64,000 bases of DNA. Source: Macrostomum lignano (taxonomy: Eukaryota). Shown one piece after another: positions 1-64,000 of this stretch; the stretch's first letter is position 1; each line of letters starts with the position of its first letter. Under the pieces are notes generated by a model, which searched no databases, was not told where the DNA came from, and saw nothing but the letters and a program-made list of their open reading frames with translations. The DNA lies in contig NIVC01000010.1 in NCBI GenBank assembly GCA_002269645.1, positions 124,001-188,000 of the forward strand, written 5' to 3'. A program made the translations under genes and the position numbers.

Positions 1-1206
1 TTCAATGACCCGGACGGCCTGCGGGAGGTTCCAGTGGTGGCAGCGCGGCTTTGACAACAGTTTTTGACCAACGCTCACGAAGGTCTGGGAGGTCATTTCG
101 GAGCCGAGAAATGCTACCGCACACTGAAACTGACCGCCTACTGGCCCGGCATGGCTGAAGACATCGTGCAACACTGCCAGAGTTGTTCTGTCTGTCAGGA
201 GAAGAAAGCGGGCTCGCGGACCAGCGCGCCACTCGGAGAACTGCCAATCGGCTCGCCGTGGGATTCTGTGGCTATCGACATCGTCAAGGTGGCGCCATCA
301 TCGCGCGGCAACAAATACCTGCTGGTGGCTCAGGATCAGTTTTCCAAGTACCTGACGGCCGTGGCGATTCCTGACCAGACTGCTGAGACTACTGCTCGCG
401 CCTTCCTCTCCATCTGCTCCCAGACTGGACTTCCCTGAGTCATCCACTCCGATCAAGGACCGAATTTCGAGTCTCAGCTTTTTCAAGACACTCTGCGAGG
501 CCTGGGAGTCACGAAGACAAGAACAACGGCTTACAATCCCAAAGGCAACGGATTAGCGGAGTAGGGCAACAAGTCAGTGCTGCAGTTACTCAGGTGTTTC
601 ACCGAGCGAGAGAGCGAGTGGGAGGACAAGCTGCCACTGATCCTGCTGTCCTACAATTCCCGGTGCACTGCTCAACACAGCTGCCGCCACTGAAGGTGTT
701 CACCGGGCGCGATCCGAGCCTGCCGGTCATCAGCCAGCAGTCCAGGCGATTCTATGACGTGCGCACCTACGCCGACAAGCTCGAGGGCGACCTGCTGCGA
801 ATTCGAGAGTTTGTCGAGGAGCATCTGGTGCAGGCGGCTGGCGAGCAAAAGAGCGGCTACGACAGGTCGACCGGGCAGCTGCGCACGTTCAGTCCTGGAG
901 ACGAGGTCCTGCTGTGCATCGAGCTGAGGGGCTCCAAGCTGGCGCCTTACTGGGAGCCCGGGCTGGCAGGTGCTGTCGCAGCGGGATCTGGTAGTCGAAA
1001 TCCAAAAGATCGAGAACGGCCGGACCCGCAGGGTGAATGTGAATCGTCTGCGGCCGCGGATCCTGCCAGTCCCTGACGGAGAGCGCTTCCTGCAGCCGCC
1101 CTTTGCGCACGCGGCGCACGGCGGCGATGAGGCGGACGAGGAGCCGCCCCCGAGACGCTACCCGGTGCGTAGGTGGATGCCGGTGGATCGCTATGTGGCC
1201 GGTTGA
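1..1206 (+). pseudogene. Ty3/Gypsy LTR retrotransposon pol, integrase region, decayed (runs off left edge)
   Basis: Integrase zinc-binding motif (HEGLGGHFG...HCQSCSVCQ), rve core (WDSVAIDIV, KYLLVAQDQFSKYL, IHSDQGPNFES, TTAYNPKGNG) and a GPY/F-like tail (FSPGDEVLL...KLAPYWEPG). Interrupted by in-frame stops (TGA 436-438, TAG near 561) and two frameshifts (near 600 and 960). Confidence 0.93.
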
Positions 1207-1356
1207 ATTTTTGATTGATTGACTCAGTGACTGTTCGACTGACTGTTGCGAATTATTTGAAAGCGAGAAATTCTTTATAACAATATTGTTCGAATGTTTT
1301 ACTGTTCTTATGTTTCCTTCGAATTATTCGTTCGAATGTTATTGATCTTTTTCGCC

Positions 1357-1432
1357 GGGGAGGATTGTAGTGAGTTGCAAGTGTACTTGTATGCGCCAGT
1401 CGCTAGAGCGGGGTGGGGGTTGCTTCTCGGAC
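1357..1432 (+). mobile_element. Putative polypurine tract and start of a truncated 3' LTR
   Basis: GGGGAGGA at 1357-1364 followed by TGTAGTGAG at 1366, about 150 nt after the pol stop: the usual PPT/TG arrangement. No full LTR recognisable. Confidence 0.5.
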
Positions 1433-1596
1433 ACCCTCAAAAGTCACAAAATCAAAAATACAAAAAAATGAAAAATTGGGAGGAAAAAGAAAGATGGGAG
1501 AAGAAAGAGAGGGAAAGAGGAGAGAAAAAAGAGAAAGAGAAGAAAATAAAAAAGGCAAGAAAAGTCACATACAAAGTTAAAATTGAGTCGCAATCG

Positions 1597-1775
1597 GGAG
1601 GAACTTAGTTGCAATTAGGAGGAACTAAGTCATAATCTTTAGGAACTAGCTTGTAAGTCATAATCAGGAGGAACTAAGTCACAATTGGGAAGAACTAAGT
1701 TGCAATTAGGAGGAACTAAGTTGCAATTGGGAAGAACTAAGTCATAATCAAAGGAACTAAGTTGCAATTGGGAGA
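1597..1775. repeat. Degenerate ~21-bp tandem repeat (AGGAGGAACTAAGTTGCAATT)
   Basis: Direct reading, about 8 imperfect units. Confidence 0.8.
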
Positions 1776-3219
1776 TTTTTCTGCCTGTCATCTCCTCTGC
1801 TTAGGCTTTGTAACAAAATAAATAAAGAAAAAAAGCAAATTGCACAAAGAAAATTGTGTATTTTGCAGTCCTGATGAATTTATTAAATGTAGTGATAAAA
1901 TATAATAATTTTAATATTTTTATTCTATCTTTGACTCTTGACTCAGCTACTTAGGTACTACTTTTACTCACTGCTAGTCTATGTTTACTATAATATTTGC
2001 CTTCTAGAGTACAATACTAAGTATTTACCTATAATATATTCCTACAAATTTAATTTAAGGGGACAAAGATATAAGTATTGTAAATCTCTTCTACTAGGAG
2101 CATCTGATGCCCAGTGACTTTAGCCAGTTATTTACATAAACGTCCAGTATAAAATTGCTCAATAGAGGACCATTAATGCAAATTCGTAATAGATGCTTAA
2201 TTTTGGCAGATGTTAATTGTGTTCTTCTTTCATATACTATATGTTTATAGATAGAAAATCCTCGTTCTGAATCAGCTAAATAAAATAGGTTAAGTTAGCA
2301 CCACCTGAATTAGTTTTTTAATTCGAGGCATCCATTCAACTGTCTGTACTTCAAGAAAAAAGCCTAGAATAAAACAGGACTTTTAAGCTTATAGGTGCAG
2401 AATTCAGTCTTGTGAGCTATTAAGCTATGAATGAGTATTTGAAACTGGCCAGATATTGTCGTTGGCAACCTCCTCTGATGCCCCTATGCTTGGCTTGAAT
2501 GAGAATCAGAATCAGACAATACTGTTTCCATTTCATCATTGGCAGAATCATCTTGCATTCTAAGGCATCTAGCTAGAGGAATTTTCTTTGCACTGTATAC
2601 TAAATAATAATAATATACTTGTATATCAAAAAATTCATAAGTGTTTATATACACCATGTACATACATTGGCATGCCATGACATGCACACTGCATGGCAAT
2701 TGTAATGTTAAGGTTTCAGAATGCATGTTTGAAAAAATTGGCATGCACTAAATCTTCTGGAATATAGAGTTTTATTGAGTTTTAAATAAGTATCCTAGCT
2801 CAATATTTTTAATGTATAATACTAAATAAATATGAGCTATTAAATATTAATATTTATATAATAATATACTTTTAATATAATATGAAATAGCTCTACAAAA
2901 TAAGTATTCCAGTTTTTATGCCAGTTAATAGCTTAAATAGTATAGTTATAATTATGAACCATAAATAGGATAGAAAAATATTTTTAACATCAAAAGAAGA
3001 AAATCATGGTGTTAAGACAATTGTGAAAATGGTATATATTGAAAATTTCCAAACTTAGATGCCATTTTAAAGAAAGTAAGCCTATTTTTTGAATTGATGA
3101 ATGGTAAATTTTTTAAACCTTAACTTGAGATCTTAGAAAATGTGCCATAAATGTAATTAAAAGCAAATTCAAGTTTTTATTGCTTTTGTTTTAACATTCA
3201 TGTTGCATAATAGGTAGCA

Positions 3220-4407
3220 ATGGACAATGAATTGCCAATGCCCCTGGTGCCAGCAGATCGGGTTAACCTTCGCCTCCTATTAGTGTCAGGAGAAGTTCAT
3301 AATTTCCTATTCAATCCAGATGACTGTGCTCAGGAAATAACTGATTTTGTGTTTCACAACTGGCCTGAAGGTAGGTGAATTTAAGCTGACTGATTTTGGG
3401 GAATGTCAATATTTTATTAATTATAGATCAAGATGGATATTATACTCGTACAGGATATCATTCAAAATCAGAGATAGATCAGAGATGGGAGAAAGAGATC
3501 TGAGATGGGAGAAACAGATCTGAGATACGAGAGATAGATCAGAAATATTTATCAGTGAACACTCTAAGTTGCTCATTGCTCAACCACCCCCCCCCCAGGC
3601 TGGTCATCAGCTGAGCGGCCAGACTCCAACATCCTTCGCCTCATCTATCACGGCCGATTCCTTCATCCCAGTGTGACCCTGTCTGCCCTGCGCCTGCCGC
3701 TTGGCAAGACCACTGTCATGCACCTGGTCTCCAGGGAGACAGCTCCGCCCCAGCCTGCTGATGGTGAGCTCTGGGGTGTCAGGCTGGGTCTGAATGCAGT
3801 GCTGAGTGTGTCAGACTGGATCTGATTGCAGTGCTTAGTGTGTCAGATTGAGTCTGATTGCAATGCTGCGTGTGTCAGATTGAGTCTGATTGCAGTGCTG
3901 AGTGTGTCAGATTGAGTCTGATTGCAGTGCTGAGTCTGTCAGACTGAGTTTGATTGCAATGCTGAGTGTGTCAGACTGAGTCTGATTGCAGTGCTGAGTT
4001 TGTCAGACTGAGTCTGATTGCAGTGCTGAGTGTGTCAGACTGGGTCTGATTGCAATGCTGAGTGTGTCAGATTGAGTCTGATTGCAGTGCTGAGTGTGTC
4101 AGATTGAGTCTGATTGCAGTGCTGAGTCTGTCAGACTGAGTCTGATTGCAGTGCTGAGTGTGTCAGACTGAGTCTGATTGCAGTACTGAGTGTGTCAGAC
4201 TGAGTCACACTCGTTAAACTAGTTAAATTTCGCAGTTACTCTGCATCGAAATTCTTTGATCTCAATAACGTTGACTTAGCTGTATGAGCTGTTATCAGTA
4301 AAAAAAGATAATTAATCTATCACTATTAATTAAATAATTTAATTTCAGAAGAGCGCCGCAACTCAAAGCGCAGCGACAGCGGCTGTCATTGCTGCGCAGT
4401 TCTGTGA
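3220..4407 (+). CDS. UBL3: Ubiquitin-like protein 3 (MUB family), 124 aa; join(3220..3370,3599..3763,4349..4407)
   Basis: Spliced product MDNELPMPLVPADRVNLRLLLVSGEVHNFLFNPDD...NILRLIYHGRFLHPSVTLSALRLPLGKTTVMHLVSRE...GCHCCAVL matches UBL3 motifs (VPAD-INLRLILVSG, LRLIYQGRFLH, TVMHLV) and ends in a CaaX box. GT-AG introns, both phase 1, frame intact. Missed by the ORF track because the exons are short. Confidence 0.96.
3775..4205. repeat. 32-bp minisatellite in UBL3 intron 2 (GTGTCAGACTGAGTCTGATTGCAGTGCTGAGT)
   Basis: Period 32 seen directly (tgtcag at 3841, 3873, 3905). Confidence 0.93.
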
Positions 4408-4624
4408 AGCACTGCGTTGCCAAACGCCCTCAGTTAGTCGGACTTTTTCATCTTATTAATCATCCGCCCTGTCCTGATTCCTTCTTCAATGGGTCGCTAA
4501 AAGTACACGTTGAAGAATGGGAAATACGTTTGAAGGCTAAAAAATTATCTAAATTTGTTGAAACAGCAACACCAGGGCTTTAGGATTAAAAAGACAGACC
4601 ACAACATATTTCGAAGGTTGCCAA

Positions 4625-5069
4625 CACAGATACCGGAATAAACTAGATGGGGCCACTCAGGCATATGTACTTAGTAAAACAGCTTTCTACTTTCAGTTCA
4701 GTAGCAAAGAAGAATACATAAGCTATTTTATAAAAATAAAGACAGTCGAAATGGCTTTGATAAGTTTAGAAGCCCAAGCTTGCAGGCGTAAACAACTTGC
4801 TAATTGGTTCAAGCCATAATGTACATTAGCCAGTCCACTGAAATGTACATGGCAGCTTTAGGCTGGAATTCCGAGAAAGGCAATAAAAATTGGGGCGGGG
4901 CGGAGGGGTAGTGTGGAAAGGCGCGGTTGGAGGGTTTAAGCTGGGGTAAGAAGAGCCAATAGATGAACAAAGGCTTTAAAAGTACATTAAAATGCTTAAG
5001 TTTAACTTGCTACTGAACTGAAAGTGCTGAGTGTGCTGAGTGGCCCATCTAGTTATTCTAGTATCTGTG
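4625..5069. mobile_element. MITE-like non-autonomous DNA transposon, possible hAT type
   Basis: Imperfect TIRs CACAGATACCGGAATAAACTAGATGGGGCCACTCAG / CTGAGTGGCCCATCTAGTTATTCTAGTATCTGTG, a second inverted block (CTTTCAGTTCAGTAGCAA / TTGCTACTGAACTGAAAG) and 8-bp flanks GTTGCCAA / ATTGCCAA (7/8 identical). Confidence 0.7.
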
Positions 5070-5987
5070 ATTGCCAACAAAAACATAGCTAAATAAGATA
5101 AGCTAGGTCAAAAACGAGTACTTGATGGGGATTATCTGATTCTTAGAACAGTTTTCACTTTATCATTGTTTTTATAATCTAGCCTTCATAACTTTGTTTT
5201 CCAAGAAATGTTAGTGTCTACTGCTTCTAACGCTCCTTGTGTTCTTTTATTCTTCCATACATAGGTCAGTTGGACAAGCGCGTACACAGCGCTTGTTGGT
5301 GCAATGTCTTCTGTATAGTGGCTGTAATCATACTTTATTTTACTACAGTGCCATTCTGTCACTTGCTTCAAAATACTATTAATTTAACATTTCACGTGCT
5401 CATAATTTCAACTTCTGTAAGCTTAATGTTTTTGCTTTTTCTTAAACCTATTTGCTAAGCAAAGTTGCTCATGGTTGTCTGCTTTGTTAATTAATTTTCG
5501 CTTTTTTACTTTAATATATGTTGCACTTCTGGCTCTGTTCAAGTGTCCGTAAAACTATCTGTAAGCTTTCAATTAGGTTGAATTGTCAAACTTTTGCCTT
5601 AATATCCCAGCCACGATGTACCGCAGTATTGCCGCGCAGTGCTTAACTCTACTTACAGTAGCAAGTGCTGGGTTTTCATTATCTTTTTTATAAAAAAACT
5701 CAAACGAACCGTGTAAAAATTGCCAAGCGCCATACGCTTCAATTGTAAATCTCTGAAATAAAAACTGACTTTGACTTGACTGCGAAAATTCTTTGCTCCT
5801 AATCTCCGTGTTTTGTGGACTTGGGAGAGTTTGTGAAAAAAATAATTAGAGTCAGTTTTGTCTTAATTTGTTACATCTAGCTCTGTTAGTTCAAATTGCA
5901 TGTAATGCTTGAAAGAAAATACGAATTGAAAGAGTAAACTTGCAGCCAGTAGCAGTTTTAGCAGTTTTGCTTAGGGCTTGTAGCCCA

Positions 5988-6240
5988 TGAGTAGAGCTCA
6001 GTAGTTAGAGCGTCGGACTTACGACTGGTAGGTTGGGGGTTCGTTTCTCGACCCAACTCGAAACAATTTGTGTCCTGGAGCAAGACACTTAATTATGCAT
6101 TGCTTCAGTTCACCCAGCTGTACCATGGATGCCAGTATAAGCGCGCTAGGATAATTCAGGGTGTGTGTGGCGACCGGCCCCCTGCAGTCCTTGGACTGAA
6201 CAGCCGTACGCAGCCTTCAGATGCGCCGCGCAATTGCTCT
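5988..6240 (+). mobile_element. tRNA-derived SINE with CORE-like central domain, copy 1
   Basis: A-box-like AGCTCAGTAGTTAG (5995), B-box GGTTCGTTTC (6038), MIR/CORE-like GTGTCCTGGAGCAAGACACTT...CTTCAGTTCACCCAGCTGT. Body and tail shared with the copy at ~29990-30213. Confidence 0.8.
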
Positions 6241-7950
6241 GATCTCTTTTTTCCTTTATTCCCACGCTTCAATTCTTTCTCTATCCGGCCTCTCATTCTC
6301 CCTGGTCCGCAGTCGCCCACCTAGATTCTCATCGACCCCTGGTGTAGATGTACATGTACGTGTTTACAGTGTAATTAAATATTCTGACTAAGCCATGACC
6401 AACAGTCCCATCGGCCATCCTTAGCTAGCTTATTCTTATGTGCATTATGAATTGAATTTCGCAGTAGGATTCCGCAACGAGCACTTAATCTTGGAATTCT
6501 ACAGATTTCTATATATATCTTAGGCTGTCACTAAATTCTTTTTGATTGAGCGGCCCATTCATCGATCGTCTCTGCAGTTGAATACACTAGTGCGCGATGA
6601 ATAAAGTATAAATTAACCAAGCTGAAACTTTTTAAAAGATGCACTTCCCCTTACGATACTGTGGAAGAAAAGTAGATGCTTCTACGCCTCGGGGATGTTC
6701 ATCAATACGGACTGAAGCAGCTCATTTGATATTAAAAATTCTACATGTAATTTAGAACTACATAAGCCTTGTGACCCAACAAGTGTCGCAATTGGCTCGC
6801 TATAGAGGATTTGTATTAACAGTTTCTTGCACTCTTAGGTACATGTAGGAACGGTTTATATAGGACTTTTTATGGTAACCAAAGACATTCTCCGTAGTGA
6901 GTTTAGGGTGGGGTGCAACATTTGGTGTTAGCTCGTACAATTTGGTTAATCGGTTTTGGAACTTCATGGCAATCAAATTTGTACACTAGCTGTAAATTTC
7001 TACAGAAAGCAATGTTTGCATTATTTCGGAGTAAAGGTATTAATTTGCATTATTCGATTTATGAGGTGATTCGTCTTTGGAGCTTACATGTACGAGTACG
7101 AGGAAAAATCTTTAACTGGTCGACTGTAGCCTTTTACATTATACTTAACCCGTGACATTGGCACTACTATTTAAAACAAAAAAGCTATATTTTTTATTAA
7201 AAATTAAGTTCAAACAGTAAATAGTTACAATAATTGTACGAAAGTAAAACTATAAATATGTTTCCGTTTAATACTTGAAAAATTCCACATCCATAATTAT
7301 TTACAGTCGTTGTTTTGTCTTTCAATTTTATCGCAAATTAATTATTAAACACATGAAGAAAGGCATTGCCATTGAGGTTTACAGCATAACATTTTCAGTT
7401 TTTAATCAAGGCAACAGTCTGCGAAAACTGAAGTGTTTCGCAGATGAATTGTTTATAAATTAATTTTCAAAGAATAATGGCACAAAATTTGGCCTTATGC
7501 TTTAGTGTCAGCAGAATTTGTTGCTACAATGTAAGTGACTGAGTCTGTCTGTGTCTGTGACTGTGACGATTACGACTACGACAGCATTTTTTATATTTTA
7601 ACCGCCTTGTTAACCTTAATGTCCATTGTTATTACAAAAACTTTTACAAAATACACTACTTAATGACTGCAGCACATCTTTTGACAAGAAATACTTGGGT
7701 TTAATTTTTTTATTCTGTTCTGCTTTCGATTCACAATGCAAATATGCAAAATTAACTTTAAAATATCCTAAAAAAATACTTTAGACACCATTTCATTTGA
7801 TGACACTATAATAAACAAAAAAAATTAGTTTATATTTGAGGAATTTAATTTTAACCATCCTTTCATGTTTACTCAATGCACGAATTCATCCTTAATTTCA
7901 TTTCATTTATGTATTCATTGACATCAAAACCAATCAAACAGATTTACAAG

Positions 7951-10548
<2,598 letters not shown>

Positions 10549-10624
10549 ACTCTGTTTGAACAGCCTTAGTATCAAGATTCCTGGTCTCTTGGTGCGAAAT
10601 CTCAAATCAACCCCACTCTACTCA

Positions 10625-11338
10625 TTACACTTTACTCCCTACACTCTACTCCCTACACTCTAATCCCTACACTCTAATCCCTACACTTTGCTCCCTACAC
10701 TCTAATCCCTACACTCTAATCCCTACACTTTGCTCCCTACACTCTAATCCCTACACTTTACTCCCTACACTCTACTCCCTACACTCTAATCCCTACACTC
10801 TAATCCCTACACTTTGCTCCCTACACTCTAATCCCTACACTCTAATCCCTACACTTTGCTCCCTACACTCTAATCCCTACACTCTAATCCCTACACTCTA
10901 ATCCCTACACTCTAATCCCTACACTCTAATCCCTACACTCTAATCCCTACACTCTAATCCCTACACTCTAATCCCTACACTCTAATCCCTACACTCTAAT
11001 CCCTACACTCTAATCCCTACACTCTAATCCCTACACTCTAATCCCTACACTCTAATCCCTACACTCTAATCCCTACACTCTAATCCCTACACTCTAATCC
11101 CCACACTCTAATCCCTACACTCTAATCCCTACACTTTGCTCCCTACACTCTAATCCCTACACTCTAATCCCTACACTCTAATCCCTACACTCTAATCCCT
11201 ACACTCTAATCCCTACACTTTGCTCCCTACACTCTAATCCCTACACTCTAATCCCTACACTCTAATCCCTACACTCTAATCCCTACACTCTAATCCCTAC
11301 ACTCTAATCCCTACACTCTAATCCCTACACTCTACTCC
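10625..11338. repeat. 14-bp minisatellite (CCCTACACTCTAAT)
   Basis: Direct reading, with a minor TTTGCT variant. Confidence 0.95.
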
Positions 11339-11734
11339 CTATTCTACGTCGTATCATCCCAGCATTATTCTGGAATTCCGCTCCGTCCATCATGACGCAT
11401 TGAACATAACAGACGGATTTGTTCTTAACTAATTGCTTTATGTGCATCTGTGTGAATGGGGCCTAGCTCTTTAATTTTTTCTATTCTTTTACATTAATGA
11501 AAACTTGTGGGACGTAGGCAGACTTTAGTTGCTAAGTACAAGTAAAAGTCAGTCAAATTTGCGGTTTTATTGTGTGCCGTTCGAATTTTATAATTTTCTT
11601 ACTCATTCTGTAACATTTAGAGTAACATTGTCGGTTTTGGCTTGAATAATAAATGAATATTTCCTACAGGGGCGAATGAAAGTTAAATATCAAGTAGAAG
11701 ATGAATAAGTGAGTAGCTAAAATGATGGAGTTGA

Positions 11735-13072
11735 GAGTAGAAAGGGTAGAGTAGAGAGTAGAAAGGGCAGAGTAGAGAGTAGAAAGGGTAGAGTAGAGAG
11801 TAGAAAGGGTAGAGTAGAGAGTAGAAAGGGTAGAGTAGAGAGTAGAAAGGGCAGAGTAGAGAGTAGAAAGGGCAGAGTAGAGAGTAGAAAGGGTAGAGTA
11901 GAGAGTAGAAAGGGTAGAGTAGAGAGTAGAAAGGGTAGAGTAGAGAGTAGAAAGGGCAGAGTAGAGAGTAGAAAGGGCAGAGTAGAGAGTAGAAAGGGTA
12001 GAGTAGAGAGTAGAAAGGGTAGAGTAGAGAGTAGAAAGGGTAGAGTAGAGAGTAGAAAGGGTAGAGTAGAGAGTAGAAAGGGTAGAGTAGAGAGTAGAAA
12101 GGGTAGAGTAGAGAGTAGAAAGGGTAGAGTAGAGAGTAGAAAGGGTAGAGTAGAGAGTAGAAAGGGTAGAGTAGAGAGTAGAAAGGGCAGAGTAGAGAGT
12201 AGAAAGGGCAGAGTAGAGAGTAGAAAGGGTAGAGTAGAGAGTAGAAAGGGTAGAGTAGAGAGTAGAAAGGGTAGAGTAGAGAGTAGAAAGGGCAGAGTAG
12301 AGAGTAGAAAGGGTAGAGTAGAGAGTAGAAAGGGTAGAGTAGAGAGAAGAAATGGTAGAGTAGAGAGTAGAAAGGGTAGAGTAGAGAGTAGAAAGGGTAG
12401 AGTAGAGAGTAGAAAGGGTAGAGTAGAGAGTAGAAAGGGTAGAGTAGAGAGTAGAAAGGGTAGAGTAGAGAGTAGAAAGGGCAGAGTAGAGAGTAGAAAG
12501 GGTAGAGTAGAGAGTAGAAAGGGTAGAGTAGAGAGAAGAAATGGTAGAGTAGAGAGTAGAAAGGGTAGAGTAGAGAGTAGAAAGGGTAGAGTAGAGAGTA
12601 GAAAGGGTAGAGTAGAGAGTAGAAAGGGTAGAGTAGAGAGTAGAAAGGGTAGAGTAGAGAGTAGAAAGGGTAGAGTAGAGAGTAGAAAGGGTAGAGTAGA
12701 GAGTAGAAAGGGTAGAGTAGAGAGTAGAAAGGGTAGAGTAGAGAGTAGAAAGGGCAGAGTAGAGAGTAGAAAGGGTAGAGTAGAGAGTAGAAAGGGTAGA
12801 GTAGAGAGTAGAAAGGGTAGAGTAGAGAGTAGAAAGGGTAGATTAGAGAGTAGAAAGGGTAGAGTAGAGAGTAGAAAGGGTAGAGTAGAGAGTAGAAAGG
12901 GTAGAGTAGAGAGTAGAAAGGGTAGAGTAGAGAGTAGAAAGGGTAGAGTAGAGAGTAGAAAGGGTAGAGTAGAGAGTAGAAAGGGTAGAGTAGAGAGTAG
13001 AAAGGGTAGAGTAGAGAGTAGAAAGGGTAGAGTAGAGAGTAGAAAGGGTAGAGTAGAGAGTAGAAAGGGTAA
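11735..13072. repeat. 21-bp purine-rich minisatellite (TAGAAAGGGTAGAGTAGAGAG)
   Basis: Direct reading, about 60 units. Confidence 0.95.
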
Positions 13073-13845
13073 AGTATAAGTTTAAGGTAGAACGGCGTAG
13101 ACGGATGAGCTACTCAAAAGAAAATAAACATTTCCAAAGTCGTCCCGTCCAAAACACTACGGCTGTGTAACTCACGCATCCTCAAATTCATTTTTGAAGG
13201 CTAAATTTTACAATACATTCTTCTTTTCTAAAATCCTTGTGCGCTGATTCCAGGAAATATTATAATGCTCATTTAATCTGCGAAAGCTTTTTCAATATTG
13301 TTTTTTTCCGCTGTCTGCTATCTACGAATTATAATTATACTCCTAATAAAATGCCAGACTTACAGAAAATTGAATAAGTTGGTAAGCCATTTCGCAAATT
13401 AAAATGTGCGACCATATGTGCTAGCAGAAATGCAGTCTTAATTATTTACAACTTGAGGGTTTGTCATATTTTTTCTGTCATAACCGAAATTTGATAGACC
13501 AAAAAATTTCATTATTTATAAGAATTTCCCACTTTTCCCAAGAAGTCCTTGTCAAGCTATCCTTGATATCCTAGATAGAGCCGATATGTTGTGTAGTAAA
13601 CTTTATCAACTGCACTTTGATTATTGGAATTTTTGCGAATTCTTTGATAAGTTTAATCTTTTAAAATGTTTCTATAGACATAGCATAGCTGGGATTCCTA
13701 CACCAGCTTTCCTAAAGAGAGATAAAGAGAAGATCTGTATTGATTTTTCATGGAGCCTGCTAGCTTGCTGTAGTAAATCAATGACTGCAGTTCCACCCTG
13801 AAAGGCAATCTGAATCCTTCTATGTCAACCAGAAGCAGAGGGTTC

Positions 13846-14245
13846 TAGTTTGTGAAGATTCTATAGTTTGTGAAGATTCTATAGTTTGTGGACATTCTAT
13901 ATAGTTTGTGAAGATTCTATAGTTTGTGAAGATTCTATAGTTTGTGAAGATTCTATAGTTTGTGAAGATTCTATAGTTTGTGAAGATTCTATAGTTTGTG
14001 AAGATTCTATAGTTTGTGAATATTTTATAGTTTGTGAAGATTCTATAATTTGTGAAGATTGTATAGTTTGTGAAGATTCTATAGTTTGTGAAGATTCTAT
14101 ATAGTTTGTGAAGATTGTATAGTTTGTGAAGATTCTATAGTTTTTGAAGATTCTATAGTTTGTGAAGATTCTATAGTTTGTGAAGATTCTATAGTTTGTG
14201 AAGATTCTATAGTTTGTGAAGATTCTATAGTTTGTGAAGATTCTA
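13846..14245. repeat. 18-bp minisatellite (TAGTTTGTGAAGATTCTA)
   Basis: Direct reading; source of the (IVCEDS)n ORF. Confidence 0.95.
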
Positions 14246-14567
14246 CGAGTATATAGTTTGTGTAGGTTCTGTTTTTACCTTCTAATCCAGCTTGCAATCA
14301 AGGACGACTAAAGATAACTCGTCTACTGCTGCGTTCAAGGACTCAAGGACTATAAGCTGTGCTTGTCCAATCAGTGAGAAGCCAAGGCTGCTTGTGAGAC
14401 ATTGACAGAATATTATTTATGGCTAGCCCTGCTGATCCTGTCTCAGATTTCCCTATCGCTAAAATCCCTAAGCAATAAAAAAAACTCGTCAGCTTAAAAG
14501 CGACAAGGTTTCAATAACTGCTTTTTCTTCCCAGTCAAAAACCTTTCTTTGAGAAACAAATTTGAGA

Positions 14568-14675
14568 ATGCAGCAATTTTATTTCATCAAGTTGACTGTC
14601 ATCATAGGCCTCCTGCTGGCTCCGGAGCTCGGCCACGGCTTCATCGGGACTCTGGGCGGCAGAGACCGCGGCGCT
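14568..14675 (+). CDS. Putative first exon encoding a signal peptide (MQQFYFIKLTVIIGLLLAPELGHGFIGTLGGRDRGA)
   Basis: ATG, basic residue, hydrophobic core, small-residue cleavage region, then a GTGAGA donor at 14676 (phase 0). Downstream partner exon uncertain. Confidence 0.5.
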
Positions 14676-14762
14676 GTGAGACTTTGTTAAATTCTATACT
14701 GCTTTTGTTAGCACAGCTTCAAGAATCTTGTTGGCCTCGTTTCGACGCCAATTTTAGTTTTT

Positions 14763-16165
14763 ATGGCGCCTCTTAAGAGTCTCTTTGGCGCCCTTTAAGA
14801 GTCTCTCTGCGCCCCCTAAGATCGTCTTTGGCGCCCCTTAACAGTCTTTGGCGCCCCTTAAGGAGTCTTTTGTGTGCCCCTTAATAATCTTTGGCGCCCC
14901 TTGAGAAGTCTTTTTGGCGCCCCTTAAGGAGTCTCTTTGGCGCCCCTTAAGGAATCCCTTTGGCGCCCCTTAAGGAATCCCTTTGGCGCCCCTTAAGGAA
15001 TCCCTTTGGCGCCCCTTAAGGAATCCCTTTGGCGCCCCCTTTAGAGTCTCTTTAGCGCCCCTTAAGGAGTCTTTTTGGCGCCCCTTAAGGAGTCTCTTTG
15101 GCGCCCCTATGGAATCCCATTGGCGCCCCTTAAGGAATCCCTTTGGCGCCCCCTTTAGAGTCTCTTTAGCGCCCCTTAAGGAGTCTTTTTGGCGCCCCTT
15201 AAGGAGTCTCTTTGGCGCCCCTATGGAATCCCATTGGCGCCCCTAAGGAATCCATTTGGCGCCCCTAAGGAATCCATTTGGCGCCCTTTTAGAGTCTCTT
15301 TGGCGCCCCTTAAAGAATCCCTTTGGCGCCCCTTTAGAGTCTCTTTGGCGCCCCTGTAGGAATCCCTTTGGCGCCCCTTTAGAGTCTCTTTGGCGCCCCT
15401 TAAGGAATCCCTTTGGCGCCCCTTTAGAGTCTCTTTGGCGCCCCTTAAGGAATCCCTTTAGCGCCCCCTTTAGAGTCTCTTTGGCGCCCCTTAAGGAATC
15501 CCTTTGGCGCCCCTTTAGAGTCTCTTTGGCGCCCCTTAAGGAATCCCTTTAGCGCCCCCTTTAGAGTCTCTTTGGCGCCCCTTAAGGAATCCCTTTTGGC
15601 GCCCCTTTAGAGTCTCTTTGGCGCCCCCTTTAGAGTCTCTTTGGCGCCTCTTAAAGTAATCCCTTTGGCGCCCCCTTTAGAGTCTCTTTGGCGCCCCTTA
15701 AGGAGTCTCTTTGGCGCCCCTTAAGGAGTCTTTTTGACACCCCTTTTAAAGTCTCTTTGGCGCCTCTTAAGAATCTTTGGCGCCCCTTAATAATCTTTCG
15801 CGCCCCTTAAGGAGTCTCTTTGGCGCCCCTTAAGGAATCCCTTTGGCGCCCCTTTAGAGTCTCTTTGGCGCCCCTTTTAGAGTCTCTTTGGCGCCCCTTA
15901 AAGAAATCCCTTTGGCGCCCCCTTTAGAGTCTCTTTGGTGCCCCTTAAGGAGTCTCTTTGGCGCCCCTTAAGGAGTCTTTTTGACGCCCCTTCTAAAGTC
16001 TCTTTGGTGCCTCTTAAGAATCTTTGGCGCCCCTTAATAATCTTTCGCGCCCCTTAAGGAGTCTCTTTGGCTCCCCTTAAGGAGTCTCTTTGGCGCCCCT
16101 TAAGGAGTCTCTTTGGCGCCCTTAAGAGTCTCCGGCGCCTCTTAAGAGACTTTAGCGCCCCTTAA
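14763..16165. repeat. ~22-bp GGCGCC-containing minisatellite (TTGGCGCCCCTTAAGGAATCCCT and variants)
   Basis: Direct reading, variable unit length. Confidence 0.93.
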
Positions 16166-16676
16166 CCTTCTTACGTTCCCTCTGCTGACGAGCCCTCATC
16201 AACACTGCAAAATGCGGATGATGTTTGTGCAAGCAGACCGGTGACCTCAGAGTCTCAAATCAAGATCAGAGAGCTTACAAAATCTCGCCATCAACAGCCC
16301 ATTGTGAGGGCCAAGGCCTGCACAGTCCACAGGCTCTTAGAAGAGAAAATCACCGTTGAGTTTATTAAAACCGCCAACCCCTGTTCCCCTGTTGCGCGCC
16401 AAATATTGCTGCTATTCCTGACACCTCCGCTGCCTTAGCCGGTTGAGAGCTGATTGAAATGAACTCAACTGCCGGCTCTTTTTATGAGTTTTCTTTGCCT
16501 GGCTCAGATGATATATTGCCACTGCAATCCAGTGTTAATCAGGACCTCCGTCCATTTACTCTACTTTTTTCTTTCTAGCCAATAAGATTCGCGATTAAGA
16601 AGGAAAGATTTTAAGGCTTCATTTAGATCAAAATTTGGTATTCAAATTCGTCTTTTTCGCTGCTGTGTTTTAGAAA

Positions 16677-17095
16677 GCGTGTTAGAGTGTGTTAGAGCGG
16701 GCGTTAGAGAGGGTGTTAGAGAGTGTGTTAGAGCGGGCGTTAGAGAGGGTGTTAGAGAGGGTGTTAGAGAGTGTGTTAGAGCGGGCGTTAGAAAGGGTGT
16801 TAGAGAGGGTCTTAGAGAGGGTGTTAGAGCGGGTGTTAGAGAGGGTGTTAGAGAGTGTGTTAGAGCGGGCGTTAGAGAGGGTGTTAGAGAGTGTGTTAGA
16901 GCGGGCGTTAGAGAGGGCGTTAGAGAGGGTGTTAGAGAGTGTGTTAGAGCGGGCGTTAGAAAGGGTGTTAGAGAGGGTCTTAGAGAGGGTGTTAGAGCGG
17001 GTGTTAGAGGTTGTTAGAGAGGGTGTTAGAGAGGGTGTTAGAGAGGGTGTTAGAGCGGGTGTTAGAGAGGGTGTTAGAGAGCGCGTTAGAGAGGT
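16677..17095. repeat. 12-bp minisatellite (GTTAGAGAGGGT)
   Basis: Direct reading. Confidence 0.93.
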
Positions 17096-17338
17096 TTTTT
17101 GAACGTGTGTTAAACAGGGTGTCGGAAAGTGTGTTAAAAATTGTGTTAAACAGGTTTTTGGAGAGGGTGTTAGAAAAGGTGATAGAAAAGGTCTTTTAAG
17201 TAGTCAGCTATTAGCTACAGTGTACCCGAATCAGCCACCCGTAAAAGGCAAGTGTCCGCATGCCAGTCATCTATCCAATAAGCCACTTCACGTCACTTTT
17301 GATTCCATAATTAGCTAATGCAAATTATCATCAGTCAG

Positions 17339-17471
17339 TCGTGCATCATCTATCCAGCTCTAGAGAGCATCTCAACAACCAAACTGCACCCGCAGTGCGA
17401 ACGGGACGGCGGCCTCTGCTACACCGAGGACGCCTGCTGTACCGACTACAGCTGTCAGAAGGCCAGCCATG
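17339..17471 (+). CDS. Putative exon with knottin-like Cys cluster (QCERDGGLCYTEDACCTDYSCQKASH)
   Basis: C-x6-C-x5-CC-x4-C spacing in a GC-rich island between minisatellites. Candidate acceptor at 17338 with CTAAT upstream, candidate donor GTTTGT at 17472. Boundaries uncertain. Confidence 0.45.
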
Positions 17472-17554
17472 GTTTGTCTCTGCTGACTCTGTGGATTGCG
17501 GCTGCTGCTGGTTGGGTGCTGACAATATGCTAGCGGGATCGATAGCACTTTCTG

Positions 17555-18445
17555 ACCTACTCTCTAGCTCTAGCCTACTCTCTAGCCTACTTTCTAACCT
17601 ACTCTCTAGCCTACTTTCTAACCTACTCTCTAGCCTACTCTCTAGCCTACTCTCTAGCCTACTCTCTAGCCTACTCTCTAGCCTACTCTCTAGCCTACTC
17701 TCTGATCTACTCTCTGACCTACTCTCTAGCCTACTCTCTAGCCTACTCTCTAGCCTACTCTCTAGCCTACTCTCTAGCCTACTCTCTAGCCTACTCTCTA
17801 GCCTACTCTCTAGCCTACTCTCTAGCCTACTCTCTAGCCTACTCTCTGATCTACTCTCTGACCTACTCTCTAGCCTACTCTCTGACCTACTCTCTAGCCC
17901 ACTCTCTAGCCTACTCTCTAGCCTACTCTCTAGCCTACTCTCTAGCCTACTCTCTAGCCTACTCTCTGATCTACTCTCTGACCTACTCTCTAGCCCACTC
18001 TCTAGCCCACTCTCTAGCCTACTCTCTAGCCTACTCTCTAGCCTACTCTCTAGCCTACTCTCTGATCTACTCTCTGACCTACTCTCTAGCCTACTCTCTA
18101 GCCTACTCTCTAGCCTACTCTCTAGCCTACTCTCTAGCCTACTCTCTGATCTTCTCTCTGACCTACTCTCTAACCTTCTCTCTGACCTACTTTCTAGCCT
18201 ACTCCCTAACCTACTCTCTAACCTACTCCCTAACCTACTCCCTAACCTACTCACTAACCTATTCTCTAGCCTACTCTCTAGCCTACTCTTTAGCCTACTC
18301 TCTGACCTACTCTCCAACCTACTCTCTAACCTACTCTCCAACCTACTCTCTAACCTACTCTCCAACCTACTCAACAACCTACTCTCCAACCTACTCTCCA
18401 ACCTACTCTCCAACCTACTCTCCAGCCTACTTTCCAGCCTACTCT
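17555..18445. repeat. 12-bp minisatellite (CTACTCTCTAGC), left arm of an inverted pair
   Basis: Direct reading; source of the (LLSS)n and (ESRL)n ORFs. Confidence 0.95.
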
Positions 18446-18899
18446 ATAACTGAGTTCTCTATTATTTCAAACCAACTTGACACAGTTATAACTATAATAA
18501 GTAAAACTCTAAAATCATATTTCTGTTATCTCCACAGTTGAAAGAAGTTTCTAGAAACTGTAGAAAATGAGCTGCATGTTAAACTGCTGCTCTGCCCTGA
18601 AATAGCGGATGTGTCCAGCTCTGCTGCAGCTTGCCTGAGACAATTCTGCACAGCCAAGCTAAATCCATCAGAAAGAATTTGATCGATGACAGTCGACAAG
18701 ATGATAAATCATATTTTTAACGATCAGAAAAAGGAAAAAACTTTTTTAACTGGTTCAGAGACACGATCTCTGATGATCTTGATGAAGCCCAGAATCTGCT
18801 CGCGTTCAAGTTTATTGGTGACGGGGATGAGCACTGCCGCTCGGTGCTAGACTCAAGAAAATATGCAGCTTTAGTTTTGCTGCGTTGGTCTGCTCACTG

Positions 18900-20050
18900 G
18901 GTTAGAGAGTAGCTTAGAGAGCAGGTCAGTGAATAGATTAGAGAGTAGTTTAGAGAGTAGCTTAGAGAGTAGGTTAGAGAGTAGGTCAGTGAATAGATTA
19001 GAGAGTAGTTTAGAGAGTAGCTTAGAGAGTAGGTTAGAGAGTAGGTTGGGGAGTAGGTTAGAGAGTAGGTTAGGGAGTAGGCTAGAAAGTAGGTCAGAGA
19101 GAAGGCTAGAGAGTAGGTCAGAGAGTAGGCTAGAGAGTAGGTTGGGGAGTAGGTTAAAGAGTAGGTTGGGGAGTAGGTTAGAGAGTAGGTTGGGGAGTAG
19201 GTTAGAGAGTAGGTTGGGGAGTAAGTTAGAGAGTAGGTTGGGGAGTAGGTTAGAGAGTAGGTTGGGGAGTAGGTTAGAGAGTAGGTTGGGGAGTAGGTTA
19301 GAGAGTAGGTCAGTTAATAGATTAGAGAGTAGTTTAGAGAGTAGCTTAGAGAGCAGATCAGTTAATAGATTAGAGAGTAGTTTAGAGATTAGCTTAGAGA
19401 GTAGATCAGAGATTAGGTTGGGGAGTAGGTTAGAGAGTAGGTCAGAGAGTAGGTTAGAGAGTAGGTTGGAGAGTAGGTTAGAGTAGGTTAGAGAGTAGGT
19501 TAGAGAGTAGGTTGGAGAGTAGGTCAGAGAGTAAGCTAGAGAGTAGGTCAGAGAGTAGGTTAGAGAGTAGGTTGGAGAGTAGGTCAGAGAGTAGGTTGGG
19601 GAGTAGGTTAGAGAGTAGGTTAGAGAGTAGGTTAGAGAGTAGGTTAGAGAGTAGTTTAGAGAGCAGGCTAGAGAGTAGGGAGAGTAGAGTAGATCAGAGA
19701 GTAGGTTAGAGAGTAGATCAGAGAGTAGGTTAGAGAGTAGATCAGAGAGTAGGTTAGAGAGTAGGTTAGAGAGTAGATCAAAGAGTAGGTTAGAGAGTAG
19801 ATCAGAGAGTAGGTTAGAGAGTAGGTTAGAGAGTAGATCAGAGAGTAGGTTAGAGAGTAGATCAGAGAGTAGGTTAGAGAGTAGGTTAGAGAGTAGATCA
19901 AAGAGTAGGTTAGAGAGTAGATCAGAGAGTAGGTTAGAGAGTAGGTTAGAGAGTAGGTTAGAAAGTAGGTTAGAGAGTAGGTTAGAGAGTAGGTTAGAGA
20001 GTAGGTTAGAGAGTAGGTTAGAGAGTAGGTTAGAGAGTAGGTTAGATAGT
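18900..20050. repeat. 12-bp minisatellite (GTTAGAGAGTAG), reverse complement of the 17555-18445 array
   Basis: Reverse complement of the unit is CTACTCTCTAAC, which occurs in the left array. Confidence 0.95.
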
Positions 20051-20525
20051 AGCTCGGAGAGAAGTCTTAGTTGGGAGCCTGTTTCATGTTGCTGTTTATT
20101 TGCAGAATATGGGATGTCAGGCTGGGTTCACACGAGCAAACAAATGAATCAGGAAGCCATGGTGGAGATTGCTTCTCACTGGCAATTCAGTCTGTCGCTC
20201 TTCCCCAATTCCTCTCAATTTCTGCTTACAATTTCGCCTGAAAATCCACTAGCGTGTTTTGAAGGTAGTAGAGTTTTGGTTTTAAAACAAACTTGAAAAA
20301 ATATTTCTGCGCATTCAAATAGTGGCTCAAGGTTCGATGATGTTGGAAACGCAAAAACAAAAGGAAAAAAGACGAGCTATTCGCATCATTGCGCTAGCAA
20401 GAATCGCTAGCAATGGCATTCTACATTTATTGCATGTCATATGGTTTTTCCGTTTTACGACTTCTCAAATCCGCACTCCGCAGCCGCTTCCGGTCGCTGC
20501 ACGCCAACAAAAGCTCGCCTGCTAG

Positions 20526-20767
20526 AAGATTCCGATTACGAAGCCAAGCAAGGCGGAGGCGGCGGCATCGGCGGTTCATCAAGCGACGCTTGTTCGGGAA
20601 ATTCCGACTGCCCTCCCGGCCAGTGCTGCGGGATGGAATTCTACGGCCCAAGGGCCTTAGCCTATCGACGGGTGTGCAAACCGGCTAGCGCAGATTCCGA
20701 TTGTCCCACTGGCAGCGGAGTGGAGCAGAATCTGTTCAACCAGTACTATAGTGGACTGTTCCGTTAA
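20526..20767 (+). CDS. Putative terminal exon of a secreted Cys-rich protein, similar to the N-terminal half of the prokineticin/colipase fold
   Basis: EDSDYEAKQGGGGGIGGSSSDACSGNSDCPPGQCCGMEFYGPRALAYRRVCKPASADSDCPTGS...stop. The C-x5-C-x4-CC-x15-C-x8-C pattern aligns by eye to prokineticin ACERDVQCGAGTCC...RMCTP...ECHPGS. Candidate TAG acceptor at 20523-20525. Confidence 0.55.
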
Positions 20768-20890
20768 TTATTGCCCACTGTTAAGCTTTGACTTTAGGTA
20801 CTGGGAAAATCAACGAGCGACGAAAGTTGCAGGGGTGGATAACCAAGCTATGTGGCTTGAGTATGTACATTTGTGCGTGAATTTTATCAC

Positions 20891-21205
20891 CCCATAGTCT
20901 GGCCCTAGATTGCTAGCACCACCCCACTCCGCGCCTGGATGAACGCTTGTTTTCTTATCGTTGGCTACCCCCTCCCATAGTCTGGCCCAATTAGATTGCT
21001 AGCCCCACCCAACTCCGCGCGTAAATGAACGCTTGTTTTCTTACGAGCGTATCGTTGGCTACCCCCTCCCATAGTCTGGCCCAATTAGATTGCTAGCCCC
21101 ACCCAACTCCGCGCGTAAATGAACGCTTGTTTTCTTATCGTTGGCTACCCCCTCCCATAGTCTGGCCCAATTAGATTGCTAGCCCCACCCAACTCCGCGC
21201 CTAGA
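20891..21205. repeat. ~86-bp tandem repeat, about 3.7 copies
   Basis: CCCATAGTCTGGCCC recurs at 20891, 20974, 21068 and 21154. Confidence 0.9.
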
Positions 21206-22012
21206 TTTATGCCTGTCTTCTCTTTCCCTGTAATTCTACTGCTACAGTCTAACTGGCTTACACCCTACCCACTCCGCAAGTGTACACTTGCTCTATCAGC
21301 CGGGCCCCGTATCAACCAATCGAAGAGCGGATAGCTTCAGAAAAATAATTAAGTGGTTAAAAGCTGGAAACATTAGTAAGGCTATGTGCATTTGCTTCTG
21401 TCGAACAGAAACCAGGCAGTGCCGTAATTTTCGAGTACCTGAAGATCCTATAAACCTAATTAAATTATCTAGATGAGGCTTAAATCGTATTTACTCGCAG
21501 CGGAAATACGAGTTGTCACCTTTTGCAATTAAATAAAAGCAAGAAATGGTTTTAAACTATGATGAAGCATCAAATTTTATTTTCGGCCTTCTTGAATATT
21601 TTTACATATCAGCATTCTATACTACTGCTAGTTTAGTTAGTAGACTATTTGAGAAATTTCTAAAGTCTAAAAAGTTTATATGCTTTCGAATATCACAGAT
21701 TTTAGCGCCGCCGTCCGCATGCGAAATCCAGGTTTTAGGTGCGCTGTGTTTTTCTACCTTTCTAATTCTATCTACACAAAAAAGTCTTTAAATCTAAATT
21801 TAGACTCAAGTTAGACGCATTCTGCTTATGATAACAATAGCCGTAGGATTGTACGAGAGTGTGCTAGTGCTATAGTAGGTGTTTCTGCAAGCTAAGAAGT
21901 TTTTTCTAATGAGCTACCAAAACCGGTACCTCAGTCGTCATCAACAGCCGTCATCACTAGTCCGGCTTGAAAATAATCTTCATCGCAAGTCAAACGCTGA
22001 CTCCAAAAGTCA

Positions 22013-23513
22013 TCACACGGCGTCACCGACGTTCGACATGTTGACAATAAAATGTCGCCATTCGAGTCTTTGCAGGGTCTTCGATTGCCGGCTGGCTTGT
22101 CTGAGCAGGGAATGCCAGGGTATGAGCAGACTCAGGCCCAGCCATCTGATCTCCAGCCGCAGCAGAACCGATTGGGCCAGCGAGCTCGGCTGCCTCAGTC
22201 GAGTCAGGGTGACGCAATTGCCGCCGTCATTAACGTCGGAGTGAAAGCAGAAGTGCTGGCTCTTGGCCAACTCCCATCGGGCGCCCCCGGAGCCGTTTTG
22301 TTGCTGCCACCAGTCAGCGTGAACCTCCACTCCGGCACTCGGTGGCTCTGTACAGCTGCGGGAGTCGAACTCGGGGCCTAGTTCCACCTTGAGCAGGTAG
22401 CAGCGAAGCTGAGTACCGTTTGAGCTGGCCGACAGGCCGAGCAGAGCCCTCGCTGCTGCTGAACAGGACTTCGGAAACCTTCGAGTGGAGTCTGAGATTT
22501 CGGTTGACATGGCTGTGCAGCCTGAAAGTAAGCAGATTGGGGCGATGACAGACGGGGATCCTGAATCTGAGATCCCAATTCTGAGATCTCGAATCGGAGA
22601 TCCTGAATCTGAGATCCCGAATCTGAGGTCCCGAATTTGAGATCCCTAATCTAAAATCCCTAATCTGAGGTCCCGAATCTGAAACCCCGAATTTAAGATC
22701 CCAAATTTGAGATCCGTGAGATCCCTCATCTGAAATCCCGAATCCGAGATCCTGAATTTGAAATCCGTGAGATCCCGAATCTTAAATCCCGAATCCGAGA
22801 TCCCGAATCGGAGATCCCGAGTCTGAGATCCCTGAGATCCCGAATCTGAGATCCTGAAATCGAGATTCCTAAAATCTGAAACATTTAAACCCCGAATCTG
22901 ATATCCTAAAATCCGAAACCTTGAGATCCAGAATTTGAGATCCCGAATTCGAGATCCGAATTTGAGATCCCTAATCTAAAATCCCGGATCTGAGATCCCG
23001 AATCTGATATCCCTGAAATCTGAAACCTTGAGATCCCGAATCTGAGATCCCGAATTTGAGATCCCTAATCTAAAATCCCTAATCTAAAATCCCTAATCTA
23101 AAATTCCGAATCTGAGATCATGAAACAAGCAACTCAGGCTTACTTTGTCTCTTTTTCCGATGCTCTTCCTCGCAGCAATGACCAATCAATCCGAATTCTT
23201 CAAGCAATTTGTAGCAGACCGGATCGCACGGATCCAAGCAATCTTGCTGCTTCTGCGGCTGCTTGCACTCTTGCTGATATTGCAGAGAGCAAGTATCTAT
23301 TAGATTGGTCGGCAGATTGACAGTTTTGACTTCAACAGAAGGCTGCTGTTGCTTCTGCAGTTGCTGCTGCTGCTTCTGTTGCGGCCTCTGTCGAGCCTTC
23401 CACCATCTCAGCAGAATGAAACGAATTGCAATAATTGTAAAAACGATACCTGCCAAAGAAACCGTGCAAATCAGAGCAATGGTCAGAGCCCTGGTCAGCT
23501 GATGAGAATGCAT
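22013..23513 (-). CDS. Single-pass membrane protein, 292 aa, with Gln/Cys-rich linker and probable degenerate C2 domain; complement(join(22013..22521,23144..23513))
   Basis: GCAGCCATG start, TM segment ALTIALICTVSLAGIVFTIIAIRFILL followed by RWWKAR, donor A|GTAAGC at 23143 and acceptor TTTCAG at 22522, both phase 1, giving a continuous frame. C2 assignment is by-eye only. Confidence 0.7.
22555..23118. repeat. Degenerate 14-bp minisatellite (GAGATCCCGAATCT) filling the intron
   Basis: Direct reading. Confidence 0.9.
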
Positions 23514-23889
23514 GGCTGCTCTCAAATATTGTCTTTGAGTCTGCAGGATTTTCATTTAACTGAAGAATATGTTAACTGTCCACATCCGTCATTTATTTAT
23601 CTGAAGAATGCAATAATGATAAAATGTTTTACTTTCTACTTAGTAGTCACATCAGTAGAGTAAGCAGCGCGTGAGCGTACTTTGCATTGTGCACTATAAA
23701 TACGAGTATTTTAATCAATTGGTTCTGAACAGCTAAGAGGACTGAATAGAGAAATTTTATCCTAATTATCGCCTGGGCCCTTTTGTTTCAAGAGGGAGCT
23801 GGGCTAAAATTTTATATTTTACAAATCTTCTGTAAAAACTTGCTAAGAAAAAATTACCAATGCAAAAACAGCGATACGGAATTGCCATC

Positions 23890-24890
23890 CTGTCTCCAAT
23901 CTCCCATCTCCATATCGCATCTCGCATCTCCCATCTCCCATCTCCCATCTCAAATCTCCCTTCTCACATCTCTCATCTCTCATCTCCCGAGTCCCATCTC
24001 CCATCTCCCATCTCTGATCTCCCATCTCCTGTCTCCCATCTCCCATCTCTCGTCTCCCATCTCCCATCTCTCATCTCTCATCTCTCATCTCCCATCTCCA
24101 TATCGCATCTCCCATCTCCCATCTCACATCTCCCATCTCCCATCTCCCATCTCTCATCTCTCATCTCTCATCTCCCATCTCCCATCTCTCATCTCTCATC
24201 TCCCATCTCCCATCTCTCATCTCTCATCTCTCATCTCTCATCTCTCATCTCTCATCTCCCATCTCCCATCTCTCATCTCTCATCTCTCATCTCTCATCTC
24301 CCATCTCCCATCTGCCATCTGCCATCTCTCATCTCCCATCTGCCATCTGCCATCTCTCATCTCCCATCTCTCATCTCACATCTCACATATCTTATCTCTC
24401 ATCTCTCATCTCCCATCTCCCATCTCCCATCTCCCATCTGCCATCTCTCATCTGCCATCTCCCATCTCCCATCTCCCATCTCTCATCTCCCATCTCCCAT
24501 CTCCCATCTCTCATCTCCCATCTCCCATCTCCTATCTCCCATCTCCCATCTCTCATCTCCCATCTCTCATCTCCCATCTCCCATCTCCCATCTCCCATCT
24601 CTCATCTCTCATCTCCTATCTCCCATCTCCCATCTGCCATCTGCCATCTGCCATCTCTCATCTGCCATCTCTCATCTCCCATCTTCCCTCTCCCTCATCT
24701 CTCCCATCTCCCATCTCCCATCTCCCATCTCTTATCTCTCATCTCCCATCTCCCATCTCTTATCTCTCATCTCCTATCTGCCATCTCCCATCTCCCAGCT
24801 CCCATCTCCCATCTCCCATCTCTTATCTCTCATCTCCCATCTGCCATCTCCCACCTCCCATCTCTCATCTCCCATCTTCCCTCTCCCAGT
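23890..24890. repeat. 7-bp repeat (CCCATCT/CTCATCT), left arm of an inverted pair
   Basis: Direct reading; source of the (ISHLPSP)n ORFs. Confidence 0.95.
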
Positions 24891-25424
24891 TCCCCTAAAA
24901 TGAATATAACTGGCAGACAGACCAAATCGCAGCACAGACTCCCTAACGATTGAGATCTGGCAAACATTCGCTTTCGCAGCCAATTTCGAACAATTATCTT
25001 TTGGTGCGAATTGTCCTTGATTTTGAGTTCGGTATAAATTCTTTGAGCATAAAACACATTTTCAATTTCGATGGCCTTCGGCTCCACAACGGCAGCTTCT
25101 GCCAGCTTCATGATACAAGGGAAACAGCAAGAAAACTGTGATGGATTGGCCGAATAGAATCGCAAAATTACTAAATTATTGCCCACGGCAATTTCTATAT
25201 GGAAAGCAGTTCTCATGAAATTGCAGATTTCAGTTTGGTGGAAAATTGTCAAATTGGAGAACTGAAAAATATTTTTTTAGATTTCTCCAGATATCAGACA
25301 GACTTGGATCAACTTCAGGCTCCTGACTGCGATCCCCCTATCCTGAAGTTTCTGCAGCCCTCCAATTGCGCTGTTTTTTTCACTTTAATCTCCCTCAATA
25401 AAGTTTTTCCCCGCCGATCTAGAG

Positions 25425-26685
<1,261 letters not shown>

Positions 26686-27186
26686 CCGGCCTTCTCCCAG
26701 TCTCCCAACATTTTTTTCTTGCAGCCAATTTTCACAGATATTCATCCTCAATCCTCAATCAGGAAGTTCCAGTTCAAAACGGAATTACAGCTCGAACCGG
26801 CCAATCAGCCATTCCTTGCCTGAATTCTGGCCTTTCTTGATGATAATTTCTTTTGCAATTTTCTTACCTGAAAAAGAGGAGAAAATTCTCTGGCATTCAG
26901 ACAAAAATTTATTCTCTTTTGAAACAGAATATGAGCGGCTAAGGGTGGTCAAAGCAGATTGCAGCGCCAACCGGCTAACCCACAAAAACATCCTTTTTTT
27001 AACCTGAATAGCTTTCTCCCGCGCAAATTTGCGCTGGGAAAATTGTTTCTAGACTCTGAGTTGGTCTTCAAGAAACTATATGTGTGGCGGCGAAATTCTC
27101 CAGAATCTTCATCGGCGTCCTAAGCAAGTCTCGCATGTTGGCAATTTTTTAAACCTCTTAAGTCTCCAACCTCAACTTAGTTCACC

Positions 27187-27754
27187 ATGCTGCGAATTTT
27201 CACCTTAATCCTATTGCTGTCTTTCGCCGCTAATCTGCTTTTGAAAGCGGAAGTGAATGGAGCACCGATCGCGTTTGATGGTTTAGAAGTGCCATCACTC
27301 ACTGCAGACACAAAAGGTAGGCATTGCCATCGGATTGCTTATATATTGTGTGCAGTACTGAGTGGACGGCTGGGCCAGAGTAGCTTAGCGGTGAAACGCG
27401 TCCGACTCTTGCACCAGGAGTTCCTTGGTTCGAATCCGTGAGCGGTCAAATTAATTTGTGGCTCGTCCACGAGAATTAGTCTGAGAGCCTCTCAGCCCTA
27501 TGAGAAAGTCTGTGTGCCCACTGGCTGGCTATATACGGATCGAATCCGATATGTATCGAAAAACAACTTTGTTTCCATTTAGAAGAATTAAAATAGGAAT
27601 AAAAAGTCCTGGGTTAGCCTTTAGGCCTTCGGTGTGCCTAACAGACGAATCTCATTCTAATATCCAATTAACAGAACTGACAAACACCGATCTGCTGCTC
27701 CGGTTGATGAAGCGTTGCCGGCTCTACGATCATCGCGCCTGCCCCATTGGCTGA
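27187..27754 (+). CDS. Secreted peptide precursor A, 69 aa, ending KR-CRLYDHRACPIG; join(27187..27316,27675..27754)
   Basis: Signal peptide MLRIFTLILLLSFAANLLLKAEVNG, donor G|GTAGGC, phase-1 acceptor TAACAG (in-frame alternative at 27645), dibasic site, two-Cys peptide, terminal Gly then stop. Paralogue at 29212-29829. Confidence 0.85.
27374..27446 (+). mobile_element. tRNA-like pseudogene or SINE head inside the intron of precursor A
   Basis: A-box TAGCTTAGCGG and B-box GGTTCGAATCC at tRNA spacing; acceptor and anticodon stems pair poorly. Confidence 0.55.
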
Positions 27755-28139
27755 GCGAGTTTGCCGACAGGAGGCGCCGGGCTAAATTCCTGGAAACCAT
27801 GGAGCGTATTTATTATAACAAAGACTAAATGCCTAGAAGAACAAAGACTAAGCCCGCGTGTACTAATCACTAGAATTCTATCCTGCAGATGAGACTTCAG
27901 TCTCTTTCAAATTGCAATGCGAATACCTGATATTTGATTAACTGATCGCCCGAACGTAGCTGTCAGTTTTGAATGGAATATATAGACAAATATATACTTC
28001 GACTTCGGCTTGCCATGCATTCATCCAAGATTCTTTATTACTTGATTTATAGCTGACAAACTGATTGATAGACAGTCTGCAAGACATGACAGTCTGCAAG
28101 ACATGACAGTGAGACAGGTACTAAGACAGGCATTTAGAC

Positions 28140-28845
28140 AGACAGTATAGGACAGGCACTATAGGACAGGCACTATAGGACAGGCACTATAGGACTGGCA
28201 CTTATAGGACAGGCCCGTTTCTACAAAATTGGTGGAATAAATAATCAATAAAATTACAAGCATTATCTGTTCACCGTTTTTGTAGAAACGGGCTTCTTTA
28301 GAGGATCATAAAAATTGGATACGTATCAAGGACGTTCCTGCAACCAAAAAAGTTACGTATCGGAGACGTCTCACTTTCAATTGGATACGTAATTTTGCTA
28401 TGCGGGATAGGACAGGCACTTATAGGACAGGCCCTATAGGACAGGCACTATAGGACAGGCACTTATAGGACAGGCCCTATAGGACAGGCACTATAGGACA
28501 GGCACTAAAAGACAGGCACTATAGGACAGGCACTTATAGGACAGGCCCTATAGGACAGGCACTATAGGACAGGCCCTATAGGACAGGCACTATAGGACAG
28601 GCACTATAGGACAGGCACTAAAAGACAGGCACTATAGGACAGGCACTTATAGGACAGGCCCTATAGGACAGGCACTATAGGACAGGCCCTATAGGACAGG
28701 CACTATAGGACAGGCACTATAGGACAGGCACTAAAAGACAGGCACTATAGGACAGGCACTTATAGGACAGGCCCTATAGGACAGGCACTATAGGACAGGC
28801 ACTAAAAGACAGGCACTAAAAGACAGGCACTATAGGACAGGTACA
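28140..28845. repeat. ~14-bp minisatellite (TAGGACAGGCACTA) interrupted by ~190 bp unique sequence
   Basis: Direct reading; the insert starts with an 81-bp hairpin (28213-28293). Confidence 0.9.
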
Positions 28846-29211
28846 GGCCTTATGCTTTTTGCTTATTTGAAAGCTTTTGCAATCCTTTTGCAGTATGCAG
28901 CGAAAATAGCCGTTGAGCTTTGTTCAAGACACTCGAGATGATAATTGCCGTATTTTTTCGCTTTCATGCAGACAGAAAGTGGGTGGATGCGAATCAAAAG
29001 AAATTTTTTAGCCAATGAGAAAAATAGGTTTAGATCTGAGCAGGCTCTAATTGGAAGAATGTGAGCTCAACAAACTGGGCCCTCATGCAACCCGATTTTA
29101 AATAAAATCTTTCCAAACTGGTTGGGTCCCTTTGCTTTAAGATCCGTAAAACGAAATCTTATCTCCTAGAAACTATACCTTAATTCCCAACTTAATAACA
29201 AAGAATTGCTG

Positions 29212-29829
29212 ATGAATTTCTCTATCAAAATTGGCTGGTTACTACTGTCAGGTCTGGTGCAACTGCTCATCATGCCAACCCCATCGGAGCAGCTTACATT
29301 GAAGAGAACGCCAAAATTCGACATTATTCCAACGGAGCGGGCAATTGTGGATTTTCAAAATGGTGCGAATTTTTTTCAGCATATTTTGTTTTACTTTTTA
29401 TAACTTTAAAGATTTTTTAAATTAGTATTATTAAAGAATTTTGGTAGTTAATCTGATCTAGTCTTAGTAAGAAACTTGCCATACGCAAATTAAATTTTAA
29501 AATGGCGCGCATTTTCTTCCGGTGTTTAATTTGTTTATTTTTGCAATGCTGTAAACAAAACAAAATTAAAGATTGTTATTTAAGTAAGCATGAGTGAGGG
29601 AAAAATTACTCCAATAAACCGGATAAAATGATTTGTTTATTTGGTTTCAGAAACAAGAAACAAGGTCGGCAATGCCCAGCCAACTCTACAGACTTCCACC
29701 CCCGGTACATCCAACCGCAAGAACCGCCCGGATTTGCCATTTAAAAAGTCCACTGTGCCGTTTGAGAAGCTGAGCCAGCTGGAAAAGCGATGTCGCATGT
29801 TTGACCACCGGGCCTGCCCGATCGGCTGA
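29212..29829 (+). CDS. Secreted peptide precursor B, 109 aa, ending KR-CRMFDHRACPIG; join(29212..29362,29651..29829)
   Basis: Signal-like N-terminus MNFSIKIGWLLLSGLVQLLIMPTPS, donor G|GTGCGA, strong phase-1 acceptor TTTCAG at 29650, same intron phase and same terminal peptide as precursor A. Confidence 0.82.
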
Positions 29830-29989
29830 AGGTTGCAAGCTTTGCGAACAGGAAACTCGCGCACTCCATGTGTCTCTGTAGTGTTAATTGTTCTTTATGC
29901 CATTAGCGAAATAAGTGTCCAATATTTACCTGCAGTTGTATTCCAATTGTCTGACTCTGTACTGCACAGATTACCCATCTGCTTACCCA

Positions 29990-30213
29990 AGGGAGTTGCG
30001 ACTGACTCGCTACTGAAAGGTGGTCGGGGGTTCGATTCCCGATCCCACTCGGAACAATCTGTGTTCTTGAGCAAGACACCCAACTTCAGTTCACCCAGCT
30101 GTAAAATGGGTGCCAGCATTAGCTGGGGTAATTGGGGCTGTGTGTGGCGACCCCCCCACCCCAGTCCTTGGACTGAACAGCCGTAAGCCTTCAGATGCGC
30201 CGCGCAATTAGCT
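29990..30213 (+). mobile_element. tRNA-derived SINE with CORE-like domain, copy 2
   Basis: B-box GGTTCGATTCC (30029); CTTCAGTTCACCCAGCTGTAAAATGGG; tail CAGTCCTTGGACTGAACAGCCGTA...GCCTTCAGATGCGCCGCGCAATT shared with copy 1. Confidence 0.8.
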
Positions 30214-30989
30214 GTCGGTTGCACATCATTATTATTCATAGATTTCCCATTCGCTCTCATCACATCTTTTTTGGCTTCTTCGCAGTTTTTACAACTTATT
30301 TGGGCGTTAAAAAATCGATAATGTTCATAATGCGTCAAAGCCCATGGCGCACTTGCAGACTATTGATGTTTCAAAGTGTTGTCTGATATTACAGCTAGGT
30401 GACAAGAATTGAAAAAAGCAAAGACACAACTTTGGAAAAAAGACAACGCAGCTACTTATATTTATTGTTTCGTTTGCAATTAATATTCGCGTTAAAGTGG
30501 GATAAGAGCGCCTTTTTCTCCATGTGGCATAGGGGGGATTAAGACCTTCAGGCCCCTCTACCAAACTGACTGTCTTTGGGGGGGGCAGCTGCATTCTCAA
30601 GGAATTTATTGAAGGAACAAAAAGAGAAATGAAAATGAAACAAAATGCCTGACGGAGAGGCCATTCCAGCGGATGTCTCAGGTGTCACAGGCCCAAGCCA
30701 GGTGCCCACCAACCCCTGAGGCGCGGGGAGCAAAGGCGCCCCACGTCATCAGCTGGCCCAGCCGTCATAGCTAAACGCGGAGGTGCAAGTGGTTAAACCC
30801 CCCCCCCTGACAGCTTCCAAGGGCGAGTAAAACGGCGAGAAGGCGGAAAATGGACTGTTAACTGCGCGGCTTGTGCGGGGTTTCAATATGCGATTTTCTG
30901 CCGGGCATGCAGCTTGTTGGGCAAAGAAAAGAGGCCGGTTGCTGATGCAAACAAAGGATTGTTGAGCCATGCGAGACAAGAAAGAGGAT

Positions 30990-31212
<223 letters not shown>

Positions 31213-31294
31213 CTGTACAGGCAGGCCAAGCGCTGATCAGAGTGCTCCTGCAGAGGCACCCGCAAGCTGCCGCGACTCTCCCTATTTTCCCCTG

Positions 31295-34200
31295 TCAGTC
31301 AAGCAGGCAGATGCAGCCGTCGTTGGTCCCCACCGCGCAGACTCCGTCCGCCCGGCAGTCGATGGCGGTGACGCAGTCGCCGAATCCCGACACAGTCGAC
31401 ACCGGCCGATTGAGGCTTCTGGCGTCGAAAAAGGCAACCCGACGGTCCTCGGTGCCGCAGGCGAAATCGTCGGCGTAGGATGAGGAACCGGCGCAGGGGC
31501 GGAGGCTGAGGCCGCTGCGAAGGGAGCCGCTCAGCCGGATTAGGGTGGCCGCCACCGGCCTGGAAAGGTGAGATTAATGTGGGAAGGGTGAGATGAAGGG
31601 GTGAAGGGTGAGATGAAGGGGTGAAGGGTGAGATGAAGGGGTGAAGGGTGAGATGAAGGGGTGAAGGGTGAGATGAAGGGGTGAAGGGTGAGATGAAGGG
31701 GTGAGATGAAGGGATGAAGGGTGAGATGCACTTGAAGAAGGGTGAGATGCACATAATAAAGGGTGAGATGCAAATGATGAAGGGTGAGATGCACATTATG
31801 AAGGGTGAGATAAGCTTCATGAAGGGTGAGATGAATTCAGAGATGCCTGATATAGACTGATGGGAAGAGCAGATGAGAATGCGAGAGCTCACGACCAAGG
31901 CAGAAAATATTTTTTTATTTGGGAAGAATCGGAGTTGGGAAGAATGGGATTTGAAAAAAAGCAGAATTAGGGAGAATGATATTTGAGAAGAATGGGATTT
32001 GGGAAGAATCGGAGTTGGGAAGAATCGGATTTGGGAAGAATAGGATTTTGGAAGAGTTGGATTCGGATCAGAAAATCAAGATCTCAAGCAACGCTCACCC
32101 AGATCCGGTCCGCAGATCCCACAGCTTCACTGTGCCACCGCGGGCCGCCGTCAGAAAGGTCCACCCGGTGCCTGGCAGGACGGTAAACGCTGGCGGCCCG
32201 GCGGCTAACTGACTGCCCGCCTCCTCAACGTAGGTTGCTAAGCAACCGGGTTGGCGCGAATTCAAATCGAATAGTCGAACAACGCGATCCGAGCAGGCGG
32301 CCAGGATGCAGTAGGAGTGCACAGAGTTCAACCCGCCGCAGGCCGTGACCTGCTGGCAGTCGGGACGCTCAGGCTGAGCGCCTCCTTGCAGCGGCCAGCG
32401 GCGGAGCTGTAAGTCCTGACATCGTCTCGCTTCTCTGAGCCGTCGCCGAGGTGGCAGGCAAACAGGCGGATCCGGTTGCCCTGGGACAGCAGGAGGAATT
32501 TGTCCAGAAAGTAGAACTGGGCGTGGGTCAGCTCCGCCGGGCGGCACTTCGGCTGCTGGCCTAGACAGCAAAAGTAGAGGGCGGAAATGGGAGGAAGTAG
32601 ACAGCGGAGTGGGAAAAAGTAGAGGGCGGAAATGGGAGGAAGTGGACAGCGTAACGTGAAAAAGTAGAGGGCGGAAATGGGAGGAAGTGGACAGCGGATA
32701 AAAAATGGCGAGCGGAAAACTGAGAAAGCAGAGAGCGGAGAAGCGCACCGCTGGCCCTCCTGAAGTCGCCCAGCTCCAGCAGCTGCCGGCCGGTGGCCAG
32801 ACTCCACACCCGGCAAGCTCCATCGCTGCTAGCGGTGAGCACTTTGTCTCCATTCAGGCTGCAGTCACCGGCAACAAGGGGCGCTCCGAAGCTCGCGCCA
32901 GCCAGCTGGGGACCTTGGCGCCGCTCTCTCATCGCCGCGGATCCCGGGTTCGCGCCCTCGAACAGAGCCGCTGTGCCGTTGGCGGCGCAGCACAGCAGCA
33001 GGCCGGCGTCACGTGACCGACAGAGCGGCAGCAGACGGAGCCGGGTCACCGGCGGCGATGTCCCAGCGTCGGTCGGGCGGATCGTCACGGCGATGCAGCT
33101 CGGCGCCTGCGGCTGCTGCTGTGCGGAGTTCGGCTGCAGCAGCCGCAGGAGTCGGTGGAGACTGCCGGTGCCGGAGCTTCGAGCAGGACTTGACAGCGGC
33201 AGCTTCTGCGGCGCCTGACGTCTGCGTGATGGCGGCTGCCTGGGGGCGCTGAAAGTTGCGGTTAGAGGGATGAGAGTTGAGAACAGGGCGCTTGGTGGTG
33301 GAGTGGCACACGGGGATCACACAGGGCAGCACACAGGGGAGCACACAGGGGATCACACAGGGGATCACAGAGTAGAGGCCCACAGGGGTCATCGAGGGCA
33401 GTTCAAGAATCCAACAGGATGTGCAGGTCACTAACGCGGCTCCGTAGCCAGACGACTTGATTTTGTTGCGGAACGTGACGGACTGGGAAGAATCAATCTT
33501 TCCCCGTCTGTTGAGGCCGCCGTAAGTTTTGCCTGCAACAACAAATTGGCGGCGCTGTTTGAGTTGAAATTGATTGCTGGCACACTGAGCAGCCGGAACT
33601 TCTCTATTCCAAATTTACTTACAAAATTGGACATTAGGGAAATTTTTGCACAAACCCTTCTTATTCCTTCTTAGCATAAATCTCATCCCTCAGCATCAAT
33701 CTCATCCTCCAGCATCAATCTCATCCCTCAGCATCAATCCTATCCCTCAGCATCAATCTCATCCCTCAGCATCAATCTCATCCCTCAGCATCAATCTCAT
33801 CCTCCCAGCATCAATCTCATCCCTCAGCATCAATCTCATCCTCCCAGCATCAATCTCATCCTCCAAGCCTCAATCTCATCGCTCAGCATCAATCTCATCC
33901 TCCCAGCCTCAATCTCATCCCTCAGCATCAATCTCATCCTCCCAGCCTCAATCTCATCGCTCAGCATCAATCTCATCCTCCCAGCCTCAATCTCATCCCT
34001 CAGCATCAATCTCATCCTCCCAGCCTCAATCTCATCGCACAGCATCAATCTCATCCTCCCAGCCTCAATCTCATCCCTCAGCATCAATCTCATCCTCCCA
34101 GCCTCAATCTGTAGGCAGTTCTGTTCTCTAAAAGCAAACTGCGGTCAACAGAAAAAATAATATTTTGTCTCGCTGCCTGTAGAAAGCCATCGGAAACCGC

Positions 34201-35164
34201 CATTTGCGTAACCAAATTGCACACTAATCAGATTAAGAAACGCTGTTTATTAGTAAAAGCTTTTTAAAGATTATTTTTCAAACAAAAATGTTGAAATACC
34301 CTTGCCAGTCACCTCCATGGGTTCATTTTTCATCTGTGCAAGATTTCCAAGTGAAAAAGCTAAATTTTAGTTCTTCGATTGAATTTGCTCGCAATTGCTA
34401 ACTATGCTACTCGAAGTAAAATAAAGATATTTTTAACTTTTTAATATAACTTATGGAGGAAAACCGAGGCACTGACTTGAAAATATGGTTTCCCTAGCTC
34501 GAGCAGCAGATCCCGAAGTCGAGTTGGTTCCTTTCGACGCGTTGGCTCTCTCAGGCATGGCAACTGCCAAAGGTGACTCCGGATTTAGCGGCACCGTGGC
34601 GGCGAATCCCCCGATGGTAGTCAAATCGCTGTCACCATTGACAGCTTCGTTTGATCGGCAGCAGCTCAGGCTGAGCACCTGACCGCCATCGGTGCTTGAG
34701 ACGACTTTCACGTCGGCAACAAACACGCGGAGCACCTCATCTTCAGTATCGTCCCCTGCTTCATCAATGTTCTCCGGGTGCCGCTGTGCTGAGAACCTGC
34801 TCAAACCCGTGCAGCTGCTGACAATGACAGCCCGCTCGCAGATGAACTGACGAATTCCCGATGAACCCACGGCCTCTGCAAAGCTGATAAATCGAAGCTT
34901 TTGAAGCGAGGCCGCGTTCACCAGGTGAACGCCCAGCGCTGTGACCGCCAGGAGGCACCACCAGGACAGGCCGAAACCGTTAGAGGACTGGGCAGGTTGG
35001 ATGAGGAATTGCGGGAGGCTGAGACAGACAGACAGTCAGACAGACAGACAGGCAGACAGACACTAAGACAGACAGACGGACGGACAGACAGACAGGCAGA
35101 CAGACAGGCAGACAGACACTAAGACAGACAGACACTAAGACAGACAGACGGACAGACAGACAGG

Positions 35165-35234
<70 letters not shown>

Positions 35235-36357
35235 CTAAGACAGACAGACAGACAGACAGACACACAGACAGACAGACAGACAGACAGACACTAGACAGAC
35301 AGACAGACAGACACTAGACACACAGACAGACAGACCTGAGTCAGCGCCAGGGCAGCCACAGCCGCAGCGGACTCAGGGCTGAGTGCCGGTCCGGACCCGG
35401 CAGCCGCAGCTTCCAGCTGGCCAGCCGCCAGGCTGCTCCTCGCCAGCTCTCGATAGTCGCCGTCATCGCCGAGGCCAACAACGGTCAGTCGGCCGGCAGC
35501 GGAGCCGAGGTACAGCAGGTCGGACTCGGCCAGAGCGGCGGCGGTGAGAGCGGCGGGGCCGAGCACCGCGGACCGGTGCAGCAGTTGAGCGCAATGATGA
35601 CCTTCTTTGTCTTCGTCGTCCTCGATGCCATCATCGCCGCTGCCCAGGCGCCACAGTTGAAAGGTGCGATCGTCGGAGATTGTCAGCAGGCGATCGTCGG
35701 GCAAGTCGATGGCGAGGTTCACCTGTTGGGAAGCCGGTTGGGTTGGCCATAGAGTTTTCTGTATAAACATGGACATCTAATTCAGAGCCATGGACAACCA
35801 CACCTAATTTAGAGCCATGGACAACCACACCTAATTCAGGGCCATGGACAACCACACCTAATTCAGAGCAAATTTCAAAGCACCTGGGCCGAATGACCAT
35901 CCAACCAGATGCCGGCAGCATCCTGATCTCTGACAGTCGAGTTCAACCGCAGCAGTAGCACTCTTCTAGTATACACCAACGCCAGGAACCGGGCATCGGA
36001 GAGGAACGCCAGACTGTTGGCGACTCGAGCTCCAGTCGCTATTCGTTGCCGACCTTCCACGGGATCGCCGCGGGCGTCGTTATCTGCGCACTCGTCCAGG
36101 TCCCACAGGGTCACGTGATCCTCAGCCTGGCTAGCCAGAAGTCTTGGCGCTACCCGATTGGTCAGGGCTAAACAGACTATTGGACGCCTATGGCCAATCA
36201 GTTGCAGAGGAGTGTGTGGTCTGTCTAAAAAGTGCGTGTGTACTTTTAGCTGGCCATCCGAAGGGCTGCACCAGCAGAGGCAGGTTTCATTGGCAGCGAA
36301 TGCTGACACATTGTTTAACTGGGGCGGCCCGCGGGTGTTTGGCTCGAGTAGCCAATC
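31295..36357 (-). CDS. WDR27: WD repeat-containing protein 27, ~898 aa; exons 36357-35884, 35722-35336, 34987-34477, 33532-33436, 33248-32749, 32560-32099, 31559-31295; 1-nt frameshift near 32363; start exon unresolved
   Basis: Matches WDR27 segments recalled from the human protein: LIGHRRPIVCLALTNRVAPRLL...LWDLDEC, VTFRNKIKSSGY, AQFYFLDKFLLLSQG, LAACSDRVVRLFDLN, KLWDLRT, FACGTEDRR. All introns GT-AG with consistent phases (0,0,1,2,1,2). The ORF-track start at 36372 is TTG, not ATG. Confidence 0.9.
31565..31830. repeat. Minisatellite in last WDR27 intron (GAAGGGGTGAAGGGTGAGAT)
   Basis: Direct reading. Confidence 0.9.
33665..34110. repeat. Composite minisatellite in WDR27 intron (CAGCATCAATCTCATCCT / CCAGCCTCAATCTCATCC)
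   Basis: Direct reading. Confidence 0.9.
35020..35335. repeat. (GACA)n microsatellite filling a WDR27 intron
   Basis: Direct reading; abuts the donor. Confidence 0.95.
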
Positions 36358-38454
36358 CTGAAATATTTTCAAGTTTCAACCTTTGCTTGACGAAAATGAT
36401 ACAAGTGAATGACTTTCCATTGGTTGTGTTGAGGCTTCCTTTCACAGTTTACTAATATAGAGCCAAGCTTACATGTAAAATTGAATATAAATACATCTAT
36501 GAAATTTCTAACAAAAGAATAACTAAAACGAAAAGTACTGTTTAATGTGCACTTTTCTCATTAAATAAATAGGATTTTATGCTATGTCAAAATAGTGAGA
36601 AACTAGCATAACCTCCCATGAGTAGATAGGGACACTATTTATACCATACTATTCCTTTATTTTCAGTAAGCCTGTATGCATTTTTAGATGAATAAGAGAA
36701 ACAAATAAACAAATATATTGTGATTGACATCTAAAAATTATAGTCACATTTAAATTTTACATATATATAAGCGTTATGGCTATGATATATACGTTAAGAC
36801 TAATACTAATTAAATCTATAGTGAAGTGTACATTAAAGTGGATAAATTATAATGGCAAAAAAGCAATTACTTGGCTTATAAAAATGTAATTTAATTAGCG
36901 ATGACTATTTTTATTTTAGCATAGTTAATGCACTGCAAATTATGTCTTATAGGACATGAATAACAAAAAATTAACGGAGCATGAAAAAAATCAATTTTTG
37001 ATTAATATAAAGTAGAAAAAATAGAAACTAGCCATCTATATTATTTGCGTCGAAGAGTCGAAACGCTTTAATAAAAGGACAAGGACTCAAGAAGTAACAG
37101 TAATTTATAATAAAATTAGCACTAGACACTCATTTTAAAATAAATTAGCGCTGATCAGGGTTCTATACATTGTTTACAAATATGATTCGTTATTACTATT
37201 CTCGAACACTTTTCTAGAGAATTTCGAGATCACAAGCCAGTGATCTCTGACACCACGTGTGTTTAAAAATGAGACTAATTTCGTGAAGTCAAATTTAGAT
37301 GTTTTAAGAGATTCTCTGACAAAAATGCAATAAGAAAAGCCATACCTTTATGTGCTGCACAAGCTTTACTTAGCTTTAGCTTTATGTACAAGCTTCAAAA
37401 TTTTATTAATTTAAAGAATAACTTTGTTTCTATTTTTTCGAAACCTTTTTGTTTTACATTAAGAGACACAAGTTAACAGCGCCAATTTGAAAATTTCCAC
37501 CGTTTTACCGCGGGCCTCAAATATCGAAGTCATTAAATGCACGACGCATGCTCCTATCGTGCTTGCCAGATTAGCTTACCATAAATAGAAAGAACTAGTT
37601 GCATTAATTCCACTAGCTAGTTAATTTATACATTATCTTTTAGCGTACTCGATGAATTTGGTCAAATAATTTCCAAGGACCACTGTATATAGCGTCGTCC
37701 TTGATATTTTCTCGGGAGTATGATATAATAATATAAGCCTACTGCCATACTGCTAGGCCTAGTATGTAAAATGAATACTGTTCATTTTTAATTACTTTTC
37801 ATCATTTTTTATTATATATTTTATAATTCTATAATTATTTTTTAATAAATTATATATTACATTGTCCATAGACAGACAGATTTCATTTTTATATGTAGAG
37901 ATATTTTATTTTATTTATATATAAAATAAAAACAAAATTTGGTATATATATAATTTCATATATAAAAACTTAATGAAAGTAATTTAACTGTATATTTTAA
38001 GCTAGGCCTAACTCTATCTTATGTTCTGACTTGAGCTTTAAAAGTCAATTTATAATAATATTTAATATGCTAAAAGAGCACATTGACTGTTTCAACTGAG
38101 TTGCATAGCTTAAATTTGTTAGTTTAGAATTTATGCACTTTAGAATTGATCATAAATGCAATGTCATGAATACTAAGTATCCTCTATTATAGTGATATAT
38201 GTTCAGTAGATTTTGTTCCTATAGGCCTATTAAACAAAGCTTTTTTATTTTTAATAGTGTAATATTTCTGCCTATTATAATAATTAGTGGTAGGCAATGG
38301 TAAAAGTAATATTTAATTATTAAAGTTTATAGCTTTAGAGTCAATTGATGAATTTTAAACATTTTTAATTTTTTGTATACACATAGACAAATACAATTGT
38401 AGATAATATGACAAAATATTTATTTACTATTACAGATTGCTAAGTCTACTAGCC

Positions 38455-40287
38455 ATGATGAATGGGGAATCAAATTTTGCTGCTGAAGATGTCAACAAAA
38501 ATGAGGATCCAGCTTTGTTGCAGAGAATCTCTAAGGTGATGGCTGCCATTCAAACAGAGCAAGAAAAAATAAAAGTTTTAAAACTGTCAGTGCAAGAGGA
38601 AGAGGCAAAGTTGGAAATGCGGCGCAAGAAGGATGAAGCTGATGCAGCACAGGCAGAAAAGGAAACTGCTGAGCAGTTGATGCAGAAACATAGGAAATTG
38701 GTTGAACTAACTAAACAGAATGCTGAACTGCAGACAAAGTATGCCCGTCTCAAGCACCAGGTGTGTACCATATGTATTGCACCCATTGATTGATATATTG
38801 TTATAAGTGAGATTCTCCTTTGAGACTGATCCTCAGGTGAGATTCTCCCTTGAGACTGATCCTCAGGTGAGATTCTCCCCGAGACCGATTCTCAGGTGAG
38901 ATTCTCCCTGAGACTGATCCTCAGGTGAGATTCTCCATTGAGACTGATCCTCAGGTGAGATTCTCCCTTGAGACTGATCCTCAGGTGAGATTCTCCCTTG
39001 AGACTGATCCTCAGGTGAGATTCTCCCTTGAGACTGATCCTCAGGTGAGATTCTCCCTTGAGACTGATCCTCAGGTGAGATTCTCCCTTGAGACTGATCC
39101 TCAGGTGAGATTCTCCATTGAGACTGATCCTCAGGTGAGATTCTCCCTAAGACCGATCCTCAGGTGAGATTCTCCCTGAGACCGATCCCAAATGTGAGAT
39201 TCTATCTGAGACCGATCCTCAGGTGAGATTCTATCTGAGACTGATCCTCAGGTGAGATTCTCCCTAAGACCGATCCCAAATGTTCTATCTGAGACTGATC
39301 CTCAGGTGAGTTTCTCCCTAAGACCGATTCTATTCTGACCAATTCTATTCAGTCTCAAATGTGAGATTCTATCTGAGACCGATCCTCAGGTGAGATTCTC
39401 CCTGAGACCGATCCTCAGGTGAGATTCTCCCTGAGACCGATCCCAAATGCGAGATTCTCTTTGAGATCGATCACAAATGTGAAATTCTCGCTGAGTCTGA
39501 TTCTCGGGTGAGATTTGCCCTGAGACCAAAATAATTTGCTAAGTGAACTTCTCATTGAAATCAAACTATTGTTATTGTTGGATTCCAATCCAGTTACCTA
39601 ATACACTAGCAGTCCATGCCTCACACCCGCGTCAATCAAACCAATAATAAGGTGGAAAACCGCGAACGCGCCCTGGCCGATGCTCGCGCCGACTCGAAAG
39701 CGCAATATGACGCAGCGGCTGACGCAGCCGCAGCCAAGGAGGCCGCCGCGGTGGAAGCCGACGCCGCGAAACTGCGCGCCCAACTGGCCGAGGAGGCGGC
39801 CGCCTCAGCCGCCGAGGTCGAAGCCATCGAGCGCATGCGCCGTCAGGCGGCCGAAGCCGAGGCTGAGCAATCGGCCGAAGAGGCCTCAATGTTGTCCCTG
39901 TCCGAGCGGCTGCGCCAGAGCCTTGCCGAGACCGAAGCCCTGCTAGCCGCTGCAAAATCCGAGACTCGCGCAGTTGAAGCCGCCGACACGGCCGAACTGA
40001 TGACGCTGATGGAGCAGCAGGACGCTGAGGTTGACGCCCTGTTAGAGCAGAGGCCCAGCGGAGCGGAATGGCTGGCAGGCGAAGGCGCGGCCGCCTGGCA
40101 GGCCTATCACAGCAAGCTGCGGCAGCTGCAGTCTGAGTCTAAGGCCAAGCTTGGCCCAGTAAAAGAGCAGCTGGCTGAGGCCTTGCGATCGGTCGCCGCT
40201 GACAGCGAAGACGATGGCAAGGAGGCTCAACGGGAGAAGATTAACAATAAATTCGGCCAGAAGAGGAAGTTGGTGAATGATGATTGA
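38455..40287 (+). CDS. Uncharacterised coiled-coil protein, ~326 aa; join(38455..38760,39613..40287)
   Basis: E/K/A/Q-rich helical sequence in both exons; donor CAG|GTGTGT at 38761; phase-0 TAGCAG acceptor (39610 or 39613); upstream acceptor TTACAG at 38435 implies a 5' UTR intron or trans-splice site. Confidence 0.8.
38808..39525. repeat. 30-bp intronic minisatellite (GAGATTCTCCCTTGAGACTGATCCTCAGGT)
   Basis: Direct reading; degenerates rightwards. Confidence 0.93.
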
Positions 40288-40438
40288 TGAACTCTGGGTG
40301 GAAACAGCTTCCCCCCTATCAGTGTGCTGAACATTTAGACCATATGAATAAAGTGAGCTATTGCTCAAACTTGACTTGAGTCTCAATTCACTAAGAATAT
40401 AGTTAAATTGTGTGCTAGGCCTACCCATGGTTGAATAA

Positions 40439-41168
40439 AACCATGGATTGCTCGTCTGACTTTAATTTGGGGGTGCAATATACCAATATTGATGGGCTGC
40501 AGTCCATCATATGGATGCAGCCCATCCATACTAGTGTTATAGTTAGCGGGCGAGAAACCGCGTTTCACGGCCCGCTGAGACTGTCTATGGTAAAATGCCA
40601 TCTACTCCAATGCATTCAGTCGGTTTCACGGCCCGCTGCGACTGTCTATGGTGAAATCCCATTTACTCCAATACATTCAGTCGGTTTCACGGCCCGCTGA
40701 GACTGTCTATGGTAAAATGCCATCTACTCCAATGCATTCAGTCGGTTTCACGGCCCGCTGCGACTGTCTATGGTGAAATCCCATTTACTCCAATACATTC
40801 AGTCGGTTTCACGGCCCGCTGAGACTGTCTATGGTAAAATCCCATTTACTCCAATGCATTCAGTCGGTTTCACGGCCAGCTGAAAATGTCTACGGCAAAG
40901 TCAGAAGACAGCGGGGTCAGGGGGGGGGGCACCAAGTACATAGCACATTTGCACATCAGCACTCTAGAGAAAGAGAGAATGAAATCTAAGAAATTGTCTA
41001 TGGCCAAAACTCCTTATTTTGTGAATCATTGCAGTGGGAATAAATTGAACTCTCGGAGACTTTCTCGGGCCAACTGCAGCTTGCAACGTTTTTACCATAG
41101 ACAACAAAGGGATCTTCAGTAGCCAAAATTGCACCCCCAAATTTAAGGCAAACGAGCAATCCATGGTT
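40439..41168. mobile_element. Non-autonomous TIR element with internal 61-bp tandem repeats
   Basis: ~41-bp inverted repeats AACCATGGATTGCTCGTCTGACTTTAATTTGGGGGTGCAAT (40439) and ATTGCACCCCCAAATTTAAGGCAAACGAGCAATCCATGGTT (41128-41168). Period-61 array at ~40557-40885. No clear TSD. Confidence 0.65.
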
Positions 41169-41774
41169 AGAGACTCGCATCAATATGAATAAGCTTTGGC
41201 CATAGACCAAACTTTTAAAGCATTTATGCTCAGGTCATAGTCAGCTTTCCTATTTCTCTGGTAGCATGTCTGAATTATTGTAGTTACAAAAAAGGCACCT
41301 GCCCGAATGAAAGTGACGTAGGTACGATGGTGTACGGTTGCTCACTTTCTTCATACGGTCTCAACCGTCTTATACATTCTTTGTTTGCTATTGTTGTTGT
41401 TAAAATGCAATATACTAGTTCCTATGCATTTTCGCACCCACAGTATGGTTTTCTTTCTTTTTCTCTTTTTTAATGAAATAAAAAACTAAAATGTCAGGAT
41501 GTGTTCTCAATTCAACTGCTTGGGAAGACCTTTCTTGTCTTCGGTTTTAGATTGATGGCGCCGTTTTTTGCGGCCGGACAACTGCTTAAAATTATTTTAA
41601 GTGTGGCCTTGTTTTTTTACCTTTTTTCTACTTTAAGTAGCAATTTTAGTGTGTGATTAATTTTGTAAGCATCGGGAATTCACGGCAATTTTGATAGTCA
41701 ATTTGTAGAGTAGAAAATCCATTAGATAAAGACAGTAACTAACACAATTAGACAGTGAGTTACACGATTAGATT

Positions 41775-41995
41775 AAGACACCGGGTAAGACAGTTAGACA
41801 CTGGGTAAGACAGTTAGACACCGGGTAAGGCAGTTAGACACCGGGTAAGACAGTTAGACACCGGGTAAGATAGTTAGACACCGGGTAAGATAGTTAGACA
41901 CCGGGTAAGATAGTTAAACACCGAATAAGATAGTTAGACACCGGGTAAGATAGTTAGACACCGGGTAAGACAGTTGGACACTTGGTAAGACAGTT
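41775..41995. repeat. 20-bp minisatellite (GACACCGGGTAAGACAGTTA)
   Basis: Direct reading. Confidence 0.92.
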
Positions 41996-41999
41996 ACTT

Positions 42000-42482
42000 A
42001 GACACCAGGTGAGACACCTGACATCAGCAGGTGATACACCTGACATCAGCAGGTGAGACACCTGACATCAGCAGGTAAGAAACCTGGCATCAGCAGGTGA
42101 GACACCTGACATCAGCAGGTGAGACACCTGACATCAGCAGGTGAGACACCTGACATCAGCAGGTGAGACACCTGACACCAGCAGGTGAGACACCTGACAT
42201 CAGCAGGTAAGAAACCTGGCATCAGCAGGGGAGACACCTGACATCAGCAGGTGAGACACCTGACATCAGCAGGTAAGAAACAAGGCATCAGCAGGTGAGA
42301 CACCTGACACCAGCAGGTGAGACACCTGACATCAGCAGGTAAGAAACCTGGCATCAGCAGGTGAGACACCTGACATCAGCAGGTGAGACACCTGACATCA
42401 GCAGGTAAGAAACCTGGCATCAGCAGGGGAGACACCTGACATCAGCAGGTAAGAAACCTGGCATCAGCAGGGGAGACACCTG
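42000..42482. repeat. 22-bp minisatellite (GTGAGACACCTGACATCAGCAG / GTAAGAAACCTGGCATCAGCAG)
   Basis: Direct reading; two interspersed variants. Confidence 0.93.
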
Positions 42483-43074
42483 ATATGATGATAGCTAGGT
42501 TTAACTAAACAAAAATATATGAAGAATATTAACGGCATCACAAATATATCGCTACTAATACCAGTACAATTAAGTCCAGTTAGTTATAGATTTCTTACTC
42601 TTCAAACTCTCCCTCTTCTGCCATATACTGAGTCCCCTGTCTCTCCTCTCTTTTCCTTAACGAACAATGCAGACCGGAAGTGCTCCTAGGCCTGCAGGGT
42701 CCGTTTGAGAAGCAGTCGCTCCACCTCACCTCCCAGTCGCAAGAAGGTCTTTCACTCGCTTAGAGTGAGTCGGACAGGGAAATTCTATAGGTCATATGGC
42801 CTGCATGACTGTGGTAGGTTCCCAACAGCGCGATCCTGCAGCCATCCATCTTGCCTCTGTTGCTGCCCTGTCAGGAAATTTCTATTTGACGGACAACTAT
42901 TAGGTAAAGGAGAGTATAGGAGAGTATAAATCTTCGAGTAGGGCTAGAGGCAAAACTCACGGGTAGTTTTTTTTAATTGTCAATCCTTTTCAGAGTTACC
43001 AACATTTTCACATCAGACGCACTTATACATGTATAAATTTACCATTTTATCTATCCATATTTTATGGATATTTC

Positions 43075-46000
43075 ATTGAGACACACTTCAGAATGCAGGC
43101 TTATTTGATTGAGACACACTTCAGAATGCAGGCTTATTTGATTGAGACACACTTCAGAATTCGGGCTTATTTGATTGAGACACACTTCAGAATGCGGGCT
43201 TATTTGATTGAGACACACTTCAGAATTCGGGCTTATTTGATTGAGACACACTTCAGATTGTGCGCTTATTTGTTTCAGACACGCTTCAGATTGTGCGCTT
43301 ATTTGATTCAGACACACTTCAGATTGTGCGCTTATTTGATTCAGACACACTTCAGATTGTGCGCTTATTTGATTGAGACACACTTCAGATTGTGCGCTTA
43401 TTTGATTCAGACACACTTCAGATTGTGCGCTTATTTGATTCAGACACACTTCAGATTGTGCGCTTATTTGATTGAGACACACTTGAGAATTTGCACTTAT
43501 TTGATTGAGACACACTTCAGATTGTGCGCTTATTTGATTCAGACACACTTCAGATTGTGCGCTTATTTGATTGAGACACACTTGAGAATTTGCACTTATT
43601 TGATTGAGACACACTTCAGATTGTGCGCTTATTTGATTCAGACACACTTCAGAATGCAGGCTTATTTGATTGAGACACACTTCAGAATGCAGGCTTATTT
43701 GATTGAGACACACTTCAGAATGCAGGCTTATTTGATTGAGACACACTTCAGAATGCAGGCTTATTTGATTGAGACACACTTCAGAATGCAGGCTTATTTG
43801 ATTGAGACACACTTCAGAATGCGGGCTTATTTGATTGAGACACACTTCAGAATGCAGGCTTATTTGATTGAGACACACTTCAGAATGCGCACTTATTTGA
43901 TTGAGACACACTTCAGAATGCGGGCTTATTTGATTGAGACACACTTCAGAATGCGCACTTATTTGATTGAGACACACTTCAGATTGTGCGCTTATTTGAT
44001 TGAGACACAATTCAGAATGCGCACTTATTTGATTGAGACACACTTCAGAATGAGGGCTTATTTGATTGAGACACACTTCAGATTGTGCGCTTATTTGATT
44101 GAGACACAATTCAGAATGCGCACTTATTTGATTGAGACACACTTCAGAATGAGGGCTTATTTGATTGAGACACACTTCAGAATGCGCACTTATTTGATTG
44201 AGACACAATTCAGAATGCGCACTTATTTGATTGAGACACACTTCAGAATGAGGGCTTATTTGATTGAGACACACTTCAAAATGCAGGCTTATTTGATTGA
44301 GACACACTTCAGATTGTGCGCTTATTTGATTCAGACACACTTCAGATTGTGCGCTTATTTGATTGAGACACACTTGAGAATTTGCACTTATTTGATTGAG
44401 ACACACTTCAGATTGTGCGCTTATTTGATTCAGACACACTTCAGATTGTGCGCTTATTTGATTGAGACACACTTGAGAATTTGCACTTATTTGATTGAGA
44501 CACACTTCAGATTGTGCGCTTATTTGATTCAGACACACTTCAGATTGTGCGCTTATTTGATTGAGACACATTCAGAATGCAGGCTTATTTGATTGAGACA
44601 CACTTCAGAATGCAGGCTTATTTGATTCAGACACACTTCAGAATGCAGGCTTATTTGATTGAGACACACTTCAGAATGCAGGCTTATTTGATTGAGACAC
44701 ACTTCAGAATGCAGGCTTTTTGATTGAGACACACTTCAGAATGCAGGCTTATTTGATTGAGACACACTTCAGAATGCGGGCTTATTTGATTGAGACACAC
44801 TTCAGAATGCGCACTTATTTGATTGAGACACACTTCAGATTGTGCGCTTATTTGATTGAGACACAATTCAGAATGCGCACTTATTTGATTGAGACACACT
44901 TCAGATTGTGCGCTTATTTGATTGAGACACACTTCAGATTGTGCGCTTATTTGATTGAGACACAATTCAGAATGCGCACTTATTTGATTGAGACACACTT
45001 CAGAATGAGGGCTTATTTGATTGAGACACACTTCAGAATGCGGGCTTATTTGATTGAGACACACTTCAGAATTCGGGCTTATTTGATTGAGACACACTTC
45101 AGAATGCAGGCTTATTTGATTGAGACACACTTCAGAATGCAGGCTTATTTGATTGAGACACACTTCAGAATGCAGGCTTATTTGATTGAGACACACTTCA
45201 GAATGCAGGCTTATTTGATTGAGACACACTTCAGAATGCAGGCTTATTTGATTGAGACACACTTCAGAATGCAGGCTTATTTGATTGAGACACACTTCAG
45301 AATGCGCACTTATTTGATTGAGACACACTTCAGAATGAGGCTTATTTGATTGAGACACACTTCAGAATGCAGGCTTATTTGATTGAGACACACTTCAGAA
45401 TGCGCACTTATTTGATTGAGACACACTTCAGAATGCGCACTTATTTGATTGAGACACACTTCAGAATGCGGGCTTATTTGATTGAGACACACTTCAGAAT
45501 GCAGGCTTATTTGATTGAGACACACTTCAGAATGCGGCTTATTTGATTGAGACACACTTCAGAATGCAGGCTTATTTGATTGAGACACACTTCAGAATGC
45601 GGGCTTATTTGATTGAGACACACTTCAGAATGCAGGCTTATTTGATTGAGACACACTTCAGAATGCAGGCTTATTTGATTGAGACACACTTCAGAATGCG
45701 GCTTATTTGATTGAGACACACTTCAGAATGCGGCTTATTTGATTGAGACACACTTCAGAATGGGCTTATTTGATTGAGACACACTTCAGATTGTGCGCTT
45801 ATTTGATTGAGACACACTTCAGATTGTGCGCTTATTTGATTGAGACACACTTCAGATTGTGCGCTTATTTGATTGAGACACACTTCAGATTGTGCGCTTA
45901 TTTGATTGAGACACACTTCAGAATGCAGGCTTATTTGATTCAGACACACTTCAGATTGTGCGCTTATTTGATTGAGACACACTTCAGATTGTGCGCTTAT

Positions 46001-49000
46001 TTGATTGAGACACACTTCAGATTGTGCGCTTATTTGATTCAGACACACTTCAGATTGTGCGCTTATTTGATTGAGACACACTTGAGAATTTGCACTTATT
46101 TGATTGAGACACACTTCAGATTGTGCGCTTATTTGATTCAGACACACTTCAGATTGTGCGCTTATTTGATTGAGACACACTTCAGAATTTGCACTTATTT
46201 GATTGAGACACACTTCAGATTGTGCGCTTATTTGATTCAGACACACTTCAGAATGCAGGCTTATTTGATTGAGACACACTTCAGAATGCAGGCTTATTTG
46301 ATTGAGACACACTTCAGAATGCAGGCTTATTTGATTGAGACACACTTCAGAATGCGCTTATTTGATTGAGACACACTTCAGAATGCAGGCTTATTTGATT
46401 GAGACACACTTCAGAATGCGCACTTATTTGATTGAGACACACTTCAGATTGTGCGCTTATTTGATTCAGACACACTTCAGAATGCGCTTATTTGATTGAG
46501 ACACACTTCAGAATGCAGGCTTATTTGATTGAGACACACTTCAGAATGCGCACTTATTTGATTGAGACACACTTCAGAATGAGGGCTTATTTGATTGAGA
46601 CACACTTCAAAATGCAGGCTTATTTGATTGAGACACACTTCAGAATGCAGGCTTATTTGATTGAGACACACTTCAGAATGCGCACTTATTTGATTGAGAC
46701 ACACTTCAGAATGCGCACTTATTTGATTGAGACACACTTCAGAATGCGGGCTTATTTGATTGAGACACACTTCAGAATGCAGGCTTATTTGATTGAGACA
46801 CACTTCAGAATGCAGGCTTATTTGATTGAGACACACTTCAGAATGCGGGCTTATTTGATTGAGACACACTTCAGAATGCAGGCTTATTTGATTGAGACAC
46901 ACTTCAGAATGCAGGCTTATTTGATTGAGACACACTTCAGAATGCAGGCTTATTTGATTGAGACACACTTCAGAATGCGCACTTATTTGATTGAGACACA
47001 CTTCAGAATGCGGGCTTATTTGATTGAGACACACTTCAGAATGCAGGCTTATTTGATTGAGACACACTTCAGAATGGGCTTATTTGATTGAGACACACTT
47101 CAGATGCGCTTATTTGATTGAGACACACTTCAGATTGTGCGCTTATTTGATTGAGACACACTTCAGATTGTGCGCTTATTTGATTGAGACACACTTCAGA
47201 ATGCAGGCTTATTTGATTGAGACACACTTCAGATTGTGCGCTTATTTGATTGAGACACACTTCAGATTGTGCGCTTATTTGATTGAGACACACTTCAGAT
47301 TGTGCGCTTATTTGATTGAGACACACTTCAGATTGTGCGCTTATTTGATTGAGACACACTTCAAAATGCAGGCTTATTTGATTGAGACACACTTCAGATT
47401 GTGCGCTTATTTGATTGAGACACACTTCAGATTGTGCGCTTATTTGATTGAGACACACTTCAAAATGCAGGCTTATTTGATTGAGACACACTTCAGATTG
47501 TGCGCTTATTTGATTGAGACACACTTCAGAATGCAGGCTTATTTGATTGAGACACACTTCAGAATGCAGGCTTATTTGATTGAGACACACTTCAGAATGC
47601 AGGCTTATTTGATTGAGACACACTTCAGAATGCAGGCTTATTTGATTGAGACACACTTCAGAATGCAGGCTTATTTGATTGAGACACACTTCAGAATGCA
47701 GGCTTATTTGATTGAGACACACTTCAGAATGCGCACTTATTTGATTGAGACACACTTCAGAATGCGCTTATTTGATTGAGACACACTTCAGAATGCGCTT
47801 ATTTGATTGAGACACACTTCAGATGTGCGCTTATTTGATTGAGACACACTTCAGAATGCGCACTTATTTGATTGAGACACACTTCAGAATGAGGCTTATT
47901 TGATTGAGACACACTTCAGATTGTGCGCTTATTTGATTGAGACACAATTCAGAATGCGCACTTATTTGATTGAGACACACTTCAGAATGAGGGCTTATTT
48001 GATTGAGACACACTTCAGAATGAGGGCTTATTTGATTGAGACACACTTCAGATTGTGCGCTTATTTGATTGAGACACAATTCAGAATGCGCACTTATTTG
48101 ATTGAGACACACTTCAGAATGAGGGCTTATTTGATTGAGACACACTTCAGATTGTGCGCTTATTTGATTGAGACACAATTCAGAATGCGCACTTATTTGA
48201 TTGAGACACACTTCAGAATGAGGGCTTATTTGATTGAGACACACTTCAGAATGAGGGCTTATTTGATTGAGACACACTTCAGATTGTGCGCTTATTTGAT
48301 TGAGACACACTTCAGAATGCGCGCTTATTTGATTGAGACACACTTCAGATTGTGCGCTTATTTGATTGAGACACACTTCAGAATGCGCTTATTTGATTGA
48401 GACACACTTCAGAATGCGCTTATTTGATTGAGACACACTTCAGAATGAGGCTTATTTGATTGAGACACACTTCAGAATGCAGGCTTATTTGATTGAGACA
48501 CACTTCAGAATGCGCTTATTTGATTGAGACACACTTCAGAATGCGCTTATTTGATTGAGACACACTTCAGAATGCGGCTTATTTGATTGAGACACACTTC
48601 AGAATGCAGGCTTATTTGATTGAGACACACTTCAGAATGCAGGCTTATTTGATTGAGACACACTTCAGAATGCGGCTTATTTGATTGAGACACACTTCAG
48701 AATGCAGGCTTATTTGATTGAGACACACTTCAGAATGCAGGCTTATTTGATTGAGACACACTTCAGAATGCAGGCTTATTTGATTGAGACACACTTCAGA
48801 ATGCAGGCTTATTTGATTGAGACACACTTCAGAATGCGCTTATTTGATTGAGACACACTTCAGAATGCGCACTTATTTGATTGAGACACACTTCAGATGT
48901 GCGCTTATTTGATTGAGACACACTTCAGAATGCGCTTATTTGATTGAGACACACTTCAGATTGTGCGCTTATTTGATTGAGACACACTTCAGATTGTGCG

Positions 49001-52000
49001 CTTATTTGATTGAGACACACTTCAGAATGCAGGCTTATTTGATTCAGACACACTTCAGATTGTGCGCTTATTTGATTGAGACACACTTCAGATTGTGCGC
49101 TTATTTGATTGAGACACACTTCAGATTGTGCGCTTATTTGATTGAGACACACTTCAGATTGTGCGCTTATTTGATTGAGACACACTTCAGAATGCACTTA
49201 TTTGATTGAGACACACTTCAGATGTGCGCTTATTTGATTGAGACACACTTCAGATGCGCTTATTTGATTGAGACACACTTCAGAATGCACTTATTTGATT
49301 GAGACACACTTCAGAATGCGCTTATTTGATTGAGACACACTTCAGAATGCAGGCTTATTTGATTGAGACACACTTCAGAATGCAGGCTTATTTGATTGAG
49401 ACACACTTCAGAATGCAGGCTTATTTGATTGAGACACACTTCAGAATGCAGGCTTATTTGATTGAGACACACTTCAGAATGCAGGCTTATTTGATTGAGA
49501 CACACTTCAGAATGCGCTTATTTGATTGAGACACACTTCAGAATGCGCTTATTTGATTGAGACACACTTCAGAATGCGCTTATTTGATTGAGACACACTT
49601 CAGATTGATGCGCTTATTTGATTGAGACACACTTCAGAATGCGCACTTATTTGATTGAGACACACTTCAGAATGAGGCTTATTTGATTGAGACACACTTC
49701 AGAATGCGCTTATTTGATTGAGACACACTTCAGAATGCGCACTTATTTGATTGAGACACACTTCAGAATGAGGGCTTATTTGATTGAGACACACTTCAGA
49801 ATGAGGGCTTATTTGATTGAGACACACTTCAGATTGTGCGCTTATTTGATTGAGACACAATTCAGAATGCGCACTTATTTGATTGAGACACACTTCAGAA
49901 TGAGGGCTTATTTGATTGAGACACACTTCAGATTGTGCGCTTATTTGATTGAGACACACTTCAGAATGCGCACTTATTTGATTGAGACACACTTCAGAAT
50001 GAGGCTTATTTGATTGAGACACACTTCAGAATGAGGCTTATTTGATTGAGACACACTTCAGAATGCGCTTATTTGATTGAGACACATTCAGAATGCGCAC
50101 TTATTTGATTGAGACACACTTCAGAATGAGGCTTATTTGATTGAGACACACTTCAGAATGCGCACTTATTTGATTGAGACACACTTCAGAATGCGCTTAT
50201 TTGATTGAGACACACTTCAGAATGAGGCTTATTTGATTGAGACACACTTCAGAATGCAGGCTTATTTGATTGAGACACACTTCAGAATGCGCTTATTTGA
50301 TTGAGACACACTTCAGAATGCGGCTTATTTGATTGAGACACACTTCAGAATGCAGGCTTATTTGATTGAGACACACTTCAGAATGCGCTTATTTGATTGA
50401 GACACACTTCAGAATGCAGGCTTATTTGATTGAGACACACTTCAGAATGCAGGCTTATTTGATTGAGACACACTTCAGAATGCGCTTATTTGATTGAGAC
50501 ACACTTCAGAATGCGCTTATTTGATTGAGACACACTTCAGAATGGGCTTATTTGATTGAGACACACTTCAGAATGCGCTTATTTGATTGAGACACACTTC
50601 AGAATGTGCGCTTATTTGATTGAGACACACTTCAGAATGTGCGCTTATTTGATTGAGACACACTTCAGAATGCGCTTATTTGATTGAGACACACTTCAGA
50701 TTGTGCGCTTATTTGATTGAGACACACTTCAGAATTGTGCGCTTATTTGATTGAGACACACTTCAGATTGTGCGCTTATTTGATTGAGACACACTTCAGA
50801 TGTGCGCTTATTTGATTGAGACACACTTCAGAATGCACTTATTTGATTGAGACACACTTCAGATGTGCGCTTATTTGATTGAGACACACTTCAGAATGCG
50901 CTTATTTGATTGAGACACACTTCAGAATGCACTTATTTGATTGAGACACACTTCAGAATGCGCTTATTTGATTGAGACACACTTCAGAATGCAGGCTTAT
51001 TTGATTGAGACACACTTCAGAATGCAGGCTTATTTGATTGAGACACACTTCAGAATGCAGGCTTATTTGATTGAGACACACTTCAGAATGCAGGCTTATT
51101 TGATTGAGACACACTTCAGAATGCAGGCTTATTTGATTGAGACACACTTCAGAATGCAGGCTTATTTGATTGAGACACACTTCAGAATGCGCTTATTTGA
51201 TTGAGACACACTTCAGAATGCGGCTTATTTGATTGAGACACACTTCAGAATGCGGCTTATTTGATTGAGACACACTTCAGAATGCGCTTATTTGATTGAG
51301 ACACACTTCAGAATGCAGGCTTATTTGATTGAGACACACTTCAGAATGCGGCTTATTTGATTGAGACACACTTCAGAATGCAGGCTTATTTGATTGAGAC
51401 ACACTTCAGAATGCGCTTATTTGATTGAGACACACTTCAGAATGCGCTTATTTGATTGAGACACACTTCAGATGTGCGCTTATTTGATTGAGACACACTT
51501 CAGAATGCGCTTATTTGATTGAGACACACTTCAGAATGCACTTATTTGATTGAGACACACTTCAGATTGTGCGCTTATTTGATTGAGACACACTTCAGAA
51601 TGCGCTTATTTGATTGAGACACACTTCAGAATGCACTTATTTGATTGAGACACACTTCAGAATGCGCTTATTTGATTGAGACACACTTCAGAATGCAGGC
51701 TTATTTGATTGAGACACACTTCAGAATGCAGGCTTATTTGATTGAGACACACTTCAGAATGCGCTTATTTGATTGAGACACACTTCAGAATGCGGCTTAT
51801 TTGATTGAGACACACTTCAGAATGCGCTTATTTGATTGAGACACACTTCAGAATGCGCTTATTTGATTGAGACACACTTCAGAATGCGCTTATTTGATTG
51901 AGACACACTTCAGAATGCGCTTATTTGATTGAGACACACTTCAGATGTGCGCTTATTTGATTGAGACACACTTCAGAATGCGCACTTATTTGATTGAGAC

Positions 52001-55000
52001 ACACTTCAGAATGAGGGCTTATTTGATTGAGACACACTTCAGAATGCAGGCTTATTTGATTGAGACACAATTCAGAATGCGCACTTATTTGATTGAGACA
52101 CACTTCAGAATGAGGCTTATTTGATTGAGACACACTTCAGAATGAGGCTTATTTGATTGAGACACACTTCAGATTGTGCGCTTATTTGATTGAGACACAC
52201 TTCAGAATGCGCACTTATTTGATTGAGACACACTTCAGAATGAGGGCTTATTTGATTGAGACACACTTCAAAATGCAGGCTTATTTGATTGAGACACACT
52301 TCAGAATGCGCACTTATTTGATTGAGACACACTTCAGAATGAGGCTTATTTGATTGAGACACACTTCAGAATGAGGCTTATTTGATTGAGACACACTTCA
52401 GAATGCGCTTATTTGATTGAGACACACTTCAGAATGCGCACTTATTTGATTGAGACACACTTCAGAATGAGGCTTATTTGATTGAGACACACTTCAGAAT
52501 GCGCTTATTTGATTGAGACACACTTCAGAATGCGCTTATTTGATTGAGACACACTTCAGAATGCGGCTTATTTGATTGAGACACACTTCAGAATGCAGGC
52601 TTATTTGATTGAGACACACTTCAGAATGCGGCTTATTTGATTGAGACACACTTCAGAATGCGGCTTATTTGATTGAGACACACTTCAGAATGCAGGCTTA
52701 TTTGATTGAGACACACTTCAGAATGCGGCTTATTTGATTGAGACACACTTCAGAATGCAGGCTTATTTGATTGAGACACACTTCAGAATGCGGCTTATTT
52801 GATTGAGACACACTTCAGAATGCGCTTATTTGATTGAGACACACTTCAGAATGCGCTTATTTGATTGAGACACACTTCAGAATGGCGCTTATTTGATTGA
52901 GACACACTTCAGAATGCGCTTATTTGATTGAGACACACTTCAGATTGTGCGCTTATTTGATTGAGACACACTTCAGAATGTGCGCTTATTTGATTGAGAC
53001 ACACTTCAGAATGCGCTTATTTGATTGAGACACACTTCAGATTGTGCGCTTATTTGATTGAGACACACTTCAGAATGCGCTTATTTGATTGAGACACACT
53101 TCAGATGTGCGCTTATTTGATTGAGACACACTTCAGAATGTGCGCTTATTTGATTGAGACACACTTCAGAATGCACTTATTTGATTGAGACACACTTCAG
53201 ATGTGCGCTTATTTGATTGAGACACACTTCAGAATGCGCTTATTTGATTGAGACACACTTCAGAATGCACTTATTTGATTGAGACACACTTCAGAATGCG
53301 CTTATTTGATTGAGACACACTTCAGAATGCAGGCTTATTTGATTGAGACACACTTCAGAATGCAGGCTTATTTGATTGAGACACACTTCAGAATGCAGGC
53401 TTATTTGATTGAGACACACTTCAGAATGCGCTTATTTGATTGAGACACACTTCAGAATGCGGCTTATTTGATTGAGACACACTTCAGAATGCAGGCTTAT
53501 TTGATTGAGACACACTTCAGAATGCGCTTATTTGATTGAGACACACTTCAGAATGCGGCTTATTTGATTGAGACACACTTCAGAATGCGGCTTATTTGAT
53601 TGAGACACACTTCAGAATGCAGGCTTATTTGATTGAGACACACTTCAGAATGCAGGCTTATTTGATTGAGACACACTTCAGAATGCGGCTTATTTGATTG
53701 AGACACACTTCAGAATGCAGGCTTATTTGATTGAGACACACTTCAGAATGCAGGCTTATTTGATTGAGACACACTTCAGAATGCAGGCTTATTTGATTGA
53801 GACACACTTCAGAATGCGGCTTATTTGATTGAGACACACTTCAGAATGCGCTTATTTGATTGAGACACACTTCAGAATGCGCTTATTTGATTGAGACACA
53901 CTTCAGAATGCGCTTATTTGATTGAGACACACTTCAGATGCGCTTATTTGATTGAGACACACTTCAGATTGTGCGCTTATTTGATTGAGACACACTTCAA
54001 AATGCAGGCTTATTTGATTCAGACACACTTCAGATTGTGCGCTTATTTGATTGAGACACACTTCAGATGTGCGCTTATTTGATTGAGACACACTTCAGAT
54101 GCGCTTATTTGATTGAGACACACTTCAGATGTGCGCTTATTTGATTGAGACACACTTCAGAATGCACTTATTTGATTGAGACACACTTCAGATGTGCGCT
54201 TATTTGATTGAGACACACTTCAGATGTGCGCTTATTTGATTGAGACACACTTCAGAATGCACTTATTTGATTGAGACACACTTCAGATTGTGCGCTTATT
54301 TGATTGAGACACACTTCAGAATGCAGGCTTATTTGATTGAGACACACTTCAGAATGCAGGCTTATTTGATTGAGACACACTTCAGAATGCGCTTATTTGA
54401 TTGAGACACACTTCAGAATGCAGGCTTATTTGATTGAGACACACTTCAGAATGCAGCTTATTTGATTGAGACACACTTCAGAATGCGCTTATTTGATTGA
54501 GACACACTTCAGAATGCGGCTTATTTGATTGAGACACACTTCAGAATGCGCTTATTTGATTGAGACACACTTCAGAATGCGCGCTTATTTGATTGAGACA
54601 CACTTCAGAATGCGCACTTATTTGATTGAGACACACTTCAGAATGAGGCTTATTTGATTGAGACACACTTCAGAATGTGCGCTTATTTGATTGAGACACA
54701 CTTCAGAATGCGCACTTATTTGATTGAGACACACTTCAGAATGAGGCTTATTTGATTGAGACACACTTCAGAATGAGGCTTATTTGATTGAGACACACTT
54801 CAGATGCGCTTATTTGATTGAGACACACTTCAGAATGCGCACTTATTTGATTGAGACACACTTCAGAATGAGGCTTATTTGATTGAGACACACTTCAGAT
54901 GCGCTTATTTGATTGAGACACACTTCAGAATGCGCTTATTTGATTGAGACACACTTCAGAATGAGGCTTATTTGATTGAGACACACTTCAGAATGAGGCT

Positions 55001-58000
55001 TATTTGATTGAGACACACTTCAGAATGCGCTTATTTGATTGAGACACACTTCAGAATGCGCTTATTTGATTGAGACACACTTCAGAATGAGGCTTATTTG
55101 ATTGAGACACACTTCAGAATGCGCTTATTTGATTGAGACACACTTCAGAATGCGCTTATTTGATTGAGACACACTTCAGAATGAGGCTTATTTGATTGAG
55201 ACACACTTCAGAATGCAGGCTTATTTGATTGAGACACACTTCAGAATGCTTATTTGATTGAGACACACTTCAGAATGCGGCTTATTTGATTGAGACACAC
55301 TTCAGAATGCAGGCTTATTTGATTGAGACACACTTCAGAATGCGCTTATTTGATTGAGACACACTTCAGAATGCAGGCTTATTTGATTGAGACACACTTC
55401 AGAATGCAGGCTTATTTGATTGAGACACACTTCAGAATGCGGCTTATTTGATTGAGACACACTTCAGAATGCGGCTTATTTGATTGAGACACACTTCAGA
55501 ATGGGCTTATTTGATTGAGACACACTTCAGAATGCGCTTATTTGATTGAGACACACTTCAGAATGCGCTTATTTGATTGAGACACACTTCAGAATGCGCT
55601 TATTTGATTGAGACACACTTCAGAATGCAGGCTTATTTGATTGAGACACACTTCAGATGCGCTTATTTGATTGAGACACACTTCAGAATGTGCGCTTATT
55701 TGATTGAGACACACTTCAGATGTGCGCTTATTTGATTGAGACACACTTCAGAATGCGCTTATTTGATTGAGACACACTTCAGAATGCACTTATTTGATTG
55801 AGACACACTTCAGATGTGCGCTTATTTGATTGAGACACACTTCAGAATGTGCGCTTATTTGATTGAGACACACTTCAGAATGCACTTATTTGATTGAGAC
55901 ACACTTCAGATGTGCGCTTATTTGATTGAGACACACTTCAGAATGCAGGCTTATTTGATTGAGACACACTTCAGAATGCAGGCTTATTTGATTGAGACAC
56001 ACTTCAGAATGCAGGCTTATTTGATTGAGACACACTTCAGAATGCAGGCTTATTTGATTGAGACACACTTCAGAATGCAGGCTTATTTGATTGAGACACA
56101 CTTCAGAATGCAGGCTTATTTGATTGAGACACACTTCAGAATGCGCTTATTTGATTGAGACACACTTCAGAATGCGGCTTATTTGATTGAGACACACTTC
56201 AGAATGCGCTTATTTGATTGAGACACACTTCATTGATTCAGTGCGCTTATTTGATTGAGACACACTTCAGAATGCGCTTATTTGATTGAGACACACTTCA
56301 GAATGAGGCTTATTTGATTGAGACACACTTCAGATGTGCGCTTATTTGATTGAGACACACTTCAGAATGCGCACTTATTTGATTGAGACACACTTCAGAA
56401 TGAGGCTTATTTGATTGAGACACACTTCAGAATGAGGCTTATTTGATTGAGACACACTTCAGATGCGCTTATTTGATTGAGACACACTTCAGAATGCGCT
56501 TATTTGATTGAGACACACTTCAGAATGAGGCTTATTTGATTGAGACACACTTCAGAATGCGCTTATTTGATTGAGACACACTTCAGAATGCGCTTATTTG
56601 ATTGAGACACACTTCAGAATGAGGCTTATTTGATTGAGACACACTTCAGAATGCAGGCTTATTTGATTGAGACACACTTCAGATGTGCGCTTATTTGATT
56701 GAGACACACTTCAGAATGCGCTTATTTGATTGAGACACACTTCAGAATGCGCTTATTTGATTGAGACACACTTCAGAATGCGCTTATTTGATTGAGACAC
56801 ACTTCAGAATGCGCTTATTTGATTGAGACACACTTCAGAATGAGGCTTATTTGATTGAGACACACTTCAGAATGTGCGCTTATTTGATTGAGACACACTT
56901 CAGAATGTGCGCTTATTTGATTGAGACACACTTCAGAATGCGCTTATTTGATTGAGACACACTTCAGAATGCAGGCTTATTTGATTGAGACACACTTCAG
57001 ATGTGCGCTTATTTGATTGAGACACACTTCAGAATGCGCTTATTTGATTGAGACACACTTCAGATGTGCGCTTATTTGATTGAGACACACTTCAGATGTG
57101 CGCTTATTTGATTGAGACACACTTCAGAATGCACTTATTTGATTGAGACACACTTCAGATGTGCGCTTATTTGATTGAGACACACTTCAGAATGCGCTTA
57201 TTTGATTGAGACACACTTCAGAATGCACTTATTTGATTGAGACACACTTCAGATGTGCGCTTATTTGATTGAGACACACTTCAGAATGCAGGCTTATTTG
57301 ATTGAGACACACTTCAGAATGCAGGCTTATTTGATTGAGACACACTTCAGAATGCAGGCTTATTTGATTGAGACACACTTCAGAATGCAGGCTTATTTGA
57401 TTGAGACACACTTCAGAATGCGCTTATTTGATTGAGACACACTTCAGAATGCGGCTTATTTGATTGAGACACACTTCAGAATGCGCTTATTTGATTGAGA
57501 CACACTTCAGATGCGCTTATTTGATTGAGACACACTTCAGAATGCGCACTTATTTGATTGAGACACACTTCAGAATGTGCGCTTATTTGATTGAGACACA
57601 CTTCAGAATGCGCTTATTTGATTGAGACACACTTCAGAATGCAGGCTTATTTGATTGAGACACACTTCAGATGTGCGCTTATTTGATTGAGACACACTTC
57701 AGAATGCGCTTATTTGATTGAGACACACTTCAGATGTGCGCTTATTTGATTGAGACACACTTCAGAATGCGCTTATTTGATTGAGACACACTTCAGAATG
57801 CACTTATTTGATTGAGACACACTTCAGATGTGCGCTTATTTGATTGAGACACACTTCAGATGTGCGCTTATTTGATTGAGACACACTTCAGAATGCACTT
57901 ATTTGATTGAGACACACTTCAGAATGCGCTTATTTGATTGAGACACACTTCAGAATGCAGGCTTATTTGATTGAGACACACTTCAGAATGCAGGCTTATT

Positions 58001-61000
58001 TGATTGAGACACACTTCAGAATGCAGGCTTATTTGATTGAGACACACTTCAGAATGCAGGCTTATTTGATTGAGACACACTTCAGAATGCGGCTTATTTG
58101 ATTGAGACACACTTCAGAATGCGCTTATTTGATTGAGACACACTTCAGAATGCGGCTTATTTGATTGAGACACACTTCAGAATGCGCTTATTTGATTGAG
58201 ACACACTTCAGAATGCGCTTATTTGATTGAGACACACTTCAGAATGCGCACTTATTTGATTGAGACACACTTCAGAATGAGGCTTATTTGATTGAGACAC
58301 ACTTCAGAATGCGCTTATTTGATTGAGACACACTTCAGAATGCGCTTATTTGATTGAGACACACTTCAGAATGAGGCTTATTTGATTGAGACACACTTCA
58401 GAATGAGGCTTATTTGATTGAGACACACTTCAGATGTGCGCTTATTTGATTGAGACACACTTCAGAATGCGCTTATTTGATTGAGACACACTTCAGAATG
58501 AGGCTTATTTGATTGAGACACACTTCAGAATGTGCGCTTATTTGATTGAGACACACTTCAGAATGCGCACTTATTTGATTGAGACACACTTCAGAATGAG
58601 GCTTATTTGATTGAGACACACTTCAGAATGAGGCTTATTTGATTGAGACACACTTCAGAATGCGCTTATTTGATTGAGACACACTTCAGAATGCGCTTAT
58701 TTGATTGAGACACACTTCAGAATGAGGCTTATTTGATTGAGACACACTTCAGAATGCGCTTATTTGATTGAGACACACTTCAGAATGCGCTTATTTGATT
58801 GAGACACACTTCAGAATGAGGCTTATTTGATTGAGACACACTTCAGAATGCAGGCTTATTTGATTGAGACACACTTCAGAATGCGGCTTATTTGATTGAG
58901 ACACACTTCAGAATGCGGCTTATTTGATTGAGACACACTTCAGAATGCGGCTTATTTGATTGAGACACACTTCAGAATGCGCTTATTTGATTGAGACACA
59001 CTTCAGAATGCAGGCTTATTTGATTGAGACACACTTCAGAATGCGGCTTATTTGATTGAGACACACTTCAGAATGCGGCTTATTTGATTGAGACACACTT
59101 CAGAATGCGCTTATTTGATTGAGACACACTTCAGAATGCGGCTTATTTGATTGAGACACACTTCAGAATGCGCTTATTTGATTGAGACACACTTCAGAAT
59201 TGTGCGCTTATTTGATTGAGACACACTTCAGATTGCGCTTATTTGATTGAGACACACTTCAGAATGCGGCTTATTTGATTGAGACACACTTCAGATTGTG
59301 CGCTTATTTGATTGAGACACACTTCAGATTGTGCGCTTATTTGATTGAGACACACTTCAGATGTGCGCTTATTTGATTGAGACACACTTCAGAATGTGCG
59401 CTTATTTGATTGAGACACACTTCAGAATGCACTTATTTGATTGAGACACACTTCAGATGTGCGCTTATTTGATTGAGACACACTTCAGAATGCGCTTATT
59501 TGATTGAGACACACTTCAGAATGCGCTTATTTGATTGAGACACACTTCAGAATGCGCTTATTTGATTGAGACACACTTCAGAATGCAGGCTTATTTGATT
59601 GAGACACACTTCAGAATGCAGGCTTATTTGATTGAGACACACTTCAGAATGCAGGCTTATTTGATTGAGACACACTTCAGAATGCAGGCTTATTTGATTG
59701 AGACACACTTCAGAATGCAGGCTTATTTGATTGAGACACACTTCAGAATGCAGGCTTATTTGATTGAGACACACTTCAGAATGCGCTTATTTGATTGAGA
59801 CACACTTCAGAATGCGGCTTATTTGATTGAGACACACTTCAGAATGCGCTTATTTGATTGAGACACACTTCAGATGTGCGCTTATTTGATTGAGACACAC
59901 TTCAGAATGCGCTTATTTGATTGAGACACACTTCAGAATGAGGCTTATTTGATTGAGACACACTTCAGAATGCGCTTATTTGATTGAGACACACTTCAGA
60001 ATGCGCTTATTTGATTGAGACACACTTCAGAATGAGGCTTATTTGATTGAGACACACTTCAGAATGAGGCTTATTTGATTGAGACACACTTCAGATGCGC
60101 TTATTTGATTGAGACACACTTCAGAATGCGCACTTATTTGATTGAGACACACTTCAGAATGAGGCTTATTTGATTGAGACACACTTCAGAATGCGCTTAT
60201 TTGATTGAGACACACTTCAGAATGCGCTTATTTGATTGAGACACACTTCAGAATGAGGCTTATTTGATTGAGACACACTTCAGAATGCAGGCTTATTTGA
60301 TTGAGACACACTTCAGAATGCGCTTATTTGATTGAGACACACTTCAGAATGTGCGCTTATTTGATTGAGACACACTTCAGAATGCGCTTATTTGATTGAG
60401 ACACACTTCAGAATGCGCTTATTTGATTGAGACACACTTCAGAATGCGCTTATTTGATTGAGACACACTTCAGAATGTGGCTTATTTGATTGAGACACAC
60501 TTCAGATGCGCTTATTTGATTGAGACACACTTCAGAATGTGCGCTTATTTGATTGAGACACACTTCAGATGTGCGCTTATTTGATTGAGACACACTTCAG
60601 AATGCGCTTATTTGATTGAGACACACTTCAGATTGTGCGCTTATTTGATTGAGACACACTTCAGAATGTGCGCTTATTTGATTGAGACACACTTCAGATG
60701 TGCGCTTATTTGATTGAGACACACTTCAGAATTGTGCGCTTATTTGATTGAGACACACTTCAGAATGCGCTTATTTGATTGAGACACACTTCAGATGTGC
60801 GCTTATTTGATTGAGACACACTTCAGAATGCGCTTATTTGATTGAGACACACTTCAGAATGCACTTATTTGATTGAGACACACTTCAGATGTGCGCTTAT
60901 TTGATTGAGACACACTTCAGAATGCGGCTTATTTGATTGAGACACACTTCAGAATGCAGGCTTATTTGATTGAGACACACTTCAGAATGCAGGCTTATTT

Positions 61001-64000
61001 GATTGAGACACACTTCAGAATGCGCTTATTTGATTGAGACACACTTCAGAATGCAGGCTTATTTGATTGAGACACACTTCAGAATGCAGCTTATTTGATT
61101 GAGACACACTTCAGAATGCGCTTATTTGATTGAGACACACTTCAGAATGCGGCTTATTTGATTGAGACACACTTCAGAATGCGCTTATTTGATTGAGACA
61201 CACTTCAGATTGTGCGCTTATTTGATTGAGACACACTTCAGAATGCGCACTTATTTGATTGAGACACACTTCAGAATGAGGCTTATTTGATTGAGACACA
61301 CTTCAGAATGTGCGCTTATTTGATTGAGACACACTTCAGAATGCGCTTATTTGATTGAGACACACTTCAGAATGAGGCTTATTTGATTGAGACACACTTC
61401 AGAATGAGGCTTATTTGATTGAGACACACTTCAGAATGTGCGCTTATTTGATTGAGACACACTTCAGAATGCGCTTATTTGATTGAGACACACTTCAGAA
61501 TGAGGCTTATTTGATTGAGACACACTTCAGAATGTGGCTTATTTGATTGAGACACACTTCAGAATGCGCTTATTTGATTGAGACACACTTCAGAATGAGG
61601 CTTATTTGATTGAGACACACTTCAGAATGCGCTTATTTGATTGAGACACACTTCAGAATGCGCTTATTTGATTGAGACACACTTCAGAATGCGGCTTATT
61701 TGATTGAGACACACTTCAGAATGCAGGCTTATTTGATTGAGACACACTTCAGAATGCGGCTTATTTGATTGAGACACACTTCAGAATGCGGCTTATTTGA
61801 TTGAGACACACTTCAGAATGCAGGCTTATTTGATTGAGACACACTTCAGAATGCGGCTTATTTGATTGAGACACACTTCAGAATGCAGGCTTATTTGATT
61901 GAGACACACTTCAGAATGCGGCTTATTTGATTGAGACACACTTCAGAATGCGCTTATTTGATTGAGACACACTTCAGAATGCGGCTTATTTGATTGAGAC
62001 ACACTTCAGAATGCGCTTATTTGATTGAGACACACTTCAGAATGCGCTTATTTGATTGAGACACACTTCAGAATGCGCTTATTTGATTGAGACACACTTC
62101 AGAATGAGGCTTATTTGATTGAGACACACTTCAGAATGCGCTTATTTGATTGAGACACACTTCAGAATGCGCTTATTTGATTGAGACACACTTCAGAATG
62201 AGGCTTATTTGATTGAGACACACTTCAGAATGAGGCTTATTTGATTGAGACACACTTCAGATTGTGCGCTTATTTGATTGAGACACACTTCAGAATGCGC
62301 ACTTATTTGATTGAGACACACTTCAGAATGAGGGCTTATTTGATTGAGACACACTTCAGATGTGCGCTTATTTGATTGAGACACACTTCAGAATGCGCAC
62401 TTATTTGATTGAGACACACTTCAGAATGAGGCTTATTTGATTGAGACACACTTCAGAATGAGGCTTATTTGATTGAGACACACTTCAGAATGCGCTTATT
62501 TGATTGAGACACACTTCAGAATGCGCTTATTTGATTGAGACACACTTCAGAATGAGGCTTATTTGATTGAGACACACTTCAGAATGCGCTTATTTGATTG
62601 AGACACACTTCAGAATGCGCTTATTTGATTGAGACACACTTCAGAATGCGGCTTATTTGATTGAGACACACTTCAGAATGCAGGCTTATTTGATTGAGAC
62701 ACACTTCAGAATGCGCTTATTTGATTGAGACACACTTCAGAATGCGCTTATTTGATTGAGACACACTTCAGAATGCGGCTTATTTGATTGAGACACACTT
62801 CAGAATGCAGGCTTATTTGATTGAGACACACTTCAGAATGCGGCTTATTTGATTGAGACACACTTCAGAATGCGGCTTATTTGATTGAGACACACTTCAG
62901 AATGCAGGCTTATTTGATTGAGACACACTTCAGAATGCGCTTATTTGATTGAGACACACTTCAGAATGCGGCTTATTTGATTGAGACACACTTCAGAATG
63001 CGGCTTATTTGATTGAGACACACTTCAGAATGAGGCTTATTTGATTGAGACACACTTCAGAATGCGCTTATTTGATTGAGACACACTTCAGAATGCGCTT
63101 ATTTGATTGAGACACACTTCAGAATGTGCGCTTATTTGATTGAGACACACTTCAGAATGCACTTATTTGATTGAGACACACTTCAGAATGTGCGCTTATT
63201 TGATTGAGACACACTTCAGAATGTGCGCTTATTTGATTGAGACACACTTCAGAATGCACTTATTTGATTGAGACACACTTCAGAATGCGCTTATTTGATT
63301 GAGACACACTTCAGAATGCGCTTATTTGATTGAGACACACTTCAGAATGAGGCTTATTTGATTGAGACACACTTCAGAATGCGCTTATTTGATTGAGACA
63401 CACTTCAGAATGCGCTTATTTGATTGAGACACACTTCAGAATGAGGCTTATTTGATTGAGACACACTTCAGAATGCAGGCTTATTTGATTGAGACACACT
63501 TCAGAATGCGCTTATTTGATTGAGACACACTTCAGAATGCGCTTATTTGATTGAGACACACTTCAGAATGCGGCTTATTTGATTGAGACACACTTCAGAA
63601 TGCAGGCTTATTTGATTGAGACACACTTCAGAATGCGCTTATTTGATTGAGACACACTTCAGAATGCGGCTTATTTGATTGAGACACACTTCAGAATGCA
63701 GGCTTATTTGATTGAGACACACTTCAGAATGCAGGCTTATTTGATTGAGACACACTTCAGAATGCGGCTTATTTGATTGAGACACACTTCAGAATGCGGC
63801 TTATTTGATTGAGACACACTTCAGAATGCGGCTTATTTGATTGAGACACACTTCAGAATGCGCTTATTTGATTGAGACACACTTCAGAATGAGGCTTATT
63901 TGATTGAGACACACTTCAGAATGCGCTTATTTGATTGAGACACACTTCAGAATGCGCTTATTTGATTGAGACACACTTCAGAATGAGGCTTATTTGATTG
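43075..64000. repeat. Long 33-bp satellite array, >20.9 kb, runs off right edge: invariant CTTATTTGATTGAGACACACTTCAGA plus variable 5-7 nt
   Basis: Roughly 640-650 units estimated from length; source of all (AYLIETHFRMQ)n and (EVCLNQISLHS)n ORFs. Confidence 0.98.

Follow-up and report, generated by a model that had tools for sequence, protein, structure and literature searches.

Two neighbouring genes of the flatworm Macrostomum lignano encode short products that end in a pair of cysteines followed by Pro-x-Gly. This raises the question whether they represent a divergent vasopressin/oxytocin (VP/OT) system or a peptide family of their own. We analysed a 64 kb stretch of DNA, here called the window, from assembly Mlig_3_7, contig NIVC01000010.1. 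An ARL3-like exon in it identified the species, and a search with a WD40-like ORF gave no hit. An earlier note on this DNA had described two genes of two exons each on the same strand, ~1.5 kb apart and with the same intron phase. We could reproduce this arrangement. Both genes lie on the plus strand at ~151.1-153.9 kb of the contig, 1457 bp separate the gene 1 stop from the gene 2 ATG, and both introns are in phase 1, each splitting a Glu codon (G/AA). The features of the locus are as follows (slashes mark splice boundaries).

Gene 1 (27187-27754):
27187..27316, plus strand: exon 1, with the ATG at 27187, translation and donor AAG/GTAGGC
27317..27674, plus strand: intron of 358 nt, phase 1, GT..AG, acceptor TTAACAG/AA
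27675..27754, plus strand: exon 2, with the propeptide remainder (E)LTNTDLLLRLM, KR, peptide and stop
27710-27715, plus strand: KR
27716-27751, plus strand: peptide CRLYDHRACPIG
27752-27754, plus strand: stop codon
Gene 2 (29212-29829):
29212..29362, plus strand: exon 1, with the ATG at 29212, translation and donor ATG/GTGCGA
29363..29650, plus strand: intron of 288 nt, phase 1, GT..AG, acceptor GGTTTCAG/AA
29651..29829, plus strand: exon 2, with a basic propeptide (RKNR and KK sites), KR, peptide and stop
29785-29790, plus strand: KR
29791-29826, plus strand: peptide CRMFDHRACPIG
29827-29829, plus strand: stop codon

The gene 2 intron has a good polypyrimidine tract. In gene 1 the acceptor is ambiguous: besides 27675 there is a second in-phase site at 27645, whose use would lengthen the propeptide by 10 residues. 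The gene 1 intron also contains a tRNA-like repeat fragment (GGTTCGAATCC), and Rfam and ARAGORN detected no RNA gene in the region. A single-exon reading of gene 1 (27500-27754, 84 aa) was rejected, as it has neither a leader nor a counterpart in gene 2.

Both precursors are built in the same order, from a hydrophobic N-terminus through a propeptide and KR to CR[LM][YF]DHRACPIG and a stop codon. After splicing, gene 1 encodes 69 aa (MLRIF...LMKR-CRLYDHRACPIG, then stop) and gene 2 encodes 109 aa (MNFSI...LEKR-CRMFDHRACPIG, then stop). Exon 1 of gene 1 encodes the signal-peptide-like MLRIFTLILLLSFAANLLL and runs on into an acidic propeptide; that of gene 2 encodes the signal-peptide-like MNFSIKIGWLLLSGLVQLLIM and a propeptide with an early KR. 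In either case, the last nucleotide of exon 1 is its one contribution to the split Glu codon. The peptide forms the last 12 residues, behind a propeptide of ~34 residues in gene 1 and ~70 in gene 2. KR, a dibasic convertase site, immediately precedes Cys1, Leu is conserved at P4 and P7 (L-x-x-L-x-K-R), and Gly, a potential amide donor, is the final codon before the stop (TGA). By the crude measure of hydrophobicity, averaged over 10 residues on the Kyte-Doolittle scale, the highest values are 2.83 (gene 1) and 2.30 (gene 2), which places both in the top 6-8% when compared with 120 ATG ORFs taken as background. On equally crude inspection, (-3,-1) cleavage sites are plausible in gene 1 and less clear in gene 2. 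A six-frame scan of the window gave no ORF tails other than these two for the pattern [KR][KR]-C-x(3-12)-C-x(0-4)-stop. The prohormone-like anatomy put forward earlier, with a C-x7-C ring, a C-terminal peptide and no neurophysin, was thus recovered, and a Pfam scan of the precursors (E<=10) gave no hormone or neurophysin match. CaaX-type prenylation of the terminal CPIG was also considered. This modification requires a cytosolic protein, and Gly would be an unusual X residue; it was rejected, since both products carry hydrophobic leaders.

At the DNA level, the two loci resemble each other only along 45 nt that span KR, the peptide and the stop (73% identity), and 10 of the 12 differences within them fall at codon position 3. 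Eight codons differ synonymously, exactly the pairs listed in the earlier note, and L/M and Y/F, both conservative, are the only replacements. Across KR and the 12-mer, pS is 0.98 and pN is 0.08. When 12 random substitutions were placed in 42 nt, two or fewer amino-acid changes resulted in ~0.5-1.5 per 100,000 simulations (P about 5e-6 to 1.5e-5), in line with the old duplication under strong purifying selection that had been suggested. The propeptides, which had been called unalignable, are indeed so. The precursor parts upstream of KR reach local scores of 22 and 19, no better than those of shuffled sequences (23.1 +/- 4.2 and 20.9 +/- 3.9). What is conserved is therefore limited to the cleavage site, the peptide and the Leu residues at P4 and P7. 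This pattern indicates that the two genes are old paralogues in which selection is confined to KR and the 12-mer, as is usual for a prohormone whose C-terminal peptide is the only selected product.

The homeologous loci L002 and L003 share 93-97% DNA identity, whereas the two peptide genes are unalignable outside the peptide. The tandem duplication is, by this comparison, far older than the genome duplication, and both gene copies would therefore have been retained for a long time. L002 stops ~4.6 kb short of the peptide genes and L003 at the contig end, and the homeologous peptide-gene copy, expected on NIVC01001569.1 some 4.6-7.5 kb past position 59184, thus lies outside the comparison.

A homologue search, which the earlier note had named in advance, found no independent homologue in the protein sets or the JGI metagenome contigs, both poor in flatworm data. 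A profile search with both precursors against 5.8 billion proteins gave no match at E<=10, the two-sequence profile being weak for the gene-specific regions. With the exon-2 alignment, HMMER matched a single entry among 1.84 billion representatives, UniProt A0A1I8ILG7, which derives from this same locus and is not an independent homologue. This 797-aa model belongs to the older ML2 annotation and is the only one that overlaps here. It is a chimeric artefact, but as an independently made model it uses the same two acceptors as genes 1 and 2, with its first-gene exon starting at 27675/6, and this counts in favour of the genes described here. Exact-protein look-ups of this model and of the neighbouring ORFs 23118-23555 (minus strand) and 39616-40287 (plus strand) gave no record. 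We found no protein ending in the 12-residue peptide in either protein set, no match in degenerate DNA pattern scans of the JGI metagenome contigs and nothing meaningful in a PDB sequence search of the precursors. Full-text literature searches with the peptide strings and sub-strings returned irrelevant matches only, in a scope outside which the main flatworm neuropeptide discovery papers lie, so that a prior description is possible; the literature on Macrostomum neuropeptide inventories held nothing specific. Given this thin flatworm coverage, and because databases of that size bring a 12-residue match close to the limit of detection, the lack of homologues is weak evidence either way. On the sets covered, the family appears to be lineage-restricted and undescribed.

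Taken together, we consider it reasonably probable that these genes are anciently duplicated tandem paralogues for small secreted prohormone-type precursors, whose C-terminal peptide is the only selected product and whose family is lineage-restricted. The sequence itself shows the gene anatomy, the paralogy and the confined selection; secretion, cleavage, disulfide formation, amidation, the producing cell type and signalling are what we infer. The predicted N-terminal signal peptide would direct co-translational entry into the ER, where a disulfide between Cys1 and Cys9 may close a 9-residue ring (C-x7-C). In the regulated secretory pathway, a prohormone convertase would then cut after the conserved L-x-x-L-x-K-R, and peptidylglycine alpha-amidating enzymes would use the terminal Gly. 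KR is a PC1/3-PC2 cleavage site, a C-terminal Gly is a PAM substrate and flatworms possess both enzyme systems. The product is probably a disulfide-cyclised, amidated CR[LM][YF]DHRACPI-NH2; the calculated monoisotopic masses of the cyclic forms are 1342.64 Da for CRLYDHRACPI-NH2 and 1344.60 Da for CRMFDHRACPI-NH2, and those of the corresponding Gly-extended free acids are 1400.644 and 1402.606 Da. Once released, it could act as an extracellular signal, most likely a neuropeptide or peptide hormone, on a putative receptor. Since the duplication is old enough for synonymous sites to be saturated, a peptide that has hardly changed across it makes a strong candidate for a receptor-constrained ligand. 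More tentatively, the two genes may be founding members of a new family in macrostomids or other flatworms, whose disulfide-cyclised and amidated peptides would signal through a cognate receptor of their own and which both genome annotations would have missed.

Nothing points to expression in neurons rather than in glands. The same precursor could also give rise to a bioactive secretory peptide other than a neuropeptide, such as a gland product (seminal fluid or prostate), a pheromone, a toxin or a defence peptide. Signal, propiece, KR and a C-terminal cyclic peptide also make up the precursors of frog-skin peptides and Conus contryphans, and toxins, antimicrobial and reproductive peptides share this architecture with neuropeptides. 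The propiece of gene 1 is acidic (net -4) and precedes a cationic peptide, which would suit such a role, as would a family that seems lineage-restricted, and many small secreted proteins that M. lignano expresses are limited to the prostate. However, the mature region of reproductive and defence peptides is usually fast-evolving. Here it has hardly changed, although synonymous sites have reached saturation, a pattern more typical of a receptor-constrained ligand. A 12-mer with a net charge of ~ +1 is also a poor antimicrobial candidate. We regard a non-neuropeptide of this kind as rather unlikely.

Excitatory peptides (EP) and CCHamides are cyclic, amidated brain-gut peptides of protostomes, with a C-x6-C ring in arthropod CCHamides. 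A diverged member of this family would share with our peptides, in a generic way, a single disulfide ring, an amidated C-terminus and, a few positions before the second Cys, an aromatic residue and a His, as in ...[YF]DHRAC here and ...WAIHAC in Aplysia KCHGRWAIHACFGGN-NH2 (PMC12969411). This resemblance amounts to 2-3 residues. EP/CCHamide peptides directly follow the signal peptide, have a C-x8-C ring in lophotrochozoans and end in a GGN, GGH or GAH amide tail (PMC12969411), while the peptides here are C-terminal, have a C-x7-C ring and end in P-I-(G). We consider membership of this family very unlikely.

This leaves the neurohypophysial family itself. In VP/OT, the ring is C-x4-C (Cys1-Cys6 of a nonapeptide), the peptide directly follows the signal peptide and neurophysin, with 14 Cys, lies C-terminal to it. 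In contrast, both rings here are C-x7-C (CR[LM][YF]DHRAC), the peptide sits at the extreme C-terminus behind a propeptide and a stop codon follows. We found no stop-free stretch with at least 6 Cys in 45 aa on the plus strand between 23.3 and 33 kb. In VP/OT, CPxG is followed by GKR and Gly9 is retained, being amidated via the further Gly (CPxG-GKR), which leaves Gly-NH2 at the end of the mature peptide; here, CPIG is followed by the stop, and amidation would yield ...CPI-NH2. The likeness in CPxG is thus weaker than it appears, because the sole Gly would be consumed. What these peptides have in common with VP/OT, platytocin included, is one Cys pair, a Pro after the second Cys and a Gly two residues on, and we found no sequence similarity to VP/OT outside C...CP.G. 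The earlier note had offered either a divergent VP/OT-type system or an independent new family. The former fails on ring size, position, the G-GKR tail and neurophysin, while the latter is the best fit.

Platytocin, with which the peptides had been tentatively linked, is likewise from a flatworm and presumed to be amidated. It fits the canonical neurohypophysial motif and forms a reciprocal best hit with VP precursors (PMC8896804). Separate canonical VP/vasotocin precursors have been reported in M. lignano (PAA85176.1 and others; PMC8896804), and we rejected identity with platytocin on these grounds. A strongly derived VP/OT-type pair, in which the ring had expanded, the peptide had moved and neurophysin had been lost, would account for two Cys and P-x-G at the peptide end. 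It could also agree with the unusual VP system of this lineage: in M. lignano, Kobayashi et al. found no clear orthologue of VP-type receptors (PMC8896804). Yet the four differences above, the P-I-NH2 rather than P-x-G-NH2 tail, the missing wider sequence likeness and the canonical precursors in the same species all speak against such a derivation. Even the strongly diverged VP paralogues of nemerteans, in which both cysteines are lost, keep position and neurophysin (PMC8557429). A derived VP/OT origin is thus highly improbable. With every testable defining feature failed, the two genes are, as far as their sequence can tell, not vasopressin/oxytocin genes. A C...CPxG ending alone is no ground for VP/OT homology, a point that matters where the occurrence of the family across Spiralia is claimed.

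That the genes are non-functional (a chance ORF pair, a repeat-element fragment or pseudogenes) is hardly credible, although both are unannotated, the region is very repeat-rich and no AATAAA or ATTAAA occurs within 900 nt 3' of gene 2, because a repeat would give uniform DNA similarity instead of 45 third-position-biased coding nucleotides (P about 1e-5), and ATG, hydrophobic leader, phase-compatible intron, KR and stop are kept in both copies.

The new-family reading, if true, could mean a new neuropeptide system of flatworms, open to testing in a model amenable to transgenesis and RNAi. Inventories of flatworm neuropeptides are incomplete, and gene finders routinely miss or mis-fuse short precursors. 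M. lignano permits RNAi, transgenesis and in situ work, which makes function directly testable. The practical value is modest, as this is one candidate peptide family in one species.

Among known cyclic-peptide systems, contryphan-type conopeptide and frog-skin 'Rana-box' precursors combine a signal, a propiece, a basic site and a short C-terminal disulfide loop in the same way. As here, they often end in a Gly amide donor and form tandem or multigene families. Their mature regions, from mollusc venom and amphibian skin gland, are hypervariable, whereas the peptides here are nearly invariant and have no sequence similarity to them. Somatostatin/allatostatin-C, urotensin II and MCH likewise have their cyclic peptide at the C-terminus, behind a signal, a variable propeptide and a basic site, with a terminal disulfide and conservation in the peptide. 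Their motifs FWKT, PISCF, CFWKYC and RVYRPC are all absent here, and Pfam gave no match to these families at E<=10. Most of these peptides are not amidated, whereas those described here have a ring of size 7 and are probably amidated. In overall architecture, the predicted precursors nevertheless resemble the somatostatin/allatostatin-C, urotensin II and MCH type rather than VP/OT.

The tandem genes between 27187 and 29829 most probably encode precursors of a candidate cyclic, amidated secreted peptide. Direct inspection of the sequence over 26800-30200, in which both spliced products were rebuilt, bore out the gene description of the earlier note:

Gene 1, exons 27187-27316 and 27675-27754, forward strand: 69-aa product, read from the sequence and spliced in silico as MLRIFTLILLLSFAANLLLKAEVNGAPIAFDGLEVPSLTADTKELTNTDLLLRLMKR-CRLYDHRACPIG-stop.
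Gene 2, exons 29212-29362 and 29651-29829, forward strand: 109-aa product, spliced in silico, ending ...EKLSQLEKR-CRMFDHRACPIG-stop.

The two introns have GT..AG borders and phase 1, and each splits a Glu codon (G|AA). Across the 64 kb window, all six frames were scanned by regular expression for ORFs that end in dibasic-Cys-x(3-12)-Cys-x(0-4)-stop, and only gene 1 and gene 2 came up. Their hydrophobic N-terminal cores are signal-peptide-like, with 10-residue Kyte-Doolittle means of 2.83 (gene 1) and 2.30 (gene 2); only 6-8% of background ATG ORFs (n=120) score as high. Gene 1 has an alternative in-phase acceptor at 27645, which would lengthen the propeptide by ten residues, and no poly(A) signal (AATAAA or ATTAAA) lies within 900 nt downstream of gene 2. 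An unspliced gene 1 ORF (27500-27754) was rejected, as it has no leader and no parallel in gene 2. These caveats, including that on the leader, leave the conserved peptide untouched.

Comparison of the two loci by BLASTN gives a single alignment of 45 nt, comprising KR, peptide and stop, at 73% identity. Within the 42 sense nt compared, 12 bases differ, 10 of them in the third position of a codon. The eight synonymous pairs given in the earlier note are all exact, and L/M and Y/F are the only replacements between the peptides. In simulations that put 12 random substitutions into the gene 1 sequence, no more than two amino acids changed in 5e-6 of the runs, or in 1.5e-5 with a transition bias. 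Nei-Gojobori counting gives a pS of 0.98 (saturated) and a pN of 0.08. Upstream of KR, the alignment of the two proteins does not beat that of shuffled sequences (score 22 vs 23.1 +/- 4.2; 19 vs 20.9 +/- 3.9 without the leaders). Outside the peptide, the precursors have in common only a leucine-rich leader, a leucine at each of P4 and P7 ahead of the cleavage site, and the intron phase with its split codon. Gene 1 and gene 2 are thus a real pair under selective constraint, which arose by an old duplication and in which selection has kept nothing but the processing site and the last 12 residues. Neither a transposon nor a segmental repeat would leave such a pattern, and both were rejected as the origin of the pair.

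The following other features were located in the window:

64-1076, forward strand: LTR-retrotransposon integrase remnant with Integrase_H2C2 and rve domains, frame broken after 438.
8421-8756: ARF-family exon (Pfam), matching Macrostomum lignano ARL3-like proteins.
20411-20767, forward strand: cysteine-rich ORF (…CSGNSDCPPGQCCGMEFYGPRALAYRRVCKPASADSDCPTG…), conserved in the homeologous locus L002.
28200-28305: near-perfect hairpin between the two peptide genes, flanks 28113-28214 and 28407-28841.
32095-36372, reverse strand: GC-rich multi-exon gene with a weak WD40/EIPR1-like signal.
38437-40287, forward strand: GC-rich multi-exon gene, coiled-coil, with a weak, sub-cut-off match to the LUC7 N-terminus.

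The hairpin has an RNA MFE of -40.9 kcal/mol (z-score -7.5; 0/200 shuffles fold as well), and arrays of a 14-bp unit, ATAGGACAGGCACT, lie on both sides of it. Its only Rfam match, mir-2235, is sub-threshold (E 0.39). Either a palindromic mobile element or a locus of hairpin RNA could account for it. Short segments at 27360-27450, in the gene 1 intron, and at 29990-30050 carry tRNA T-arm-like motifs (GGTTCGAATCC / GGTTCGATTCC), which suggests SINE fragments of tRNA origin; ARAGORN and Rfam both return no tRNA there. The N-terminal WD40-like ORF has no homologue among 5.8 bn proteins. The cysteine-rich ORF is apparently the final exon of a gene annotated at 155 aa, with a model that extends across tandem repeats. 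The ORF has no Pfam match and may encode a further small secreted protein rich in Cys. Between 9500 and 26700 the sequence consists almost wholly of micro- and minisatellite arrays (periods 7, 8, 12, 13, 14, 18, 21, 23 and 46 nt), many with a purine/pyrimidine skew. The homeologous loci L002 and L003 are collinear with the window at 93-97% identity but differ from it in the lengths of these arrays, and both end short of the peptide genes. A 33-bp satellite, TATTTGATTGAGACACACTTCAGAATGCGGCT, occupies the last 21 kb (43069-64000; ~650 copies, 93% match) at a constant 0.39 GC and runs past the window end.

The candidate cyclic-peptide precursor pair is currently unannotated. A profile of both precursors found no match among 5.8 bn proteins, and an exhaustive HMMER search of 1.84 bn representatives, with the exon-2 alignment as query, returned one, P0007 (UniProt A0A1I8ILG7), a 797-aa model from an older M. 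lignano annotation named 'Lig_chan-Glu_bd domain-containing protein'. By tblastn, P0007 maps back to the peptide-gene locus itself (27676-38784, forward strand). From its start at the gene 1 acceptor (27675/6) it passes through gene 1 exon 2 in the wrong frame, then moves to the gene 2 acceptor (29651) and follows gene 2 exon 2 in frame as far as KRCRM. There it splices away, crosses the WD40-like gene (32-36 kb) in antisense, and continues with part of the coiled-coil gene and a glutamate-receptor fragment, for which tblastn found no place in the window. P0007 is a chimeric artefact and was rejected as an independent homologue because it derives from the peptide-gene locus. For the same reason its two differences from the window, a synonymous His codon in the gene 1 frame and a T to S change in the gene 2 propeptide, add no evolutionary depth. 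As the sole match is chimeric, no database protein ends in the peptide. The choice of the same two acceptors by an independent gene finder lends mild support to the exon boundaries. The housekeeping ARL3-like protein has zero members from read-assembly sources in the protein collections, which thus appear to be without M. lignano RNA-derived data, so that absence of the precursors there is uninformative. The peptide string and its sub-strings had no match in a literature search that covered the full texts of the papers available to it, nor did two degenerate-pattern scans of metagenome contigs yield any.

In order, each precursor has a leader, a propeptide that varies, the motif L-x-x-L-x-K-R, a 12-mer with two Cys and a terminal Gly, and the stop. 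Going by what is established for the regulated secretory pathway, the precursor would most likely enter the ER; the Cys1-Cys9 disulfide would then form, a prohormone convertase would cut after KR, and finally the terminal Gly would be turned into an amide. The predicted products are cyclic CRLYDHRACPI-NH2 (calculated mass 1342.639 Da) and cyclic CRMFDHRACPI-NH2 (1344.600 Da). The mature peptide is near-invariant against saturated synonymous change, which argues for a receptor-constrained ligand and so favours a neuropeptide or hormone over reproductive or defence peptides, which evolve fast. A glandular secreted peptide, instead of a neuropeptide or hormone, is a real alternative. In a tractable model species, the gene pair offers a good candidate for a ligand.

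A divergent vasopressin/oxytocin (VP/OT)-type system, proposed in the earlier note beside an independent new family, is unsupported, as the pair lacks every one of the four defining features that sequence can test. The ring of VP/OT peptides is x4, whereas that of the gene 1 and gene 2 peptides is x7, and the VP/OT peptide adjoins the signal peptide, which the present peptides do not. In VP/OT, CPxG is followed by GKR; here CPIG is followed by the stop, and the mature tail would therefore be P-I-NH2 and not P-x-Gly-NH2. VP/OT precursors carry neurophysin, for which our precursors have no Pfam match at E<=10, and no Cys-rich ORF near the peptide genes offers a candidate. Platytocin, the flatworm VP/OT-type peptide, fits the canonical neurohypophysial motif, and canonical VP/vasotocin precursors of M. 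lignano are listed in the same study (PMC8896804). Nemertean VP paralogues that have lost both cysteines could still be identified from their position and neurophysin (PMC8557429), which are thus the features that persist when the family diverges. The case is a useful correction to VP/OT calls made from motifs.

Excitatory peptide/CCHamide (EP/CCHamide) peptides resemble the predicted products of the pair in their single ring, amidation and aromatic...His...Cys spacing. Arthropod CCHamides have x6 rings. In lophotrochozoans the rings are x8, and EP/CCHamide peptides differ from ours in coming right after the signal peptide and in their GGN/GGH/GAH-amide tail (PMC12969411). Closest in layout are somatostatin/allatostatin-C, urotensin II and MCH, with one cyclic peptide at the extreme C-terminus of the precursor, a layout also found in contryphan-type toxin precursors; none of these has a motif in common with the gene 1 and gene 2 peptides. 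The pair represents a single small family, apparently restricted to its lineage, and its kind of precursor is well known. As the defining features or motifs of the families compared are absent, we place it, judged by sequence, among prohormone-type cyclic-peptide precursors in general and in no named family.
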